Made by a program: the position numbers and the translations under genes | Notes under the pieces: generated by a model | Database searches by the model: none | The model's input: only the letters and a program-made list of their open reading frames with translations | What the model was told of the DNA's origin: nothing | Origin: an uncultured Actinomycetes bacterium | GTDB taxonomy: Bacteria > Actinomycetota > Thermoleophilia > Gaiellales > JAICJC01 | Length of the DNA: 64,000 bases | Reading direction: 5' to 3' | Assembly (NCBI GenBank): GCA_963731515.1 | Contig: CAVSVU010000017.1 | Location: 541,164-605,163, forward strand | In this document: one piece after another, positions 1 through 64,000 of the stretch | Layout: each line of letters starts with the position of its first letter | How positions within the stretch are numbered: position 1 is the stretch's first letter

Positions 1-85
1 CGCGGCGGATGAGCGACGCGGCCAGCCCGCGCCGCGCCGTGGGCGCCGAGGCGGCCGTCCCCAGGAAGAGCACGCTCAGGTCCAT
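1..85 (-). CDS. ribonuclease Z-like MBL-fold hydrolase, 5' end only (gene continues past the left edge)
   Basis: Minus-strand ATG at 85-83 opens MDLSVLFLGTAASAPTARRGLAASLIRR. This fits the typical RNase Z N-terminus pattern (xLxFLGTxxxxPTxxR). Only 28 codons lie in the window. Confidence 0.4.
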   Translation of the reverse strand, partial: MDLSVLFLGTAASAPTARRGLAASLIRR

Positions 86-148
86 CGCGTGATTGTACGG
101 GCGGCCACCAGCCGCCGGTCTGCCGCAGATCGGCGCGCTCTGGATGTC

Positions 149-412
149 TCAGGCCGGCTCGGCGTCGCAGTACGAGTCGAGCGGCCGGTCGTCGGCCGGA
201 TCGCCCATCACCGCGCGGGCGCGGCGCAGGAACACGTCGAGCCGGAACGGCGGCGGCTCGTTGCCGTCGACGACCAGCCGGAGCAGCCGCAGCGGCGCCG
301 GTGCGGGCACGTCTGCCTCGACCGGCGCCCGCCGGGCCGCCCGCCACTCGTCCAGCGAGACCACCGTCGCCCCCGGCGCCGGCGCCAGCGCGATGTGCGG
401 GGCCGCGCTCAC
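149..412 (-). CDS. hypothetical protein (87 aa) immediately downstream of the LysM gene
   Basis: ORF track 149..412 with very high third-position GC. The GTG start overlaps the LysM stop in a GTGA junction (409-412), the coupling pattern seen all over this window. No domain recognised. Confidence 0.5.
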   Translation of the reverse strand: MSAAPHIALAPAPGATVVSLDEWRAARRAPVEADVPAPAPLRLLRLVVDGNEPPPFRLDVFLRRARAVMGDPADDRPLDSYCDAEPA

Positions 413-624
413 GGCAGCACCAGCACCTGGCCGGCGGCGATGCCGGCGTCGTGGAGGTCGTTCGCCTGCTCGATCCGGTAGACGGCGTCACGCGGGTCGG
501 ACGAGGGGTATGCCCGAAGCGCGATCGACCACAGCGTCTCCCCCGCCTGCACCGCATGATGGCGCGGATGGGAGGCTCCGCGGCTGCTCGGTGCGGCGTA
601 GCTCATGACCAGCGCGAGCAGCAC
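409..624 (-). CDS. small LysM (peptidoglycan-binding) domain protein; true start probably ATG at 679 across a +1 frame break
   Basis: HAVQAGETLWSIALRAY...IAAGQVLVLP is a LysM motif. In frame upstream is a TM-like RRLLTLLAASAVLLALV with no canonical start. ATG 679-677 reads MFASRR in the neighbouring frame, and 409..679 is 271 nt (1 mod 3). Confidence 0.7.
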   Translation of the reverse strand: MLLALVMSYAAPSSRGASHPRHHAVQAGETLWSIALRAYPSSDPRDAVYRIEQANDLHDAGIAAGQVLVLP

Positions 625-672
625 CGCGCTCGCGGCCAGGAGCGTCAGCAGGCGGCGGATGTCGACGTGAGG

Positions 673-686
673 CGAACATGTGTTCG
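673..686. promoter_or_regulatory. LexA (SOS) box, Cheo-type palindrome CGAACATGTGTTCG
   Basis: Matches the Gram-positive/actinobacterial LexA consensus CGAAC-N4-GTTCG exactly. It contains the candidate ATG of the LysM gene on the minus strand. Confidence 0.7.
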
Positions 687-696
687 ATGATGGTAG

Positions 697-710
697 CGAA
701 CAGGTGTTCG
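697..710. promoter_or_regulatory. second LexA (SOS) box CGAACAGGTGTTCG
   Basis: Second exact CGAAC-N4-GTTCG palindrome, 10 nt from the first, in the divergent LysM/folP intergenic region. Confidence 0.7.
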
Positions 711-766
711 GTTGTCAAGGACGGCTGTTCGGCGGCGTGCGGACAGGGCTCACGGCGCCCGTTAGG

Positions 767-1651
767 GTGGCGCCGTGCTCCGCCTCGCCCGCCGCAGCCT
801 GCCTCCTCGACGGCCCGCCGTGCATGATGGGCATCGTCAACGTGACGCCGGACTCGTTCTACGACCGCGGCGCCACGGCGGCGCCCGAGCCCGCCGTCGC
901 CCGCGGCGTCGAGCTCGTCCGCGCCGGGGCCGGCATCGTCGACGTCGGCGGGATGACCGCGCAGCCGGGACGCGCCCTCACCGAGGACGAGGAGATCGCC
1001 CGGATCGAGGGCGTCGTCACGGCGCTCCGCGCGCAGCTCGACGTGCCGATCTCGATCGACACCTACCGCGCCCGGGTGGCCGACGCGGCCCTGCGCGCCG
1101 GCGCCGACATCGTGAACGACCACACCGGGCTGTCCGATCCGGAGATGGCGGCCACGATCGCGGCCCACCGCGCCGGCCTCGTCGTCACCCACCTCTCCCT
1201 CGAGCCGAAGCAGGTGCAGGACCGCCGCCACGCCGTCTCGGTCGACGACATCGCGGACTTCCTCGTCACGCGCGCGGAGGCCGCCCGCGCCGCCGGGGTC
1301 GATGCCGCCTCGATCCTGGTCGATCCCGGCCTCGGGTTCGGGAAGGACACCGCGACCGACCTGCGCACGCTGGCCGAGCTCCCCCGCCTTGCCGACCTCG
1401 GCTATCCGCTCCTGCTGGCGCCGTCACACAAGGAGGTCACGGCCGAGCCGCTCGGGCTGGCCGAGTCGTCGCTGGAGGGCACGGCGGCGGTCGTCGCCGT
1501 CGCCGCCTACCTGGGCGCGGCGGTGCTGCGCGTCCACGACCTGCCGTTCATGGCGCACGTGGCCCGGATGGCGTGGCTGGTGCGGGATCAGGCCGCGGGC
1601 GCGACGAGCTCTTCGGCGAAGAACGAGGGCAGGAAGGCCCCGTCGCGGTAG
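767..1651 (+). CDS. folP: dihydropteroate synthase
   Basis: The ORF contains MGIVNVTPDSFYDRG...IVDVGG...ISIDT...IVNDHTG...DPGLGFGK, the DHPS signature blocks. The ORF opens at 680 inside the SOS boxes, so GTG 767 (or ATG 824) is the more plausible start. Confidence 0.85.
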   Translation: MAPCSASPAAACLLDGPPCMMGIVNVTPDSFYDRGATAAPEPAVARGVELVRAGAGIVDVGGMTAQPGRALTEDEEIARIEGVVTALRAQLDVPISIDTYRARVADAALRAGADIVNDHTGLSDPEMAATIAAHRAGLVVTHLSLEPKQVQDRRHAVSVDDIADFLVTRAEAARAAGVDAASILVDPGLGFGKDTATDLRTLAELPRLADLGYPLLLAPSHKEVTAEPLGLAESSLEGTAAVVAVAAYLGAAVLRVHDLPFMAHVARMAWLVRDQAAGATSSSAKNEGRKAPSR

Positions 1652-2728
1652 ATGACCTCGCCGTCGGCGTGGATCTCGCCGCCCGTGCGCAGGTCGCAGA
1701 CCATGTCCCAGTGCAGGCCGGAGCGGTTGACGCTGCCCGTGTCGGGATAGCCCGCGCCGAGCGCCATGTGGCACGTGCCGCCGATCTTCTCGTCGAAGAG
1801 GATCTGGCGGGTGAAGTCGGTGACCATGTAGTTCGTGCCGATCGCGAACTCGCCCAGGATCGAGGCGCCCGCGTCCATCGCCAGCATCTGCTTCAGGTAG
1901 TCGCCGCCCGCCGCCGCCTCCGAGTGCACCACGCGGCCGTCCTCGAAGCGCAGGCGCACGTCCTGCACCTCGCGGCCGCCCATGACGGCCGGGAACGAGA
2001 AGCGCACCTTCGCCCGAGGTCTCCGACTCGAGCGGCCCGGTGAAGATCTCGCCGTCGGGGAAGTTGCGCAGGCCCTGGGAGGCGACCCACGAGCGCCCGC
2101 CGACGCCGACGGTGAGGTCGGTGTCCTCGCCGACGACGCGCAGCGTCTGCATCTGGGCCATCTTGTCGGCCAGGGCCCGCAGCTTGACGGCGTACTCGCG
2201 CCAGGCCGCGGCCGGGTCGTCCAGATGCAGCCACCCGGCCCGGTAGACGAAGTCGGCGTAGGCGTCGATCGACATGTCGGCGTCCTGGGCGAAGGCGTCG
2301 CACGGGTACGCCGTGACGCACCAGCGCAGCTCGCCCGCGGCCGAGCGCTCCAGGAACCGGCCCATCAGCGGCTGGGCGGCGGCCGAACGGCGGGCCAGCT
2401 TGGCGGGGTCGATGCCCGAGAGCTCGCGCGTGTTCCAGGCGCCGATGATGGCGATGCGGGCGTCGATCGCCTCCATCTCCTCGAGCGTGGCCGGCGGCAG
2501 GTGGTCGAGCTGGGCGTCGCTCGCAGCCGCGAGGTAGGCCTCGTCCACGCCCTGCACCGACGCGCGCACGTGCGGGATCGCCCCCGCGGCCACCACCGCA
2601 CGGACGATCTCGACGATCAGGGGCTCGGCCAGCTCCGGCCCCTGGATCATGACGACGTCGCCCTCCTGCACGCCGGTGGAGTAGTTGACGACCACGTCGG
2701 CCAGCCGGCGCACGCGGGGGTCGGTCAC
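1588..2728 (-). CDS. aminopeptidase, M29 (AmpS/aminopeptidase T) family, copy 1, interrupted by a +1 frame break near 2013
   Basis: N-part VTDPRVRRLADVVVNYSTGV...GEIFTGPLESETSG lies in one frame and C-part KVRFSFPAVMGG...GGTCHMALG...GLHWDMVCDL in another. It is a paralog of the intact gene at 2725..3825. Span is 1141 nt (1 mod 3). GTG start forms a GTGA overlap with the upstream stop. Confidence 0.8.
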
Positions 2729-3825
2729 AGGAACTGCCCGTCGCGGTAGATGACCTCGCCGTCGGCGTGCACCTCGCCGCCCGTGCGCAGGTCGCAGACC
2801 ATGTCCCAGTGCAGGCCGGAGCGGTTGCTGCCACCGGCCTCCGGGAACGCCATGCCGAGGGCGACGTGGCACGTGCCGCCGATCTTCTCGTCGAAGAGCG
2901 TGTCGCGTGTGCCCGTGCGGATCTCCTCGTTCATGCCGAACGCCACCTCGCCCAGGTAGCGGGCGCCCTCGTCCATGTCGAGCATCTGGCTGAGGAAGCG
3001 GCCGCCCTTGGTGGCCTCCTCGCGCACGACCTTGCCCCCCTCGAACCACAGCCGGACGCCGGCGACGTCGTTGCCGTTGTACGGGGCGTCGAGGCTGAAG
3101 GCGATGTGGCCCTTCGTGGCCGCCTCGACGGGGCTCGTGTAGACCTCGCCGTCGGGGAAGTTCTGGTGGCCGTCGGCGTTCATCCACTTGCGGTCGGAGA
3201 CGTCGATCGTGAGGTCGGTGTCCTCGCCGACGATGCGCAGCTGCCGCACCTGCTCGAGCCGCTTGGCGATCCCGTCCTGGCGCTCGGACTGCGCCCGCCA
3301 GAACGCGATCGGGTCGGGATCCTCGAGGTGCCCCGCCGAGTAGACGAAGTCCTCCCACTCGGTCAGCGACATCCCCGCCTCCTGCGCCGCGGCGTCGCAC
3401 GGGAACGCCGTGCCGCACCAGCGCACCTCGCCCTCGGCCTCGCGCTCGAAGAAGCGTTCGAAGAGCTCACGGGTGGCCGCCGACCGGATCGCCTGCCGGT
3501 CGGGGCCGATGCCGCTGGCATAGCGGTTGTTGCGCTGCGCCCAGATGCTGAGCGCGCGGGTCGGCGTCTCGATCTCGATCCGGTCGAGCTTCGTGACCGT
3601 GCGCAGCTGCTCGTCGCTCGCCTCGGACAGGAAGGCCGCCTGGGCGCGCTCGAGCCGCGGCCGCACCATCGGGTGGCCGCCCAGCTCGGTGACCGTGCGC
3701 ACCACCTCGACGAACAGCGGCTGCGCCAGCGCCGGCCCGTCGATCAGGACGGTGTCACCCTCGCCGACCTCGAGCGAGTAGCGGCACAGCAGGTCCGCCA
3801 GCGTGGTCAGTCGGGGGTCGCGCAC
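2725..3825 (-). CDS. aminopeptidase, M29 (AmpS/aminopeptidase T) family, copy 2 (intact)
   Basis: 366-aa ORF with the M29 hallmarks FPDGEVYTSP, FDEKIGGTCHVALG and GLHWDMVCDLR. Confidence 0.85.
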   Translation of the reverse strand: MRDPRLTTLADLLCRYSLEVGEGDTVLIDGPALAQPLFVEVVRTVTELGGHPMVRPRLERAQAAFLSEASDEQLRTVTKLDRIEIETPTRALSIWAQRNNRYASGIGPDRQAIRSAATRELFERFFEREAEGEVRWCGTAFPCDAAAQEAGMSLTEWEDFVYSAGHLEDPDPIAFWRAQSERQDGIAKRLEQVRQLRIVGEDTDLTIDVSDRKWMNADGHQNFPDGEVYTSPVEAATKGHIAFSLDAPYNGNDVAGVRLWFEGGKVVREEATKGGRFLSQMLDMDEGARYLGEVAFGMNEEIRTGTRDTLFDEKIGGTCHVALGMAFPEAGGSNRSGLHWDMVCDLRTGGEVHADGEVIYRDGQFL

Positions 3826-3877
3826 CGGGGCGGGATACTAGCCACGGTTCGCTTCGGGTGGTGAATGTCCGGAGAAC

Positions 3878-4924
3878 TCAGCGGGACGAGAGCACGGCGT
3901 CCAGGATCCGCCCGGCCCCGAACCGCACCGGATCGTCCGCCACGAGGCCGGTATCGCGCTCGGTCTGGGCGATGGCGGCGCGGGCCGCCTCCTCGTCGAT
4001 CCGGTTCGTCTTCAGGGCCACCGCGACGACGGGGGCCGGGCGCACGTGCCGCGCCATCCGCACCTGGTCGTCGATCAGCTCGGCCAGGTCGCGGATGGGA
4101 TAGCGGGGGTCGCCGTCGATCAGCTCGCGGCCGGGCTCGTGCACGAACACCATGGCGTGCGGCGCGGAGCCGTGCAGGAGGCCGAGCGTGACGCCCGAGT
4201 AGAACGGGTGGTTGAGCGACCCCTGGCCCTCGATCCAGAGAATGGCGCCGTCGCCGCCGCGGGCGTGGCCCTCGACGACGAGCTGCTCCGCCGCGCCGGC
4301 GACGAAGTCGGAGACGACCTGGTCGACGGCGATCCCCCAGCCGGCGATCGCGATGCCCGTCTGGCCGGTCGGCACGAAGACCGAGCCGAGGCCGCGGCGG
4401 CGCGTCTCGCGGTCGAGCTCGAGGCACACGGTCATCTTCCCGAGGGCGCAGTCCGACCCGACCGTGAGGACGACGTGCGCCTTCGTCTCCAGGTTCGCCC
4501 CGGTCGGGACGTCAAGGCCGTCGGGCACCTTGCGCAGATCGCGCACCGAGACGCCCTTGCTCGCGGCGGCGCCCGCGATCTCGGCATCGTCGGAGAGGAA
4601 CTCGTGCAGGCCGCTCTCGACGTCGAGCCCGAGCTCGATCGAGCGCAGGATGCTGCGCCGGAAGACCGGCGGCAGGTGGCCGCCCGCGGGCGCGACGCCG
4701 ACCAGGAGGGTCGTCGGCCCGAGCGCCATGGCGGCATCGATGTCGGCCACGACCGGGACGTCCGACTCGAGCCCCGGCACGTGCTCGGACGCCGACGTGC
4801 CGGCGCGGCTCGAGTCGACCACGGCGACAGTGGGCGGCTCGGCGTAGCGCATCACGCCGGTGGCCGTCTTCGCGTCCTCGTCGAAGCACCCCTCGGCGAG
4901 GACGGCGTACCGCTTGGTGCTCAC
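3878..4924 (-). CDS. DUF1611 family protein (DgcN-like putative N-acetyltransferase)
   Basis: This is the C-terminal part of the long 3878..6736 ORF. VSTKRYAVLAEG...VGSDCALGKMTV...GQGSLNHPFYSGVTLGLLHG matches DUF1611 as I recall it. GTG 4924 forms a GTGA overlap with the epimerase stop. Confidence 0.7.
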   Translation of the reverse strand: MSTKRYAVLAEGCFDEDAKTATGVMRYAEPPTVAVVDSSRAGTSASEHVPGLESDVPVVADIDAAMALGPTTLLVGVAPAGGHLPPVFRRSILRSIELGLDVESGLHEFLSDDAEIAGAAASKGVSVRDLRKVPDGLDVPTGANLETKAHVVLTVGSDCALGKMTVCLELDRETRRRGLGSVFVPTGQTGIAIAGWGIAVDQVVSDFVAGAAEQLVVEGHARGGDGAILWIEGQGSLNHPFYSGVTLGLLHGSAPHAMVFVHEPGRELIDGDPRYPIRDLAELIDDQVRMARHVRPAPVVAVALKTNRIDEEAARAAIAQTERDTGLVADDPVRFGAGRILDAVLSSR

Positions 4925-5949
4925 GGCCACGGCTCCAGCGGCGTCACGCCGAGCCCGGGCCCGTCGCCGGGCACGACCCGGCCGTCCACGAGCCGGAGGC
5001 CGGTGTGGCTGTCGTTCTTGTTCAGCAGGTGGCCGTCGAGGTCGACGACGTCGACGAGCGGCGAGATCTGCGCCGCCTGGGCGATCCCGAGCGACGACTC
5101 GTTCATGCAGCCCAGCATCACCCTGAGGCCGAGGCCGCGGGCGGCGTGGATCATGCGCACGGCCTCGCGGATGCCGCCCGACTTCGTGAGCTTGATGTTC
5201 ACGCCGTCGGCGATCTCGGCGCAGCTGGCCACGTCGGGGAGCGTGTGGCAGCTCTCGTCGAGGACGATCGGGATCGAGAGCGAGCTGTCGTGCAGGCGGC
5301 AGTAGCCGGAGCGCTCCCTCGCCGGCAGCGGCTGCTCGATCAGCTCCACGCCGAGCGCCTCGAGCTCGGGCACCAGCTCGACCGTCGAGTGCACCGTCCA
5401 GGCCTCGTTCGCGTCGACCCGGATCAGCGAGTCGGGCGCCTCCGCGCGAACCGTGCGCACACGCTCCAGGTCGGCCGGCCCGCCGACCTTGATCTTGAGC
5501 GCGTGGTAGGCCGATGCGGCGGCGGCCCGCCGGGCCGTGCCCTCCACCGTGTCGATCGAGATCGTGTAGCTGGTCGGCGGCGGGGCCGGATCGAGGCCGA
5601 GGATGCGCCAGAGCGGCTGGCCGCAGATCTTCCCCAGCAGGTCGTGCAGCGCCCCGTCGACGGCGCACTTGGCGGCCATCTCGCCGGGGATCTCGCCGAC
5701 GCGGCCGAGGATCGCCCCGATCGCGAGCGGGTCGTCGCCGAGGAGGGGCTCGACCCGGCCGAGGAAGCCCATCGCGCTCTCGATCGACTCGTCGTAGTGG
5801 TTGTCGGGCGCGCCCTCGCCGTAGCCGACGAGGTCGCCGTGGCGGATCGCGACCTGCACGACCTCGGAGCTCGTGTCGGCGCTGCGGGAGATGACGAACG
5901 GCTCGGAGTATTCGAGCTCGAATACGCGGCAGGAGAGCTCCACGCGCAC
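4921..5949 (-). CDS. dipeptide epimerase / N-acyl amino acid racemase (enolase superfamily, MR/MLE branch)
   Basis: 342-aa ORF with KIKVG, RVDANEAW, LIEQPLP, VLDES and NIKLTKSGG blocks typical of L-Ala-D/L-Glu epimerase-like enzymes. Confidence 0.8.
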   Translation of the reverse strand: MRVELSCRVFELEYSEPFVISRSADTSSEVVQVAIRHGDLVGYGEGAPDNHYDESIESAMGFLGRVEPLLGDDPLAIGAILGRVGEIPGEMAAKCAVDGALHDLLGKICGQPLWRILGLDPAPPPTSYTISIDTVEGTARRAAAASAYHALKIKVGGPADLERVRTVRAEAPDSLIRVDANEAWTVHSTVELVPELEALGVELIEQPLPARERSGYCRLHDSSLSIPIVLDESCHTLPDVASCAEIADGVNIKLTKSGGIREAVRMIHAARGLGLRVMLGCMNESSLGIAQAAQISPLVDVVDLDGHLLNKNDSHTGLRLVDGRVVPGDGPGLGVTPLEPWP

Positions 5950-5987
5950 CAGCGTATCCGACCTGCGGGCTCTGCGATGATGGGTGG

Positions 5988-6614
5988 ATGGCGGCCGCGA
6001 TCCGAGACGTCGCCGAGGGGCTGTGGGCCTGGCGGGTGGACCATCCGGACTGGCACCCGGGGGCCGGCTGGCCGCGCGCCGTCACCTCCACGTGCGTCGA
6101 CTCGGGCGGGGTCGTGACGGTCGTCGATCCGCTCGATCCCGGCGCGGACGCCGGTGAGGTCTGGGCGCGGCTGGACGCACGGCCGCCGAGCGCCGCGGCG
6201 ATCCTGAAGCCCGACCACGTCCGCGACGTCGACCTGTTCGTGCGCCGGTACGGCGTGCGCGGGTACGGGCCGTACCTGTTCTGGCGCGGGAACATCCCCG
6301 AGGCCGAGCTGGAAGGGATCGAGCCCGGCAGCGAGCTGCCCGGAGGGCTCGTCGCGCTCCACGACGGGCGCGGGCGCAACGAGACGCCGCTGTGGCTGCC
6401 CGAGCAGCGGGCGCTCGTGTTCGCCGATGCCCTGACCGAGCGCGGCGGCGAGCTGCTCGTCTGGGGCACGCCGTGGCACGAGGAGCGGGTGCTCCCGGCC
6501 CTCCGGGCGATGCTCGAGCTGCCCTTCGAGCACGTGATCGTCTCGCACGGCGAGCCGGTGCACGACCGGGCCGCCTTCGAGCGCGCGCTGACGCTGCCGC
6601 CGTTCACCGAGTGA
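5988..6614 (+). CDS. MBL-fold metallo-hydrolase-like protein
   Basis: 208-aa ORF divergent from the epimerase operon. Layout resembles short MBL-fold proteins (AILKPDHVRDV..., VIVSHGEPV). Assignment is weak. Confidence 0.45.
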   Translation: MAAAIRDVAEGLWAWRVDHPDWHPGAGWPRAVTSTCVDSGGVVTVVDPLDPGADAGEVWARLDARPPSAAAILKPDHVRDVDLFVRRYGVRGYGPYLFWRGNIPEAELEGIEPGSELPGGLVALHDGRGRNETPLWLPEQRALVFADALTERGGELLVWGTPWHEERVLPALRAMLELPFEHVIVSHGEPVHDRAAFERALTLPPFTE

Positions 6615-6622
6615 CGACCCGG

Positions 6623-6628
6623 TAGAAT
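6623..6628 (+). promoter_or_regulatory. -10 box TAGAAT upstream of tRNA-Arg
   Basis: GGTAGAAT lies 15 nt upstream of the tRNA 5' end. The same GTAGAAT heptamer recurs at 18074-18080 and 39053-39059 just upstream of genes. Confidence 0.4.
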
Positions 6629-6643
6629 CCGCCCCCTGCAGAC

Positions 6644-6716
6644 GCGCCTGTAGCTCAGGGGATAGAGCGTGCGCCTCCGGAGCGCAAGGCCGTAGGTTCG
6701 ATTCCTACCAGGCGCA
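6644..6716 (+). tRNA. tRNA-Arg (anticodon CCG)
   Basis: Hand-folded cloverleaf: acceptor GCGCCTG/CAGGCGC, D stem GCTC/GAGC, anticodon stem TGCGC/GCGCA with loop CTCCGGA, variable AGGCC, T arm GTAGG-TTCGATT-CCTAC, discriminator A. Length 73 nt, no encoded CCA. Confidence 0.93.
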
Positions 6717-6721
6717 TATAT

Positions 6722-6881
6722 CTCTGCCCGCCTCATCGTCGCTCAAATGTGCTCGGCCAGGCAGGATCGGCTCGGGTAGGCCACAAACGGCACCTCGCCC
6801 GCTCTGGCCGCCTTATCGTCGCTCAAATGTGCTCGGCCAGGCGGGATCGGCTCGGTTAGGCGACAAACGGCACCTCGCCCG
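6722..6881. repeat. tandem direct repeat, 2 units of 80 bp (about 92% identical)
   Basis: Unit 1 (6722-6801) and unit 2 (6802-6881) align base for base with about 6 mismatches (ATCGTCGCTCAAATGTGCTCGGCCAGGC.GGATCGGCTCGG.TAGGC.ACAAACGGCACCTCGCCCG). The repeat starts 5 nt after the tRNA. Confidence 0.9.
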
Positions 6882-7141
6882 ATGGATGCCGGCTTGCCGG
6901 AGGGCGAGCCGGCATCCGGTGGATCGCCGACCCCGACGCCGACACCCTCAAACTCCGAGCCGGCGACCACGCCCTCATCATCGAGCGGTGTGAGTACCGC
7001 ATCGACCGCACCACCGGCGTGGTCGAGGTGCGCGACTACACCGACCCGCGCTCGATGCGCTACCAACGCTCTGACCCGCGCCGGCCGGGGCAACCCTTTT
7101 TCTCGCCCTCGTCCGACCTCGACGGCGGCGAGGTCGCCTAG
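6860..7141 (+). other. possible small coding region without canonical start (IRWIADPDADTLKLRAGDHALIIERCEYRIDRTTGVVEVRDYTDPRSMRYQRSD...)
   Basis: The frame is open from 6860 to TAG 7139-7141 with high GC3 and a protein-like residue mix. It has no ATG/GTG/TTG. ATG 6882 lies in another frame. May be a frame-broken or truncated gene. Confidence 0.3.
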
Positions 7142-7358
7142 CCGTGGCCGAGGGTCGCTGCGCGTCTCCCCGTACGCGTACACGATCACAATGGGTAATA
7201 CCACCCATCCGTTCGGTTCCGCTCAAGTTACTGGCCCTTTTGTTCGAATGGAAGCGAGGCGAGTTGATTTGAGTTGAAGTAGGTAGTGGAGGACTCCGGC
7301 TCGGCTGCCCGGCACCGATGAGCCAGGCCAACACCCACGAGCCCAGGAGGGCAACTCC

Positions 7359-8480
7359 ATGAAACGCCGCATCACCCTCATCACCGCCGCGGTGGTCGCC
7401 GCTTGCGCGGTGCTCCCATCGGTCGCCTCGGCGGCCACCACCTCGACGCTCACCGCCTCGCCGGCCTCGGTCGACTTCGGCACCAGGTCGACCACCGCAC
7501 CCACCGGCCACTCGGCCACCGTGACCAACACCGGTCACCAACCCGGTGCGCTCACCACCGCTCACCTCCGACCCGGCGGCGGTCGCCATGCCGTTCACCA
7601 CGTGCGTGACACCTGCTCGGGCCGCCTCATCGCCGGCCGGCGCGACCTGCAAGCTTCGGGGTCTACGTTCGACGCCGGTTGGGCTCGGCTACGGGCCATA
7701 TGCACGGTGCCCTCACCATGCACCGGCACCGATTGACCGTGACCGCCGAGCGACACGGCCTACGTCAGCGTGCCCCTCACCGGCACGGCGGTCGACCGCC
7801 CTGCCGGTCATGCACCTCGCGTCGAGCGCGGTGAGCCGGGCGAGCTTCTACCCGCTCGTGCAAGACCGCTACCTCGACGTGACCCGCTACTCGGCGAGCT
7901 TCACCGAGCCGGCCACCGGCAAGGTGCAGGTGCTCAACTCGGTCGGCCGCGTGGTCAAGGCCTGGCCGTTCACCAACTCGCACCTCGGTCGCCGAGGATT
8001 GGCGCGGCCGCTCGACGCTCGGCACCAAGGTCAAGCCGGGCACCTACCGCTTCCGGGTCATCGCTCACGGCGTCGCCGGCACGAGCACCGGCTCGGTCTC
8101 GGGCGGCATCCGCTCGACGGTGGTACGCACCGGATGGCGAGCCGTGCATCACGCCATCGACCGCACCGGCGTCAACACCACGAGCCGGCACCGCTCGCTC
8201 ATCGTGCTTCTTCGACACGTGGGACTGGCCGACGCTTGAGCTTGACTCGTGGGGCGGCACCTGCACCGCCACGTGGCGGGTCGGCGTGCCGAACAACGCC
8301 TACGGGGTGAGCTACTCGATGCGCGCCAACCGCGACGCCGGGGCCGACCTACATGGCCCGAAGACCCACACCGCGGTGCGCACCTCTTGGGGCGTGCTCT
8401 TCACCGCCTCGACCGGCGATTGGGCCGCGCTCGACGTGCACGGGGTGCATGTCGGCTACTGGACCAAGCACCGCATCTAG
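7359..8480 (+). pseudogene. secreted Ig-like repeat protein (ASH/HYDIN-like plus FlgD-Ig-like domains), at least 5 frame breaks
   Basis: A good RBS (CAGGAGGG) precedes ATG 7359 with signal peptide MKRRITLITAAVVAACAVLPSVASA. Coding signal then moves between frames: VPLTGTAV (frame 0), SFYPLVQDRYLDVTRYSASFTEPATGKVQVLNSVGRVVKAW (frame 1), WRGRSTLGTKVKPGTYRFRVIAHG (frame 2), FFDTWDWPTLELDSWGG...YWTKHRI (frame 0). Confidence 0.7.
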
Positions 8481-8538
8481 CGAAACGGGGCACAACGCCC
8501 CGTCGGCGAGACCTGGCCGCCTCGCCCTGATGAGCTAG
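8477..8538 (+). ncRNA. hammerhead self-cleaving ribozyme motif, type II topology (stem II open); predicted cleavage between 8504 and 8505
   Basis: CUAGC|GAA|ACGGGGC-ACAAC-GCCCCGU|C|GGCGAG-ACCUGGCCGC-CUCGCC|CUGAUGA|GCUAG. The full conserved core is present: CUGAUGA, GAA, A15.1-U16.1, the GUC triplet and G10.1-C11.1. There are three compatible helices. Confidence 0.8.
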
Positions 8539-8556
8539 GCCATACACCCACGACCC
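8484..8556 (+). repeat. 73-nt repeat copy 1 (hammerhead stems III and I, CUGAUGA, GGCCAUACACCCACGACCC tail)
   Basis: Identical to 9121-9192 except for one extra A (8537). Confidence 0.9.
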
Positions 8557-8569
8557 CGAGGAGGGCAAC

Positions 8570-8586
8570 CGGGGCACGAGGCCCCG
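8570..8586 (+). other. hairpin CGGGGC-ACGAG-GCCCCG followed by UUUCG (weak terminator-like or anti-ribozyme element)
   Basis: 6-bp GC stem with 5-nt loop. Its 3' arm plus UUUCGC (8581-8592) is the exact reverse complement of GCGAAACGGGGC (8480-8491) in the hammerhead. Confidence 0.5.
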
Positions 8587-8639
8587 TTTCGCCTACGGGC
8601 GGGTGTTGGCCTCGATGCGGAAGAGCACCACCGCCGATC

Positions 8640-9167
8640 GTGAAGCAGATCGCCGCGTACCCCGGCGACATCGTGTCGGTCGACACCTACCCCACCGCCC
8701 AGCACCCTGCCGAGATGGGCGCCAAAGTCGCCCTCATGCACCGGGCCGCGCACGGCCGCCGAGTGTGCGCCGCGCTCCAGGTATACAACCGCAGCAACTC
8801 CACGAGACCACGTGTAGACGACCGCCAACCCGACGGCACCCGATCACCACCTCGGCCATCGCCGGCTCATCGTCGGCCAAGGCCACCTCGGTCATCCGCA
8901 TCACCATCACCGACACCGGCGATGCGCTCGGCCAGGTCCGGCTTGACCTGTCGCTCGACGCCGCCGCTTCCTCGCCCAAGCCCTGCTCGGCTCGGCCGGC
9001 GACGCCGAAAAGGCGGCGTGATAACCGAGCCCCAAAAGCGTTGGTACTGGCGCTGCTCGTGCGGTGCGCACAGTCGCTCGGACGGATCGCTGATCCAGTC
9101 CGACGCCGAGTGGCTCGCCGAACGGGGCACAACGCCCCGTCGGCGAGACCTGGCCGCCTCGCCCTGA
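8640..9167 (+). other. uncertain coding region between the two hammerhead-type modules (possibly a frame-broken small gene)
   Basis: High-GC3 stretches appear in two + frames (VKQIAAYPGDIVSVDTYPTAQHPAEMGAKV..., ...SVIRITITDTGDALGQVRLDLSLD..., ...KRWYWRCSCGAHSRSDGSLIQSDAEWLAE). No intact ORF with a recognisable domain. A minus-strand reading cannot be excluded. Confidence 0.25.
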
Positions 9168-9177
9168 TGAGCTGGCC
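9113..9177 (+). ncRNA. second hammerhead-like module, probably impaired as sequenced (GAAC instead of GAAAC; stem II not complementary)
   Basis: Stems III and I, GUC (9139-9141) and CUGAUGA (9164-9170) are identical to copy 1. The GAA-A15.1 run is one A short. The flanks GGCUCGCC and GCUGGCC pair poorly. Confidence 0.45.
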
Positions 9178-9192
9178 ATACACCCACGACCC
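9121..9192 (+). repeat. 72-nt repeat copy 2 of the hammerhead module
   Basis: Identical to 8484-8556 apart from a 1-nt indel. The repeat period is 637 nt. Confidence 0.9.
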
Positions 9193-9237
9193 GGTCAATC
9201 GGCGCTGATGAGCCAGGCCAGCGGTCGCGGCGCTCGG

Positions 9238-9251
9238 TTCCTACCAGGCGC
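9238..9251 (+). repeat. 14-nt direct repeat of the tRNA-Arg 3' end (TTCCTACCAGGCGC), att-like islet boundary
   Basis: Exact copy of 6702-6715 (T-arm 3' strand plus acceptor 3' strand of tRNA-Arg), same orientation, 2.5 kb downstream. Confidence 0.6.
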
Positions 9252-9411
9252 CTTTGGGCAGTCCGGGCGATTCGGCTCAACGCCCGCGAAAACCCTCGTG
9301 GTTGAGGTGAAAGTCGGCACAGGCGCGCTCCATGCCGATAGCCTTTTCGTGTGACACGACCACCGCCTGACCCGGCGCGGGGCGCGGAAGCGGCCAGGAA
9401 AACTCAGATGC

Positions 9412-9777
9412 TTGGGCGTCAAGGGCATCCTCATCGAGGCTGCAGAGCTGGGTTACATCACGCAAGTGACGTGCAGGATGCCCGAGTGCTTCTGTCCCGA
9501 GGAGCTGGGCGGTGCTCGGTACTTCGAACCTGTCACTGACGAGCTGACCGACTGGATGCCGACCCACGAGCATTTCCCACGGCCAAAGCGAGCCGGCGGC
9601 CATCGAAGTCCCGACAATGCCGTGCTTGCGCACCGCCTGTGCAACAGGATCGACTATTCGATATCCATCGGGCGGCCATACGCGAGAGATCTCGAGCGGG
9701 TCAGGAAAGCTCGCGAGGCGGCCGCCCGGAGGTCGTTTGTCGACCACGATGATCCACCACGGACAGGGGAGGGACCT
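9412..9777 (+). CDS. HNH (His-Me finger) endonuclease-like segment, in frame with the downstream ABM domain
   Basis: CRMPECFC...THEHFPRPKRAGGHRSPDNAVLAHRLCN gives a Cys cluster plus the H..H...GG...N...H..CN spacing of HNH nucleases. It has a TTG start and lower local GC. There is no stop before the ABM part. Confidence 0.45.
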
Positions 9778-10074
9778 GTGATCGCGCGGATCTGGCGGGG
9801 CGCGGTGCGCCCAGGAGATGCGGACGAGTACGCCGCCTACGTTCGGGACACGGGCGTCGACCAGTACAAGTCGACGCCGGGGAACCGGGGGGCATGGATC
9901 CTCCGCCGGCCTGCGGGGGACATGACGGAGATCGTCGCGTTCTCGCTCTGGGAGAGCATGGACGCCGTCCGCGCGTTCGCCGGCGATGACCCGTCACGGG
10001 CGGTCTACTACCCCGAGGACGATCGCTTCCTGGTCGAGCGCAGCGACGTCGTCGAGCACTACGAGGCCGACTGA
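9778..10074 (+). CDS. antibiotic-biosynthesis-monooxygenase (ABM/Dabb)-like small protein
   Basis: VIARIWRGAVRPGDADEYAAYVRDTG...EIVAFSLWESMDAVRAFAG is a typical ABM ferredoxin-like fold sequence. GTG 9778 is preceded by GGGGAGGGA. Confidence 0.6.
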   Translation: MIARIWRGAVRPGDADEYAAYVRDTGVDQYKSTPGNRGAWILRRPAGDMTEIVAFSLWESMDAVRAFAGDDPSRAVYYPEDDRFLVERSDVVEHYEAD

Positions 10075-10165
10075 TCCGACGCGACGGCGCCCACGGCGAG
10101 GCTCGCGAAAGGGAGGCGCGCGCTCGGGTGATACGGGCGCAGCGCTGAACAGGCCGCAATACCCG

Positions 10166-10504
10166 TCAGGCGTCGTGCGTCCGCCGCAGCCCGCCGCGCA
10201 GCCCCGACCACCATCGCTGCACGCCGGCCAGGTACGCCTCCATGCCGGCGGGCGCGAACGCCTCGGTCGCGGCCAGCGCGTCGCTGATCCACAGCGTCTC
10301 GTCCTCCGGGTCGAGCGCCTCGACGGCGTCCACCGGCACTTCGAGCACGCGCGTGCGGAACGTCCCGCTCAGCGCGAACACGGCGTCGGGGCGGTCGTGG
10401 GCCGACCCGTAGCGGACGTACTCCACCACCCCCACGCGGCGCTCGCCTGCGCGGACGTCGAATCCCTCGCAGTGCCCGAGCCAGTACTCGCGATCCTCGG
10501 CCAT
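10166..10504 (-). CDS. hypothetical protein, PRC-barrel-like
   Basis: ATG 10504 has a GGGAGG RBS. WLGHCEGFDVRAGERRVGVVEYVRY...VLEVPVDAVEALD resembles PRC-barrel proteins. The assignment is tentative. Confidence 0.5.
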   Translation of the reverse strand: MAEDREYWLGHCEGFDVRAGERRVGVVEYVRYGSAHDRPDAVFALSGTFRTRVLEVPVDAVEALDPEDETLWISDALAATEAFAPAGMEAYLAGVQRWWSGLRGGLRRTHDA

Positions 10505-10564
10505 GGTGCCTCCCAGTCGCCCCGTGGGCTGCACTCCGAAGAGTACCCCCGCCGGCGCCTCTGC

Positions 10565-11635
10565 CTACTGCTCCACGGTCACAATTCGCAGACCCCGGCG
10601 GCGGATGCCGCGGATGATCCGGGGGAGGGCCTTGATCGTGGCCGTCCGGTCGCCGCCGCCGTCGTGCATGATCACGATCGAGCCCGCGTGGACGTGCGAG
10701 AGCACCGAGCGGACGATGCCCTTCGCGGTGCGCCCCGGCGCCCAGTCGCGCGGGTCGACGGACCAGAGCACCACCCGGCAGCCGAGGCTGGACGCGATCG
10801 CGACGACGCGATCCGACCAGCCCCCGCCCGGCGGCCGGAACAGGGTCGGGTGGACGCCCTCGGCGATCAGCGTGCGCCGGGCGAGCGCGATCTGCGCGCG
10901 CACGACGCCCGGGCGCTGCTCGCCGAACGGCGGCGTCAGCGGGTGGCTCCAGGAGTGGTCCTCGACGAAGACGCCATGCTGGCGCCGCTCCGCCGCGATG
11001 ATCCCGGGGAAGTGCTCGGCGAGGTTCCCGACGGTGAAGAACGTCGCCCGTGCGTGGAACCGGCGCAGGATGGCGAGGATCCGCACCGTCTGCCCCGGCC
11101 ACGGCCCGTCGTCGAACGTGAGCGCGACCGCCTGCGGCACCCGCGGCGGGCCGGTCGGCCGAAACGCGGTCGAGGCCACCTTGCCCGAGATGTTGCCCCG
11201 CACCGTCACCTCGACTCCGGGCACGCGGCCGAGCGTGTACTCCGGGTCGGCCGGCTCGCCGCCGGGGACGGGGACGCGGCGCACGGTCACCGGCTCGGTG
11301 CGGTCGGGGCCGGGCACGAGCCGGAGGCGGTCGCCGGAGCGCAGCGGCTCTCCGCCGGGGAGCGGCGCGCCGTTGACGAGCACCCGGCCGGGGTAGCGGC
11401 CGGCGGCGATCGTCACACCGCCGACGTCGACCAGGTCGCCCGGGCGTGGCCGGAGGTCGAGGTCGCGGATCGCGTCGGCGAGCGTCGAGTGCGCAACCGC
11501 CTGGCGCGTCGCGCCGTCGACGCGAAGCTGGAGCGGCGGCGGCTGGTCGGCGACCGTCGGCGCCCGCCATCCCGCGGCCACCAGCACGACGCAGACCAGC
11601 GCCACCCGCGATCCGATGCGACCGATCCGTGCCAT
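10565..11635 (-). CDS. polysaccharide deacetylase (NodB homology domain) with N-terminal membrane anchor
   Basis: ALTFDDGPWPGQTVRILAILRRFHARATFFTVG...HSWSHP are NodB motifs. ATG 11635 gives MARIGRIGSRVALVCVVLVAAGW as the anchor. Confidence 0.8.
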   Translation of the reverse strand: MARIGRIGSRVALVCVVLVAAGWRAPTVADQPPPLQLRVDGATRQAVAHSTLADAIRDLDLRPRPGDLVDVGGVTIAAGRYPGRVLVNGAPLPGGEPLRSGDRLRLVPGPDRTEPVTVRRVPVPGGEPADPEYTLGRVPGVEVTVRGNISGKVASTAFRPTGPPRVPQAVALTFDDGPWPGQTVRILAILRRFHARATFFTVGNLAEHFPGIIAAERRQHGVFVEDHSWSHPLTPPFGEQRPGVVRAQIALARRTLIAEGVHPTLFRPPGGGWSDRVVAIASSLGCRVVLWSVDPRDWAPGRTAKGIVRSVLSHVHAGSIVIMHDGGGDRTATIKALPRIIRGIRRRGLRIVTVEQ

Positions 11636-11693
11636 CCCTGCATGGTGCCCTACCCGGTCCGGGCGGATCTGCGTCCGGCGCGTGTCAGGTGTG

Positions 11694-12996
11694 TCACGGA
11701 GCGCCGGCGGCCCGCAGCGCGCGGAACCGCTCGGTGACGGCCTCGGTGAGCCGCTCCGGGCTCGAGTCGACGGTGTGGACACCGCGCCGGCGGATCCCCG
11801 CCAGCGCCGCCCCCCGGTCCTCGATCACCTGGGTCGCCACGCCGCGCTCGTAGAGCGTCCCGGCGTCGATCACGGGCTGGGCCGCGAGCTCCGTCAGCTC
11901 GGCGTCGCGGATCGACGCGAACACGACGGTGTGCCGGCGTGCGAGCGTGCCGAGCAGGGCGGCGAGGCGGTCGTCCGCCTGCGCGTAGAGCGCGTCGGAG
12001 AAGACGACGACGAGCGCGCGGCGGCGGGACATGCGCACGAGGGCCGCGAGGCACGTGCGCCAGTCCGGCTCGACGAGGTCCGGCTCGAGCGGCGCGACCG
12101 TGTCGACGACGCGGCGCAGCTGTCCGGGCCGGGCCGACGGCGCCAGCGTCGCCAGCGGCCGGCCCGAGAACGCGACCAGGCCGACCGCATCGCCGAACTC
12201 GCGGGCGACGGCGGCCAGCATCACGGCCGCGTTCACGGAGCGGTCGATCTTCCCCAGGCCCGTCGCCGCCGGCGCCGTGCATGAGCCGGCCCGCCTCGAG
12301 GGCGAGGATGAGCGTCTGCCCCCGCTCCGGCTGGTGCTGGGCGACGACGGGCCGGCCGCGGCGGGCGGTCGCCTTCCAGGCGATGCGGCGGTACTCGTCG
12401 CCGCGGACGTACTCGCGCAGGCTCTCGAACTCGCGCGCGGTCGTCTCCCCGCGGATCAGCCGCTCCCCGGCCGGCCGCCGCCCCGGCGGGAGCAGGGCCG
12501 CGTCGCGCAGCTGGAGCACGTCCGGCCACGCGACCGCCTCCACCGCCGTCTCGGGGTGGCTGCGCTCGCGGAAGGCGACGCCGAGCGGGCCGAGCACGCG
12601 CACGTCGGCGGCCGCGAAGCGCACGGGGCCGCGCCGGCGCGGCACGGCCTGCACGACGAGGATGCGCTCCTCGCCGGCGCCGAGGTCGAGGTCGATGCGG
12701 TCAGGCGCGAGGCCGACGCCGGCCGGGGCCGCGTCTGCGACCGTCACGCGCCGCGCCGGCCCGGAGTTCCGGATCACCAGCGGCACCGGGTTCTCGCGGC
12801 CGATCGAGAGCGGCGGCGGCGCCTCCCGCTCGAGCGCGATCTGGCCGGGGTCGGCAGCCAGCCAGTCGGCGACCACGATCCCGGCGGCGAGCGCGTTCGC
12901 GATCACGAAGCCAAGCGCGGCCTGGCCGGCGGCCGCCGCCAGCAGGGTGACGACGCCGGCGGCTGCGAAGAGGCCCAGGCCGCGGAGGGTGATCAC
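11694..12996 (-). CDS. DUF58 domain protein (MoxR-associated), +1 frame break near 12257
   Basis: VITLRGLGLF...REYVRGDEYRRIAWKATARRGRPVVAQHQPERGQTLILALEAG lies in one frame. (K)IDRSVNAAVMLAAVAREFGDAVGLVAF... lies in the next. Span is 1303 nt (1 mod 3). GTGA overlap with the MoxR stop. Confidence 0.8.
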
Positions 12997-13947
12997 CGCG
13001 GCACGGGCACGGCCGCGAGCGCCGACGCGATCACGTCGTCGGGCGAGCGGCCGCCGAGCTCGGCGTCGGCCGACAGCACGATCCGGTGGCGCAAGCACGG
13101 CGGGCGCCAGCGACTGGAGGTCGTCCGGCGTGACGAAGTCGGCCACGCGGGCGGCGGCCATCACCTTGGCGGCGAGCACGAGCGCGATCGCGCCGCGCGG
13201 GCTGGGCCCGACGATCACGTCCGGCGATGCCCGCAGCCACGCCGACACCTCTGCGACGTAGCCGAGCACGTCGTCGTGGACGACCACCGCCGCGGCCTCC
13301 TCCTGCATCGCGAGCGCCTCGGCCGGCGAGATGATCGGCTCGACGGCGCCGAGGGCGCGATCGAGCTCGCGCGGCCGGAACCCGGCCTGGTAGCGGCGCA
13401 GGATCTCGGTCTCGGCGGCGGGATCGGGATAGCCGAGCAGGAGCTTCAGGAGAAAGCGGTCGAGCTGCGCCTCGGGCAGCTGGTAGGTGCCCTCGAACTC
13501 GATCGGGTTCTGGGTCGCGCAGACGACGAACGGACGCGGCAGGTCGAGCGTCTCGCCCTCGATCGTCACCCGCCCCTCCTCCATCGCCTCGAGCAGGGCG
13601 GCCTGCGTCTTCGGCGGCGTCCGGTTGATCTCGTCGGCGAGGATCAGCGACGCGAACACCGGCCCGCGGCGGAGCTCGAACGTGCCGTCGGAGGGCCGGT
13701 AGACGAGCGTCCCGGTAAGGTCGGCCGGCATCAGGTCGGGCGTGAACTGGATGCGGGCGAAGTCGAGGCCGGCGATGCGGGCGAGCGTGCGCGCGAGCAG
13801 CGTCTTCGCGGTGCCCGGCGGGCCCTCGAGCAGGACGTGGCCCTCGAGCACGAGCGCCGCCAGCAGCCCGTCGATGGTCTCGTCGTTGCCGACGACGACG
13901 CGGTGAAGCGCGTCCCTGCCCCGCCCGAAGAAGTCAGCGATCGCCAC
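12993..13947 (-). CDS. MoxR-family AAA+ ATPase, +1 frame break near 13093
   Basis: Walker A (LLEGPPGTAKT), Walker B (LILADEINR) and VCATQNPIEFEGTYQLPEAQLDRF are present. The C-terminal HRIVLSADAELGGRSPDDVIASALAAVPVPR is read only after shifting frame at CTTGCG. Span is 955 nt (1 mod 3). Confidence 0.85.
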
Positions 13948-14965
13948 CGGTCACCCTCCTCGTGATCTCCTCGATGCGGGCACATGCTCGCACGGCGACC
14001 CCCGGGGACGCGGCGGACTCGAGCTGGACGAGCGCGCCCTCGGCCGGTTCCGCCAGGCCGCCCAGGCGGGCCCGGTAGGCGTCCGCGAGCGGTCCGGTCG
14101 CCGCGGCCAGGCGCCCGGCCGAGCGGTGCATCCCCGCCAGCGACCGGACGAGCTCGACCGTCGTCCGGGTCGTCGTGCCCGAATCGGGTGCCACGGGACC
14201 GAGGCGGCGGGCTGCGGCCAGGGCGGCCAGGATCGCGATCGCCGCGACCTCGAGGATCTCGAGCTGCACCCACCGCGGCAGGAACGCCAGCGAGCCGAGC
14301 GTCGGCGAGCCGCCCTGGTGGAACGCGTCGACGCCGACGGCGCCGCCCCCGGCGGCCTCGGCGAGCGGAAGCGCGATCGCCAGGCCGTCGCCGTCGATGC
14401 CGGCGTTCGTCAGCAGGCGCGGCTGGGAGACCGCGAAGACGCTCCCCCTCCCCACCGGCACGAGCGCCGCGGCGGCCGCATCGCGGTCGCCGATGAGGGC
14501 GACGGCCCGGCGTGGAAGCGGGCCGAAGGTGGCCGCCGCGGCCACTCCATCCGCGGAGAGGCCGGGGAACGCGTGCCGGCCCGCGGCGGTCGGACGCGCA
14601 TCGGCGGGCGGGCCGAACCTCAGGCCCAGCGCCTCGGTGAGCGGGTTGCGGTGATCGGTCGCGAGCAGGAGGACGGCGCCGGCACGGATCGACCGCACCC
14701 ACGCCGCCGCCTCGTCGTGGCTGAACGAGCGCGGCTCTACCGTGACGATCAGCCCGTGGTCGGGGATCGTCGGCGAGAGCCGCTCGTCGACGCCGAAGCC
14801 GGAGGCGCGCAGGCCCGCGCCGAGCCCGGACAGGCCCAGCCTCCCGTGGCCGTCGAGGCGGTACGGCGGCCCGGCGGTGCGCGGCGACTGGACGAGCAGG
14901 CCGATGCCGGCGGCGGCGACCGCCAGCAGGGCCGCGCCGATCCAGACGTCCCGCGAGCGCCTCAC
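13934..14965 (-). CDS. DUF4350 domain protein
   Basis: GTG 14965 (GTGA overlap) gives VRRSRDVWIGAALLAVAAAGIGLLV as a TM anchor. The rest matches the DUF4350 proteins that accompany MoxR/DUF58 clusters, which is a positional and compositional call. Confidence 0.6.
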   Translation of the reverse strand: MRRSRDVWIGAALLAVAAAGIGLLVQSPRTAGPPYRLDGHGRLGLSGLGAGLRASGFGVDERLSPTIPDHGLIVTVEPRSFSHDEAAAWVRSIRAGAVLLLATDHRNPLTEALGLRFGPPADARPTAAGRHAFPGLSADGVAAAATFGPLPRRAVALIGDRDAAAAALVPVGRGSVFAVSQPRLLTNAGIDGDGLAIALPLAEAAGGGAVGVDAFHQGGSPTLGSLAFLPRWVQLEILEVAAIAILAALAAARRLGPVAPDSGTTTRTTVELVRSLAGMHRSAGRLAAATGPLADAYRARLGGLAEPAEGALVQLESAASPGVAVRACARIEEITRRVTGGDR

Positions 14966-15579
14966 GCGAGCATCGCCTGGGCCAGCGCGTCGGCGTGGCG
15001 GACGTCGTCGGCGGCGACCGGCGCGTCGCCGTAGACGGCGTCCTCGAAGAGCCGGGTGCAGTCGGCGAGGGCGCTCGCCTGGGGCGATGTGGCGCCGAGG
15101 GCGCGGACGAACGCCCAGTTCGTGCGGCCGGGCCGGTGCCGCCATCCGCGCCTGCGGCCGAGCTCGCCGAGCGCGCCGGCGTAGAGCATCCGCAGCGCGG
15201 CACGAGGGTCGGCGTCCGCCAGCCGCAGCGCCTCCGCGCGGGTCGCCGCATAGCCCGCGACGGCCGGCTCGTGCCCGCCCTCCGGCGACGCTCCGCGCCC
15301 TCTCCGCGGCAGCATCCGCACGACGAGCGCCACGGCGCCCGCCACCAGCAGCGCCAGCGCACCGAGCCGGATCAGCCCGGCGATCGAGGAGGCGTGCAGG
15401 CCGAGGCCCGACCCGAGGTGTTCGCCCAGCCAGCGCAGGAACCGGCCCAGCAGGCTGGGGCCGCCGCCGTGCGACGGGTGGTAGAAGGTCGCCCGGGCCG
15501 CGGCGCGGGCGTGGTCGAGGCCCGGCCCGACGCGGTCGGCCGCCGCCCCGACCCGCGCCAGCTCGGCGGGCGCCGTCAG
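14962..15579 (-). CDS. DUF4129 domain protein; only available start is CTG 15579 in a CTGA overlap
   Basis: C-terminal WRHRPGRTNWAFVRAL...CTRLFEDAVYGDAPV fits DUF4129. The N-terminal region and TM (IAGLIRLGALALLVAGAVALVV) lie upstream of the first GTG/ATG. Confidence 0.6.
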   Translation of the reverse strand: MTAPAELARVGAAADRVGPGLDHARAAARATFYHPSHGGGPSLLGRFLRWLGEHLGSGLGLHASSIAGLIRLGALALLVAGAVALVVRMLPRRGRGASPEGGHEPAVAGYAATRAEALRLADADPRAALRMLYAGALGELGRRRGWRHRPGRTNWAFVRALGATSPQASALADCTRLFEDAVYGDAPVAADDVRHADALAQAMLA

Positions 15580-16334
15580 CGATGCGCCCCGGCGAGGGGG
15601 GCGGCGGGCAGCGCGTCGAGCATCGCAGCGATGTCGGAGCCGTCGTGGCGCATGCGCAGGTCGAAGTAGAGCAGGGCCATCAGCAGGGCGGCGACGGGGG
15701 CCACCAGCACGCGCGCCGTGATCGTCAGCGCGTCGCCGACCGCGGTCGTCGCCGCGACGTGGAGGCCGAACTGGCTCGCCGCCGCGGTCGGGGCGGCGGC
15801 GAGCACGCCCGTGGCGACACCGGTGATCATCGTGCCGAGGATCAGGTAGCCGAGCACGCGCCAGTACGAGCCCTGGACGAGGGTCCGGCTGCGGCCCATG
15901 GCCGCGAAGAACGTGCGCCGCTCGGCGACCACCACCTGGCCGACGAGCTGGAACCACACGATCAGGAGCAGGAACGGGACGAACAAGAGGACGATCGAGA
16001 GCCCGGCGAGCAGGTAGGCGAGCCCGACCGAGAGCACCAGCCCGCCCAGCATCGGCGCCAGTCGCCGCCACACGGTTGTCACGGTCGGGTCGACGCCGGT
16101 GCGCACGTCCGTGACGATCAGCGTCGCCACGCCCGGGTTCACGCCCGCCAGCACCGCGGTCTGCAGGAACACGCCGATCAGCCCCCACGGCCGCGGCGCC
16201 AGGCTGAGCAGCCCGAGCGGCACGACGGCGACGGCCATCGCCACCGCCAGGGAGACGAAGTGCCGGCGGTAGATCAGGAGGGCGAGGTCGAGCGCACGGC
16301 CGATGTCCAGAGGGCGCTGTGGCGGCATGCTCAT
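15576..16334 (-). CDS. polytopic membrane protein (252 aa)
   Basis: MSMPPQRPLDIGRALDLALLIYRRHF... followed by about 6 hydrophobic spans. ATGA overlap with the RDD gene stop (16331-16334). Confidence 0.65.
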   Translation of the reverse strand: MSMPPQRPLDIGRALDLALLIYRRHFVSLAVAMAVAVVPLGLLSLAPRPWGLIGVFLQTAVLAGVNPGVATLIVTDVRTGVDPTVTTVWRRLAPMLGGLVLSVGLAYLLAGLSIVLLFVPFLLLIVWFQLVGQVVVAERRTFFAAMGRSRTLVQGSYWRVLGYLILGTMITGVATGVLAAAPTAAASQFGLHVAATTAVGDALTITARVLVAPVAALLMALLYFDLRMRHDGSDIAAMLDALPAAPLAGAHR

Positions 16335-17050
16335 CCCCTGGCCTGCCCCGGCAGCGTCTGGGTCGCCGCGCGGATGACGTACTCCTCCTCGCCCATCCCC
16401 TGGGGGCGCGGCCAGAACGGCTCGATCCGCTCGCAGATCCGTGCGGCGAGCGCCGCGCGCGGCTCCGGGTCGATCTGCCCGGCCCGGCGGCGATAGGCGA
16501 CCGCCACGGCCATGAGTTCGGCCGGGATCGGGTCGCGCTCGGCGTCGGCGACGGCGGCGGTGAACGTGCCCGCGAACCCCGCGGCCGCGTCGCCCTCGGC
16601 GAGGCGGACGACGATCGTGCCGGCGGCCATGTCGCCCAGGCGGCGGCAGTCCCGCGACACCATCGCGCAGATCCCGCCGACGACGTAGCCGACCGGCAGG
16701 AAGTCGATGATCCGGACCAGGTTGCGCACGGCCGACTCCTGCAGGGCCACGGGCTCGCCGGTCGCGCAGATGACGCGCAGCCGCAGGGCGGCCTTGCCGG
16801 GCGTCGACCCGCGCCGCAGCCACTCGAGCAGCAGGAAGTAGCCGACCGGCGTGAGCGTCGCCCCGCCGATGGCCACCGCGATCGCGATCGGCCCCGAGAC
16901 GGCGCCGGCCGCGGTGAAGAGCCCGAACAGGATGCCGAACACGATCAGCGCGTCGATCGCCTGCGCCAGCATGCGGCTGCCGACCCCCGCCAGCTCGTAG
17001 GCGACGGTCACGCGCTCGGGGGTGGAGATCTCGATCCGGTGGTCCAGCAT
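16331..17050 (-). CDS. RDD family membrane protein
   Basis: 239-aa ORF. The RMLAQAIDALIV...GSTPGKAALRLRV...AVRNLVRIIDFLP layout is typical of RDD domains. Confidence 0.7.
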   Translation of the reverse strand: MLDHRIEISTPERVTVAYELAGVGSRMLAQAIDALIVFGILFGLFTAAGAVSGPIAIAVAIGGATLTPVGYFLLLEWLRRGSTPGKAALRLRVICATGEPVALQESAVRNLVRIIDFLPVGYVVGGICAMVSRDCRRLGDMAAGTIVVRLAEGDAAAGFAGTFTAAVADAERDPIPAELMAVAVAYRRRAGQIDPEPRAALAARICERIEPFWPRPQGMGEEEYVIRAATQTLPGQARG

Positions 17051-17081
17051 CGCCCTTGGCGTCCGATACCCTCGAGTGACG

Positions 17082-18077
17082 ATGGTCTCGAACCCTCGAG
17101 CGATGATATCGGCGGATTCCGGGCGAACCTGGACCGCGACGCGCGCGCCGCTCTGGGATGAGCTCGCCGGCCTGGTCGCACGCGCGGGCCGCGACCAGCG
17201 CTCCCTCTCGGCCGACGAGGTGGGGCTGCTCGCCCGCCGCTACCAGCAGGCGGCCGCCGACCTGGCCCGGTTGCGGGCGGAGCAGCCGGGGTCGCCGGTG
17301 CTGCCGCGGCTGAACGATCTCGTCGCCCGGGCGCATGCCGTGCTCTACCGGCCGGCGCGGGCACCGCTGCGCGCGGTCGCCCGGTTCCTGTGGATCGGGT
17401 ACCCCCGGGCGGTCTGGGACCTGCGCCGGCTCATCCTCGCGGCGGCGCTCTTCCAGATCGTGATCGCGGTCGGCGGGTTCCTGTGGGCGGTGGCCGACCC
17501 GGCCACGGCGGGCAGCTTCCTGCCGCCCGACCTGCGCGACGCCGGCCACCGCGCCCACCACGCCATCCCCGCGGGCGTGATGGTGCCGACGTCGGTGGCG
17601 ATCTGGTCGCACAACATCGTCGTCAGCTTCTTCGACTACGCCGGCGGCATCCTGTTCGGGGTGGGCACGATCTACAGCCTCTACGTCAACTCGATGCTTC
17701 TCGGCGTGCTCTCGGGGGTCGAGAACCAGCACGGCGCGAACGGCCTCTACTGGTCGCTGATCGTGCCCCACGGCGTGATCGAGCTGACCGCGTTCACGAT
17801 CGCGGCCGCCGCGGGGCTCTCGCTCGCCGACGCGCTCGTCCGCGCCCGCCCGCGTCCGCGCGCGCAGGTGCTGCGGGAGCACGGCCGCCGCTCGGTGGCG
17901 GTCGTCCTGGGGACGATCCCCCTGCTCGTCGTCGCGGGGACGATCGAAGGCTTCGTGACCCCGTCGTCTGCCTCGATCCCGGTCAAGCTCGCGGTGGCGC
18001 CCATCTCGGGGGCGCTGCTCGCCGTCTACCTGCTGCGGGGCCGCCCGGTGGCTGCGGATAGCCGATTCGGCAAGTAG
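17082..18077 (+). CDS. SpoIIM-like (DUF95) membrane protein
   Basis: WDELAGLVARAG...RRYQQAAADLARLR then IWSHNIVVSFFDYAGGILFGVGTIY...PHGVIELTAFTIAAAAG is characteristic of stage II sporulation protein M family. Start is ATG 17082 or 17103. Confidence 0.7.
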   Translation: MVSNPRAMISADSGRTWTATRAPLWDELAGLVARAGRDQRSLSADEVGLLARRYQQAAADLARLRAEQPGSPVLPRLNDLVARAHAVLYRPARAPLRAVARFLWIGYPRAVWDLRRLILAAALFQIVIAVGGFLWAVADPATAGSFLPPDLRDAGHRAHHAIPAGVMVPTSVAIWSHNIVVSFFDYAGGILFGVGTIYSLYVNSMLLGVLSGVENQHGANGLYWSLIVPHGVIELTAFTIAAAAGLSLADALVRARPRPRAQVLREHGRRSVAVVLGTIPLLVVAGTIEGFVTPSSASIPVKLAVAPISGALLAVYLLRGRPVAADSRFGK

Positions 18078-18080
18078 AAT
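18075..18080 (+). promoter_or_regulatory. -10 box TAGAAT upstream of corA
   Basis: AGTAGAAT lies 39 nt upstream of ATG 18119 and overlaps the preceding stop codon. Confidence 0.3.
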
Positions 18081-18118
18081 GGCCGACGTGGATGCCCTGC
18101 CCGCGATCGTGAGCTGCG

Positions 18119-19113
18119 ATGCCGAACCTGCCCCGGATCCCGAGGACAGTACGGCGGCGAGACCGCGCGCCTCAGCGCCCGGCGGAGCGTTCCGAGCCGC
18201 AGGTTGCTGAGATTGCGGCCGCCGGCCTGCGCTGGCTGAACATCGAGGCGCCGACCGCCGTCGAGACGGCGTGGCTCGCCCAGCACTTCGACTTCCACGA
18301 GCTCGACCTCGAGGACGTGCTCTCGACCCGGCAGCGGCCCAAGATCGACGAGTACGAGGAGTACCTGTTCATCGTGCTCCACGTCCCCTACTTCAACAAG
18401 GTGCGCGGCCGCCTCGACGCCGCCGAGCTGAACGTGTTCGTCGGCAGTGGCTTCGTGGTCACGCTCCCGAACGTCGCCCTGAAGCCGGTCGGCCGGCTGT
18501 TCACGCAGCTCGAGGCCAACAGCGAGCGGCGCGAGCAGTACTTCTCGAAGGGCTCGGGATACGTGCTCTACGAGATCCTCTCCGAGCTGTTCGACTACTG
18601 CTTCCCGATCCTCGACAAGATCGGGTTCAAGCTCGACCGCCTGACCGAGGCGATCTTCACCGAGCGCCGCTCCGAGGAGGTCGTGCGCGACATCTCCGAC
18701 GTGAAGCAGGAGATCGTCGCCTACCGCAAGGTCATCAAGCCGGAGCGCTCGACCCTGCGCCTGCTCGAGCGGTCGCGCACGCGCTACCTGCCGGAGGACC
18801 TCGAGGTCTACTTCGACGACATCGTGGACAAGGCGGAGCGGATCTGGGACCAGCTCGACAACTACAAGGAGGTCGTCGAGGCGCTCGAGACGACCAACGA
18901 GTCGGTCATCGCGCACAAGCAGAACGACATCCTGCGGATCCTGACGATCTTCTCGGTGATCCTGCTGCCGCTGACCCTGATCACCGGCGTCTTCGGGATG
19001 AACTTCGGCCACATCCCGTTCAGCCAGGAGTACCACGGGTTCGTGATCACGGTGGCGATCATGCTCACCGGTGCGACCTGCCTGCTCGCGTACTTCCACT
19101 GGAAGCGCTGGAT

Positions 19114-19117
<4 letters not shown>
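18119..19117 (+). CDS. corA: magnesium/cobalt transporter CorA
   Basis: 332-aa ORF ending with two TM helices and the GMN motif (ITGVFGMNFGHIPF). Confidence 0.9.
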
Positions 19118-19596
<479 letters not shown>

Positions 19597-19603
19597 TCCG
19601 ACG

Positions 19604-19634
19604 GGTGCCTGGCACCGTCCCGGTGCCAGGCACC
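19604..19634. terminator. 13-bp perfect hairpin between convergent genes (GGTGCCTGGCACC-GTCCC-GGTGCCAGGCACC)
   Basis: Perfect inverted repeat with a 5-nt loop in the 40-nt gap between the HIT stop (19596) and the GNAT stop (19637). No U-tract, as is common in high-GC genomes. Confidence 0.55.
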
Positions 19635-19636
19635 GG

Positions 19637-20171
19637 TCACGGATCCCCTACCGGCTCCTCCACGGTGCGGGCGAACAGCAGGTGGTCGCGCCAGGCGCCG
19701 TTGATGTAGAGGTAGTCCGGGGAGCGGCCGATCTCGAGGAAGCCGTTCCGGCGCAGCGCGAGCTGGGAGCCGATGTTGTCCACCAGCGTGGCCGCCTCCA
19801 GCCGGTGCAGCCCCGCCGTGCCGAACCCCCACTCGCACACGAGGCCGATGGCGGCGGTCGCCACGCCGCGGCCGTTCAGCTCGCCGCACCACCCAGTAGC
19901 CGAGGCCGCCGTTCTGGAACGGCCCGCGGGTGATGCGCGACACCGAGATCGCGCCGGCGGGCTCGCCGTCGGCCTCGATCAGGAACCGGTAGAGGCGGTC
20001 GTTCGCCCGCTCCCGCTCGAGCAGGTCGAGCTCGAGCCGCTGGCCGTCGATCGTGTAGAACGAGTCCGGCCGGGGCGGGTCGAACGGCGCCAGGAAGGCC
20101 CGCTGGCCCGCGTAGAGCCGCGCCAGGAGGGCTGCGTCGCCGGCCTCGAGCGGTCGCAGCCTGACGTCCAT
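19637..20171 (-). CDS. GNAT N-acetyltransferase (RimJ/RimL-like), +1 frame break near 19890
   Basis: N-part MDVRLRPLEAGDAALLARLY...NGGLGYWV and C-part (C)GELNGRGVATAAIGLVCEWGF...LHRLEAATLVDNIGSQLALRRNGF lie in adjacent frames. Span is 535 nt (1 mod 3). Confidence 0.75.
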
Positions 20172-20198
20172 CTGGCCAGTATCGCGGATGGGGGCCGT

Positions 20199-20204
20199 TA
20201 GACT
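20199..20204 (+). promoter_or_regulatory. -10 box TAGACT, 9 nt upstream of the ATG at 20214 (short-leader or leaderless arrangement)
   Basis: GTTAGACT-N9-ATG. Compare GTAGAAT-N9-ATG at 39053-39071. Confidence 0.35.
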
Positions 20205-20213
20205 GCCCGCCCG

Positions 20214-21561
20214 ATGCTCTCGCCCGCCGCCTTCAAGGCCTACGACGTGCGCGGCATCGTGCCGGACGAGCTCGATGCCGACGGCTGCTATGCCCTCGCG
20301 CGCGGCTACGTGAGCGCGTTCGAGCCGCGCGTCATGGCGATCGGGCACGACATGCGGCTCTCCTCGCCCGACCTCGCGGCGGCGGCCCGGCGCGGTGCGT
20401 CCGACGCCGGAGCGGACGTCGTCGACCTGGGTCAGATCGGCACCGAGATGCTCTACTTCGCCGTCGGCGAGTACGGCTACGAGGGCGGGCTCCAGGTGAC
20501 CGCCTCGCACAACCCGGCCGCCTACAACGGGATGAAGATCGTCCGCCGCGGCGCCCTGCCGGTCGGGTCGGACACCGGCCTCGACAAGATCAAGCAGGCG
20601 GCGCTCGGCCCGCTCGACCAGCCCGCCGCCACTCCCGGCCAGGTCACCGAGCGCGACGTCTACGAGGGGTTCCACGACCGCGTCGCCGGCTTCGTGGACG
20701 CGTCCGCCGTCCGGCCGCTGCGGATCGTGCTCGACGGCTGCAGCGGCATGGCCGGGCCGATGATCGCGCCCGTTCTCGACCGGCTGCCCGTGCACGTCTC
20801 GGCGTACAACTTCGAGCCGGACGGCCACTTCCCGATGCACGAGCCGAACCCGCTGCTCGAGGAGAACCGCCGCTTCGTCATCGAGCGCGTCCGGGCCGAG
20901 GGCGCCGACCTCGGCATCGCCTGGGACGGCGACGCCGACCGCTGCTTCTTCATCGACGACACGGGCGAGTTCGTGCCCGGCGACCTGATCACCGCGCTGA
21001 TCGCCCAGACGATGCTCGAGCGGCATCCGGGCGCGACGATCGTCTACGACCTGCGGGCCTCGTGGGCCGTTCGCGACGTCGTCCGCGAGGGCGGCGGCAC
21101 CGCGCTCGAGAACCGGGTCGGCCACGCGTTCATCAAGGCCCGCATCCGCAAGGAGGACGCGGTCTTCGCCGGCGAGGTCTCGGGCCACTACTACTTCCGC
21201 GACTTCTACTACTGCGACACCGGCGTCGTGCCCGGCGCTCGTCATGCTCGAGATCGTGTCGCGATCGGGCCGGTCGCTCTCGGAGCTCCTGCGCCCCTTC
21301 CGCGAGCGCTACTTCATCTCCGGCGAGATCAACTCCACCGTCTCCGACGTGCCGGTCAAGCTGCAGCAGCTGAAGGAGCGCTACGGCCCCGAAGCCGAGC
21401 GCGTGTCGCACCTGGACGGGATCTCGTTCGAGTTCGCCGACTGGCACTTCAACGTGCGCCCCTCGAACACCGAGCCGCTGCTGCGCCTGAACCTCGAGGC
21501 GCTCGACGCCGCCACGATGGAGCGCCGCCGCGACGAGGTGCTCGACCTGATCCAGGCCTGA
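20214..21561 (+). CDS. phosphomannomutase/phosphoglucomutase, +1 frame break near 21232
   Basis: AYDVRG, the active-site block TASHNPAAYNGMK, GIAWDGDADRC and GEVSGHYYF are present. The C-terminal PALVMLEIVS...RPSNTEPLLRLNLE lies in the next frame after the CCC run. Span is 1348 nt (1 mod 3). Confidence 0.9.
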
Positions 21562-21565
21562 CACT

Positions 21566-22006
21566 ATGCCGGCCGCCGATCACCCGCCGTATCGCTTCGC
21601 CCACTGCATCCGGGTCGGGTTCGACGAGACCGACGCACAGGGCGTCGTCTACTACGGCCGCTACATGCCCTACTTCGACCGCGCCCGGGTCGAGTACCTG
21701 CGCCGCCTGGGCCGGCTCACGCACGTGCCCGGCGAGCCCGAGTTCGTGATGCGGGCCCAGCACGTCGAGTACCACGCCCCCGCCCGCTTCGACGACGAGG
21801 TGGAGGTGTTCGTGCGCGTGGAGCGGCTCGGCCGCACCAGCGTCACCTGGGCGTTCGACGCCCACCGGGCCGACACGGGCGAGCACCTGGCGAGCGCGAC
21901 CCAGGTGGTCGTGTCGATCGACCCGGCCGACCGCCGGCCGGTCGGGATCTCGCCCGCGTTCCGCGACTCCGTCGCGCGCTTCGAGGAGCACGAGGTCGAG
22001 GCGTGA
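21566..22006 (+). CDS. acyl-CoA thioesterase (4HBT/YbgC-like hotdog fold)
   Basis: 146 aa. RVGFDETDAQGVVYYGRYMPYFDRARVEYLR is the typical 4HBT N-terminal motif. Confidence 0.8.
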   Translation: MPAADHPPYRFAHCIRVGFDETDAQGVVYYGRYMPYFDRARVEYLRRLGRLTHVPGEPEFVMRAQHVEYHAPARFDDEVEVFVRVERLGRTSVTWAFDAHRADTGEHLASATQVVVSIDPADRRPVGISPAFRDSVARFEEHEVEA

Positions 22007-22521
22007 GCCCGTCTGCCGCCGACTACGAGGCGGTCGCCGCCGAGATCGAGGGGCTGGCGGGCGCCGAGGAGGACTCCGACGCGATCGTGCGCGGCGCCGT
22101 CGAGGCCATCCACGACCGGCTCGACACCTACTCGTGGGTCGGCATCTACTTCGTCGAGGGCGAGGAGCTCGCCCTCGGGCCGTGGAAGGGGCCGAGCGCG
22201 ACCGACCACGTGCGCATCCCCATCGGCCAGGGGGTGTGCGGCGCCGCCGCCGCGAGCGGCGTGACCGAGATCGTCGACGACGTGAACGCCGACCCGCGCT
22301 ATCTGGCCTGCTTCCCGTCCACCCGCTCCGAGATCGTCGTGCCCGTCCTCTACGAGGGCACGGTCGTGGCCGAGATCGACGTCGACTCGGACGCGCCGGC
22401 GGCGTTCGGCGACGCCGATCGCGCGTTCCTGGAGCGGGTCGCGACCGCCATCTCGGCCGCCTGTCTGGTGGGCTGGGACACCGGCGGGATGGATTGGGAC
22501 GCGCCCGAGAATTGGGCGTGA
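22003..22521 (+). CDS. GAF domain protein (free-Met-R-sulfoxide reductase-like)
   Basis: 172 aa. YSWVGIYFVEGEELALGPWKG...GQGVCGAAAASG...ACFPSTRSEIVVPV fits the small GAF/MsrC family. GTGA overlap with the thioesterase stop. Confidence 0.7.
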   Translation: MSPSAADYEAVAAEIEGLAGAEEDSDAIVRGAVEAIHDRLDTYSWVGIYFVEGEELALGPWKGPSATDHVRIPIGQGVCGAAAASGVTEIVDDVNADPRYLACFPSTRSEIVVPVLYEGTVVAEIDVDSDAPAAFGDADRAFLERVATAISAACLVGWDTGGMDWDAPENWA

Positions 22522-22617
22522 CCGACCTCGCTTGAGGCCCGTCCGCGGGCCGTGGTATACCTGCCCGGTATCAGCACGGGTCACGGGTGCCCGCGCGCAT
22601 GAGGGGAGATGTGAGAC

Positions 22618-24345
22618 ATGGCGGAAATGGCCGAGTCCGGGAGCGGAAGGCGGCTCTTCGTCCGGCAGTCGTCGGGCCTTGTCCGTGACGTCAGCGTCAC
22701 GAACGCCCTGTTCTTCAACGTCGCCGCGTTCGTCGGCGTCGGGCTGACCCTCTATCCGGCTTTCTACTCGCTGGCATTCGTCGAGGTGTGGCGCATCGGG
22801 CCGTTCTCGGAGTACGGCGTGGCCGCGATCATCACGGGCATCTTCTGCATCTTCCTGGCCCTGATCTTCGCGTCGCTCACGTCGGTGATGCCCCGCTCCG
22901 GCGGCGACTACGTCTTCACGACCCGCATCGTCGGGCCGTTCCTGGGCTGGCTCGAGTCGTGGACGCTCGTGATCGCCTCGATCGCGATCATGGCGTTCGA
23001 GGTCCCGCTCGTCCTGCGCAACCTGCAGATCACCGGCCGGATCATCGGCATCGGCGCCGGCGGCCACTTCTTCAAGAACGCGAACACCTGGTTCACGAAC
23101 TCGAGCGGCGCGATCACCGGCTGGAACGGCCTGATCTGGTCGCTCGTCGTGCTCGCGGTCATCGCCGGCATCGTGCTCCTGCCGACGCGCCGGTTCCACA
23201 AGGTCGTCACCATGATGGCGGCGATCGGCGTCGCCAGCTTCGTGCTCATGTTCGTGTTCGGGCTGCTCGCCACGAGCCACTCCGACTTCCAGCACAACCT
23301 GCCGCAGTACACCAACGGCGTGACGGCGCAGAAGATCGCGGCGTCCGGCAGCTCGATCCTGCCGGGCTACACGAACGACTTCTGGGGCGACATCTTCTCG
23401 CGGACGGTCTTCCCGTTCATGCTCGGGATCGTGTTCCTGCAGTTCATCGGCTTCCAGTACTCGGCGTACATCGCCGGCGAGGTGCGCGGGAACGTGAAGC
23501 GCGGCGTCTCGGTCGCCCTGCTCGGCGCGCTCCTGATCGGCGTCATCGCGAACTCGCTCTACGTCGACCTCTTCTCCAACCACATCGGCTTCAACACGAC
23601 GACGAGCTGGGGCTACACGTACTGGGGCGGCATCACGAACATCGCCCTGCCGCTGGGCCAGCCGCCGTCGATGCCGCTCCTGGCGGTGATCGCGAACAAG
23701 ACGCTGTGGCCGCTCTGGGCGCTGATCAGCCTGGCGGGGGCGATGTTCCCGCTGCTGCTGTGCCCCGTCTATGTGAACTTCATCAGCCGGATGGGCCTCG
23801 CCTGGAGCCTCGACCGCCAGCTGCCCGAGTGGTTCGGCGTCGTGAACGAGCGCATGGCCGCCCCGCTGAACGCCATCCTGGCGACGCTCGGGCTGACCGG
23901 CGTGTTCCTGTGGTGGCAGAACTTCGCCGTCCTGCCCAGCTCGATCGCGCCGCCGGACGGCAAGCTGAACCTGGTGGCGACGCTCTGGTTCTCGATCTTC
24001 ATGGCCGCCCTGACCTGGATCATGCCGGGGGTGAACGCCATCCTGATCCGTTTCCGCAGACCCGACCTGGTGCGAAACGCGCCGTTCCGGAGATGGCTGC
24101 CGTGGCTGGGCGTGGCCTGGATCGTGTTCCCGATCTGGATCTACTGGCTCGCCGCGATCAAGCCGATCTGGGAGAACCTCACGAACAGCGGCACCGGCCG
24201 GCTGGACTACCTGAACAACAGCGGCATCACGGGCGCGCTCGTGTTCACCGCGGCCGGGCTGGTGATCTGGGCGATCATGAAGCTCGTCCAGCGCAGCAAG
24301 GGGATCGACACCAGCATGCTCTTCGCCGAGATCCCACCCGACTAG
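22618..24345 (+). CDS. APC superfamily amino acid/polyamine permease
   Basis: 575 aa with about 12-14 hydrophobic helices. N-terminal SVMPRSGGDYVF matches the APC signature region. A GAGGGGAG RBS precedes the start. Confidence 0.75.
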   Translation: MAEMAESGSGRRLFVRQSSGLVRDVSVTNALFFNVAAFVGVGLTLYPAFYSLAFVEVWRIGPFSEYGVAAIITGIFCIFLALIFASLTSVMPRSGGDYVFTTRIVGPFLGWLESWTLVIASIAIMAFEVPLVLRNLQITGRIIGIGAGGHFFKNANTWFTNSSGAITGWNGLIWSLVVLAVIAGIVLLPTRRFHKVVTMMAAIGVASFVLMFVFGLLATSHSDFQHNLPQYTNGVTAQKIAASGSSILPGYTNDFWGDIFSRTVFPFMLGIVFLQFIGFQYSAYIAGEVRGNVKRGVSVALLGALLIGVIANSLYVDLFSNHIGFNTTTSWGYTYWGGITNIALPLGQPPSMPLLAVIANKTLWPLWALISLAGAMFPLLLCPVYVNFISRMGLAWSLDRQLPEWFGVVNERMAAPLNAILATLGLTGVFLWWQNFAVLPSSIAPPDGKLNLVATLWFSIFMAALTWIMPGVNAILIRFRRPDLVRNAPFRRWLPWLGVAWIVFPIWIYWLAAIKPIWENLTNSGTGRLDYLNNSGITGALVFTAAGLVIWAIMKLVQRSKGIDTSMLFAEIPPD

Positions 24346-24354
24346 GCCGAGAGC

Positions 24355-25318
24355 ATGGCGAAGTCTGTCCGCATCTACCTCGCGAGCGACTTCCACGCCG
24401 CCGAGAAGGCGTGGCGGAAGTTCCTGAACGCGATCAAGCTGAACGTCTACAAGGCGGACATCGCGCTCGTCGCCGGCGACTTCACCGGCAAGGCGATCGT
24501 CCCGATCGTCGAGAACGGCGGCGCCTACTCGGCCGAGCTCTTCGGCGTCCAGCGCCGGGCGGGCTCGGCCGAGGAGCTCGCCACGCTCGAGCGCGACATC
24601 GCCGACGTCGGCTACTACTCGGTGGTCTCGAGCGCGAGAGGAGACCGACCGGCTGGCCTCCGACCCGGCGGCCCGCGACGAGCTGCTGCACCGGCTGATG
24701 AACGAGCGCATGGAGCAGTGGATGGCGCTCGCGACCGAACGCCTCGGCGACGGCAAGGTGCCGCTGTTCGTGATCCCCGGGAACGACGACGACTTCGGCA
24801 TCGACCCGATCATCGACAACGACGCCTACTTCCCGCAGAACGCCGACGGGCGGGTGCTCGACATGCCCGGCGACCTGCAGCTGCTGGCCTACGGCTGGTC
24901 GAACAACACCCCCTGGGACACGCCCCGCGAGGTGACCGAGGACGAGCTCTTCGAGCGGCTGGACGCGCTCGCGGCCCAGGTGCGCGACCCGCGCCGGTCG
25001 GTGTTCATGATCCACGTCCCGCCCCACGACTCCGGGCTCGACACCGCCCCGCTCCTCGACGCGAACCTGCGCCCGACCGTCTCGGCGGGCGACGTCCTGC
25101 GCGGCCCGGTCGGCTCGACCGCCGTGCGGCGGGTGATCGAGAAGTACCAGCCGCTGCTCGGCGTCCACGGCCACATCCACGAGTCCGGCGGCGAGCGCCA
25201 CATCGGCCAGACGCTCTGCATCAACCCGGGCAGCGAGGCCAACCACGGCATCCTGCGCGGCTACCTGATCGACATCGGCCCCAAGGGGATCGAGCGCGCG
25301 CTGCGCGTCGAGGGCTGA
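24355..25318 (+). CDS. metallophosphoesterase (calcineurin-like), +1 frame break near 24636
   Basis: N-part IYLASDFHA...LVAGDFTGK and C-part VIPGNDDD...MIHVPP...VHGHIHESGG lie in adjacent frames. Span is 964 nt (1 mod 3). Confidence 0.8.
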
Positions 25319-25320
25319 CG

Positions 25321-25336
25321 CGGGCGCGCGCGCCCG
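25321..25336. terminator. 16-nt perfect GC palindrome CGGGCGCGCGCGCCCG between convergent genes
   Basis: Lies in the 30-nt gap between stop 25318 (+) and stop 25349 (-). Confidence 0.35.
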
Positions 25337-25348
25337 ATCCCTGAGGTC

Positions 25349-26341
25349 TCAGAAGCCGAAGGCGGAGCGCATCCCCTTCGTGGCCGCATCGCGGGCGTGA
25401 CCGACGAAGGTCTTGATCCCGAGCATCCGCTCCGTCGTCTGCAGCAGCGAGTAGTGGTCGAAGTACACCGAGCTGCGCTTGCCCCTGCTGATGTAGGGCG
25501 AGAGCAGGACGGTGGCCACGTGGCAGCCGATGTCGCCGCGGTTGGGCGCGGCCTGGCAGTCTTCGCCGACTCCGCCTCCGCCGCCCGAGCCCTCGTCGAA
25601 CGTGATGAGGATCGCGGTGTGGCCGGTGCGGTAGCCGCGCGTGCGCAGGAGCTTGGGGATCCACGTCCGCAGCCAGGTGTCGCCGGTCGTGATCGCGTTG
25701 GTGCCGCTGACGCAGGCGATCTCCATGTCCTTGCACTGGTCGGGCGCGATGAACGCGTAGGTCGGCAGCCCCCGGCCGCCGATGTCGTGCCGCAGGCCGT
25801 TCAGGTTCGTGTCCCAGCGCTGGCAGTCCGCGGCGAGGCCCGTGTACGCGACGCCCGGGTTGTGCTGCGGCTTGTACGGGAACGACGAGCGCCGCAGGCA
25901 GTTCGAGGGCATCGAGCCCTGGTAGACCCGCCACGTCCCGCCGGCGTTGCGCACCTGCTGGAAGATGTTCGGGGCGGTGACGTTCGTCGCGTCGGTCGCG
26001 ACCCCGCCCGCGACCGCCATGTAGTTGGGATGGCTCGGGTGGGTGGCGCTGTGGTAGTTCGTCGCCAGGCCGCACACCGTCGCCAGGTGGTTCAGATACG
26101 GCGCCGCCTGCCGTGCGGCCGAGCCGGAGCCGCCGATCACGTCCGGCAGGCTCTTGTTCTCGTCCATGACCACGATCACGTGCGTGTACCTCGCCGGCGC
26201 GGCGCCGGCGCGCGTCCCGCACGGCACGGGCGTCGTCACGGCGCCGGCCGTCGCGCTCGCTCCGAGGAGCGCGATCCCCGCCAGCACGAGTGCCGCCGCC
26301 GCTCGCGGCATGAAGGCACCGCTCATCGTCCCACCTCGCAT
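25349..26341 (-). CDS. secreted phosphoesterase family protein (acid phosphatase/phospholipase C-like)
   Basis: Signal peptide, then HVIVVMDENKSL...HPSHPNYMAV...TFDEG, the phosphoesterase-family motifs. Confidence 0.7.
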   Translation of the reverse strand: MRGGTMSGAFMPRAAAALVLAGIALLGASATAGAVTTPVPCGTRAGAAPARYTHVIVVMDENKSLPDVIGGSGSAARQAAPYLNHLATVCGLATNYHSATHPSHPNYMAVAGGVATDATNVTAPNIFQQVRNAGGTWRVYQGSMPSNCLRRSSFPYKPQHNPGVAYTGLAADCQRWDTNLNGLRHDIGGRGLPTYAFIAPDQCKDMEIACVSGTNAITTGDTWLRTWIPKLLRTRGYRTGHTAILITFDEGSGGGGGVGEDCQAAPNRGDIGCHVATVLLSPYISRGKRSSVYFDHYSLLQTTERMLGIKTFVGHARDAATKGMRSAFGF

Positions 26342-26366
26342 GTGAGCCCCCTTCGGCGTTTTCAGG

Positions 26367-26723
26367 TCAGATCCAGGCCGCTTCGCGCGTGCTCTCGGGC
26401 GCTCGCAGCCAGTAGCTCTCGCGCAGCCACTCCCTGGCCGCGTCGAGACAGTCGGAATCCTCGATCCGGGCCGTGACCCACCCGTAGCGGCCCACGTACT
26501 TCGCCTCCGAGACGAACGGCAGCGTCAGCGCGATCTCGCGCTCCTCCCGGGTCAGCTTGAGCGTCACGACAACGGGTGGCCCGTCGCGCAGGATCGCGAA
26601 CATGCGGCTGCCGCCGCCGACCTTGAAGACGTGCGACTCCGGGCCGAACGGGTGGTCCTCGCGGGCGCCCGGGAACGAGAGCGCGAGATCGCGGATCGCG
26701 GTGGCGTCAGCGCTGGCCTTCAT
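26367..26723 (-). CDS. MmcQ/YjbR family DNA-binding protein
   Basis: 118 aa. REDHPFGPESHVFKVGG..MFAIL...YVGRYGWVTARIED is a family-typical pattern. Confidence 0.7.
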   Translation of the reverse strand: MKASADATAIRDLALSFPGAREDHPFGPESHVFKVGGGSRMFAILRDGPPVVVTLKLTREEREIALTLPFVSEAKYVGRYGWVTARIEDSDCLDAAREWLRESYWLRAPESTREAAWI

Positions 26724-26730
26724 CGGCTGG

Positions 26731-27255
26731 TCAGGTCGCGGGCGGGGACGACGCAGGGGGCGTGCCGGCCGACTCGCGCATCGCCTCGAGGTGGAAGCGA
26801 TCGGCGAGGCGCACGAGCGCGCTCGGATCGTCGATGCCGCGGAAGGTGAAGTCGGACTCGGGTGCTTCCGTGCCGGCCGTGTCCCAGTCGACGTCGCCGA
26901 TGCCGAGGATGCGCTGCGGCAGCGTCTGGGTGAGGTTGACGTTCTGGACGCGGTCGATGTGCGTCGTGCGCTCCCGGCGGGTCGCGATCCCGGAGCGGAT
27001 CTGGATGCGCCGGTCGGTGACCAGGTAGCGGGTGGTGACGCGCCTCACCCAGCCGACGACGTAGGTGAGCACGAGCAGCACGAACGTCGCAGTGCCGAAC
27101 CAGGTGGCGGCGAAGCTCTGCCCGGTCTGGTCGATCAGGACCCAGATCGCGGCCGGGATCAGCGAGATGAGCGTCCACTTCACGTAGAAGAGCAGCATGG
27201 CCTTCCAGCTCGGGTGGCCCTGCCACACCGTCGTCTCGCCGTCGTACCCGCTCAC
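26731..27255 (-). CDS. bacterial PH domain (bPH_2/YdbS-like) membrane protein
   Basis: GTG 27255. Two TM helices, then TRYLVTDRRIQIRSGIATRRERTTHIDRVQNVNLTQTLPQRILGIGDV, the bPH_2 signature. Confidence 0.75.
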   Translation of the reverse strand: MSGYDGETTVWQGHPSWKAMLLFYVKWTLISLIPAAIWVLIDQTGQSFAATWFGTATFVLLVLTYVVGWVRRVTTRYLVTDRRIQIRSGIATRRERTTHIDRVQNVNLTQTLPQRILGIGDVDWDTAGTEAPESDFTFRGIDDPSALVRLADRFHLEAMRESAGTPPASSPPAT

Positions 27256-27275
27256 GCGCGAGAGTCTAACGGCGG

Positions 27276-29489
27276 TCAACCGCCCGGTGTCACGCGGTAC
27301 GCGTCGAAGACCGCGTCGATGTTGCGCAGCGCCGAGAGCAGGCTGCGCAGCTCCTTCACGTCGCCCACCTCGACGGTGTACCAGTTGCGGGCCATCTGGT
27401 CGGCGACGTGGCCGCCGTACTCGACGATGTTGGCCCCGTGCTCGGCGAACGTGCGGGCGACGTCCTCGAGCAGCCGCGGGCGGTCCCACGACTGGAGGGC
27501 GATCGTGACCCGGAACGAGCTCGTCGCCGCGCCGTCGGAGTCGTCCCAGTGCACCGGCGTAAAGCGCTCCGGCGTCCGCCGCAGGGCACGCACGTTGGGG
27601 CAGTCGTCGCGGTGGATGGTGATGCCGCGGCCGAGCGAGATGTAGCCGCAGATCTCGTCGCCGGGAACCGGCGTGCAGCACTTGGCCATGCGCACGAGCA
27701 CGTCCGGGTCGGCGTCGTCGACGACGATGCCGTACTCGGAGCTTGCGACCGGGCGCTTCTGCGGCCGCCGCGCCGGCATGAACTGCTGGTCGGGCGAGAC
27801 GACCTCGACGGTCTTCAGCCGCCCGATCAGCTTCGTCACCACCTGGCCGACCTGCACCTTCCCGGCGCCGATCGCGACGTAGAAGTCGTCGGCCTTCTTG
27901 AAGCCCATCTCGCGGATGATCCCGGGCAGGAGCGGCGACGACGACACCTTCTGCTGCGGCAGCCCGTGCGACTTGAGCGCCTGCTGGAGCGACTCGCGCC
28001 CGCGGTGCTCGAGGTCCTCGCGGGCCTGCTGGGTGAAGAACTGGCGGATCTTGTTGCGGGCGCGGGAGGACTTGACGAGGTTCAGCCAGTCGCGCGACGG
28101 CCCCCGCTCCTGCTTGGACGTCAGCACCTCGACGAACTCGCCCGACTGGAGCGTGTAGTGCAGCGGGACGATGCGGCCGTTCACCTTCGCCCCGACGCAG
28201 CGGTGGCCGACGTCGGTGTGGACGGCGTAGGCGAAGTCGAGCGGGGTCGACCCGACCGGGAGGCTCTTCACCTCGCCCTTGGGGGTGAACACGTACACCT
28301 CGTCGGAGAACAGGTCGACGCGGAGCGTGTCCATGAACTCCTTGGGATCGCGCGCGTCGCCCTGCCAGTCGGCCAGCTGGGCGACCCAGGCGTTGGCGGC
28401 GTCCTTGCCTGCGGCGGACGGCTGCTTGTAGAGCCAGTGGGCGGCGATGCCGTACTCGGCGGTCTGGTGCATCTCGTGCGTCCGCACCTGGATCTCGAGC
28501 GGCTTTCCCTGCGTCCCGATCACCGTCGTGTGCAGCGACTGGTACATGTTGAACTTGGGCATCGCCACGTAGTCCTTGAACCGCCCCGGCATCGGCTTCC
28601 ACAGCGAGTGGATGACGCCGATCGCGCCGTAGCAGTCCTTGACCGAGTCGACCAGGACGCGGATCGCCGTCAGGTCGTAGATCTCGTTGAACTCCTTGCC
28701 GCCCTGGGCCATCTTGGCGTAGATCGAGTACAGGTGCTTGGCCCGGCCGGCGATGTCGGCCGTGATGCCGGCCTCCTCGAGCTCGTGCAGCAGGATGGTG
28801 CCCGCCTCGCCGGCGAACTTCTCCCGGTCGGCGCGGGTCTGGTTCACCATCGAGCCGATCTCGGCGTAGCGGCGGGGGTGCAGGCAGGCGAACGCCAGGT
28901 CCTCCAGCTCCCACTTGATGGAGTGGATGCCCAGGCGGTGCGCGAGCGGCGCGTAGATCTCGAGCGTCTCGCGCGCGGTCTGCACCTGCTTCTGCTTGCC
29001 GAGCGCCGAGATGGTGCGCATGTTGTGCAGGCGGTCCGCAAGCTTGATCAGGACCACCCGCAGGTCGTGGGCCATCGCCACGATCATCTTGCGGTAGTTC
29101 TCGACCTGGGCCTGCTCGCGGCTGGCGAAGCTGATCCGGGTCAGCTTGGTGACGCCGTCGACCAGCAGGGCGACGTCGTCGCCGAAGCGCGTGCGCACGT
29201 CGTCGAGCTCGGCCTCGGTGTCCTCGACCGTGTCGTGCAGGAGCGCGGCGGTGATCGTGGCCGAGTCGAGCTTGAGCTCGGCGCAGATCTCGGCGACGGC
29301 GCACGGGTGGACGATGAAGGGCTCGCCGCTCTTGCGCACCTGGCCGGCGTGGTGGTCGCAGGCATAGTCGAACGCGGCGCGGATTGCGTCCGCGTCGAGG
29401 TTCGGGTTGTACGCCGCGATCCGGCCGAGCAGCTCCTGCAGAAGAGGATCGTGCCGTTCGGCCTCGGCGCTTCTCGGCACCGTAGCCAT
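27276..29489 (-). CDS. relA: bifunctional (p)ppGpp synthetase/hydrolase RelA/SpoT (RSH)
   Basis: 737 aa from ATG 29489. HD domain (HDTVEDT), synthetase block (DYVAMPKFNMYQSLHTTV) and TGS and ACT regions are all present. Confidence 0.95.
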   Translation of the reverse strand: MATVPRSAEAERHDPLLQELLGRIAAYNPNLDADAIRAAFDYACDHHAGQVRKSGEPFIVHPCAVAEICAELKLDSATITAALLHDTVEDTEAELDDVRTRFGDDVALLVDGVTKLTRISFASREQAQVENYRKMIVAMAHDLRVVLIKLADRLHNMRTISALGKQKQVQTARETLEIYAPLAHRLGIHSIKWELEDLAFACLHPRRYAEIGSMVNQTRADREKFAGEAGTILLHELEEAGITADIAGRAKHLYSIYAKMAQGGKEFNEIYDLTAIRVLVDSVKDCYGAIGVIHSLWKPMPGRFKDYVAMPKFNMYQSLHTTVIGTQGKPLEIQVRTHEMHQTAEYGIAAHWLYKQPSAAGKDAANAWVAQLADWQGDARDPKEFMDTLRVDLFSDEVYVFTPKGEVKSLPVGSTPLDFAYAVHTDVGHRCVGAKVNGRIVPLHYTLQSGEFVEVLTSKQERGPSRDWLNLVKSSRARNKIRQFFTQQAREDLEHRGRESLQQALKSHGLPQQKVSSSPLLPGIIREMGFKKADDFYVAIGAGKVQVGQVVTKLIGRLKTVEVVSPDQQFMPARRPQKRPVASSEYGIVVDDADPDVLVRMAKCCTPVPGDEICGYISLGRGITIHRDDCPNVRALRRTPERFTPVHWDDSDGAATSSFRVTIALQSWDRPRLLEDVARTFAEHGANIVEYGGHVADQMARNWYTVEVGDVKELRSLLSALRNIDAVFDAYRVTPGG

Positions 29490-29524
29490 ATCCGTATGGT
29501 AGTTGACGGCTTCCGGGCCTCCCC

Positions 29525-31871
29525 TCACCCCGACTGCGACTGCAGGAACGCGAGCGAGTCCTCCACCCGCTCGACGGCCGCGCGGTAGGTGGGCGACGCG
29601 TTCAGGTCGATGCGCGCGGCGCCGCCGTTCGCGGCGGGATCGAGGCCGACCTCGGACAGGACGGTGCGGCAGCGCGCAACGGTGTCGGCGGCGAGCGGGA
29701 TGCGCTCCTCGCCCGCCCGCAGCGCCTGCCACACGACGACGAGCGCGGGCCGCAGCGGCTCGCGCGCCTCGAGCACGCGCCGGGCGAACTCGACCTCGGC
29801 AGCGCCCCAGACGAGGTGCACGGGCATGCGCGACCCCAGCTCGGCGAGCAGCTCGCCGCCGGCCCGGTCGCAGGGCGGGTCGAGCGCGACGGCGGCTCCG
29901 AAGCGCCGCTCGGGCTCGTCGACCAGCGCCGCCTCGGCGTAGTCGGCGAGCACGATCGAGCCGGTGCCCAGCCGGGCCGGCTCGAGCGGCCCGCCCAGCA
30001 TCCGCCGGCGGCGCTCCGTGTCGGCCACCAGGAGCAGCACCCGCTCGCCGGCCGCGACCAGCCGGGCGACGGTTGCGATCTGGACACCGCGGCCGCGCAG
30101 ATCGTCGACCGACGCCCGGCCCGGCTCGAGGTCGGACGCGACGGCGGCGGCACGAGCCGGCTCGGGCGGCCCGCCGTCCGGCGCGGCGCCCACCGCCCGG
30201 ACGAGCATCTGCACCGACGCGGCGCCGTTCCACTCGTTGCGGGACAGGCGGTAGGCGACGTCCTGGCGGCCGCCGGCGCGCAGGCCGTCGGCGGCAGGCG
30301 CCGTGCCCGAACCAGACCGCCCGGCAGCGGAACCCGCCCAGCTCGACCGCCATGCGCAGATGGCGGCCGTCGCCCATCCGCTCGACACCGTGCACCGAGG
30401 CGGCGGGCGCGAGCAGGGTGACGCCGGGGTTGCCGAGCCCGAACGGCTCGAGCCGGGCGAGCTCGTCGGCCAGCTCGAGCGAGGCATCGGCCGGGGCGAG
30501 CACGGCGTCGATGCGCTGGCGCGGCTGCAGGTCGGCGTCGGCGAGCTTGCTCGCGGCGTGCTCGGCGAGCGCGTCGGCGAAGGCCTCGACGTCGGCCGGA
30601 GCGAGCGTCACTCCCGCGGCGACGCGGTGGCCGCCGTAGCGGCGCAGATGCTCGCGGCAGGCGGTGAGGCCGGCGTGGAGATCGTAGGCGGGGATGCTGC
30701 GCCCCGACCCCTTCGCCTCCTCCCCGCGCTCGGCGATCAGGACGACAGGGCGGCCGTAGCGCTCGACGAGCCGCGACGCGACGATCCCGACGACGCCCTC
30801 GTGCCAGTCCGGCGAGGACAGGACGTAGGCCTTGCGGGCCCGCCACTCCGCGCCGCGGCCCTCGAGCTGCTCGACGGCGTCGCGGACCATGGTGTCCTCG
30901 ACCATCTGCCGCTCGCGGTTCAGCCCTTCGAGCCGGGTCGCGAGCGCCCGGGCGCGCGACTCGTCGGTCGTCAGCAGCAGCTCGAGCGCCTCGCCCGGGT
31001 GGCACAGGCGCCCGGCCGCGTTGATGCGCGGTGCGAGCCGGAAGCCGACGTCCGAGGCGCCGATGCGGGCGCGGTCGACCCGGGCCGCCGCCATCAGCGC
31101 CCGCAGGCCCGGGCGCGTCGTCCGCGCCAGGCGGCGCAGCCCGGCCCGGACGAGGCCGCGGTTCTCGTCGACCAGCGGGACGACGTCGGCGATCGTCGCC
31201 AGCGCGACCAGGTCGAGGTGGGCCTCGAGCGCCGCCGGGTCGCGGCCGGCCCGGGCGAAGAGCGCCTGGGCGAGCTTGAAGACGACGCCGGTCCCCGAGA
31301 GCTCCGGGAACGGGTACTCCGACGGCCGCGTGCACACGAGCGGGCAGTCGGGGAGGACGTCGCCCGGGCGGTGATGGTCGGTCACGATCACGTCCATGCC
31401 GAGCTCCGCCGCCCGCGCCACCTGATCGGCCGCCGTGATCCCGCAGTCGACGGTGACGAGCAGGCGCACGCCGTCGGCCGCGAGCCGCTCGACCGTCTCC
31501 GCGGCCAGGCCGTAGCCCTCGTCGAAGCGGCTCGGCACGTGCCAGTCGACGTCGGCGCCCAGCTCGCGCAGGGCCGTCAGGGCGAGCGCGGTTGCGCAGA
31601 TCCCGTCGGCGTCGTAGTCGCCGTGCACGCACACCCGCTCGCCGGCGGCGATGGCCCGCCCGATCCGCTCGCACGCCGCGGCCATGTCGCCGAGGAGCAT
31701 CGGGTCGTGCAGCGGGCCGTCGAGCTCGAGGAACGCCCGCGCCGCGGCGGCGGTCGCGTGGCCGCGGCGGACGAGCACCTCGGCCGTCGTGCGGTGCACG
31801 CCGAGCTCCGCGGCGAGGTCGTCCGCCATCGCGGGTGGGCAGGGATCGATCAGCCAGCGCGGCGAGTCCAT
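29525..31871 (-). CDS. recJ: single-stranded-DNA-specific exonuclease RecJ, +1 frame break near 30307
   Basis: DHH motifs (VHGDYDADG, VTVDCG, VTDHH) and DHHA1 are in the N-part. The C-part ...DVAYRLSRNEWNGAASVQMLV... is in the adjacent frame. Span is 2347 nt (1 mod 3). Confidence 0.9.
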
Positions 31872-31932
31872 CCTCCCATGCTACGGAGGGGTGCGGACGT
31901 GATCCGGCCCGGCTGCATGCTTGAATCCGGCC

Positions 31933-32739
31933 ATGCCCGGCCTGCACGTCGACGTCATCGGGTCGGGCCCTCCCGCCGTGCTCGTGCACGGCAGCTTCAG
32001 CTTCGGCGCCCTCGCCTTCTCGGAGCAGCGCCCGCTCGCCGGGGAGTTCGAGCTGCACGTGGTCGACCGGCGCGGGTTCGGGCGCAGCCCGGACGGCTCC
32101 GGGCCGGTCGACTTCGAGACCGAGGCGCCCGAGATCGCCGCCCTGCTCGACCCGCCCGCCCACCTGCTCGGCCACTCCTACGGCGCGATCGTGTGCATGT
32201 TCGCGGCGGCGCTGCGGCCCGAGGCGGTGCGCTCGCTGACGCTGGTCGAGCCGCCCGCGTTCGGCCTGGCCCGTGGAGATGCCGCGGTCGACCGCATGGT
32301 CGAGCGGCTGCGAGCCCACAAGCGCGACGGCGCGGGCCTCGGCGAGGAGGACTACCTGCGCGGCTTCCTCGACGCGTGGGGCTTCGACGTCGGCCCCGGC
32401 CCGCGCCTGAACGACGTCGCCCGCCGCTCCGTGCGCCGGTCGGTGGGCGAGCGCTCGCCGCACGAGGCCGAGATCCCGTTCGCCGCGCTCGCGGCGGCCA
32501 CGTTCCCCGTCCTCGTCGCCCGCGGCGCCTGGGACGCCGTCCCCGACGCGGCGCGCGAGATCGGCGGCCACGCGTTCATCGCGGTGTGCGACGTCGTCGC
32601 CCGCCGCCTCGACGCCGAGGTGGCGGTGTTCCCGCGCGCCGCCCACCAGCCTCAGCTGCTCGGCGAGCCCTTCAACGACCGCGTGGCGCGGTTCTGGCGC
32701 TCCGCCGACCGGGGTTTCGGCACCGCCCGAAGCGTGTAG
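31933..32739 (+). CDS. alpha/beta hydrolase
   Basis: VLVHGSFSFG..., a GHSYG nucleophile elbow and a C-terminal AAHQPQL histidine region. ATG 31933; the ORF opens at TTG 31921. Confidence 0.75.
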   Translation: MPGLHVDVIGSGPPAVLVHGSFSFGALAFSEQRPLAGEFELHVVDRRGFGRSPDGSGPVDFETEAPEIAALLDPPAHLLGHSYGAIVCMFAAALRPEAVRSLTLVEPPAFGLARGDAAVDRMVERLRAHKRDGAGLGEEDYLRGFLDAWGFDVGPGPRLNDVARRSVRRSVGERSPHEAEIPFAALAAATFPVLVARGAWDAVPDAAREIGGHAFIAVCDVVARRLDAEVAVFPRAAHQPQLLGEPFNDRVARFWRSADRGFGTARSV

Positions 32740-32749
32740 GGAGGGACCG

Positions 32750-33502
32750 ATGAGGGTCGCGGTGATAGGCGGCTCCGGCCTGGTCGGCCGGGCGGTGCGA
32801 GAGGTGATCGAGCGAGACGGGCACGACGCGGTCGGCGTCTCCCGCTCGGACGGCGTCGACGTGCTCGCAGGCGACGGGCTGGACGCTGCCCTGGCCGGGT
32901 GCCACGCCGTCATCGACGTCCTGAACACCGCCGAGACCGATCCGGACGGCCCGCGCAGGTTCTTCACGACGACGACGCGGAACCTGCTCGCCGCGGAGCA
33001 GGCGGCCGGCGTCTCGCACCACGTCCTGCTCTCGATCGTCGGCGTCGACCGCATCCGCGGAAACCCGCACTACGTGGGCAAGCAGCACCAGGAGCGGCTG
33101 GCTCGTTCCGGGCCGGTGCCGGCGACCATCGTGCGGGCGACGCAGTTCCACGACTTCGCCGGGATGGTGGCGTCGTGGACGTGCGACGGCGACTCGGCGT
33201 TCGTGCCGCCGCTGCTCGTGCAGCCGATCGACGTCGGGGACGTCGCCGAGGCCCTGGTCGAGGTCGCATCCGGCCCGCCCCGCGGCCGCCCGCTCGAGGT
33301 CGCCGGCCCGGAGCGGCACGACCTGGTCGACATGGCCCGGCGGACGCTGGCGGCCCGCGGTGAGGGGATCCGGCTCACGACCGGCTGGGCGGCGCCGTTC
33401 GGTGTCGAGATGGCGGGCGAGGCCCTCCTCCCCGGCGCCGGCGCGCGCATCGCCCAGACGACGTTCGACGACTGGCTCGAACGGCAGAGCCTGGTCGCCT
33501 AG
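32750..33502 (+). CDS. NAD(P)-binding NmrA/SDR-like protein
   Basis: MRVAVIGGSGLVGRAV is a Rossmann GxxGxxG motif. 250 aa of atypical SDR type. Confidence 0.7.
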   Translation: MRVAVIGGSGLVGRAVREVIERDGHDAVGVSRSDGVDVLAGDGLDAALAGCHAVIDVLNTAETDPDGPRRFFTTTTRNLLAAEQAAGVSHHVLLSIVGVDRIRGNPHYVGKQHQERLARSGPVPATIVRATQFHDFAGMVASWTCDGDSAFVPPLLVQPIDVGDVAEALVEVASGPPRGRPLEVAGPERHDLVDMARRTLAARGEGIRLTTGWAAPFGVEMAGEALLPGAGARIAQTTFDDWLERQSLVA

Positions 33503-35160
33503 AGCCTGCCGCTACGGACGATCGAGAGCACCAGCACGAGCCCGAGCGCGCTCGCGGTCAGGAAGCCCGCCAGCGCGAGCACGTGGATCCCGAACACGTG
33601 CCAGCCCCCCTGGGCGGAGATCCCGATCAGCGACGAGCCGATGAGCAGCGCTGCCATGACGACGGCGATCACGAGCCGGTTCATGACGACGTCGGCCTGG
33701 CGGGTGAGCTCGTCCAGGCCCTGGTGGCGGAACTGCACCTCGACCTCGCCGTCGCGCAGCTGCTCCAGCGTGTCGTGCACCTGGTAGGGCAGCTCCATCA
33801 GGAGGCCGCCGTAGCTCTCGAGCTCCTCCTTCGACCGGTCGAGCAGCCGCCGCGGCGAGTAGCGGCGGGCGACCAGCTCGGCGGCGTAGGGCTCGGCCAC
33901 CTCGAAGACGTTGAAGTCCGGGTAGAGCTCGGTGCCGACGCTGCCCAGCGTGGCAAGCGCCTTGTCGAGCAGGGCGAAACGGGTCGGCAGGCGCAGGTGC
34001 ATGCGCGACACGAGCACGAACGCCTCCCGGATCACCTGGAGCGGGTCGATCTGCCCCATCGACGCCCCGTAGTAGCGGTAGTAGACCTCGCGCAGCTCGA
34101 TCCGCAGCTCCTCCTCCTGCTCCTTCGAGAAGCGCACGCCGAGGTCGTACAGGCGGCGCGGGAGGGCGTCGACGTTCTCGTTCACCGCGTCGAGCAGGAG
34201 CCGCGTGAGGCGGCGCATGTCCGCCTCGCTGAGCGACCCGGTCATGCCGAAGTCGACCAGCCCGAGGCGGCCGTCGCCGAGCACCATGATGTTGGCCGGG
34301 TGCGGGTCGCCGTGGAACACCCCGTGGCGGAAGATCATCTCGAGCCAGGCCTGGGCGATCAGGATCGCCAGCCGGCGGCGCTCGTCCATCGGCGTCGCCT
34401 CGAGGTCGAGGACGCGGAGCGGCACGCCCTCCAGCCGCTCGAGCGTCAGCACCCGCTCGCTGGAGTACGTGCCGTAGACGCGCGGGATGGCGACGCGGGG
34501 CTCGTCGGCGAAGTTGCGCCGGAAGATCTCGGCGTTGCGGGCCTCGATGCGGTAGTCGAGCTCGCGCCGGATCGAGCGGGCGAACTCGTCCACCACCGCG
34601 ACGGGGTCGATGAACGACAGCCGGTCGACGCGGCGGCGCACGATCCGGGCCACCTGGTAGAGCAGGCTCAGGTCGGACTCGACCTGCCGGACGGCGTTCG
34701 GGCGCTGCACCTTGACGGCGACGCGGCGGCCGTTCGCGAGCTCCGCGAAGTGCACCTGCCCGATCGACGCGGCGGCGACGGGCACCGGGTCGAAGTCGAC
34801 GTAGAGGCGCTCGACCGGCGAGCGCAGCTCGGCGGCGATCACCCGCTCGACGTCGGCGTACGGCACCGGCGAGACGGAGTCCTGCAGCAGGCGCAGCTCC
34901 GACAGGATCTCGGGCGGGACGATGTCGGGACGGGTCGAGAGCAGCTGGCCGAACTTGACGAACGTCGGCCCGAGCTCGTCCAGCATCTCGCGCAGGTGGC
35001 GGCCGAGCGCCGGCAGGTTCTGGGTCTCGATGACGGCGGAGCGGCGCAGCGTCCGCCGCTCGAACACGAAACCGAACCCGTGCTTCGTCGCGACCTGGGC
35101 GATCTCTCGCAGGCGACCCACCGTCCGCCGCCTGTCCGCGAGGGTGGCCATCGCGCGCAT
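33499..35160 (-). CDS. ABC1/UbiB family atypical kinase
   Basis: FVKFGQLLSTRPDIVPPE...ASIGQVH...VKVQRP...FHGDPHPANIMV...GLVDFGM are ABC1 kinase motifs, with C-terminal TM helices. Confidence 0.85.
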   Translation of the reverse strand: MRAMATLADRRRTVGRLREIAQVATKHGFGFVFERRTLRRSAVIETQNLPALGRHLREMLDELGPTFVKFGQLLSTRPDIVPPEILSELRLLQDSVSPVPYADVERVIAAELRSPVERLYVDFDPVPVAAASIGQVHFAELANGRRVAVKVQRPNAVRQVESDLSLLYQVARIVRRRVDRLSFIDPVAVVDEFARSIRRELDYRIEARNAEIFRRNFADEPRVAIPRVYGTYSSERVLTLERLEGVPLRVLDLEATPMDERRRLAILIAQAWLEMIFRHGVFHGDPHPANIMVLGDGRLGLVDFGMTGSLSEADMRRLTRLLLDAVNENVDALPRRLYDLGVRFSKEQEEELRIELREVYYRYYGASMGQIDPLQVIREAFVLVSRMHLRLPTRFALLDKALATLGSVGTELYPDFNVFEVAEPYAAELVARRYSPRRLLDRSKEELESYGGLLMELPYQVHDTLEQLRDGEVEVQFRHQGLDELTRQADVVMNRLVIAVVMAALLIGSSLIGISAQGGWHVFGIHVLALAGFLTASALGLVLVLSIVRSGRL

Positions 35161-35164
35161 GTTA

Positions 35165-35197
35165 GGGGACTGTCCCCGCACCGCGGGGACAGTCCCC
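35165..35197. repeat. double palindrome GGGGACTGTCCCC-GCACCGC-GGGGACAGTCCCC
   Basis: Two 13-nt near-palindromes form a perfect 13-bp inverted repeat with a 7-nt spacer, between the NUDIX stop and the ABC1 kinase start. Related copies are at 48751-48784 and 62254-62266. Confidence 0.85.
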
Positions 35198-35208
35198 GGT
35201 TTCCGTCC

Positions 35209-35790
35209 CTACTCCGGGGCGAGGGCGCGCAGCACGCGCTCGCCGTGGTCGACGTGCCACTCGATGGCCGGGTCGCGGGGATCGCGCCAGGCCAGCTCGA
35301 GCGACTCGTGGCTTCGGCGCAGCTCGCCGCCGAGGACACGGCAGACGTAGACCAGCCCCACCTGGCCGTGCGGCGCCGCCGGGAGCGACGCCGGCCGGAA
35401 CTCGACCGTGCCCAGCCGCACCACCTCGACGTCGAGGCCCGTCTCCTCGGCCACCTCGCGGACGACGCCCTGCGCCGGCGACTCGTTCGATCCCAGCCAG
35501 CCGCCGGGGAGGCCCCAGCGGCCGTCGTCGGCGCGGCGGTCGAGCAGCACCCGGCCCTCGCCGTCGGGGATCACCGCCGTCGCCCCCACCTTCGGCGTCG
35601 GCGTGCCCAGGTCGCGGGCGAAGCGCGCTCCCACCTCGGCGGCGGGCAGCCCGGCCAGGTCGGCGTAGAACTCGTCGACGATCTGGCACATCCGCCGGTA
35701 GCGGGCCTGGTCGTACTCCGACTCGGCGTAGGCGCGGCCCTCGTAGGCGAGGGTGCGCAGCTCGTCCAGCAGCGCCGCCGCGTCGATCAG
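35209..35790 (-). CDS. NUDIX hydrolase with N-terminal helical extension; only available start is CTG 35790 in a CTGA overlap
   Basis: Nudix box GGWLGSNESPAQGVVREVAEETGL. The N-terminal LIDAAALLDELRTLAYEGRAYAESEYDQARY has no ATG/GTG/TTG upstream in frame. Confidence 0.7.
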   Translation of the reverse strand: MIDAAALLDELRTLAYEGRAYAESEYDQARYRRMCQIVDEFYADLAGLPAAEVGARFARDLGTPTPKVGATAVIPDGEGRVLLDRRADDGRWGLPGGWLGSNESPAQGVVREVAEETGLDVEVVRLGTVEFRPASLPAAPHGQVGLVYVCRVLGGELRRSHESLELAWRDPRDPAIEWHVDHGERVLRALAPE

Positions 35791-37169
35791 ACGAGGCTCC
35801 GGCCCTGCATGTCCGCGGGCACGGGCAGGCCGAGCGCGGTCAGCACGGTGGGAGCGATGTCGAACAGGCGCGCGTCGGCGGGCACCGCGGCCGGCATCCC
35901 CGGCCCGGCGAAGACGGCGATCCCGAACTTGGCGTGGTTCGCGTCGTCCGGGCCGGTGTCGTTCTCGCGCACGTGGACACGGCGGTCTCCGACCGATCCG
36001 ATCGAGCGCCAGGCCAGGTTGCCGAAGTAGGCGATCAGGTCGGGGGCGACGTTGTTGACCTCGTGATACAGGTCCTCGGGGCGGAACACGCGCGTGCCGA
36101 TCGAGCGGCCCTCCTCGTCGCCGAGCGCCTCGAGCTTCGCGATCAGCTCGTCGCGGAGCGGCTCGTAGTCGGCCGGGTCGATCACGCCCTCGGGCTCGCG
36201 CCCCTTCACGTTCAGGAAGATCCGCGAGTAGTAGCCGCCGTCGGCCCACACCCGCGTCCGCGGCCAGTCGACGGTGCAGCGGCCGATCGGGGTCTGCTCG
36301 GTCGGCGGGTCGACCAGGGTCAGGTAGCCCTCGCGCATGAGCCACTCGTTGATCTGGATGCCCCCGAACATGGCCTGGGCGCCGTGGTCGGAGACGACCA
36401 TGAGCGCCGTGTCGTCGCCGAGGCCCTCGATCAGCGAGCCCACCTCGGAGTCGAGGTAGCGGTAGTAGTCGCGGAACGCGGCCTCGAGCGGCGTGCCGGG
36501 CACGTAGTCGGGGTGGTTCGGGTCGTAGAACCGCCACAGGGCGTGGTGCAGGCGGTCCGGGCCCATCTCGACGAGCATGAAGAAGTCCCACGGCCGGGTG
36601 TCGCGCAGGTGGCGGGCGAGCGCGAAGCGCCGCTCCGTCATCGTGTGGATGTCGCGCACCACCCGCTCGCGGTCGTCGGTGCGGTAGTCGGGCACGTCGA
36701 CCATGTAGTCGCCGACGACCTCGCGGATCTCGTCCTTCAGCGCCTCGGGGTAGGTGTAGCGGCTGTCCGTCGAGGGCGTGAGGAAGCAGCTCACCATCTC
36801 GCCGTTCACCTGCCGCGGCGGGAACGTCTGCGGCACGCCGAGGGCGACGACGTGCTTGCCGGCCCGGGACAGGATGTCCCACAGGCGGTCGTCGCGCACC
36901 TTCTCGGAGGTCGCGAAGGTGAGCCCGTCGTAGGAGTGGTCCTTGCGGTTCCGGAACCCGTAGAACCCGAGCGTGCCCGGGTCCTTGGACGACATCATGC
37001 ACGACCACGCCGGCACGGTGATGGGCGGGTCGCAGGACTCGAGCTTGCCCCACGCCCCCCGCTCCATCAGCCCCGAGAGCACGGGCAGCTCGGCCCGCAT
37101 GTCGTCGAAGACGATCTCGGGCGCGACGCAGTCGAGCCCCACGATCATCAGCCGCCGGGGACGCGCCAT
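35787..37169 (-). CDS. alkaline-phosphatase superfamily protein (type I phosphodiesterase/nucleotide pyrophosphatase-like), paralog 1
   Basis: 460 aa. MIVGLDCVAPE...PITVPAWSCMMSSKDPG...VVSDHGA... fits the AP-superfamily metal and nucleophile layout. Confidence 0.7.
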   Translation of the reverse strand: MARPRRLMIVGLDCVAPEIVFDDMRAELPVLSGLMERGAWGKLESCDPPITVPAWSCMMSSKDPGTLGFYGFRNRKDHSYDGLTFATSEKVRDDRLWDILSRAGKHVVALGVPQTFPPRQVNGEMVSCFLTPSTDSRYTYPEALKDEIREVVGDYMVDVPDYRTDDRERVVRDIHTMTERRFALARHLRDTRPWDFFMLVEMGPDRLHHALWRFYDPNHPDYVPGTPLEAAFRDYYRYLDSEVGSLIEGLGDDTALMVVSDHGAQAMFGGIQINEWLMREGYLTLVDPPTEQTPIGRCTVDWPRTRVWADGGYYSRIFLNVKGREPEGVIDPADYEPLRDELIAKLEALGDEEGRSIGTRVFRPEDLYHEVNNVAPDLIAYFGNLAWRSIGSVGDRRVHVRENDTGPDDANHAKFGIAVFAGPGMPAAVPADARLFDIAPTVLTALGLPVPADMQGRSLV

Positions 37170-37171
37170 GC

Positions 37172-37960
37172 CTACTGCCCGCGGTGCGTGAAGACGAGCA
37201 TCTTCTGGTTGCGGGGGTTGTCCCACCCGCCCAGGTACTCCACCTCGAGCCCGGTGCCCTCGCACAGCCACTCGAACACGCTGCGGTGGTAGTGGAAGAA
37301 GTCGCGGTCGAGGTGCGTGACGAGGCCCGGCTTCTGCTGGACGTCCGTGACCTCGCGCGGCCCCCGCTCGTCCTCGTAGAACGTCGCGAAGAACCTGCCG
37401 CCGGGCGCGAGCGCCCGGTCCATCTCGACCAGGCAGCGCATGATCTCGTTGATCGAGAGGTGCGTGAACACCGACTGGGCGAGGGCGAAGTCGAACGGGC
37501 GGTGGAGCGTGTCGAACTCGAAGTGGTGCAGCTCGCGCAGGACGGGCTGCTTGTCGATCAGCCCGCGCGGGCGCAGGTCGAAGTCGCGGCCGGCCTCGAT
37601 CAGGTCGAAGCGGCGGTCGATGCCGTAGTAGTGCCCGGTCTCGAGGTACTCGATGAACCGCCAGCCTCCCCGCAGCGGCCCGCAGCCGACGTCGAGCAGG
37701 TAGTGGTGCGGCTCGAGGCCGTGGTCGACCAGGTACCGGAACTGGAGCGTGCCGAGCTCGTCCCACATGCCGCCGATGCCGCGCCGGTGCCAGCCCGGGT
37801 CGACGTACTTGTAGACCTGGCGCGGAAGCGCCTTGCGGACGCGCCGCTTGACCGGGACGGGCACCATCGGCTCGATCGTGCCGAACGCGCGCTGGAGCGC
37901 CTTCTGGGTGGCGAGGCGGGCCTCGCCGGTGATTCCGCCTGGGCTCTCGGTCGCGGGCAT
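37172..37960 (-). CDS. class I SAM-dependent methyltransferase
   Basis: 262 aa. YLLDVGCGPLRGG is motif I, and ...ALAPGGRFFATF is the post-II region. Confidence 0.7.
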   Translation of the reverse strand: MPATESPGGITGEARLATQKALQRAFGTIEPMVPVPVKRRVRKALPRQVYKYVDPGWHRRGIGGMWDELGTLQFRYLVDHGLEPHHYLLDVGCGPLRGGWRFIEYLETGHYYGIDRRFDLIEAGRDFDLRPRGLIDKQPVLRELHHFEFDTLHRPFDFALAQSVFTHLSINEIMRCLVEMDRALAPGGRFFATFYEDERGPREVTDVQQKPGLVTHLDRDFFHYHRSVFEWLCEGTGLEVEYLGGWDNPRNQKMLVFTHRGQ

Positions 37961-38003
37961 CGCAGGACATTAGCGCGTGACGGTGTGCCAGACTGGAGGC
38001 ACC

Positions 38004-39014
38004 GTGGCCACCGTCCTCGTCACCGCCGCCGGCGCGCCCGGCTGCCCGCGCCTGATCCGGGCGCTGCGCGATGCGGGCCACGCCGTCGTCGGCACCGACG
38101 CGAACCCGCGCTCGGCGGGATCGCGCCTGTGCGACCGCTTCGCCGTCGTCCCCCGGGGCGACGCGCCCGAGTTCATCCCGGCGATGCGGACGGCGGCGGC
38201 CGAGCTGGGCGCCGACGTGGTGTTCCCCACGTCGTCGGCCGAGATCCTCCAGTGGGCGCGGGCCCGGGACGACTTCGGGCTGCCCGTGCTGGCGGGCCCC
38301 GCCGACGGCGTCGAGGCGGCGTCGGACAAGGCCGAGACGTTCCGGGTCGCCGAGCGGGCGGGCGTCTCCCACCCGCGCACGATCGAGGTCGACGATCCGG
38401 ACGGCTTCGCCGCCGCGGTGCGCGAGCTGGGCTACCCGGAGCGGCGCGTCGTCATGAAGCCGACGCAGGCCAAGGGCTCGCGCGGGTTTCGCGTCCTCGA
38501 CCCGACCGCCGACCGCCGCCGCTGGCTGCTCGAGTCGCGCCCCGGCGAGGCCGCCCCCGAGCGCCTGGAGGACGTGCTCGACCTGCTCGGGCGGGGCTCG
38601 TTCCCCGCCTACATCGTGCAGGAGTACCTGGACGGGCCCGAGGAGACCGTCGACGCGATCTGCCTCGGCGGCGAGCTGCTCCTGCCCATGACCCGCACGC
38701 GCGAGGCCCTGCGCGCCGGCCTGGCGATGGACTTCACGCTGCTCGAACGGCCGCGCGAGGAGGCGGATTCCGCCCGGCTGGCCGAGGTGCTCGCGATGGA
38801 CTACTTCCTCTCGGTGCAGTTCAAGGGCGGCAAGCTGATGGAGATCAACCCGCGCGTGTCGACGATCGTCTACACGCCCGAGATCAACCCGCCCGCCCTC
38901 GCCGTCGGGCTCGCCCTGGGGACGACGGATGCCGAGGAGCTGCGCCGGCTGCGGTCGCAGGTGCCGATCGGCAGGCGTGCGATCCGCTATTTCGACCAGG
39001 TCGAGTTCGCCTGA
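38004..39014 (+). CDS. ATP-grasp domain protein 1
   Basis: GTG 38004 has a GGAGG RBS. VLVTAAGAPG..., KPTQAKGSRGFRVL, YIVQEYLDG and LMEINPRVS are ATP-grasp blocks. The ORF opens at 37977. Confidence 0.75.
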   Translation: MATVLVTAAGAPGCPRLIRALRDAGHAVVGTDANPRSAGSRLCDRFAVVPRGDAPEFIPAMRTAAAELGADVVFPTSSAEILQWARARDDFGLPVLAGPADGVEAASDKAETFRVAERAGVSHPRTIEVDDPDGFAAAVRELGYPERRVVMKPTQAKGSRGFRVLDPTADRRRWLLESRPGEAAPERLEDVLDLLGRGSFPAYIVQEYLDGPEETVDAICLGGELLLPMTRTREALRAGLAMDFTLLERPREEADSARLAEVLAMDYFLSVQFKGGKLMEINPRVSTIVYTPEINPPALAVGLALGTTDAEELRRLRSQVPIGRRAIRYFDQVEFA

Positions 39015-39053
39015 GCCGCCGGCGAAGCGGGCAGGCGCCGCGAGGCCGGCCGG

Positions 39054-39059
39054 TAGAAT
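39054..39059 (+). promoter_or_regulatory. -10 box TAGAAT, 9 nt upstream of the ATG at 39069
   Basis: GGTAGAAT-N9-ATG. Compatible with a leaderless or very short-leader transcript. Confidence 0.35.
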
Positions 39060-39068
39060 CGCCCGCTC

Positions 39069-40266
39069 ATGAGCGCATCCGCACCACGTGAACCGGCCGC
39101 CGTCGTCGCCGACGTCGGCTGGGTGAACGGCCTCGCCGCGATCCGCTCGCTGGGCCGCAACGGCGTCCGGGCGCTGGCGGTCGACCACCGCCCCTGGGCG
39201 CTCGGATTCCGCTCCCGGTATGCAACGCCGGTCGCCGCTCCCGACCCCGTCACCGACGAGGACGGCTTCGTGTCGGCACTCGCTCGCCTGGGCGAGACGC
39301 TGGACGGCCCCGTCCCTGCGTTCGCCACCCACGACGAGCACGTGAACGTGCTCGCCCGCCGCAGCGCCGACATCGGCGCCGTGTTCCGGCCGTGCACGCC
39401 GGAGTGGGACGTGCTCGAGGCGATCCAGCGCAAGCGCCACCAGCTCGACGTGGCGGCGCAGGCGGGCGTGCCGGTGCCGGGCACCCGCCACCCCCGCTCG
39501 GCCGCGGAGGCGCGCGCTGCCGCCGAGGAGCTCGGCTACCCCGTGCTGGTGAAGCCGTCCGATCCCGTCGGCTTCAAGCGGCTCCACAACCGCCAGGCGT
39601 TCCGGTGCGAGTCCGGCGCCGAGGTCGAGACGGCCTACGCGCAGGCCGAGGCGTTCGCGCCGATGGTGCAGGAGTACATCCCCGGCGGCGACGACGAGCT
39701 CTACTACGCTGGGGAGCTACCTCACGGCCGACGGCGAGGCGCTCGGGCTGTTCACCGGCCGCAAGCTGCGCCAGACCCGGCAGCACATGGGCGTCTGCCG
39801 GGTGGCCGAGGCGGTCTGGGTGCCCGAGGTCGCCGAGCACGGCCTCGCGCTTCTGCGGGCGCTGCGCTTCCGGGGCATCTCGCAGGTCGAGTTCAAGCGC
39901 GACCCGCGCACCGGCGAGTACAAGCTGATCGAGGTGAACCCGCGGCTGTGGCAGTGGCACGGCCTCGCCACCGCCTGCGGCGTCGACCTCACCCACATCG
40001 CCTACCTCGACCTGGTCGGGAGGCCGCCGTCGCCGCGGCGGATGACGAACGAGGGCCGGCGCTGGGCGATCACGTTCATGAACGGCGCCCGCCACGCCGT
40101 CCAGCGGCCGCCGTACACCGACGCGCTGCTCGCGCGCGACGACCCCCGGCCCGCGCTCGTCCAGCTCGGCCGGGTGGCCCGCGGCGGCGTGCGCAGCGCC
40201 CGCCGCCGGGCGGCGGCGAGCATGGCGGTGTCGCGCATCGCCCGGCACGCGGAGCGGCATGGCTAG
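39069..40266 (+). CDS. ATP-grasp domain protein 2, +1 frame break near 39708
   Basis: N-part ...LGYPVLVKPSDPVGFKRL...MVQEYIPGGDDELYY and C-part LGSYLTADGEALGLFTGRKLRQ...ISQVEFKRDPRTGEYKLIEVNPRLW lie in adjacent frames. Span is 1198 nt (1 mod 3). Confidence 0.75.
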
Positions 40267-41389
40267 CGGCAACGGCGACCGGCCGCTGCGCGTCCTCGGC
40301 GTCGGCAACGGCCGCTCGATCATCTTCCTGCGCTGGGCGTGGCGGGTGGCCGAGCTCGGCCACGACGTGCACGTCGTCTCGGACTCGTTCACCGACCGCG
40401 CCGAGGAGCTCGAGGGCATCACCGCGCACCGCGTCCAGGAGCTCGAGCTGGGGACGCGCGTGAAGGGACTGCGGCGGATGCGGTTCGCGCCCGCCATCCG
40501 CAACCTGGCCCGCCGCCTCGACGTCGACCTGGTGCACGCGCACTACCTGCTGCCGTACGGCTACTGGGCGGCGGAGGCGGGCGTGCACCCGCTCGTCATG
40601 AGCCCCTGGAACACCGACATCTTCACCTACGGCCGCGACCGCGCCCGCGGCCGGAAGCGCGTGCGGGCCGCCGTGGCCGCGGGCGACGGCTACGTGGTGA
40701 GCTCGATCGGGAACGCCGACGAGACCGTCCGCCTGGGCGCCGACCCCGACCGCGTGCACCGGATCGTCTGGTACGTCGACCTGCGCCCGTTCGGCCCCGA
40801 GCACCGCAAGCCCGGCCTGGCGGCCCGGTTCGGCTGGCCGGACGACTCGCTGGTCATCCTGTCGCTGCGCAACTACCGCCCGAACACGAACCTCGACGTG
40901 CTCCTGCGCGCGTTCGCCCGGGTCTCGCAGGAGGAGCCGCGCGTGCGCCTGATCATGGCGGCGCGGGGCGGCTGGATCCGCGACGAGATCGAGGCCGTGC
41001 TCGACGAGCTGGATCTGCGCGACCGGGTCGCCCAGCACTTCGCGCCGCCGGACGAGCTGCCGGAGCTGTGCGCGTCGTCGGACATCGGCATCTCGATCGC
41101 CTCGACCGACGCCACCCCGGCCTCGATGATCGAGTCGATGGCCTCCGGCCTGCCGATGGTGATGGGCGACGCGATCACCATCGACGAGTGGATCACGCCG
41201 GGCGAGGGCGGCGAGGTGGTCGACTGCCGCGACGAGGACGCCGTCGCCGCCGCGCTCCTCGGGCTGATCCGCGACCCGGAGCTGCGGGCCCGCTACGGCG
41301 AGCGCAACATCCGCGTGACCCGGGAGCGGCTGCCGCCGCCGGGGCCGGCGCTCGTCGAGCTCTACCGCGACATGCTCGCCCGCCCATGA
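40259..41389 (+). CDS. glycosyltransferase (GT-B fold, family 4-like)
   Basis: 376 aa with the typical GT4 C-terminal half (ASTDATPASMIESMASGLPMVMGD...GEGGEVV). Confidence 0.75.
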   Translation: MASGNGDRPLRVLGVGNGRSIIFLRWAWRVAELGHDVHVVSDSFTDRAEELEGITAHRVQELELGTRVKGLRRMRFAPAIRNLARRLDVDLVHAHYLLPYGYWAAEAGVHPLVMSPWNTDIFTYGRDRARGRKRVRAAVAAGDGYVVSSIGNADETVRLGADPDRVHRIVWYVDLRPFGPEHRKPGLAARFGWPDDSLVILSLRNYRPNTNLDVLLRAFARVSQEEPRVRLIMAARGGWIRDEIEAVLDELDLRDRVAQHFAPPDELPELCASSDIGISIASTDATPASMIESMASGLPMVMGDAITIDEWITPGEGGEVVDCRDEDAVAAALLGLIRDPELRARYGERNIRVTRERLPPPGPALVELYRDMLARP

Positions 41390-43005
41390 GGGTGCTCTGC
41401 CTGGGAATGGACGGCGCCGACTACGGCCTCGTCGGCGAGCTGCTCGAGCAGGGACGCCTGCCCACCCTCGCGGGCATCGTCCGCGACGGCGCCTACGGGC
41501 CGCTGCGCTCGACCGTTCCCGCCGCCACCCCGACGGCCTGGTCGTCGTTCCTGACCGGCCTCAACCCCGCCCGCCACGGCATCTTCAACTTCTCGACGAA
41601 CGCGAACCGGGCGCCGTCGCGGCTCGAGAGCGCCCGCAGCCGGTCCGGCGTGCCGCTGTGGCGGACGCTCGGCGCCGCGGGCGTGCGCTCGGCCTTCGTC
41701 ACCGTGCCGTTCACGTATCCGGCCGAGGACATCGACGGGATCATCGTCTCGGGCTACGGCGGCCCGCCGGAGCCGCAGATCGTCCCCGCGTCCGCCGCGG
41801 CGGCGATCCACGCCCGCCACCCCGGCCTCGTCACGGCCCACCACCCGATGCGCGAGCGCTGGTGGGAGGACTTCGACCGCTACGCCCGGCTCCTCGTCGA
41901 GCACGTCGGCCAGATCGAGTCGGTGTGCGAGCAGTGCTTCGAGCTCGAGCCCGACCTCGGGGTGCTGGTCGTCGACTTCATGAGCACCGACTTCGCCGGG
42001 CACCTGGGCTACGCCCGCCTCGATCCCCGCCATCCCGCCCACGACGCCGCCGACGCCGGCGACGAGCTGGTGCAGGTGTACGAGGCGGTCGACGCCGCGT
42101 GCGGCCGCCTGATCGAGGCTGCCCGGAAGCGGTTCGGCGAGGAGCCGACCGTGCTCATGATGTCCGACCACGGCATGAAGCCGATGTACTGGGTGTTCCA
42201 CCTGAACCGGTGGCTCGAGGAGCACGGCCACCTGCGCTATCGCGCGCGGTCGCTGCAGCGGCTCAAGGGCACGCGCCTGCGCTCGCTCGCGGGGGTCGAC
42301 CAGCGCCTGGCCCGCACCTCCGGGCTCTACACCCGCCTCGCCGACGCGCTCCCGCTCGTCCCGGCCGCCGCCGCCGACCGGGCCTTCGCCGACATCGACT
42401 TCCCCCGCACCCGCGCCTACTCGTTCGCGACCGGCGGCCAGGTGTACCTGGGCGAGTCGAGCGGCGCCGTCGCCGACCCGGCCATGGCGGAGCGGATCGC
42501 GACCGAGCTCGAGGCCGAGCGCCACCCCGAGACGGGTGAGCAGCTCCTGCGGGTGCTGCGCAAGCCCGACATCTACCACGGCCCCCACCTCGACCGCGCG
42601 CCCGACCTGATCGTGCTCTCGATCGACGAGCGCGTCCACGTCGACTCCCTGCGCCGCAGCGGCACGCCGGCCATCGAGGTGCACGACCACCTCGACCCCG
42701 AGAACGCCTACGGCTACTCCGGCCACCATGGCATCGACGGAATCCTGGGCGCGCGCGGGCCGGGCATCCGTCCCGGGGCGGTGCCCGAAGGCTCCGGCAT
42801 CGTCCAGATGGCGGCCACGATCCTGCGCCTGCACGGCATCGAGGCTGAGGGGCTCGACGGCGCCCCCATCGACGCGATCCTGGCCGGGGAGGGCGAGGCC
42901 GTGCGCGTGACCGCCCAGGGGACGGCCGCGAGCGACGAGGGCGTCTACAGCGCCGACGAGGAGGCGGGGATCCTCGAGCGGCTGCGCGACCTCGGCTACG
43001 AGTGA
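41386..43005 (+). CDS. alkaline-phosphatase superfamily protein (type I phosphodiesterase-like), paralog 2
   Basis: 539 aa. MRVLCLGMDGAD...PAATPTAWSSFLTGLNPARHG...MMSDHGM. ATGA overlap with the glycosyltransferase stop. Confidence 0.7.
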   Translation: MRVLCLGMDGADYGLVGELLEQGRLPTLAGIVRDGAYGPLRSTVPAATPTAWSSFLTGLNPARHGIFNFSTNANRAPSRLESARSRSGVPLWRTLGAAGVRSAFVTVPFTYPAEDIDGIIVSGYGGPPEPQIVPASAAAAIHARHPGLVTAHHPMRERWWEDFDRYARLLVEHVGQIESVCEQCFELEPDLGVLVVDFMSTDFAGHLGYARLDPRHPAHDAADAGDELVQVYEAVDAACGRLIEAARKRFGEEPTVLMMSDHGMKPMYWVFHLNRWLEEHGHLRYRARSLQRLKGTRLRSLAGVDQRLARTSGLYTRLADALPLVPAAAADRAFADIDFPRTRAYSFATGGQVYLGESSGAVADPAMAERIATELEAERHPETGEQLLRVLRKPDIYHGPHLDRAPDLIVLSIDERVHVDSLRRSGTPAIEVHDHLDPENAYGYSGHHGIDGILGARGPGIRPGAVPEGSGIVQMAATILRLHGIEAEGLDGAPIDAILAGEGEAVRVTAQGTAASDEGVYSADEEAGILERLRDLGYE

Positions 43006-44290
43006 GCGGGCCGCGGCTCGACCTCGACGTCCCGGAGGGGTTCGCCGCCGAGGCCCGCTGGACGCTCGAGACGCTGCTCGGGGCGTGCGCCGGACCGACG
43101 GCCGAGTCCGTCCGCTACGGCGGCTCCGGCGGCCTCGACGTCTCGGAACGGGCGTGGGAGCTCTTCGCGGCGGGCGGCGCCGTCACGCCCGAGCCGGCCG
43201 GCGACGGGATGCTCGACTTCGGCGACGGCGCCCGCGACCTCGTCGCGAGCGCGTTCTGGCACCTGTCGCGCCACGAGGAGCGCGGCGGCGCCCGCGACGA
43301 GCACGGCCGCTTCCCCGCCCGGGCGGCGCTGGCCGATCCCGAGCGGCCGGCCGGTCGACGCGCTCCTGCGCGGCTTCCGGGAGCACGTCGGCGACCGCGG
43401 TGCGACACCCTTCACGATCGCCCTCACCCACGACGTCGACATCCCCTGGCGCTGGAGCCGGCCGCGCGCGCTGCGCGGGGCCGCCGCCCGCGCGCGAGCC
43501 GCGGCCCGGGAGCGCCGTCCCCGTGACGTCGCCGCCGAGGCGGCGGGGATCGCCGCGGCCCCCGTCCGGCGGCTCGCCGGCACCGACCCGAACTGGTCGT
43601 ACGAGCGCATCGCGGCGATCGAGCGCGCCCACGGCGGCCGCTCGACCTACTTCGTGATGGCCGGCCACGGCCATCCCGCCGACGGCCCCGACCCGGCGGC
43701 GTACGACCGGCTGCGCCCCGCGATCGTGGCCCAGATCGCCGCTCAGGGCGACGAGGTCGGCCTGCACCCGAGCTACCGGACGTCCGAGCGGCCGGACCTG
43801 CTCGCGGCCGAGCGGGAGCGGCTGGAGGCGCTCACCGGCGCCCGCGTGCCCGGCGTGCGGTTCCACTACCTGCGCCACGACACCCACGCGACGCTGCCGG
43901 AGCTGGAGCGGCTGGGGTTCGCCTACGACTCCAGCCAGGGCTACGGCGACGCGATCGGCCTGCGGGCCGGGTTCTCGTTCCCGTACCGGCCGTTCCACCT
44001 GGCCGCGCGGCGTCCGCTCGCACCTCGTCGAGCTGCCGATGGCCGTCATGGACGCGACCCTGGCGGAGCAGCGCTACCTCGGGCTCACCCCCCGGGCCGG
44101 GCTCGAGCGGACGCTGCGCCTGCTGGAGCGCGTCGCCGGCATCGGCGGCACGGTGGCGATCCTGTGGCACACCGATCGCTTCAGCCGCGAGTACGCGCGC
44201 GGCTGGGACCGCGTCTACGCGGACGTGCTCGAGTGGGCCGCCGACCGCGGCGGACGGCTGGCGACGGCGGCGGACGCCGTCGCCGCCGGG

Positions 44291-48141
<3,851 letters not shown>

Positions 48142-48145
<4 letters not shown>

Positions 48146-49179
48146 AGGAGCAGCATTGCATCGCCGAAGCTGTAGAAGCGGTACTCCTCCGCGACTGCGG
48201 TGCGGTAGAGGTCGCGGATCGCGTCCGTCCCGGCGAACGCCATCACCAGCGCGAGCAGCGTCGAGCGGGGCAGGTGGAAGTTCGTGACGAGCCCGCCCAC
48301 GGCCGCGAACCGGTGCCCCGGCTCGATCAGGAGGCGCGTCCGGCCCTCGAGCGGGCCGCGCTCCGCTCCGCCCCACACCGTCTCCAGCACGCGCACGGTC
48401 GTCGTCCCGACGGCGACGATGCGGCGGCCGGCCGAGAGGGCCGCGTCGATCGCGTCCGCGGCCGCGGGGGTGACGGCGTACGCCTCGCTGTGCATCGGGT
48501 GGTCGTCGAGGTCGGCCTCGGTCACCGGGCGGAACGTGTCGAGGCCGACGCCGAGGGTCACCTCCACCACCTCGTGGCGGGCGCGGAGCCGTTCGAGCAG
48601 CTCGGGGGTGAAGTGCAGGCCGGCCGTCGGCGCCGCCGCCGAGCCGGGATGGCGGGCGTAGACCGTCTGGTAGCGCTGTGGATCGGCCGGCTGCTCGTGG
48701 ATGTAGGGCGGGAGCGGCATCTCCCCCACCTTCTCCAGGGCGGCCGCGATGGGGACTGTCCCCGCTTGATCGGGGACGGTCCCCGTGACGTGCGGCCTGA
48801 CGATCACCCGGCCCTCGTCGAGGTGGCGCTCGATCGTGATCGCGAGCTCTCCGGCCGTGACCGTCTCGCCGTCGCGGAGGCGCCGCGCCGGCCGCGCGAG
48901 CGCCTCCCAGCGTCCGTCCGGCTGCGGCTCGAGCAGCAGCACCTCGGCTGCTCCCCCGGTCTCGCGCCGGGCGCGCACGCGCACGGGCAGGACGCGGGTG
49001 TCGTTCAGCACCACGAGGTCGTCGGGCGCGAGCTCGTCCAGGAGGTCGCCGAACCGGCGGTGGCGGAGGGCGCCCGTCGCCCGGTCGTACACGAGCAGCC
49101 GGGCGCTGTCGCGCGGCTCGGCCGCCGTCTGGGCGATCAGCCCGGGCGGGAGGTCGTAGTCGAGGTCGTCGGTGCGCAC
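48142..49179 (-). CDS. queA: S-adenosylmethionine:tRNA ribosyltransferase-isomerase
   Basis: [17 protein letters not shown]...PLPPYI...[13 protein letters not shown]...[10 protein letters not shown]...[11 protein letters not shown] are QueA hallmarks. GTGA overlap with the tgt start. Confidence 0.9.
48751..48784. repeat. double palindrome GGGGACTGTCCCC-GCTTGATC-GGGGACGGTCCCC inside queA
   Basis: Same element type as 35165-35197. On the coding (minus) strand it is read in frame as [13 protein letters not shown]. Confidence 0.85.
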
Positions 49180-49628
49180 CGGATGACGTAGCGGTCCCGC
49201 GCAGGGCCGGGGACGATGTTCAGGTGGTCGGGCTGGATCCGGAACGGCGCCTGGACGCCCGAGACGAAGAGCTCCGCCGGGCCGGCCAGGTACCAGCGCC
49301 GGCGCCGCTCGACGGCCCGGATGTGGACATGGCCGTTGCGCCACGAGCCGGTTGCCGTGAAGTCGAGCCGCGCGCTCCCCGTCCCGTCGGCGTTCTGGAC
49401 GACCGGCCCCGTGACGGTGAATCCGAACCCGGTCACGACTCCGAGCTCCTGACGGACGGTGGCGTTCAGGCGCAGGCACGTCGCCGACACCTTGAAGGCC
49501 GGGCCTTTCGACGCCCGCTCGATCGCCGCGATGCCGATCGCGGCCGACGCCGCCAGCGCGAGCGCGGCGCCGGCAACGAGGGGGATCCAGGGGCGTGCAC
49601 GCGCATAGGCCGCACGGAGACGCTGCAT
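49137..49628 (-). CDS. hypothetical membrane-anchored protein (163 aa)
   Basis: ATG 49628 gives [36 protein letters not shown] as an anchor, followed by a beta-rich soluble part. It overlaps the queA start by 43 nt. No domain recognised. Confidence 0.45.
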
Positions 49629-49654
49629 CGCCGCAATTAGAGCATGCGGGATCC

Positions 49655-49860
49655 AGATGGTTGAGCGGTAACCCCCGTGATGTCCTGGGCGGCGAGAACC
49701 GAGCAGCGCGAGGACGCAGGGAGCGTTCATATTGGGCCGAAATATGGGCGCGACCGAGGACGCGGCGATGCGACGGTTCGCAGTCGCAGCTCCACCAGCG
49801 AATCGAACCCCCGCCAGCAGCCTGACGTCCAGGCGCGCGCGGGTTACCGCTCAACCATCT
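49655..49860. repeat. 206-bp element bounded by perfect 20-bp inverted repeats (AGATGGTTGAGCGGTAACCC / GGGTTACCGCTCAACCATCT); MITE-like or structured RNA
   Basis: Left arm is 49655-49674 and right arm 49841-49860. The interior has further helices (GAUGUC/GACGUC, CUGGGCGG/CCGCCAG, an 11-bp hairpin at 49722-49750 and UGCGAC/GUCGCA). The right arm overlaps the ruvB stop codon by 2 nt. Confidence 0.7.
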
Positions 49861-50887
49861 AAAAGAGGCGCGGGTCGCGGGCCGGGGCCGGCAGGCCGAG
49901 ATGCGCGTATCCGGCCGGCGTCACGACCCGTCCACGCGGCGTCCGCTGGAGCAGGCCGAGCTGGAGCAGGTAGGGCTCGTAGACGTCTTCGAGCGTGTCC
50001 GTCTCCTCGCCGATCGCCACGGCGAGCGTGGAGAGGCCGACCGGGCCGCCGCTGAAGCGCTCGGCGATGGCGCGCAGGATCTCGCGGTCGATCCGCTCCA
50101 GCCCGGCGCCGTCGACCTCGAAGAGCTCGAGCGCCTCGACGGCGATCGCATGCGTGATCTCGCCGTCGTGCCGCACCTGGGCGAAGTCGCGCACCCGGCG
50201 CAGGATCCGGTTCGCGACCCGTGGCGTGCCCCGCGAGCGGCGGGCGACCTCCTCGGTGCCGCCCTCGTCGATGCGCACGCCGAGGAGCCGGGCGGAGCGC
50301 TGCACGATGCGGGCGATCTCGGCCACGCCGTAGTAGTCGAGGCGGTGGGTGATCCCGAAGCGGTCGCGCAGCGGCGTCGTCAGGAGCCCGGTGCGCGTGG
50401 TCGCGCCGACGAGGGTGAACGGCTTCAGCTCCAGGCGCAGCGAGTGCGCCCCCGGGCCCTGGCCGATGACGATGTCGATGCAGCCGTCCTCCATCGCGGG
50501 GTAGAGCAGCTCCTCGATCGCGCGGTTCAGCCGGTGGATCTCGTCGATGAAGAGGACGTCGTCGGCCTCGAGCGCGGTCAGGATCGAGGCCATGTCGGCC
50601 TTCCGGTCGATGGCCGGGCCGGACATGATGCGCAGCGAGGAGCCCATCTCGGCGGCGATGATCCCGGCCAGCGAGGTCTTGCCCAGGCCGGGCGGGCCGG
50701 CCAGCAGCACGTGCTCGCACGGCTCGCCGCGGGCGCGGGCGGCCTCGAGGAAGATCGTGAGCTGCTCCTTCACCTGCTCCTGGCCGACGAACTCGGACAG
50801 GGTGCGCGGACGCAGCGAGCGGTCGAACTCCTCCTCGCCGGGGGCCAGGAACGCGTCGGGGATCCGGGGGCCGGCCTCGGCGCTCAT
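49859..50887 (-). CDS. ruvB: Holliday junction branch migration helicase RuvB
   Basis: 342 aa with Walker [10 protein letters not shown], Walker [12 protein letters not shown] and other RuvB-specific blocks. Confidence 0.95.
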
Positions 50888-51489
50888 CCGCCCGCTCCGG
50901 CCGGGACGGCGCCGGAGAGGGCGAGGCGCACCCGCTCCTCGACCGGCAGGCCCTCGTCGACCGGCCGCAGGGCCGCCTCGGCCTCGGCGACCGACATGCC
51001 CAGGCCGACCAGCGCGTCGCGGGCGGCCGTGTGGTCGTCGCCGGCGGGTGCAGGGGCGTCTCCCCCGGCCGCGGGCAGCACGAGGCCGCCGACCTTGTCC
51101 TTCAGGTCGATCACGACCCGCTCGGCGGTGCGCCGGCCGATGCCGGGGATGCTCGTGAAGAGGGCGTGGTCGCCTGACTGCACCGCCCGCCGGATCTGGT
51201 CGGGCTCGTAGCCGGACACGATCGCGAGCGCGGCCTTGGGGCCGATGCCGGAGACACCCAGCAGGAGCTCGAACAGCGACCGCTCCGCATCCGACGCGAA
51301 CCCGAACAGCTGGAGCGCATCCTCGCGCACGTGCAGATGCGTGAGCAGCGTGACCTCGCCGTCGCCGGCCGCGGCCGCCCGGCGGGATGCCGACGTCGTG
51401 GTCGCGAGGCGGTAGCCGACGCCCGCGACGTCGAGCACCGTGACGCCGGCCGCGCTCGTCACCACCCGGCCGCGGAGCGACGCGATCAT
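50884..51489 (-). CDS. ruvA: Holliday junction DNA helicase subunit RuvA
   Basis: 201 aa. [10 protein letters not shown]... with HhH motifs [13 protein letters not shown] and [16 protein letters not shown] overlaps occur at both ends. Confidence 0.9.
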
Positions 51490-51986
51490 CCGGCTGCCGC
51501 CTTCAGCGCGGCGTGGGTGCGGGAGGCGTGGGCGTGGCACACGGCGACCGCGAGGGCGTCGGCGGCGTGCTCCGAGGCCGGCGGGCGGGCGAGCCGCAGC
51601 GAGGCCGTCACCATCCGCTGCACCTGGGACTTGTCGGCGCGGCCGAACCCGCAGACCGTCATCTTCACCTCGGCCGGTGGGTAGCCCGCCGCCGGGATGC
51701 CGGCCCGTCCGCAGGCGGTCAGCACGGCGCCGCGGGCGTGACCGACCGACAGGATCGTGCGCGGGTTGCCGCCGACGAAGAGGTCTTCGAGGGCGACCGA
51801 CGCCGGCTCGTGCCGGGCGATGAGGTCCGACACCTCCGCGAAGATCCGCACGAGGCGCTGCTCCAGCGGCTCGCGCGCGGACGTGGCGATGACGCCGTGG
51901 TCCACGGCCTCCAACCGGCTGCCCTGCACCGTGATGACGCCGTACCCCGTCTCGGCGGTGCCGGGATCGATTCCCAGCAGGATCAT
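51486..51986 (-). CDS. ruvC: crossover junction endodeoxyribonuclease RuvC
   Basis: 166 aa. [17 protein letters not shown]... and C-terminal [13 protein letters not shown]. Confidence 0.9.
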
Positions 51987-52067
51987 GTGCCCACTGTACC
52001 GCCCGGACCGGACGTCGGCCGAACGCGCGTTCGCGCACCAAAAGGGGTCTGACCCCGTTTGGTGCGC

Positions 52068-52820
52068 CTACCCCGCGACGGCTTCGAGCACCGCCTCCGG
52101 GATGTCGAAGTTCGCGTGCACCTCCTGGACGTCGTCCAGGTCCTCCAGCGAGTCGATCAGGCGCAGCAGCTGGCGGGCGCCGCTCTCGTCCAGCTCGACC
52201 GTGGTCTTCGGCACCATCGTCAGCTCGGCGGACGTGATCGGGATATCGGCGGCCTCGAGGGCGTCGCGCACGGCTGCCAGGTCGGTCGGCAGGGTCGTGA
52301 CCTGCCAGCTCGACTCGTCCTGGGACACGTCCTCCGCGCCGGCGTCCGCCGCCGCGAGCACCACGTCGTCCTCGCTCGCCTCGGCCGCCGGGATCAGGAT
52401 CACGCCCTTGCGCTCGAACTGCCACGCCACCGACCCGGGCGTGCCCAGGCTCGAGTTCGCGCGCGTGAACATCGACCGGACGTCCGCGGCGGTGCGGTTG
52501 CGGTTGTCGGTCAGCGCCTCGACGATGATCGCCACCCCCTCGGGCCCGTAGCCCTCGTAGGTCACGGCCTCGTACGCGTCGGAGCCCTCACCGCCGCCCG
52601 TCGCGCGGCCGATCGCACGCTCGATGTTGTCCTTCGGCATGGAGTACGACCGCGCCTTCGTGATCGCCGCCGCCAGGGTGGCGTTCGCCTCCGGGTCGGG
52701 CCCGCCCTCCTTCGCCGCGACGATGATCGCGCGCGAGAGCTTCGTGAAGAGCTGGCCGCGGCGCTTGTCCTCGGCGCCCTTCTTGTGCTTGATCGTCGAC
52801 CACTTGGAGTGCCCGCTCAC
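52068..52820 (-). CDS. yebC: YebC/PmpR family DNA-binding transcriptional regulator
   Basis: 250 aa starting [22 protein letters not shown], an invariant family N-terminus. Confidence 0.9.
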   Translation of the reverse strand: MSGHSKWSTIKHKKGAEDKRRGQLFTKLSRAIIVAAKEGGPDPEANATLAAAITKARSYSMPKDNIERAIGRATGGGEGSDAYEAVTYEGYGPEGVAIIVEALTDNRNRTAADVRSMFTRANSSLGTPGSVAWQFERKGVILIPAAEASEDDVVLAAADAGAEDVSQDESSWQVTTLPTDLAAVRDALEAADIPITSAELTMVPKTTVELDESGARQLLRLIDSLEDLDDVQEVHANFDIPEAVLEAVAG

Positions 52821-53413
52821 GCCGCCGCCTCCTCCCTGCCCGCGACCATGTCCGCGAAGCGGCCGTGCAGCCGCCGGTCGGCCGTGAGCTCGGGGTGGAA
52901 CGCGGTCACGAGGACGTTGCCCTGGCGCGCGGCCACCGGCCGGCCGTCGTGCTCGGCGACGACCTCGACCCCGTCGCCGATCCGCTCGATCTGAGGCGCG
53001 CGGATGAACACGCCCGGGATCGGCAGGTCCTCGCCGACCAGCCGGAGCGGCGACTCGAAGCTGGCCGGCTGGCGCCCGTACGCGTTGCGGCGCACGTCGA
53101 TGTCGATCATGTCCAGATAGCGCTGGTCGGGACGGCCGTCCTCGGCGTGGTGTGCGAGCACGATCATCCCCGCGCAGGTGCCCAGGAAGGCGCCGCCGCG
53201 GGCGTGGAGGTCGCGGATCGGCGCCTCCAGGTCGTACGCCTCGATCAGCTTCGACATGGTCGAGGACTCGCCGCCGGGGATGACGAGGCCGGCGAGCCCC
53301 TCGATGTCACGCGGCAGCCGCACCTCGACGGCGTCGACGCCGATGTCGCGCAGCGCGGCGACGTGCTCCCGGAACGCCCCCTGGAGGGCGAGGACGCCGA
53401 CGCTACCAGCCAC
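52817..53413 (-). CDS. pdxT: pyridoxal 5'-phosphate synthase glutaminase subunit PdxT
   Basis: 198 aa. [13 protein letters not shown]..., [18 protein letters not shown] and FHPELT. Confidence 0.9.
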
Positions 53414-54287
53414 GGGTCTGCAGGAGGCCCTGCTCGCCCAGCTCCGAGATCTCGGTGCCGTGCATGGCCTCGCCGAGCCCGAACGACACCTCGGCCACGA
53501 TGCCGGCGTCGCCGAACTGGGTCGTCGCGCGCACGATCGCGGCCGCCATCGCGGCCGGGTCGGAGCTCTTGAAGATGCCGGAGCCGACGAAGAGGCCGTC
53601 CGCGCCGAGCTGCATCATGAGCGCCGCGTCGGCCGGGGTCGCGATCCCGCCCGCGGTGAACGTGACGACGGGCAGGCGCCCGTGGGCGGCGCAGTACTCG
53701 ACCAGCTCGTACGGCGCGCGGTGCTCCTTGGCGACCGAGTAGAGCTCGTCCGCGTCCATGTTCTGGAGCCGCTTGATCTCGCCCAGGATCGCGCGCATGT
53801 GCCGCACCGCCTCGACGACGTTGCCGGTGCCGGCCTCGCCCTTCGAGCGGATCATCGCCGCGCCCTCGCTGACGCGCCGCAGCGCCTCGCCCAGGTTGGT
53901 CGCGCCGCACACGAACGGGATCGTGAACTTCCACTTGTTGATGTGGTTGGCCTCGTCGGCCGGCGTCAGCACCTCGGACTCGTCGATGTAGTCGACCTCG
54001 AGGGCCTCGAGCACCTGCGCCTCGGCGAAGTGGCCGATGCGGGCCTTGGCCATGACGGGGATCTTCACCGCGTCCTGGATCTCGCGGATCTTGGCCGGGT
54101 CGGCCATCCGGGCGACGCCGCCGTCGCGGCGGATGTCGGCGGGGACGCGCTCGAGCGCCATGACGGCGCACGCGCCGGCGTCCTCGGCGATGCGGGCCTG
54201 CTCGGCGGTGGTGACGTCCATGATCACGCCGCCCTTGAGCATCTCGGCGAGCCCGCTCTTGACTCGCATGGTTCCGGTCTCGTTCAC
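53403..54287 (-). CDS. pdxS: pyridoxal 5'-phosphate synthase lyase subunit PdxS
   Basis: [17 protein letters not shown]...[13 protein letters not shown]...[10 protein letters not shown]...GEAGTGN. Start is GTG 54287 or ATG 54269. Confidence 0.95.
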
Positions 54288-54358
54288 AGCCCCTCGTCCC
54301 CTTCTATGGCGAGAATTCTCTCGCCCGATAGTGTAGACGCCGGGCCTGCTGCGGGGAG

Positions 54359-55048
54359 CTAGCCGCTGCTGCGGAGGCGCTCGAGACCCTCGGGGTCGAG
54401 CACCCAGACGAGTCTCTCGCGAACGTCGATCAGGCCGCCGTCGCGGAGCTCGTTCATGACCTTGGTGAGGGTCTCTCGGCTGGTGCCGATCATCTCGGCC
54501 AGCTGGACGTGCGTGAACCGCTCGTCGATGCGGATCCCGGTGTGCGTGACCCGGCCGTAGCGATCCATGAGCTGGAGAAGCTGGGAGGCGAGCCGGGCGG
54601 GGACGCCGCGGAAGGCGAGGCTCTCGAGCTGGTCCTCGGTCGTGCGCAGCCGCTCGGCCAGCGACCGGAGCAGGTTGAGCGCCATCTGCGGGTGGTCCGC
54701 GGTCGCCCGCTCGAGCTCCGCCGTCGGCAGCACGCGCACGACCGCGTCGGTCATCGCCTCGGCGTAGGCGTCGTGGAGCGCCTCGCCCTCCGGCGAGACA
54801 CGGCCGAACACCTCGCCCTCGTCGAGCATCGCCAGCGTGAGCTGGCGGCCGTCGTGGGCGCTGCGGTAGAGGCGCACGCGCCCGGTCTGCACGACGTACA
54901 TCGCGTCCGCCCGGTCGAACGGCGAGTAGATCAGCTCCCCCTTGCCGAATCGCGCGGCGCTGAAGCGCCCTCCGAGGTCCGCCAGCACCCGTTCGGGTAG
55001 GCCCTCCAGGATCTCGCTGTCGAACATATGGTCTGCGGTCTGGCTCAC
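54359..55048 (-). CDS. Crp/Fnr family transcriptional regulator
   Basis: 229 aa with a cNMP-binding beta-roll ([25 protein letters not shown]) and a C-terminal HTH ([23 protein letters not shown]). Confidence 0.85.
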
Positions 55049-55155
55049 GGCTCCTCGTGCGTTCCTCTGCTACTACGGACGTCGAGGCGGACCGGTTCTC
55101 ACCGACCTGCACCGGTAGCATGGACCCGCTCGGAGCCACGAGCCAATTGATCGCC

Positions 55156-55229
55156 GGGGGTGTAGCTCAGCCGGTCAGAGCAGCGGACTCATAATCTGTT
55201 GGTCGCTGGTTCGAATCCAGCCGCCCCCA
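55156..55229 (+). tRNA. tRNA with CAU anticodon; resembles tRNA-Ile2 (lysidine type), elongator tRNA-Met not excluded
   Basis: Cloverleaf: GGGGGTG/CGCCCCC acceptor, GCTC/GAGC D stem, loop CTCATAA, T arm GCTGG-TTCGAAT-CCAGC. GACTCATAATC...TTGGTCGCTGGTTC resembles E. coli ileX as I remember it. Confidence 0.88.
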
Positions 55230-55297
55230 TCGCCTCTGCCAGGCCGTTTCGCCGCTCCCAGAGCGCGATTCGGCCTTCTCGGCCCGGTCTCTTCCGG

Positions 55298-55783
55298 TTA
55301 GCTCCCCCGAGTGTCGGGGCTGATCGGCAGCATCAGCGAGCAATAGCCGCCGACCAGGGTGTACCCGCTGTCGGCGTAGAGCCGGAGAGCAGCGTCGTTG
55401 TCTTCCTCGGTCTGCAGGACGAGGCGCAGGGCGCCCGATGCGATCGCAGCCGCTCGGACGGACGCGAGCAGGGCACGACCAACTCCGACGCGACGGTGCT
55501 CCGGGAGGACGAACAGGTCTCTGATCTGCCAGAGGTGCGCGAGCCGCAGCGATGCCGGAACCTCCGTCGTGATCGCAAAGCCGACGAACCTGGCACCGTC
55601 TTCTGCGACGAATGCGCGCAGGCGGCCCGTGCCGAGGTTCTGCTCCAGCCAACCCGCCGACCGTGAGACATCGGAAGCCTCGCCGTAGTGAACGCGATAC
55701 CGATCGAAGATCTCTGCAAGAGCTTCGATCTCGCCGGGAATCGGCGCAGTGAGAGCCCGGATGGAGACCGGCTCATCTCCCAT
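55298..55783 (-). CDS. GNAT family N-acetyltransferase
   Basis: ATG 55783. LFVLPEHRRVGVGRALL (motif A) and LRLVLQTEEDNDAALRLYADSGY. Confidence 0.8.
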   Translation of the reverse strand: MGDEPVSIRALTAPIPGEIEALAEIFDRYRVHYGEASDVSRSAGWLEQNLGTGRLRAFVAEDGARFVGFAITTEVPASLRLAHLWQIRDLFVLPEHRRVGVGRALLASVRAAAIASGALRLVLQTEEDNDAALRLYADSGYTLVGGYCSLMLPISPDTRGS

Positions 55784-55866
55784 GGCCGGGCCAACCAGAC
55801 AGGAAACCGGCGGATCGTTCCGAACCCTCTGCCTGCACACCCACAAAATAGAAAGGAGGGACGCAC

Positions 55867-56247
55867 ATGTCGTCGATCGACTCACGCAGCGGTGGTCGCA
55901 CCGGATGGGCGACGTTTGCGGCGATCTGGCTCGTCATCGCCGGATCGTTCAATCTCGTCGAAGGGATCACCGCGATCCACAGAGGCAACTACCTCGCCAA
56001 CGAGTTCCTGTTCTCAAGTCAGGACACGTGGGGGTGGATCCTCCTGATCTTCGGGCTCGTCCAGCTGGTGGCCGGGTTCATGCTGTTCTCCGACAATCCG
56101 ACGGGGAACCTGCTCGGCGTCGCCGCCGCAGCATTCGCGATCTTCATCTGGTTCTTCTTCCTGTTCGCCGCACCGTTGGGCGCGCTGATCGCGCTGATCG
56201 TGAACGGCCTCGTGATCTACGGCCTCACCATCGGACAAGAGCCGTAA
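55867..56247 (+). CDS. small integral membrane protein (4 TM, 126 aa)
   Basis: Strong RBS (AAAGGAGGGA) and four hydrophobic helices. Family not recognised. Confidence 0.7.
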   Translation: MSSIDSRSGGRTGWATFAAIWLVIAGSFNLVEGITAIHRGNYLANEFLFSSQDTWGWILLIFGLVQLVAGFMLFSDNPTGNLLGVAAAAFAIFIWFFFLFAAPLGALIALIVNGLVIYGLTIGQEP

Positions 56248-56258
56248 ACACCCGTGAT

Positions 56259-56290
56259 GTGGGCGGCCGGGACGCGTGCCGGCCGCCCAC
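56259..56290. terminator. 12-bp perfect hairpin GTGGGCGGCCGG-GACGCGTG-CCGGCCGCCCAC between convergent genes
   Basis: Located between stop 56247 (+) and stop 56326 (-). Confidence 0.6.
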
Positions 56291-56325
56291 GCGCTCGGGT
56301 GTCGATGCCCGGCGGGCGGAGCCGT

Positions 56326-57252
56326 CTACGCGCCCAGGCCGCCGAGGAGGCCGGACGAGTTCAACGGCGTGGCGCCGGCCGGGGCCGTGACGGTGAAGTC
56401 CTGGTTCCAGTCGCTGAACGTGATGTTCAGGTTCAGCGCGATGTCCTTCAGACCGCTGGTCTGGCTCTGGAGCGAGGGCGGCACGTCCATCGCGAACTGG
56501 ATGTTCTCGTTCGTCGGCAGGTGGGTCGAGCTGTCGAACGAGAGCGAGCCGTGGGCGGTCTTGATCGCCTGCTCGAGCTGTGCCATCTGGACCTTGTCCT
56601 TCGCCGTGATCCCGCTCTGGCTGACCTTGGACACGTCCGCGAAGAGCTTCGCGAAGTCGACGTCGGCCGAGATCGTGTCCTGGCCTCCCGAGGTGGAGAG
56701 GCTCAGGTTCTTCAGCCACTGGCTCGGGTCGAGGCCCGCGGCCTTGAGCGCGTCCAGGCCGCCGCTCTTCGAGGAGCCTGACGGGGACGAGCCCGCCCGT
56801 GACGTGAGGCCGCTCAGCGGCAGCGAGTGCCAGCCCGGGCCCATCACCAGCGGCAGCTTCACGTAGAGCGTCTTGCCGTCAGGCGAGAGCGCCTCGCCGG
56901 TGAGCGACCCACCGGTGTAGTTGAGCGCGAAGTTGACGTCGAACTTCGCCGTCCCGCCCGTCGCCTTGCCGGCGTGGCCCTTGAGCTCGAGCGTCAACGG
57001 GCCGTGCAGCAGGGCGGCGCCGGCGCCCACCCCCGCGAGGTTGCCGCCGAGCTTGATGCCGAGCTTCGCGTCGAAGGCGGCCGACGTGGCGTCCTTGGTC
57101 GCCGCGGAGGCGGCGTCGAGGACGCTCGCCGCCGTCGCCGTGCTGACCGATGACCCTCCCGTGGACGAGCCGCCCGAACCCGACCCTGAGCTGGAGCCAC
57201 AGCCGGCGACGAGCGCCGCGACGGCGAGGAGGAGGACGAGGGCGCGTTTCAT
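56326..57252 (-). CDS. lipoprotein (308 aa), function unknown
   Basis: ATG 57252 has an AAAGGAAG RBS. MKRALVLLLAVAALVAGC is a lipobox, followed by a Gly/Ser linker. Confidence 0.75.
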   Translation of the reverse strand: MKRALVLLLAVAALVAGCGSSSGSGSGGSSTGGSSVSTATAASVLDAASAATKDATSAAFDAKLGIKLGGNLAGVGAGAALLHGPLTLELKGHAGKATGGTAKFDVNFALNYTGGSLTGEALSPDGKTLYVKLPLVMGPGWHSLPLSGLTSRAGSSPSGSSKSGGLDALKAAGLDPSQWLKNLSLSTSGGQDTISADVDFAKLFADVSKVSQSGITAKDKVQMAQLEQAIKTAHGSLSFDSSTHLPTNENIQFAMDVPPSLQSQTSGLKDIALNLNITFSDWNQDFTVTAPAGATPLNSSGLLGGLGA

Positions 57253-57457
57253 GGCAAGGACTTCCTTTCGCGGAGCGATCCGCAGACCGGCAAGGAGGGG
57301 CGGCGCCGAGGGTCGCGCACGCCGGGTGAAGCTGGGGGGCCGGGCGCGTGTCCTCGCCCGAGTGGACTCAAAATATAGCCGCAACGCGCACGAGCCCTCG
57401 ACCGAATCTACGGCCGTACGGGCGGCCCGTCAACCCGTGTTCGGGTACCGTGGAGGC

Positions 57458-57883
57458 GTGTCGCTCCGCCGGCTCCGCTACCAGCTTCAGTGTGCGCGCT
57501 CCGGGCACGACGTGCGGCCGTACATGGTGGACGGGACGCACGTCGCCCAGCGCTGCCTGCGCTGCGGCGCCACCGTCGACGTGGCGGACCTCGAGGCGGC
57601 CGCCGAGCCCGCGCCGGACGTCGTTCCCGCGCGCCGCCTCGAGCCGCAGCCGTCGCAGCTCCCGCCGGCGCCGATCGAGCGCCCTCCCGAGGCGGACGGC
57701 GAGGTTCCGGCCGACGCCGACGAGCGAGCGGCCGCCGACCCGGACGACGCGGCAGAGCCCGGCGAGGACTCCACCCAGGCGGCCCTCTCCGCCCTGCGCG
57801 AGCTGGGCGAGCTGCACGCCGCGGGCGTGCTCACCGACCGGGAGTTCGCGCGCAAGAAGGCCGAGCTCCTGCGCCGCGTCTAG
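57458..57883 (+). CDS. zinc-ribbon plus SHOCT domain protein
   Basis: C..H...CLRCG near the N-terminus, an acidic/Pro linker, then C-terminal LRELGELHAAGVLTDREFARKKAELL (SHOCT). Start is GTG 57458 or ATG 57524. Confidence 0.6.
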   Translation: MSLRRLRYQLQCARSGHDVRPYMVDGTHVAQRCLRCGATVDVADLEAAAEPAPDVVPARRLEPQPSQLPPAPIERPPEADGEVPADADERAAADPDDAAEPGEDSTQAALSALRELGELHAAGVLTDREFARKKAELLRRV

Positions 57884-58119
57884 CGCGGCCGCTCAGCGCT
57901 TGGCGCCGCTCGCCGCCGCCGCTCGGCGTCGAGCTGGCTCTCCGCCTCGTCCAGCGCCGCCGCCACGTCGCGTGACGAGACGACGTACCCCCACGGCTTC
58001 CCGCCCTCGCGGCGGATGAAGTGGCCGGTGTTGGCGTAGAAGACGAACTGCAGGCCAAGCGCCTCCGCGCTCGTCTCGATGCGCTGGACGCGTTCCTCCT
58101 CGGTTTCCGTGTCTGCCAC
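57880..58119 (-). CDS. hypothetical protein (79 aa)
   Basis: The ORF track sequence MADTETEEERVQRIE...FVFYANTGHFIRREGGKPWGYVV has protein-like composition. No domain recognised. Confidence 0.45.
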   Translation of the reverse strand: MADTETEEERVQRIETSAEALGLQFVFYANTGHFIRREGGKPWGYVVSSRDVAAALDEAESQLDAERRRRAAPSAERPR

Positions 58120-58251
58120 GCTGTGACCCGGGTCCAGCCTAGCGGATCAGCGGCCGCCGCGAGCGGTGGCTCGGGCAGTCATTCGTCAAAATCACCCCAC
58201 ACTGCGACGAAGAATGACAGGTCCGGTATTGCGATCTGTAAGCTGGTGCCG

Positions 58252-58671
58252 ATGGCGAGCGGCGGGAACAGGTTCCCGGGTCCGGATCGGCGTCGACATT
58301 TCCGGGTCGAGGGCGAGTGGAGCATCCGCGTGGCGGCCGTCGAGCAGACGGGTGCGATCTCCGAATTCGAGGCCAGGGCGCTCAACATCTCGATGGGCGG
58401 CGTGCTCGTCGAGACGGCCGTCCAGGCGAACCTGTGGGTCGACAAGTCCATGTCGATCACCTTCCCCGCCGCCGGGACGCCGGTGCCGGCGGTCGTGCGC
58501 CGCTTCCTCGACTACGGCGACGAGGGCCGCACGACCACCCGCTGGGGCGTGGAGTTCACCGAGCTCTCGCTCGAGGTGAAGGCGACGTGGACGCGGTTCC
58601 TGTTCTCCGAGGCGCGCCGGCTGGGCCAGGAGGCGGCCCATCGCGAGTTCCTCGCCCGAAGGCCGACGTGA
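58252..58671 (+). CDS. PilZ domain protein (putative c-di-GMP receptor)
   Basis: DRRRHFRV (RxxxR) and LNISMGGVLV (D/NxSxxG) motifs. ATG 58252. Confidence 0.75.
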   Translation: MASGGNRFPGPDRRRHFRVEGEWSIRVAAVEQTGAISEFEARALNISMGGVLVETAVQANLWVDKSMSITFPAAGTPVPAVVRRFLDYGDEGRTTTRWGVEFTELSLEVKATWTRFLFSEARRLGQEAAHREFLARRPT

Positions 58672-58756
58672 TCCCGGCCTGGGACGGGCACGAAGCCGCC
58701 CACACTCCCCCGAACGAGGGGTTTCGCAAGGCCCCATCGGGGCGATCACTACCCTG

Positions 58757-59428
58757 ATGAGCGAGAACCAGCGCGCCTTCTTCCGCATCGACGCCGTCGT
58801 GCCCGTCGTCGTGCACCGCCTGGACCGGGACGGCAACCCGTGGGACGAGTTCCCGGGCGAGACCGTCGACCTGTCGGCGGGCGGCCTGCTGCTCTCGGCG
58901 GGCGAGTACGTGCCCACCGGGCACCCGATCGAGGTGGTGGTCTCGTCCTCCTCGCCGCCGCTCGAGCTCCGCAGCCGGGCGCGCATCGTGCGCAGCTGGC
59001 GCACCGCCTCGGGCGAGTGGCTCTCCGGCGTCTGCTTCGAGCGCCTCGGCTCCCAGGCGGAGCGCGACCTCGTCCGGTTCTGCTTCCTCAAGGAGCGGGA
59101 GATGGCCGAGCGGGTGAGCAACGTGCGCATCGACATCGCCATCCCGACCCGGCTCGAGCGCAGCGACCGCTCCATCCACCGGGCCTCGACGGTGAACATC
59201 TGCGCCGACGGCGCCCGCGTCACCGCGCCCTGGGACGCGGATCGCGGCGAGGAGGTCACGGTGTCGTTCTCGGAGGAATGGTTCGGCCGCGAGCTGAGCA
59301 TCCTCGCCCGGGTCGGCCGTCGCGACGAGCGCGGCTTCGACCTCGAGTTCTGCGAGCCGACGCGGGCCGACCGCGCCGCCATCAACCAGCTCATCATGGC
59401 CGAGGAGCGCCGCCGCCGGGTCGCCTAG
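58757..59428 (+). CDS. tandem PilZ domain protein
   Basis: The first module has QRAFFRI and VDLSAGGLLL. The second is a degenerate module (VSNVRIDI...NICADGARV). Confidence 0.7.
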   Translation: MSENQRAFFRIDAVVPVVVHRLDRDGNPWDEFPGETVDLSAGGLLLSAGEYVPTGHPIEVVVSSSSPPLELRSRARIVRSWRTASGEWLSGVCFERLGSQAERDLVRFCFLKEREMAERVSNVRIDIAIPTRLERSDRSIHRASTVNICADGARVTAPWDADRGEEVTVSFSEEWFGRELSILARVGRRDERGFDLEFCEPTRADRAAINQLIMAEERRRRVA

Positions 59429-59453
59429 CGCCGTCGTCGACCCGGTCGTCGCG

Positions 59454-59558
59454 TCAGAGGATGCGAATGACGATGACGACGATCACGATGATGATGATCA
59501 GCCCGATGATGCCGACGCCGGTGCCGAGCGCGAGCACGGGGAGAAGTGCGGGGGTCAT
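59454..59558 (-). CDS. 34-aa single-pass membrane micropeptide (MTPALLPVLALGTGVGIIGLIIIIVIVVIVIRIL)
   Basis: Not in the ORF track because it is too short. ATG 59558 is preceded by GGAGGT at a 6-nt spacing. The TGA stop is at 59456-59454. Located directly downstream of the FtsX permease gene. Confidence 0.55.
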   Translation of the reverse strand: MTPALLPVLALGTGVGIIGLIIIIVIVVIVIRIL

Positions 59559-59658
59559 GGGGTACCTCCGGTAGCGGGTCGCCGCGCGCGGGGGTTCGCG
59601 GCGGCCGCGTTCTCGGTGCCCTGGCAGGCGCGATCCGAAACCTGGGAGGCGTCAGGCG

Positions 59659-62208
59659 CTACTCGTACTGGAGCGCGCGCAGGATGTCGAGGCGGGCGGC
59701 CCGCCGGGCCGGGAAGATCGCCGCGCACAGCCCGACGAGGATCGCGGAGACGAGGAACACGAGGATCGTCCCGCCGGGCACGGCGAACGGGATGCCGCCC
59801 TGGAGCGCGCGGTCGAGGATCGCGGCGATGCCGATCCCGACCGGGATCCCCAGGATCGCGCCGAGCAGGCTCGTGATCACGGCCTCGTGGCGGATCATCC
59901 GCCGTGTCTGGCGGCGGCTCATGCCGATCGCCCGCAGCATCCCCAGCTCGCGCGTCCGCTCGAAGACCGTGAGCACGAGCGTGTTCACGATCCCGAACAG
60001 GCTGACGACGACCGAGAGCGCCAGCAGGATGTAGAGCAGGTTGAGCTCGCTCTGGATCGCCCCCTCCTGCGAGCTCAGGAACGCCGACTCGGTCTGGATC
60101 TGCGCGTCGGGGAAACGGGCCAGCACGCGGTTCAGGGCCGCGGTGTTCGCCGCCGTGACCCCTCCCCTGGTCGCGACCAGGGTGAAGATGTTCTCCGGGT
60201 TCGTGTAGGCGGAGTCGAACGTGCGCGACGAGATCGAGATCGTCCCGAGCGGGTTCTCCGAGCTCGGCGGGCTGTTGATCGCCGTCACGCGGAGCGGGAG
60301 CATCCGCCCGGTCGACGTCTCCAGGTGCAGCGGGGAGCCGACCGTGAGGTGGTGCGAGCGGGCGAAGCTCCTGTCGACGATCGCGCCGGTCGCTCCCAGA
60401 TGGGCCATGGAGGCGTCTGATCCCGACTGCCAGCTCAGCCGCAGGAGCCGCGAGAGGCCGGGATCGATCCCCGCCACCTGCACGGTGTGGCGGAAGATGC
60501 GCCCGTCGCCGGAGCGCTCGCCGGCGATCACGGTGGTCACGCCCGCACGGTGGAGCGCCTCGGTCGCGGCGATGGACATCGGCGTGAAGCCGTTCACCGA
60601 CGTCATGACGTAGTTCCCGCGGAACTCCGACTCGACCGCGCCGACGATCGACTGCTTCAGCCCCTGCGCCAGCACCGCGACGGCGGTGACGAGGGCGAGG
60701 CCGATCATGAGCGCCGCCGCGGTGGACGCCGTGCGGGCCGGGTTGCGGACGGCGTTCGCGCGCGCCAGCCGCCCGGCGGCGCCGCCCGCGCGGGAGGCGG
60801 GCCAGCCGAGCACGAGCGCGATCGGCCGGGCGATGCTCGGCGCCACCATGGCCATCGCCAGGAACACCGCGAGCACGCCGATCGCGACCAGGAGCAGCCG
60901 CGGCCCGGTGGCGATGCCGGAGGCGAAGGCGCCGACGCAGATCAGGGCGACGGCGATCGCGCCCACGCCGAGCGCGACCGCGGGGCCGAAGCGGGCGAGC
61001 CGCGACTGCGGGAGCATCGCCCCCTCCCGCACGGCGGCGATCGGCGGGACGCGGGTGGCGCGCACCGCCGGCAACAGGCTGGCGAGGGCGGTGACGACCG
61101 TGCCGACGACGAGCGAGACGACGATCGTCCGGGTGGCGAAGACGAGCCCCGTCAGCGGCAGGTCGGCGCCGAGGGCGTCGAAGAGGGACTCGAGGCCCTT
61201 CGCCAGCCCGAGGCCGACCACCAGGCCGACGGCCGATGCGACGAGACCGGTGACGACGCCCTCGAGGACGACGGTGAAGCGCACCTGGCGCGCGGTCGCC
61301 CCCAGCGTCCGCAGCGTCGCCAGCTCGCGGGCGCGCTGGGCGACGGTGATCGAGAGCGTGTTCGCGATGACGAAGGCGCCGACGAAGAGCGCGATGCCGG
61401 CGAAGGCGAGCAGGAAGTCGCGGAACGTGTCGAGCACCGAGCGCGAGTCGTTGAAGTCGGCCTGGGCCTGCTGGCCGCCCGTGCGGACGCGCGTGTGCGG
61501 CGGGAGCACCGACCGGATCTGCGCGAGCAGCGCGCCGGTCGGGACGCCGTGCCGGGCCGCGACGTCGATCTGGTCGAGCTCGCCCGGCTCGTCGAACAGC
61601 CGCTGCGCCGTGCGCAGGTCGAACACCGCGATCGTGCCGCCCGCGAGCGAGGTCGCCGTCCCGAAGTCGACGACGCCGCTGACGTCGTAGCGGCGCTCGC
61701 GGGCGCCGTTCGCGATCACGCCGACGTGGTCGCCGACGCGGTAGTGCTGCGAGCTCGCGGTCTGCTCGTCGATGGCCACCTGGCCCGGCCCGTGCGGCCA
61801 CGAGCCGGCAAGGATGTGGACCGCCGTGAAGCGCTCGTACGCCGGGTCGATGCCGAAGCCGTACTCCTGGCCGCCGGCCCGGGAGACGACCTTGCCGTTG
61901 CGGCCGAGGATCTCGGCCTGCCCGCCGACACGGCCGGCCGCCGCCTCGACGTCACCGAGACCCCTGATCCGCCCGACGGTCGAGGCGGGGAACGAGTTCA
62001 CGTCTCCCCCACCGAACACGGCCTTGGCCGTGACGACCGCGTCCGCCTTCGCGTACGCGCCGCCGATGATGCCCTTCACGCCTGCGTCGACGGTGTCGGT
62101 GAGGATGAACGTGCCGCACACCATCCCCACGCCGAGGACGATCGCGAGCGAGGTGAGCGCGAGCCGCAGCTTGCGGGCGAGCAGGCCCTTCAGCGTGACC
62201 CGGATCAC
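59659..62208 (-). CDS. ABC transporter permease, FtsX/MacB-like with two FtsX domains
   Basis: 849 aa. MIRVTLKGLLARKLRLALTSLAIVLGV..., two 4-TM FtsX modules each preceded by a large extracytoplasmic domain. No ATPase gene is adjacent. Confidence 0.85.
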   Translation of the reverse strand: MIRVTLKGLLARKLRLALTSLAIVLGVGMVCGTFILTDTVDAGVKGIIGGAYAKADAVVTAKAVFGGGDVNSFPASTVGRIRGLGDVEAAAGRVGGQAEILGRNGKVVSRAGGQEYGFGIDPAYERFTAVHILAGSWPHGPGQVAIDEQTASSQHYRVGDHVGVIANGARERRYDVSGVVDFGTATSLAGGTIAVFDLRTAQRLFDEPGELDQIDVAARHGVPTGALLAQIRSVLPPHTRVRTGGQQAQADFNDSRSVLDTFRDFLLAFAGIALFVGAFVIANTLSITVAQRARELATLRTLGATARQVRFTVVLEGVVTGLVASAVGLVVGLGLAKGLESLFDALGADLPLTGLVFATRTIVVSLVVGTVVTALASLLPAVRATRVPPIAAVREGAMLPQSRLARFGPAVALGVGAIAVALICVGAFASGIATGPRLLLVAIGVLAVFLAMAMVAPSIARPIALVLGWPASRAGGAAGRLARANAVRNPARTASTAAALMIGLALVTAVAVLAQGLKQSIVGAVESEFRGNYVMTSVNGFTPMSIAATEALHRAGVTTVIAGERSGDGRIFRHTVQVAGIDPGLSRLLRLSWQSGSDASMAHLGATGAIVDRSFARSHHLTVGSPLHLETSTGRMLPLRVTAINSPPSSENPLGTISISSRTFDSAYTNPENIFTLVATRGGVTAANTAALNRVLARFPDAQIQTESAFLSSQEGAIQSELNLLYILLALSVVVSLFGIVNTLVLTVFERTRELGMLRAIGMSRRQTRRMIRHEAVITSLLGAILGIPVGIGIAAILDRALQGGIPFAVPGGTILVFLVSAILVGLCAAIFPARRAARLDILRALQYE

Positions 62209-62253
62209 CGGCCGGCGCTCATCCGACAGCGGCTGCCATGCGCGCAGGATATC

Positions 62254-62266
62254 GGGGACAGTCCCC
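62254..62266. repeat. single GGGGACAGTCCCC palindrome
   Basis: Third locus of the GGGGACNGTCCCC family, in the intergenic region upstream of the FtsX permease gene. Confidence 0.7.
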
Positions 62267-62283
62267 GCCGCTACGCTGGTGGG

Positions 62284-62385
62284 ATGGTCGTTCTGTCGTT
62301 CCTGACCGGGCTCGGCCCCGCGATCGTCGGGCTGGTCGTGGCCACCGTCGGTGCCGTGGTCGTCTTCGCGGCCGTGCGCAACTAG
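62284..62385 (+). CDS. possible 33-aa membrane micropeptide (MVVLSFLTGLGPAIVGLVVATVGAVVVFAAVRN)
   Basis: Hydrophobic short ORF with a weak RBS. Could be fortuitous. Confidence 0.25.
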   Translation: MVVLSFLTGLGPAIVGLVVATVGAVVVFAAVRN

Positions 62386-62811
62386 CTAGCCCGGTTCGTG
62401 GACGACGACCACCGGCCGCTTCGACCGGCGGACGACGCCGGCCGACACGCTTCCGAGAAGCGAGCCGGCGATGCCACCGTGGCCCCGCGTCCCGACGACC
62501 ACGAGGTCGGCGTCCCGCGTCTCGGCGATCGTCGCGAGCTCCTCGGCCGCATCGCCCTCGAAGACCTCGAAGGTGGCCTCGACTCCGGCCTTCTCGGCCA
62601 TCGTCCTCGCGGCGTCCAAGGCTGTGCGGGCTCGGTCCAGGTGCTCGCTGACCCTGCCCTGGTAGACGGAGCCGCTGAGCAGGCCGGATGTGTGCGCGGC
62701 GACGGCGACGACCAGCACCTCCGCGCCCAGCCGCGTGGCGAGGTCGAAGCCCTCCGAGAGGGCCGCCTCGGAGCCCCTGGAGCCGTCCGTTCCGACGACG
62801 ATGGTTGCCAC
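62386..62811 (-). CDS. universal stress protein (UspA family)
   Basis: GTG 62811 has a GAGGAGGG RBS. IVVGTDGS...DLVVVGTRGHGGIAGSLLGSVSAGVVRRSKRPVVVV. Confidence 0.85.
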   Translation of the reverse strand: MATIVVGTDGSRGSEAALSEGFDLATRLGAEVLVVAVAAHTSGLLSGSVYQGRVSEHLDRARTALDAARTMAEKAGVEATFEVFEGDAAEELATIAETRDADLVVVGTRGHGGIAGSLLGSVSAGVVRRSKRPVVVVHEPG

Positions 62812-62889
62812 CGGTCCCTCCTCGCTCGCCGGCCAGGACGTTCCGGGCCGAACCGCGAACACCCTACAGCAGCGCCAGCGGCGGCGGCA

Positions 62890-63615
62890 TCATCCGCCGA
62901 GCAGGCGTATGAGCCCGCGTCCGATGAAGAACAGCCCGGCGGCGCCGAGCAGCCCGACGGTGAACCCGCGACCGCGGCGAGCGATCTGATCGCGCACGGC
63001 AGCGAGCCCCCGCTGGCTGGGACCGGGGCCGACCCTGGTCAGCACGACGGGCACCCACGCCGGAATGGAGACCAGGCCGACGAGCACGACGACGAGCACC
63101 GCCTCGGCCGCAAGCTCGACGTCGGCTCTGGAGATCTCCTTGGCGGCCGGTGCGATCAGGGCCAGCGTCGTGACGTTCGTCGCCATGGCGAACACGCCGA
63201 GCGCAAACGCCGCCCGAGCCTGGCGCGAACCACCCGCACCCCGTTCGGCACCGTCCGTGCGACCCGGCGACCCGGCCCGGCGCCGTCCGGAGACGAGAAC
63301 GAGGGCAGCCAGGTTGACAAGGACCAGGCCGAGCACGAGATCGAGCGTCGCGTCGAGGTGCGGCTCGGTCGGGAGCGAGATCGCGCGGCCGAACAGCACG
63401 ATGGCGACGACGATCACCAACGCCGTGGAGACGACACCGGCGGCGTAACGCATCCCGGCCCTCCCACCGGCGGGACCAGCGAGGAGCACGGCTTGCTCCG
63501 TCAACATGACCGGGCTGACCGCCCCGCCCAACCCGAGTGGGATCACGACCGCGAGCGTCGCCAGCACCGACCGGCCTCTAGCCCGGCCCGCGCGCCTGGA
63601 CACGATCGACGACAC
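62890..63615 (-). CDS. GAP/Sap-like (DUF2910-type) polytopic membrane protein
   Basis: 241 aa with about 6 TM helices and a central charged loop. Family call is tentative. Confidence 0.5.
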   Translation of the reverse strand: MSSIVSRRAGRARGRSVLATLAVVIPLGLGGAVSPVMLTEQAVLLAGPAGGRAGMRYAAGVVSTALVIVVAIVLFGRAISLPTEPHLDATLDLVLGLVLVNLAALVLVSGRRRAGSPGRTDGAERGAGGSRQARAAFALGVFAMATNVTTLALIAPAAKEISRADVELAAEAVLVVVLVGLVSIPAWVPVVLTRVGPGPSQRGLAAVRDQIARRGRGFTVGLLGAAGLFFIGRGLIRLLGG

Positions 63616-63634
63616 CCCATGCAGGCGGCATGTC

Positions 63635-64000
63635 TCAGCGCCGCCGTGCGGCGATCGTGAACGACGGCGCGGTGACGATCGTGAGCCGCGACGCGGCGCC
63701 GAGTGCCCTGTTCGCCAGCCGCACGGCCGGGTTGCCGCTCGCTCCGCCCCAGTAGCCCACCGTGCGGGTGGCGAACCCGGCCGCGCGCATCCGCCCGGCG
63801 AGCTCGAACGGATCGAACAGGCGCTCGATCACCGCGCCCGAGTTCGGGTCGACGGGGGCGTGGCTGCCGTCGAAGTACGACGCCGGCGGTGGTCCACCGC
63901 CCACGTAGTCGTGCACGGCGGGGATGATCTCGTCCCGATCCATGTAGGCCGTGCGCAGCACGAGATCCGTGACGACCTCGTCGTTCAGCTCGGGAAATGC
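63635..64000 (-). CDS. C-terminal part of a putative methyltransferase-like protein (gene continues past the right edge)
   Basis: The frame is open to the window end (AFPELNDEVVTDLVLRTAYMDRDEI...FELAGRMRAAGF). The function guess is weak. Confidence 0.35.
   Translation of the reverse strand, partial: AFPELNDEVVTDLVLRTAYMDRDEIIPAVHDYVGGGPPPASYFDGSHAPVDPNSGAVIERLFDPFELAGRMRAAGFATRTVGYWGGASGNPAVRLANRALGAASRLTIVTAPSFTIAARRR

Follow-up and report, generated by a model that had tools for sequence, protein, structure and literature searches.

Hammerhead ribozymes are numerous in bacteria, with hundreds of examples, and type II is described as 'very common in eubacteria' (PMC3088659); the rarity that a first-pass annotation of the DNA analysed here ascribed to them is thus overstated. 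Type II hammerheads are typified by a pseudoknot between loop I and the 3' tail, and the core-adjacent pairs A15.1-U16.1, G10.1-C11.1 and N1.1-N2.1 serve as rejection criteria for candidates (PMC3088659). Clusters of hammerheads flank single genes in prophage transcripts, such as the ardA triple of A. tumefaciens and those of C. scindens and A. caulinodans; they cut polycistronic RNAs of ~2 kb in vitro, and some of the clustered copies are possibly non-functional (PMC3088659). Three type II hammerheads of Desulfovibrio vulgaris are active in vivo, as seen by cyPhyRNA-seq (PMC8782182). Outside bacteria, the CChMVd (+) hammerhead is mentioned, where PMC2632901 cites De la Pena & Flores (2001), as having an extra nucleotide in its catalytic core.

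The DNA analysed here, called the window, is a stretch of 64,000 nt from an uncultured Actinomycetes bacterium. It contains an element, HH-1, that very probably is a true type II hammerhead and belongs to a subtype with which mobile DNA, mostly of phage origin, punctuates its polycistronic transcripts. The first-pass annotation had proposed a complete type II motif with all invariant positions at 8477-8538, and the sequence of that stretch reads as quoted. The conserved core (C3 U4 G5 A6 N7 G8 A9/G12 A13 A14/H17) is complete, and the core-adjacent pairs are A8485-U8503 (A15.1-U16.1), G8534-C8481 (G10.1-C11.1) and G8505-C8526 (N1.1-N2.1). Stems I and III are loop-capped and stem II is open, in the order GAAA, hairpin, UC, hairpin, CUGAUGA, with pairing flanks. 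A strict structural descriptor has exactly one match in the window, HH-1 itself, and agrees with the proposed closed stem III of 7 bp and stem I of 6 bp with a 10-nt loop; on ~750 kb of other DNA it matches genuine hammerheads only, with no false match in ~0.8 Mb overall. The Rfam search suggested as a check assigns HH-1 to RF02276 (Hammerhead_II) with 39.1 bits, the gathering score being 37 (E = 2e-4 for the entire 64-kb window, both strands and 4227 families). The margin is just 2 bits mainly because stem II and loop I depart from the consensus.

Some details of the proposed anatomy need correction. The TAG stop codon does lie in the 5' strand of stem II, and C17 places the predicted scission just 3' of this stop codon, between C8504 and G8505, as originally proposed. 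Stem II is indeed open, but the 5 bp plus a possible G-U pair first assigned to it are probably too many: it is likely to have 3-4 bp (G8534-C8481, C8535-G8480, U8536-A8479 and perhaps A8537-U8478), and its positions 4-6 are paired in just 5-12 of 16 relatives. The element extends beyond 8538, to 8542, or to 8544 as aligned by Rfam. A 5-bp pseudoknot joins loop I to the stretch that directly follows stem II, where at least 4 bp are expected; G8538 is more likely engaged in this pseudoknot than in a fifth stem II pair. Minimum-free-energy folding of the HH-1 region (e.g. 8470-8600) fails to give the hammerhead fold, which is expected because of the non-canonical core and the pseudoknot. When folded separately, the predicted upstream cleavage fragment carries the stem III hairpin at its extreme 3' end.

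Table 1. Coordinates in the window of HH-1, its parts and the neighbouring features
Feature	Position	Strand	Basis or remark
tRNA-Arg(CCG)	6644-6716	+	ARAGORN, Rfam; 3'-end core 6702-6715 is the left att-like repeat
HH-0 remnant	7303-7343; with leader to 7358	+	5'-UTR of upstream cistron; repeat families D9, D20
Upstream cistron, secreted ASH/HYDIN-Ig plus FlgD_ig-like protein, signal peptide	7359-8480	+	GC3 phases, translations
HH-1, intact type II hammerhead	8477-8542	+	Rfam RF02276, descriptor match, covariation
HH-1 stem II, 5' strand	8478/9-8481	+	Includes TAG 8478-8480
HH-1 C11.1	8481	+	Sequence read, structural descriptor
HH-1 G12-A13-A14	8482-8484	+	Sequence read, structural descriptor
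HH-1 stem III	8485-8503	+	A8485-U8503 plus 6 bp, loop ACAAC
HH-1 C17	8504	+	Predicted scission 8504/8505
HH-1 stem I	8505-8510/8521-8526	+	6 bp
HH-1 loop I	8511-8520	+	10 nt; pseudoknot strand UGGCC 8514-8518
HH-1 C3-A9 (CUGAUGA)	8527-8533	+	Sequence read, structural descriptor
HH-1 G10.1	8534	+	Sequence read, structural descriptor
HH-1 stem II, 3' strand	8534-8537	+	
HH-1 pseudoknot tail GGCCA	8538-8542	+	
Post-ribozyme leader UACACCCACGACCCCGAGGAGGGCAAC, Shine-Dalgarno GGAGG	8543-8569	+	Alignment with L001
Inverted partial unit	8570-8611	-	Inverted repeat I15
70-aa cistron remnant	8812-9021	+	Alignment with L001
HH-2, full-length copy	9114-9180	+	Rfam 29.9 bits (below gathering score); repeat D3
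HH-3 fragment	9200-9220	+	Repeat D20; conserved in L001
Right att-like repeat	9220-9252	+	Diverged copy of tRNA-Arg T-arm and acceptor 3' strand; 14-nt exact core 9238-9251

The covarying copies that had been recommended for search exist in related genomes, with core positions unvaried and compensatory changes in the stems. A related Actinomycetes MAG (L001, ~90% identical) has a hammerhead at the syntenic position that scores 45.5 bits; its ~10 differences from HH-1 over 66 positions all lie outside the core and include two compensatory pairs in stem I. L001 contains three full copies, one of which (HH-1b') shows four compensatory stem III pairs relative to HH-1. Relatives from other contigs, four of which carry 2-3 copies each (L065, L091, L130 and L151), reach up to 50.5 bits in Rfam. 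Across 16 copies of the subtype, parsed by hand, pairing is complete in stem III (97/97), stem I (91/91) and positions 1-3 of stem II (48/48), a total of 236/236 cells, and most stem positions show 2-4 pair types. MAFFT misaligned the copies structurally, and the counts come from the hand parse instead. Conservation of the first 3 bp of stem I, of the UGGCC loop and of the 3' core is partly by construction, since the search pattern fixed these positions in 11 of the 16 copies. The pseudoknot is kept in all 16 and covaries in L065 (UGGCC/GGCCA versus UUGCC/GGCAA). Five relatives (L001 HH-1b', L065b, L091a, L091b and L130a) have one additional nucleotide, A or U, between A9 and G10.1, the place at which the CChMVd (+) hammerhead reportedly has its extra nucleotide; the core of HH-1 itself is canonical and without insertion.

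The pattern search in metagenomes returned at least 120 loci, with ~11 hammerheads among the matches listed; the other loci listed are coincidences in coding sequences and contain no hammerhead. A pattern specific for stem I has no match in viral contigs, and blastn ('distant') of 8440-9260 finds none in PLSDB plasmids and INPHARED phages. Two loci that encode more distant relatives of the upstream protein, L002 and L003 (39-53% identity), show no hammerhead on their short contigs; therefore the link between gene and ribozyme is not old.

HH-1 is not alone and is the sole intact unit of a decaying array in the window, whose members HH-0 to HH-3 all lie on the + strand and which also includes an inverted half-copy. 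HH-0 plus leader reads GGCUGCCCGGCAC-CCGAUGA-GCCAGGCCAACACCCACGAGCCCAGGAGGGCAAC, with U4 changed to C and without GAAA or stem III; the region is identical in L001. HH-2, 95% identical to HH-1, equals it from stem III through CUGAUGAGCU and carries CGAA instead of GAAA (G12C, A13G), while its L001 orthologue has CAAA (G12C) and scores 28.6 bits. The 5' flank of HH-2, CUCGCCGA, pairs with UCGGCGAG in a long alternative hairpin (fold z = -4.4). HH-2 is probably catalytically dead; a homopolymer sequencing error as the source of its core change was rejected, the change of G12 to C being common to the independent L001 assembly. HH-3 reads CGGCG-CUGAUGA-GCCAGGCCA and comprises only the 3' core, a stem II strand and the tail. 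Predicted catalytic competence does not extend to every copy, with C at position 12 of HH-2 in both genomes, C at position 4 of HH-0 and no 5' half in the latter. Competence of all copies is not strictly a defining feature, and PMC3088659 itself allows non-functional ones.

The inverted partial unit, found only in the window and absent from L001, reads on the minus strand GGCCAACACCC-GCCCG-UAG-GCGAAAC-GGGGC-CUCGU-GCCCCG, corresponding to the leader, a stop codon and the 5' half of a hammerhead. Its + strand RNA is complementary to the core and stem III of HH-1. In the minimum-free-energy fold of 8470-8600, 8480-8491 pair with 8581-8592, destroying the hammerhead once 8581-8592 are transcribed. 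According to this model, the inverted fragment can compete with the HH-1 ribozyme fold. The first-pass annotation had overlooked the pseudoknot, the second copy with its mutated G12, the fragments and the conserved leader.

All six copies and remnants in the window and L001 carry this same leader behind them. At the HH-1 position of L001 it leads into an ATG and a lipoprotein gene; behind HH-1 in the window no start codon comes after it. Among matches to the leader-based pattern CTGAYGAN{3,6}GGCCN{0,3}ACACCCACGA, only the L001/L032 contig is real, and the leader is therefore lineage-specific; the four viral-contig matches and 24 of 25 genome-contig matches are chance occurrences without hammerhead. 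The upstream cistron, whose TAG falls inside HH-1, has at least three frame changes in the window and is either a pseudogene or a carrier of assembly indels. P0001, a homologue of its product with 86% identity, has the Pfam domains PF22544/PF07610, and P0003 has ASH and FlgD_ig domains. L001 has the 70-aa cistron in intact form (11682-11894); its remnant in the window begins GTG-TAG, with the stop at codon 2, and has three 1-nt deletions. In relatives a stop codon precedes the hammerhead, which a Shine-Dalgarno and an ATG follow, and the surroundings are usually phage genes. The last nucleotide of their upstream stop codon falls anywhere from 2 nt within the Rfam match to 17 nt ahead of it (at most 2 nt from its start in 10 of 16 copies), the Shine-Dalgarno and ATG come 12-42 nt later, and same-strand copies in arrays of 2-3 are spaced by 270-930 nt. 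Consensus scans of 6700-9500, with actinobacterial promoter types outside their scope, found no sigma-70-like promoter and no intrinsic terminator.

The array lies in a tRNA-adjacent islet of 2.5 kb bounded by copies of the tRNA-Arg 3' end (two matches to this repeat versus 0.02 expected by chance); L001 also has two copies of it. No integrase and no phage structural gene occur within the islet (6717-9252). The L001 cargo matches a phage moron family, and genes near related arrays match phage families (phrog_846 at 1e-40, DNA ligase, repressors and a BLIP-like moron). The placing of the locus in a tRNA-linked islet rather than a prophage needs adjusting: given the att-like boundaries and the related arrays among phage genes, this is probably the usual mobile-element context in degraded form.

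The best reading is that HH-1 would process mRNA between cistrons, as a ribozyme like those that Perreault et al. 2011 described. For the HH-1 locus, we infer transcription, cleavage and consequences for RNA stability and translation as follows. Transcription of the + strand would start in the promoter region upstream of 7359, and stems III and I would form hairpins. The 5' strand with the stop codon would pair with GCU(A) past CUGAUGA, closing a short stem II, and pairing of loop I UGGCC with the 3' tail GGCCA would keep stems I and II parallel. The RNA would then cut itself 3' of C8504. The upstream mRNA would end with the stem III hairpin and a 2',3'-cyclic phosphate, and the downstream RNA would carry a 5'-OH and open with the stem I hairpin, behind which come the conserved leader and Shine-Dalgarno. 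The first-pass proposal of a complete type II hammerhead with a cut after C8504, close behind the stop codon, and with these terminal hairpins is supported by the curated covariance model, by covariation in the syntenic relative and in more distant copies, and by the family-specific pseudoknot. Each cistron would thereby become a separate mRNA with its own stability and translation.

It is tempting, though rather improbable, to propose that translation gates this punctuation, the ribosome at the upstream stop codon controlling cleavage. In this subtype the stop codon is part of the 5' strand of stem II or directly abuts it, and the next Shine-Dalgarno follows 10-30 nt past the pseudoknot tail. 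During termination the ribosome would sit on stem II, on G12-A14 and on some of stem III, so that the active fold would be blocked or reversed, and cleavage would then report translation of the upstream cistron. Were this true, cleavage would decide what becomes of the downstream message (5'-OH, hairpin cap, exposed Shine-Dalgarno), and HH-2, kept by both species, could have been domesticated as a structural element that does not cleave, instead of being debris.

That HH-1 is a chance match or a generic pair of GC-rich hairpins (terminator- or REP-like) might be suspected from its narrow Rfam margin and from the many hairpins that form in DNA of 72% GC. The E-value over the whole window, the descriptor without false matches, and the absence of a T-run or terminator-like site speak against it, and the orthologue with its compensatory changes, the scores of the relatives and the pairing in 16 copies effectively refute it. 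Slightly less implausible, yet still very improbable, is a role at the DNA level, where hammerhead-plus-leader units would mainly be recombination joints for gain, loss or inversion of cassettes, as in integron attC sites, with ribozyme likeness secondary. Differences between the window and L001 do map to unit boundaries (a cassette plus HH-1b' lost or replaced, the inverted half-unit), HH-2 resembles a deletion chimera of two units, and the leader follows every unit. However, homologous recombination between any repeats would leave identical scars, and neither an integron integrase nor another recombinase is nearby. Moreover, all 13 catalytic core nucleotides, three compensating stems and the RNA pseudoknot are conserved across unrelated contigs with differing leaders, which only ribozyme function at the RNA level explains.

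A fossil is the more serious possibility, although it too is on balance unlikely: HH-1 would be structurally intact but idle in a dead islet, its cistrons pseudogenes and its RNA unmade or trapped by the inverted fragment before cleavage. The frame breaks of the upstream gene, the downstream cistron of L001 that is missing or rearranged in the window, the early stop of the third cistron, the loss of G12 from HH-2 in both genomes, the fragmentary HH-0 and HH-3, the lack of an integrase between the att-like repeats and the predicted long-range duplex all fit this picture. Yet between two species the core of HH-1 is untouched and ~15% of non-core positions have changed compensatorily, which suggests that selection acted at least until recent times. 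Housekeeping genes have frame breaks too, and the two assemblies differ by indels everywhere (7-24 per kb), so that the 'pseudogenes' of the islet may be assembly errors; co-transcriptional cleavage could also precede the competitor. Present-day function of HH-1 as a processing ribozyme is nevertheless less certain than its identity, because the cistrons next to it appear broken or missing and the inverted fragment can compete.

The find is sound but unsurprising, since the class is well described and mostly phage-associated. Knowledge of hammerheads is unchanged: the 2011 work had already described this class together with the pseudoknot, the clustering and the mobile-element context. New is a well-supported type II array from an uncultured high-GC Actinomycetes lineage. 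The consistent stop/hammerhead/Shine-Dalgarno/start layout over unrelated metagenomic contigs would sharpen the idea that polycistronic RNAs are cut into single-gene mRNAs. The locus also offers a natural series for part-by-part tests, with intact, compensatory, extra-nucleotide and fragmentary forms and a G12 mutant with an alternative hairpin.

Compared with the type II hammerheads of Rfam RF02276 and Perreault et al. 2011 (PMC3088659), HH-1 has the same permutation, core and short stem II, and the same pseudoknot from loop I to the 3' tail (family consensus UGG...CCA). Its potential stem II is longer than theirs, with up to 5-6 bp, and shares one nucleotide with the pseudoknot tail; other differences are the loop I of 10 nt and the high-GC, uncultured Actinomycetes host. 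As in clustered prophage hammerheads (PMC3088659), several same-strand units separate small genes, and the proposed role is likewise the conversion of polycistronic RNA into single-gene mRNAs. Unlike these clusters, the window array has one intact copy only and lies in an att-bounded islet of 2.5 kb, in which neither an integrase nor recognisable phage structural genes occur; its cargo consists of small secreted proteins and lipoproteins, and a conserved 25-nt leader with Shine-Dalgarno stands behind each unit. Direct precedent for predicted motifs that cleave in cells is provided by the hammerheads of Desulfovibrio vulgaris (PMC8782182), chromosomal and of type II like HH-1, which belongs to another phylum and occupies a different kind of genomic position.

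On its sequence, the hammerhead ribozyme motif HH-1 (8477-8542, + strand) has every sequence-testable defining feature of the Rfam Hammerhead_II family, self-cleavage itself being predicted. The + strand at 8477-8544 reads CUAGCGAAACGGGGCACAACGCCCCGUCGGCGAGACCUGGCCGCCUCGCCCUGAUGAGCUAGGCCAUA, and all hammerhead positions assigned in the first-pass annotation are correct. RF02276 (Hammerhead_II) covers 8478-8544 end to end with 39.1 bits (E = 2e-4 for the whole 64-kb window), above its gathering score of 37. With a strict, custom-written structural descriptor, HH-1 is the window's one match, and ~0.8 Mb of other DNA yields no spurious hit. In stem II, the G10.1-C11.1 pair and the embedded TAG stand, but the fifth pair once proposed probably does not; judged against relatives, the stem would have 3-4 bp, with G8538 fitting a pseudoknot instead. 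This pseudoknot, absent from the earlier description, joins UGGCC in the stem I loop (8514-8518) to GGCCA, the five nt directly after stem II (8538-8542), and is the loop I to 3′-tail pseudoknot of type II hammerheads, where it is the typical tertiary contact, needed for fast cleavage (Perreault et al. 2011, PMC3088659). UGG...CCA is also present in the Rfam consensus.

Features of the hammerhead array and its borders (window positions)
Feature	Position	Strand	Basis or remark
tRNA-Arg(CCG)	6644-6716		left border of array
HH-0 remnant, CCGAUGAGCCAGGCCA...	7303-7343	+	joined to leader and Shine-Dalgarno of gene starting 7359
TAG stop	8478-8480	+	within stem II 5′ strand
G10.1-C11.1	G8534-C8481	+	sequence reading
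G12-A14	8482-8484	+	sequence reading
Stem III, 7 bp, loop ACAAC	A8485-U8503	+	sequence reading
C17	8504	+	sequence reading
Stem I, 6 bp, 10-nt loop	8505-8510 with 8521-8526	+	sequence reading
CUGAUGA	8527-8533	+	sequence reading
Conserved leader	8543-8569	+	ACACCCACGAsCCC-GGAGGGCAAC
HH-2	9114-9180	+	
HH-3, 3′ fragment	9200-9220	+	
Diverged copy of tRNA-Arg 3′ third	9220-9252		right border of array

Covarying copies occur in related genomes. The protein of gene 1, the cistron upstream of HH-1, shares 86% identity with a homologue encoded on a 338-kb contig (L001, also L032; CAVPSM010000002.1) from an uncultured Actinomycetes MAG, at a locus syntenic with the window and with flanks ~90% identical. 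The HH-1 orthologue there (11101-11167; 45.5 bits in Rfam) shows ~ten differences, all at non-core positions (U7 to C among them), including two compensatory pairs in stem I (GGCGAG/CUCGCC versus GGCAGG/CCUGCC). L001 has another copy downstream of the following gene (HH-1b', 11594-11661), in which 4 of 6 stem III pairs are compensatory (CGGGGC/GCCCCG versus GCCCGC/GCGGGC). A leader-independent pattern matched at least 120 metagenomic loci, ~11 of those among the matches listed being true hammerheads (31-50.5 bits in Rfam). Across the 16 copies of the HH-1 subtype, parsed by hand, pairing holds at 97/97 positions of stem III, 91/91 of stem I and 48/48 of stem II pairs 1-3, with two to four pair types at most stem positions; the pattern itself fixed the stem I base, the UGGCC loop and the 3′ core in copies it retrieved, second copies on the metagenomic contigs not being chosen through it. 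The pseudoknot is present in 16/16 and covaries in contig L065 (UUGCC/GGCAA).

Some relatives are unusual. L065 (minus strand) carries three hammerheads in 830 nt (1618-1696, 1362-1426 and 1066-1145) between ORFs of just 59-67 aa; stem III is long and interrupted in two of them, which also have the covaried pseudoknot, and one shows a C3-to-U change (UUGAAGA). In five copies one additional nucleotide, A or U, separates A9 from G10.1 (L001 11650; L065 ~1374; L091 ~818 and ~1747; L130 ~1095), a recurrent core variant reminiscent of the extra core nucleotide of the CChMVd hammerhead. These copies have lower Rfam scores, and HH-1b' goes unreported at E <= 1.

HH-1 is a member of an array, not a single motif. 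The array is fuller in L001, in the order gene 1, HH-1', leader/Shine-Dalgarno/ATG, a 130-aa lipoprotein matching the phage BLIP-like ‘moron’ family, HH-1b', leader, a 70-aa ORF and HH-2'. In place of its second cassette the window has poorly alignable DNA, beginning with half a unit in inverted orientation (8570-8611; leader, UAG and GCGAAAC-stem III on the minus strand). Among the metagenomic matches listed, contigs hold two or three same-strand copies spaced 270-930 nt, the stop codon of the upstream ORF ends anywhere from 2 nt inside the Rfam match to 17 nt ahead of it (within 2 nt of its start in 10/16), and a Shine-Dalgarno and ATG come 12-42 nt 3′ of the hammerhead end. Their neighbours are phage-like (phrog_846 at 1e-40, ATP-dependent DNA ligase, XRE-type repressors).

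The identity of HH-1 is secure; its present function is not. Gene 1 has at least 3 frame changes in the window, the Shine-Dalgarno 3′ of HH-1 is without a start codon, and the 70-aa ORF has a stop at codon 2 and deletions relative to L001. The lowest-energy predicted fold pairs 8581-8592 with the HH-1 core once transcribed, and HH-1 would therefore need to cleave during transcription. Two observations speak against decay: the core is untouched between two species while stems changed compensatorily, and frame breaks are also found in housekeeping genes of the window. Because 7-24 indels (gap openings) per kb separate window and L001 everywhere, which suggests indel-type errors in one or both assemblies, single-base indels are not to be over-interpreted, and the apparent islet pseudogenes may be assembly errors. 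Probable frame breaks lie at ~1990-2040 and ~12236 (tandem M29 peptidase paralogue, DUF58). Scanning around the array for consensus promoters and terminators, by a method that does not cover actinobacterial promoters, gave none.

HH-2 equals HH-1 exactly from stem III through CUGAUGAGCU, but has CGAA in place of GAAA; HH-2', its L001 orthologue, has CAAA. The G12-to-C change, common to two independent assemblies, is thus not an artefact of sequencing. In hammerhead catalysis G12 serves as the general base; an alternative register in the window would replace the A15.1-U16.1 pair instead, and in either register HH-2 would be expected to have little or no activity. The 5′ flank of HH-2, CUCGCCGA, is the perfect complement of UCGGCGAG, comprising the cleavage site and stem I 5′ strand, and in fold prediction this pairing extends stem III to give a single long hairpin (z = -4.4). 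The flank resembles a truncated stem I from a different unit, which suggests that sequence between tandem copies was deleted.

The earlier placement in a tRNA-linked islet holds: the array lies between tRNA-Arg and the diverged copy of its 3′ third, in a 2.5-kb remnant that has att-like borders and no integrase. Its separation from any obvious prophage is weakened, since related arrays lie among phage-like genes. The 14-nt exact core of the tRNA 3′-end repeat has 2 matches versus 0.02 expected. L001 has the right-hand repeat and also a perfect 29-nt tRNA-end copy ahead of the islet, separated from the tRNA by a ~1-kb extra insert, so the tRNA-Arg 3′ end is an integration site used repeatedly, with islets added in tandem. 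That insert (L001 8365-9442) ends in the 29-nt copy and has an NmrA/epimerase-like ORF on its minus strand. Known phages and plasmids gave no DNA match to the array locus.

Other features lie nearby. An 80-nt unit right after tRNA-Arg is tandemly duplicated in the window (6722-6801 and 6802-6881, 94% identical) and single in L001. Directly 3′ of the att-like repeat, an ORF conserved in L001 (9412-10074, +; GC 62-65% versus 72%) combines an HNH-endonuclease-like N-terminus (…HEHFPRPKRAGGHRSPDNAVLAHRLCN…) with a C-terminus resembling ABM (antibiotic biosynthesis monooxygenase) domains at a Pfam score of 21 bits, under the cut-off. A weak CRISPR-DR29 match inside a polysaccharide deacetylase gene (10987-11032, +; 20.5 bits, E = 1) is almost certainly due to chance.

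It is tempting, if improbable, to propose that cleavage is tied, through the conserved stop codon/stem II overlap, to translation of the upstream cistron, the G12-mutant hairpin being a domesticated structural element. The biological role of such hammerheads is so far only ‘suggested’ (PMC6765202), and type II hammerheads are active in vivo in D. vulgaris (PMC8782182). The class, its pseudoknot, single-gene clustering, mobile-element context and possible dead copies are already in Perreault et al. 2011 (PMC3088659), where clustered prophage-operon hammerheads cut ~2-kb polycistronic RNAs in vitro. The layout of the metagenomic arrays is that published arrangement, and HH-1 adds one more example to an already known class.

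Follow-up and report, generated by a model that had tools for sequence, protein, structure and literature searches.

A probable hammerhead relic downstream of a sound type II hammerhead in a tRNA-adjacent island of an uncultured actinobacterium

Two hammerhead-like elements that lie 637 nt apart on the same strand raise the question of whether both are able to cleave, in which case the RNA between them would be released, or whether one of them has ceased to be a ribozyme. They are located in a 64-kb stretch of DNA, referred to here in its entirety as the window, which is chromosomal DNA of 72% GC and carries an island extending from a tRNA-Arg gene to approximately 10.1 kb. The downstream element (copy 2) had been described in an earlier note as a hammerhead-derived module, defective as sequenced, in the same orientation as a good hammerhead upstream (copy 1), and on these points our analysis agrees. 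Specifically, positions 9121-9192 (72 nt) repeat positions 8484-8556 (73 nt) with the single exception of A8537, which is missing from copy 2 between GAGCT and GGCCA. An exact repeat of 72 nt is far beyond chance. The landmarks given for copy 2 are likewise correct, namely the GUC at 9139-9141, the CUGAUGA at 9164-9170, and a length of 637 nt for 8505-9141. Read without gaps, the likeness of the copies runs 7 nt further upstream, where copy 1 has CTAGCGAAAC and copy 2 has CTCGCCGAAC. A search of the 64-kb window with R1, a custom model, returned no further copy of the unit.

Copy 1 (8476-8548, plus strand) is a sound type II hammerhead and is predicted to be active. The Rfam Hammerhead_II model (RF02276) matches it over 8478-8544 with 39.1 bits, against a gathering threshold of 37 bits. 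R1 assigns it 75.1 bits, although all R1 scores for the copies of the window and of its relative L065 (described below) are inflated, as both copy 1 sequences are members of the R1 seed and the copy 2 sequences closely resemble them. The element has the full consensus and topology of RF02276. Stem II is formed by UAGC (8478-8481) and GCUA (8534-8537), and stem III (8485-8503) and stem I (GGCGAG at 8505-8510 with CUCGCC at 8521-8526) are both closed by loops. The core consists of CGAAA and CUGAUGA, and the site is GUC, with cleavage predicted after C8504. A pseudoknot of 5 bp joins UGGCC of loop I (8513-8517) to GGCCA of the 3′ tail (8538-8542), which is the tertiary contact described for type II hammerheads (PMC3088659). 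The loop and pseudoknot motifs (ACUGGCCGCC with AGGCCA) are near-identical in viral contigs such as L014, L056 and L005. The TAG stop of the preceding gene, gene A, sits inside stem II (8478-8480). In an alignment of 25 members (the window, one relative and 23 viral contigs), stems I and II and the pseudoknot covaried more strongly than in any of 500 shuffles or any slid control; stem III is fixed by the search pattern and is therefore uninformative in this respect. A candidate hammerhead on the minus strand at 8526-8596 was rejected, with 14.8 bits and no CUGAUGA.

Inferences from relatives are drawn here from one genome. A pattern scan of species-representative genomes gave eight loci, with L065 as the sole true relative and the other seven as chance matches without a hammerhead. 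Two metagenome scans yielded no matches and then nine chance matches, such that L065 is the only true additional copy of the unit in the genome and metagenome pattern scans. The source of L065 (extended as L079) is the MAG "uncultured Actinomycetes bacterium MFD00031.bin.2.10", in which it belongs to a contig of 338 kb. Synteny with the window is preserved at 90-97% identity, both hammerhead copies occupy the same positions, and the DNA beyond copy 2 is shared. In the orientation of the window, its order is tRNA-Arg, an extra 1-kb insert, gene A, copy 1, gene B, a middle hammerhead, gene C and copy 2. The cleavage sites of these three hammerheads are spaced by 491 and 396 nt, and the interval between copies 1 and 2 is 887 nt, as opposed to 637 nt of different content in the window. 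Copy 1 of L065 scores 45.5 bits in Rfam. Its stem I reads GGCAGG/CCUGCC where the window has GGCGAG/CUCGCC, which amounts to two compensatory pair changes, and its U7, the one free core position, is changed to C. The middle hammerhead (R1 32.3 bits) has a covarying stem III (GCCCGC/GCGGGC). In the same element (L065 1840-1913, minus strand), an additional A follows A9 ahead of stem II (CUGACGA-A-GCC), and the site is CUC.

Copy 2 (9114-9185, plus strand) is a full-length paralogue with a broken core. RF02276 places it at 9116-9180 with 29.9 bits, below the threshold of 37 and with a deletion in the GAAA strand, and R1 gives an inflated 55.7 bits. In common with the family it has stems I and III, the GUC site and the pseudoknot partners (9150-9154 and 9174-9178, with a linker 1 nt shorter), and the C3 U4 G5 A6 N7 G8 A9 strand is intact as CUGAUGA. 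Everything 3′ of position 13 is identical to the good ribozyme. It is the G12 A13 A14 strand that is altered: the window reads C-C-G-A-A-C, which represents either G12C together with A13G or the absence of one A. In the ungapped reading, C9119 and G9120 occupy positions 12 and 13, A14 is kept, A15.1 and U16.1 correspond to A9122 and U9140, and C17 (C9141) stands at the cleavage site; the gapped reading loses A14 or A15.1. The earlier note had favored the second of these, with A15.1 lost unless an A had been dropped. A defect in the core is indeed present, but both L065 and the alignment indicate substitutions rather than a deletion. Copy 2 of L065 reads CTCGCCAAAC (CCAAAC) at the site of CTCGCCGAAC in the window, which is G12C alone. 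Over a longer stretch the two genomes (GGCTCGCCAAACGGGG in L065, GGCTCGCCGAACGGGG in the window) are one substitution apart, with no indel. MAFFT itself aligns the copy 2 core to copy 1 gap-free, as CTCGCC(A/G)AAC. The gap-free CCAAAC of the relative thus supports substitution over a lost A, and the defect of copy 2 can be read as G12C in both genomes, with A13G in addition in the window.

With respect to catalysis, G12 is a strictly conserved core position and is regarded as the general base of the hammerhead reaction. Under published criteria any change at G12, A13 or A14 disqualifies a hammerhead candidate, and position 12 is not among the reported rare natural core variants that are tolerated with some activity retained (PMC3088659). 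The flanks of stem II (GGCUCGCC/GCUGGCC) had also been thought to pair poorly, a view that does not survive the ungapped reading. Homology then spans the entire ribozyme and takes in the 5′ strand of stem II, with UCGC facing GCU(A) in a mostly paired stem (C9118-G9171 and G9117-C9172, then a mismatch, in the window; three of four pairs in L065).

An assembly error is an unlikely source of the copy 2 defect. L065 was assembled independently, is also without a canonical core, and differs from the window by a substitution. Were CGAAAC the true sequence in both genomes, two independent 1-nt deletions would have had to fall within 4 nt in two assemblies, and on a rough estimate one substitution at 3-10% divergence would be far likelier than two coincident errors. 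Both assemblies do contain 1-nt indels even in housekeeping genes, and an error in the core sequence is conceivable; it is precisely at the critical position that the two genomes disagree (G versus A). Copy 2 is nonetheless most likely a hammerhead relic, and not a mis-sequenced ribozyme.

The predicted folding of copy 2 was also found to disfavor the hammerhead. Its minimum free energy (MFE) structure (-42.8 kcal/mol, z = -6.6) contains an alternative 14-bp hairpin at 9114-9147 (plus strand), in which CUCGCCGA pairs with UCGGCGAG, stacked on stem III and with one bulged A, and a second hairpin is predicted at 9151-9178. The flank CUCGCC(G) of copy 2 is fully complementary to (C)GGCGAG, the 5′ strand of stem I, and each of the three 5′-strand differences from copy 1 (A to C, G12 to C, and A13 to G) adds to the Watson–Crick pairing of the hairpin. 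Such changes fit either a quasi-palindrome template-switch mutation or selection for the hairpin. For copy 2 of L065, the MFE is -37.1 kcal/mol (z = -4.8). With neither the pseudoknot nor tertiary contacts counted, the hammerhead fold of copy 2 lies 20.0 kcal/mol above the MFE in the window as sequenced and 14.3 kcal/mol above it in L065, the corresponding gap being 3.6-5.7 kcal/mol for the two copy 1 sequences. The uncounted GC-rich pseudoknot could plausibly close the gap of copy 1, but not that of copy 2. Restoring GAAAC, an experiment proposed on the supposition of a dropped A, would probably bring no rescue: with one or both of the missing A's put back, the computed hammerhead fold stays 20-22 kcal/mol behind the MFE, and stem II is left at one pair. 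Core chemistry and folding thus both argue against activity of copy 2.

Taken together, these observations make it probable, on the basis of sequence comparison and fold prediction, that copy 2, a paralogue of the type II hammerhead located 637 nt upstream, has decayed and is non-catalytic, and that the two are part of a series of intergenic modules. A module would comprise, in order, a stop codon within stem II, a hammerhead with a loop I–3′ tail pseudoknot, a leader with a ribosome-binding site, and the next start codon, and the modules would separate small lineage-specific genes in the island directly 3′ of tRNA-Arg. By analogy with the family literature, they presumably cut a polycistronic transcript into single-gene RNAs, leaving a hairpin at each new end. 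The 5′ strand of copy 2 would then have changed from CUAGCGAAAC to CUCGCC(A/G)AAC, with loss of G12 and, in the window, of A13 as well. The same change would have made the flank complementary to the 5′ strand of stem I, such that the RNA would lock into a long hairpin in place of a three-way junction, and cleavage would come from copy 1 alone, after C8504. Across the repeat, the L065 copies share only about 82% identity, whereas those of the window are near-identical, which points to a recent conversion of copy 1. Judging from these two genomes, gene conversion or recombination of copy 1 with a copy 2-type sequence would best account for the near-exact identity. Copy 2 would accordingly offer a natural example of the death of a hammerhead, in which loss of G12 is coupled to the capture of stem I by a flank, and no sequencing error is needed to explain its flaw.

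The arrangement in the window fits a kind of hammerhead cluster that has been described since 2011, with one member probably dead. In prophage regions it is common for several hammerheads to flank a single gene or a short block of genes, and a suggested role is the processing of long transcripts into gene-length RNAs (Perreault et al. 2011, PMC3088659); the ORFs so flanked are small and non-conserved (de la Pena 2017, PMC6155905). Among 58 viral loci examined, all sharing the stem III studied here, 22 have at least two copies on the same strand, at a median spacing of 391 nt (range 217-4576 nt). The largest two of these clusters comprise 11 type II hammerheads within 4 kb (L002, 2813-6751, minus strand) and seven in L045 (3051-6229, minus strand), with intervals of 250-1100 nt, and all 18 copies have the canonical core. 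L045 is high in GC (0.72-0.77), as are actinobacterial phages. A stop codon lies within or beside the 5′ strand of stem II in many viral copies among those listed, and in several a motif resembling a ribosome-binding site follows.

The island shows the same pattern of at least two same-strand hammerheads, approximately 0.2-2 kb apart, around small ORFs, here made up of copy 1, the copy 2 relic and fragments. It resembles the prophage clusters in strand, in spacings of a few hundred nucleotides, in its small non-conserved ORFs, in the stop codon before and the ribosome-binding site after the ribozyme, and in the adjoining tRNA site. It is unlike them in being a chromosomal island of an uncultured high-GC actinobacterium with no integrase or phage structural genes nearby, one probably dead member and several fragments. 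Relative to RF02276, copy 2 departs in its C at position 12 (and G at 13 in the window), in its subthreshold score and in its predicted misfolding into a hairpin.

A different outcome had been entertained in the earlier note, in which copy 2 is active, or its defects are assembly errors, and the two copies excise a 637-nt RNA with 5′-OH and cyclic-phosphate ends that could be ligated and might even be circular. We regard this as very improbable. Indels of 1 nt in conserved genes of both the window and L065 do allow the missing linker A, which is present in L065, to be an error, the 3′ part of copy 2 is that of a good ribozyme, and a stem II as short as 1-2 bp occurs in the hammerhead family (PMC3088659). 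Excision would require two active sites, however, and only one is credible; with only copy 1 expected to cleave, no 637-nt unit would be released. A true CGAAAC in both genomes would again call for the two nearby deletions, L065 also being without the canonical core and differing from the window by a substitution, and the A-restored RNA would still prefer the hairpin. The interval itself differs between the genomes: the 637 nt of the window contain part of a gene, a small gene that is broken and an ORF of 49 codons that is doubtful, and the 887 nt of L065 contain a third hammerhead. In bacterial hammerhead clusters, moreover, circular or spliced products have been sought and none detected (PMC3088659). 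Hammerhead-bounded circular RNAs are known from eukaryotes, among them the retrozymes. Retrozymes need two active hammerheads, of type III in plants and of type I in animals, and have many genomic copies and detected circular RNA (PMC7229834, PMC7761336), and the present locus is like them in having two hammerhead-bearing direct repeats 600-1000 nt apart around largely non-coding sequence. It is unlike them in that one repeat has a broken core in both genomes, the two relatives have different intervals, and the searches turned up no second locus. The two-site reading, and with it the circular RNA, is not supported.

If copy 2 does not cleave, it might still have been retained or remodelled as a stable structured element, with the double hairpin (9114-9147 and 9151-9178) acting in 3′ end formation, stability or termination of the island transcript, or as the 3′ end of the overlapping ORF D. 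We consider this unlikely, albeit worth weighing. The pairing gained through each of the three 5′-strand changes, the low z scores in both genomes and the conserved position are all in its favor. Three substitutions are, however, a tiny sample, and one quasi-palindrome template switch would give the same pattern without selection. The surrounding DNA is in any case 96.8% identical, which renders conservation uninformative, and copy 2 is followed by no U-tract, no terminator was called there, and the differences in ORF D are all non-synonymous. A more speculative proposal, and in our view a doubtful one, is that the hammerhead-plus-leader modules act as joints for the exchange and homogenisation of small gene cassettes in the tRNA-adjacent island, with copy 2 an ex-ribozyme turned into a structural hairpin in one quasi-palindrome step or by selection. 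The two 90-97% identical genomes do differ by a cassette swap bounded exactly by hammerhead modules, and the locus offers a small comparative case, from an uncultured actinobacterium, of ribozyme modules that coincide with the edges of exchanged gene cassettes. A cassette route at the RNA level, through cleavage, ligation and reverse flow, receives no support. Finally, the 73-nt direct repeats could in principle be a target or attachment duplication made by a small mobile element, with 564 nt between them. They flank a poorly coding segment beside a tRNA gene that carries att-like repeats in L065. This origin is hardly credible and was rejected on the synteny with L065, where copies with the same flanks are approximately 82% identical and enclose a different interior with a third hammerhead, so that the copies predate any such insertion. 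Partial copies are found also at 7255-7358 and 9198-9226. Neither an integrase nor a transposase was noted among the ORFs and Pfam matches examined around the island, and the interval would in any case be too short for such a gene.

Returning to the probable set of intergenic modules, we examined the gene content of the island in order along the plus strand. The tRNA-Arg (CCG) gene occupies 6644-6716 (Rfam 69.7 bits, also called by ARAGORN), and the island begins directly after it. At least the final 22 nt of the tRNA-Arg occur twice in L065 (4066-4087 and 5141-5162, minus strand), the second time 1,075 nt downstream of the first; these repeats bracket an NmrA-like gene that is missing from the window and resemble an att scar. 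From the sequence, the tRNA-Arg gene appears to mark an integration hot spot. Directly 3′ of the gene, the window has an 80-nt unit in tandem duplicate (6722-6881, 94% identity) that is single in L065. In favor of a prophage context are the tRNA-adjacent island, the att-like repeat of L065 and one weak PHROG match; against it, no integrase, transposase or phage structural genes were seen among the ORFs and Pfam matches examined around the island, and a blastn search of 7300-10100 against phage and plasmid collections gave nothing relevant. A promoter and terminator scan found nothing.

A degenerate hammerhead remnant at 7255-7358 (direct repeat D12, R1 13.9 bits) retains a 3′ half (CCGAUGAG-CCA-GGCCA) followed by the leader ACACCCACGAGCCCAGGAGGGCAAC. 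It has C in place of U4, is without the GAAA/stem III half, and is conserved at L065 3528-3609. Its leader carries a ribosome-binding site just before ATG 7359, the start of gene A. The general form of the leader, ACACCCACGA(G/C)CC..AGGAGGGCAAC, follows hammerheads and ends at the next start codon, which is ATG 7359 in the window and the ATG of gene B in L065; a viral scan for the leader motif gave no matches. Gene A (7359-8480) encodes a secreted Ig-like (DUF1573-like) protein and is frame-broken in the window, as judged from third-position GC, which changes frame at least three times, and from comparison with L065, which reveals indels of 1, 2, 7 and 9 nt. The 9-nt indel is an insertion, and those of 1, 2 and 7 nt shift the frame. 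The version of gene A in L065 matches DUF1573 at 7e-7, and a homologue search with gene A returned the L065 genome itself, together with one distant match in the gene A and gene C searches.

After copy 1, alignment with L065 identifies, at 8549-8569 (plus strand), a conserved leader with a ribosome-binding site (GAGGAGGG). In L065 the equivalent leader runs into the ATG of gene B, a 130-aa lipoprotein with a weak match (1e-6) to the phage moron lipoprotein phrog_6148 (BLIP-like). Its counterpart in the window is orphaned, as no start codon comes next. Gene B and the middle hammerhead are replaced there by an unrelated stretch of 236 nt, segment X (8571-8806, plus strand), which has no alignment to L065 and no family matches in Pfam or PHROG. 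Segment X contains a hairpin (8570-8586) and a fragmentary ORF of 63 codons (8640-8830) whose third-position GC is good. At 8570-8592 the hairpin CGGGGCACGAGGCCCCG, absent from L065, resembles a hammerhead stem III, and the GTTTCGC that follows it is the exact complement of GCGAAAC (8480-8486) in the core of copy 1. It could be a relic, a terminator-like hairpin or a pairing that sequesters the ribozyme.

The remnant of gene C follows at 8812-9024 (plus strand). In L065 this is an orphan gene of 70 aa, and a homologue search found its protein only in the L065 genome; genes B and C are also carried by a 921-nt Logan contig from run ERR12037367. In the window codon 2 is TAG (8815-8817), and three 1-nt deletions are present. 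ORF D (9018-9167, plus strand) is a possible but doubtful gene of 49 codons whose GTG start overlaps the gene C stop and which reads through copy 2 to a TGA inside CUGAUGA; it has two differences between the window and L065, both non-synonymous. Beyond copy 2 lies a further 3′-half hammerhead remnant, GCGCUGAUGAG-CCA-GGCCA (9198-9226, plus strand; repeat D2, R1 9.4 bits), which is conserved in L065. Apart from the DUF1573 match of gene A and the weak match of gene B in L065, nothing informative came from Pfam and PHROG searches with the ORFs that lie around the copies or between them. As far as can be read from the two sequences, the island of the window is decaying as a whole, with gene A frame-shifted, gene B and the middle hammerhead lost, and gene C carrying a nonsense codon.

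With regard to sequence quality outside the island, comparison of window positions 4001-6717 with L065 gave five deletions and two insertions in 2.7 kb, even inside conserved housekeeping genes, and many genes are split in the L079 gene calls. Both genomes are probably long-read MAG assemblies with residual indel errors. Further downstream, an ORF at 9412-10074 (plus strand) has an N-terminal half that is HNH-like, joined to a domain of the ABM/HmoA-like type. The HNH-like gene was considered as hammerhead-associated and rejected, its homologues occurring in unrelated contexts and the three examined with the model having no hammerhead beside them. Its N-terminal half, which has no Pfam family of its own, belongs to a very widespread family of proteins of 127-132 aa, with 1087 matches and, at identities of 80-93%, unusual conservation.

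Follow-up and report, generated by a model that had tools for sequence, protein, structure and literature searches.

The stretch of DNA analyzed here, which we call the window, comprises 64,000 nucleotides of a contig from an uncultured bacterium of the order Gaiellales, whose genome has a G+C content of 72%. On its minus strand, the genes pdxT, yebC, ruvC, ruvA, and ruvB are followed by a 206-bp element with terminal inverted repeats, an open reading frame (ORF) for a Coa1-like membrane protein, queA, tgt, and secDF. The ruvB gene (49859–50887, minus strand) has an intact C-terminus (...DPRLF), and its TAG stop codon (49859–49861, minus strand) shares two bases with the end of the right arm of the element, which thus lies against the ruvB stop as a preliminary description of this DNA had noted. 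The same description took queA for the next gene after ruvB; the Coa1-like ORF (163 aa, 49137–49626, minus strand, ATG at 49626) intervenes, and queA follows it. Homologs of this ORF are 162–163 aa long, and the name Coa1 is given to them by several sources. The distance between ruvB and the Coa1-like gene is 232 nt in the window, versus about 24 nt without the insertion. Farther along the minus strand, tgt (46993–48376) is split into 2 ORFs that overlap, one of 306 aa and one of 296 aa, whereas its relatives encode a single product of ~383 aa; a frameshift or a misassembly in the window may be the cause.

The element (49655–49860) starts with AGAT and ends with ATCT, and its extent, as given in the preliminary description, is supported by the repeat, the score of covariance model R1, and its absence from relatives. 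As a DNA element it has no inherent strand; we use "+" for the strand with the more stable fold, which is the same one in every copy. Model R1 scored the window element at 220.8 bits on the + strand and at 42 bits on the − strand. The left (49655–49677) and right (49838–49860) terminal inverted repeats, located with a repeat finder, are 23 nt long and 96% complementary, with one mismatch. Their outer 20 nt pair perfectly (20/20 bases in the window copy), that is to say, AGATGGTTGAGCGGTAACCC at 49655–49674 has its exact reverse complement at 49841–49860. The perfect 20-bp repeats of the preliminary description are therefore real: with up to 3 mismatches allowed, the 20-mer occurs in the window only at the two arm positions, and 0 occurrences are expected from 100 dinucleotide-preserving shuffles. 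The end type of the element is AGATGGTTGA. The element is present as a single copy in the 64 kb, and its GC content (0.62–0.67) is lower than that of the flanks (about 0.72–0.78), as had been remarked earlier. A motif reported as duplicated inside it, CGAGGACGC, was recovered by the repeat finder and is conserved across the family described below.

Between the terminal repeats, the + strand carries (i) a left subterminal stem (CGTGATGTCCTGGGCGGC, 49678–49695), which pairs with 49783–49787 and 49829–49839 and is 84% conserved among copies; (ii) loop A (GCGCGAGGACGCAGGGAG, 49706–49723), whose mean pairwise identity of 97% is the highest in the family; (iii) an apical hairpin (GCGUUCAUAUU-GGGCCGA-AAUAUGGGCGC, 49722–49750) found by folding, which corresponds to helix 6 of the covariation analysis, where 6 pairs have changed on both sides; (iv) loop B (GACCGAGGACGC, 49752–49763), which is the second copy of the CGAGGACGC motif; and (v) a variable segment (49789–49828) with a mean pairwise identity of 53%. 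The apical hairpin contains 2 U.G pairs on the + strand and C.A mismatches at the same positions on the − strand.

Empty and filled insertion sites

Some 20 related Gaiellales loci have no element between the ruvB stop codon and the Coa1-like ORF, only a spacer of ~24 nt. The genomes nearest to the window, twelve in number (L002–L013, RuvB 87–93% identical), have the ruvB stop within a few bases of the far-side flank and no trace of the repeat. The RuvB comparison assigns the window to the Gaiellales, and the best RuvB matches are soil metagenome-assembled genomes with 91–93% identity. The metagenome contigs L084–L095, whose Coa1-like proteins are 90–92% identical to that of the window, likewise have the ~24-nt spacer and lack the element. 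Comparison of the spacer in relatives, which the preliminary description had proposed, thus separates a filled site in the window from empty sites elsewhere. The empty ruvB site of L003 reads TTCTAG followed by CCGCCGCATGC (TTCTAG followed by CCGCCGCATGCTCTAATTG in an excerpt of different length), and the filled site of the window reads TTTTAG[ATGG...CCAT]CTGGATCCCGCATGC (in another excerpt, TTTTAG[ATGG...CCAT]CTGGATCCCGCATGCTCTAATTG), so that the window has 4 nt extra outside the ATGG...CCAT core relative to L003.

A second pair of empty and filled sites lies upstream of secD. The empty sites of L015, L016, and L020 read cgaCTAGactttcc (other excerpt, cgctcgaCTAGactttcc), and the filled sites of L019 and L013 read CGACCAG[ ATGATCGG...CCGATCAT ]CTAGACTTTCC. 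One CTAG in the empty tgt/secD site corresponds to two in the filled site, the left one of which has since become CCAG. The window itself has a CTAG in the last codons of tgt (47009–47012; CCATCTAGACTTCC), which is the same conserved site as is filled in L019 and L013; in the window it is empty. As judged from the alignment of filled with empty orthologous sites, the element in the window is an insertion.

The same two comparisons, read at the sequence level, give TA or CTAG as the target-site duplication. CTAG is a palindrome, and a 2-bp and a 4-bp duplication therefore produce the same junction: a duplicated TA with element ends G...C is equivalent to a duplicated CTAG with element ends ATG...CAT. 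A 6-bp NCTAGN duplication was excluded by the tgt/secD comparison. The preliminary description had seen no target-site duplication; a duplicated CTAG is present, decayed to TTAG...CTGG in the window copy. Its Coa1-side target copy (49653–49656), recognized from filled versus empty sites and from the flank consensus, is a decayed CTAG that reads CCAG on the + strand (CTGG on the − strand), and under the 2-bp model the Coa1-side duplicate is CA at 49654–49655. The ruvB-side target copy (49859–49862) reads CTAA on the + strand (TTAG on the − strand), and the TAG within it is the ruvB stop codon. In the relatives L003, L007, L008, and L011, ruvB ends with TTC TAG, which was the target in the window; the C of the ruvB-side CTAG has since mutated to T, a synonymous substitution (TTC to TTT). 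The ruvB-side copy kept its TAG because this is the stop codon of ruvB, and the other copy, being unconstrained, drifted to CTGG.

A dispersed family at CTAG sites

A family search with BLAST, nhmmer, and covariance model R1 (built from four copies) over about 0.9 Mb of related Gaiellales DNA revealed 7 copies, which represent 6 independent insertions at 5 distinct sites in at least 5 genomes; the related elements are present in independent NCBI and ENA assemblies. Full-length copies are mutually 63–79% identical, and copies measure 200–206 bp, except for that of L036, which measures 334 bp owing to nested inserts. The copy of L014 (1169–1368) directly follows the yebC stop codon (GGC TAG followed by ATGG). 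L019 has two copies in 7 kb, L019a (4033–4233) being located 3 nt past the ruvB TGA in the opposite orientation and L019b (6756–6955) in the last codons of tgt. The copy of L013 (5036–5158) is the ortholog of L019b with its central arm deleted, and the copy of L036 (4024–4357) lies at the ruvB TAG and has two nested 57-nt inserts and one mutated end. One further copy, that of L097 (278–483), came from ~0.2 Mb of DNA reached through homologs of the Coa1-like protein; it is located 2 nt past the TAG of another gene.

The copies differ in their state of preservation. Over the first 18–20 bp, the ends of L014, L019a, L019b, and L097 are intact with 0–1 terminal mismatches; those of L013 have 3 mismatches, and those of L036 have diverged too. 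In L013, 84 model positions of the central arm have been lost together with both loops, both ends have been kept, and three terminal pairs have turned into G.U on the same strand as is favored elsewhere. The two inserts of L036 (4119–4176 and 4251–4306) repeat, in direct orientation, a 57-nt double-hairpin module (GCAAGGC-N4-GCCTTGC ... GATCTGCGATYACGCAGATC), of which no further copy was found in roughly 0.7 Mb of related DNA. One site occurs in three states in related contigs: L097 (275–485) has the full element, L098 (782–813) has a 33-nt GC-rich stretch that starts with the same CGAGA as the element, and L096 (~920–930) has 5 nt only. A deletion within the element might have left the stretch in L098, but the similarity is too short to tell.

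The flank consensus of the 6 insertions is C-T-A-G on both sides, with the outer left C present in 6/6. L014 has a perfect CTAG on both flanks and is the sole intact duplication among the copies; in each of the others at least one flanking CTAG is altered, mostly by one base. All 6 insertions are located at, or a few bases from, the 3' end of a gene. The tetranucleotide is ten-fold depleted in the 64-kb window (15 CTAGs seen versus 160 expected from base composition), TA is about two-fold under-represented (555 versus 1222 expected), and at least 9 of the 15 window CTAGs end long, high-GC3 ORFs. The position of the element against a stop codon thus follows from the rarity of CTAG, most surviving instances of which consist of a C and a TAG stop. 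In L019 and L013, the target CTAG lies 15 nt inside tgt (ACT AGA), and the element's own AGA TGA ends the tgt protein five codons early; tgt and secD, which overlap in relatives, are separated by the element in these two.

Beyond this set, the exact 20-mer had 0 matches in 185,579 GTDB representative genomes and one match in metagenomes, to a single arm on the AT-rich contig L001, which we judged to be chance because nothing similar extends beyond about 24 nt. Two matches of a conserved-core 17-mer in viral contigs were also judged to be chance, their flanks being dissimilar, and blastn found no plasmid sequence that matched the element. No open frame is common to all copies, since each frame is broken somewhere by an indel; the concatenated six-frame translation, compared with 5.8 billion predicted proteins to catch spurious ORFs annotated on other copies, gave no match and no protein family. 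A search for an autonomous partner in the window and the ~0.9 Mb of loci, with AGAT-started 18-mers having an inverted partner within 3.5 kb, found none; when inverted repeats of exact 14-mers up to 5 kb apart were sought in the same DNA, only the copies of the family and chance pairs inside genes came up.

Fold and strand asymmetry

The element folds far better than shuffled sequences on either strand, with −109.1 kcal/mol (z −6.1) on the + strand and −108.3 kcal/mol (z −4.3) on the − strand. In the family consensus, a 20-bp terminal stem leads into the conserved subterminal stem and on to a three-way junction. The long arm of this junction is broken by internal loops and ends in the apical hairpin; its other arm is the variable segment. 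The inner pairing of the consensus runs through CGUG/CGCG, UG/CG, and CCUGG/CCAGG to the three-way junction. Of the pairings in the preliminary description, the hairpin at 49722–49750 is borne out by the compensatory changes in helix 6; the second hairpin (UGCGAC..GUCGCA) and the helix extensions GAUGUC/GACGUC and CUGGGCGG/CCGCCAG can form in the window copy and are absent from the consensus.

The consensus pairing was evaluated in a model-fitted alignment of six sequences only, all of them related, in which 96.6% of the cells are paired and 26 of the 64 pairs have changed on both sides. None of 500 shuffles (0/500) reaches any of five pairing measures, and 3' partners that were slid along the alignment pair only at 31–40%. 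Covariation in the terminal stem is also expected if both ends merely must match a transposase; compensatory changes are found in the internal helices 3 and 6 as well, beyond the terminal repeat. Few parts of the element vary more from copy to copy than the terminal repeats, with 60–65% identity and three sequence types that share only AGAT, and the two arms of each intact-ended full-length copy (window, L014, both copies of L019, and L097) are complementary with 0–1 mismatch. By comparison, loop A (GCGCAAGGACGCAGGGAG) is 97% conserved.

The exceptions to Watson–Crick pairing favor one strand. There are 22 G.U cells on the window + strand versus 2 A.C cells (which are G.U on the other strand), a count that is biased because the structure was derived on the + strand and several G.U pairs are common by descent; the ratio is about 10 to 2 when pairs are defined by Watson–Crick majority. 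The minimum free energy is lower on the + strand in 6/6 copies, by 1.5–10.6 kcal/mol, and RNAalifold gave −105 kcal/mol for the + strand and −86 kcal/mol for the other strand. Because resident copies decay after insertion (the arm lost in L013, the interruption in L036), any constraint seems to act on still-mobile lineages and not on resident copies. These features hint that the folded single strand matters for propagation, and they give no evidence of a host RNA gene.

Probable identity of the element and possible consequences for the host

Known RNA classes gained no support as an identity of the element. It had no Rfam match at E up to 10, and a scan of the whole window at gathering thresholds placed nothing on it; L014, both L019 copies, and L036 (three loci, E up to 5) had no match either, so that the Rfam scans covered five of the seven copies. 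ARAGORN found tRNA-Arg at 6644 and tRNA-Met at 55156 as the only such genes in the window, and no tRNA or tmRNA in the element. The tRNA-like fragments of the preliminary description are thus unsupported: the T-loop-like motif GGGGGUUCGAUUC lies in the variable segment, the least conserved of the family at 53% identity, and a tRNA-like cloverleaf was rejected because it has no ARAGORN match and no Rfam tRNA match at E up to 10, and because the motif is not conserved. The long-stem small RNA proposed there (6S-like or Y-RNA-like with a tRNA mimic) fares no better, since neither 6S RNA, Y RNA, nor any other Rfam family matched the five copies scanned. A sigma-70-like promoter was not found at the element. 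A retron (msr-msd), which has a1/a2 inverted repeats next to a reverse transcriptase gene, was also considered and rejected: inverted repeats are present, but the neighbors are ruvB and the Coa1-like ORF, and other copies lie beside yebC, tgt, and secD.

The element is very probably a non-coding, non-autonomous DNA transposon (MITE) of roughly 200 bp, belonging to the Gaiellales (class Thermoleophilia, Actinomycetota); it forms a new MITE family of a well-known kind and is not a new RNA gene. Bacterial MITEs are usually under 200 bp and up to about 400 bp long and contain no transposase gene (PMC3184786), and the members of this family are likewise small and without a transposase gene. They also have terminal inverted repeats, a flanking duplication, and non-homologous sites with empty orthologs. 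At the level of sequence, the comparisons above show insertion, terminal inverted repeats, several unrelated sites, a duplicated CTAG, and decay, and the MITE-type element that the preliminary description listed among its candidates is the identity that the empty sites and the related copies at other loci bear out. The decay after insertion (arm loss in L013, nested inserts and a mutated end in L036) is typical of MITEs. Counting against the MITE reading, the window and the ~0.9 Mb of loci yielded no autonomous element with the same ends, the duplication is intact in L014 only, and the terminal repeats vary (60–65%) while an internal loop is 97% conserved, unlike in classical MITEs. A DDE transposase supplied in trans would cut the element out and paste it into CTAG, and insertion would duplicate either the central TA in the manner of IS630 or all four bases in the manner of IS5-type elements.

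It is possible, if rather unlikely, that the element is mobile and that what selection keeps is one folded single strand (RNA or single-stranded DNA of the window + strand). It would then be either a structured non-coding RNA gene that uses the MITE to spread or a transposition intermediate that has to fold. The terminal stem co-varies freely and two internal loops are nearly invariant; these loops (GCGCAAGGACGCAGGGAG and GACCGAGGACGC) would bind a protein or make tertiary contacts. The 96.6% pairing with 26 double-changed pairs that shuffled and slid controls did not reproduce, the co-variation of internal helices 3 and 6, the concerted change of the arms, the 22 versus 2 wobble asymmetry, the lower energy of the + strand, and the high conservation of loop A relative to the terminal repeats argue for such selection. 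However, no Rfam match was found in the copies scanned and no promoter-like site at the element, and the orientation to the upstream gene is sense in 3 insertions and antisense in 3, so that read-through would yield the favored strand only half the time. The decay of copies, with L013 lacking the central arm and both loops and L036 interrupted, argues in the same direction, as do the strand bias in deriving the structure and the small set of six related sequences. Wobble asymmetry and concerted arm change are equally what a folded single-strand intermediate would leave behind if the element were moved by a strand-specific enzyme acting on hairpin single-stranded DNA (an HUH/Y1 transposase as in IS200/IS605 or the REP-associated RAYT, for which background is given in PMC3184786, or an attC-type recombinase) and not by a DDE transposase. 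We consider this improbable, because the CTAG duplication occurs in two empty/filled pairs, no 4–5-nt target is conserved on one side only, and the element contains no GTTRRRY-type attC core. Elements of the IS200/IS605 and REP types insert 3' of a fixed tetra- or pentanucleotide and are not known to carry long terminal inverted repeats or to duplicate their target; assignment of the element to this type was rejected because it has both a long terminal repeat and the CTAG duplication, without a one-sided conserved target.

The great stability of the hairpin on the ruvB sense strand (−108 kcal/mol, z −4.3) and its position inside an operon could also suggest a host cis-acting hairpin that evolved in place, whether to end transcription or be cut by an RNase (the third candidate of the preliminary description being a terminator or processing site) or to stabilize the mRNA. 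This origin is very improbable: it is contradicted by the empty sites, the closest relatives having no element here, and members of the family are found beside other genes as well, some in the sense and some in the antisense direction of the gene upstream. Moreover, no U-tract follows the stem; the T-run on the ruvB strand precedes it, and no terminator-like site was found on either strand between 49300 and 50200. A fortuitous palindrome or an assembly artifact, as the single copy in the window might suggest, has a negligible probability and was excluded, with 0 occurrences expected in shuffles and homologous copies in the independent NCBI and ENA assemblies.

Among known elements, ERIC and Correia are imperfect palindromes of 100–200 bp with a TA-type duplication, which lie in transcription units in both orientations, form stable RNA hairpins, and have known effects on mRNA. 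The Gaiellales MITE resembles these elements of Enterobacteria and Neisseria in palindrome size, TA-type duplication, location within operons, and occurrence in both orientations. It differs from them in having no sequence similarity (Rfam and plasmid BLAST were empty), in its host order, which is uncultured, high-GC, and actinobacterial, and in its strict CTAG target, which places copies at stop codons. For IS5-type elements (IS5/IS427 groups), the target is a YTAR tetranucleotide, of which CTAG is one, and the duplication is 4 bp long; the junctions fit this family equally well, a likeness that lies in target and duplication alone, the ends of the Gaiellales element being ATGG... or GATGG.... 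IS630 duplicates TA within CTAG (PMC2577343, Table 1). Like IS630/Tc1-mariner-derived MITEs, the present elements are small and non-coding, have terminal inverted repeats, form one long hairpin, have junctions that fit insertion at the TA in CTAG, and lie between genes or at gene ends. In contrast to those MITEs, whose terminal repeats normally match the parent IS, the terminal repeats of the Gaiellales copies vary, and a partner with matching ends was not found in the window or the ~0.9 Mb of loci. The cyanobacterial MITE Nezha, which has a stable predicted hairpin, offers a precedent for the approach used here, as its mobility was inferred from filled versus empty orthologous sites (PMC3184786). 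By contrast with the Gaiellales element, for which no such IS partner was found, Nezha shares terminal and direct repeats with ISNpu3 (PMC3184786). General descriptions of bacterial MITEs are available (PMC3184786, PMC2229807), and our literature search found no described transposable-element family for Gaiellales.

The family provides a well-delimited mobile element for the Gaiellales, an abundant but almost uncultured soil lineage, and its strict CTAG target in a genome of 72% G+C steers insertions to stop codons and operon junctions. An inserted copy can bring a stop codon with it, which is what happened to tgt in L019 and L013, and can break the translational coupling between genes. The stable hairpin of the window copy (about −108 kcal/mol), now predicted to lie in a presumed ruvCAB-coa1-queA-tgt-secDF transcript, may alter the processing or stability of that transcript; MITE hairpins can affect host transcripts in these ways in other bacteria (PMC3184786). 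The element can also mislead gene callers. An ATG within it (49728–49730) is in frame with the Coa1-like gene and yields a 197-aa ORF (49137–49730, minus strand); because homologs are 162–163 aa long, the 34-aa N-terminal extension, which consists of MITE sequence, is probably an annotation trap. If the strand-specific fold and the loops hold, the family would be a case for studying what a MITE must conserve besides its terminal repeat to stay mobile.

In addition, the Rfam scan of the window gave a Hammerhead_II match at 8478–8544 (+ strand) with 39.1 bits versus a gathering score of 37. The match starts right after the TAG stop, within a CTAG, of an ORF at 7770–8480, and contains CGAAAC...CUGAUGAG, followed by a GC-rich hairpin. 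Because tRNA-Arg (6644–6716) is located about 1.8 kb upstream, the match may lie inside an integrated element.
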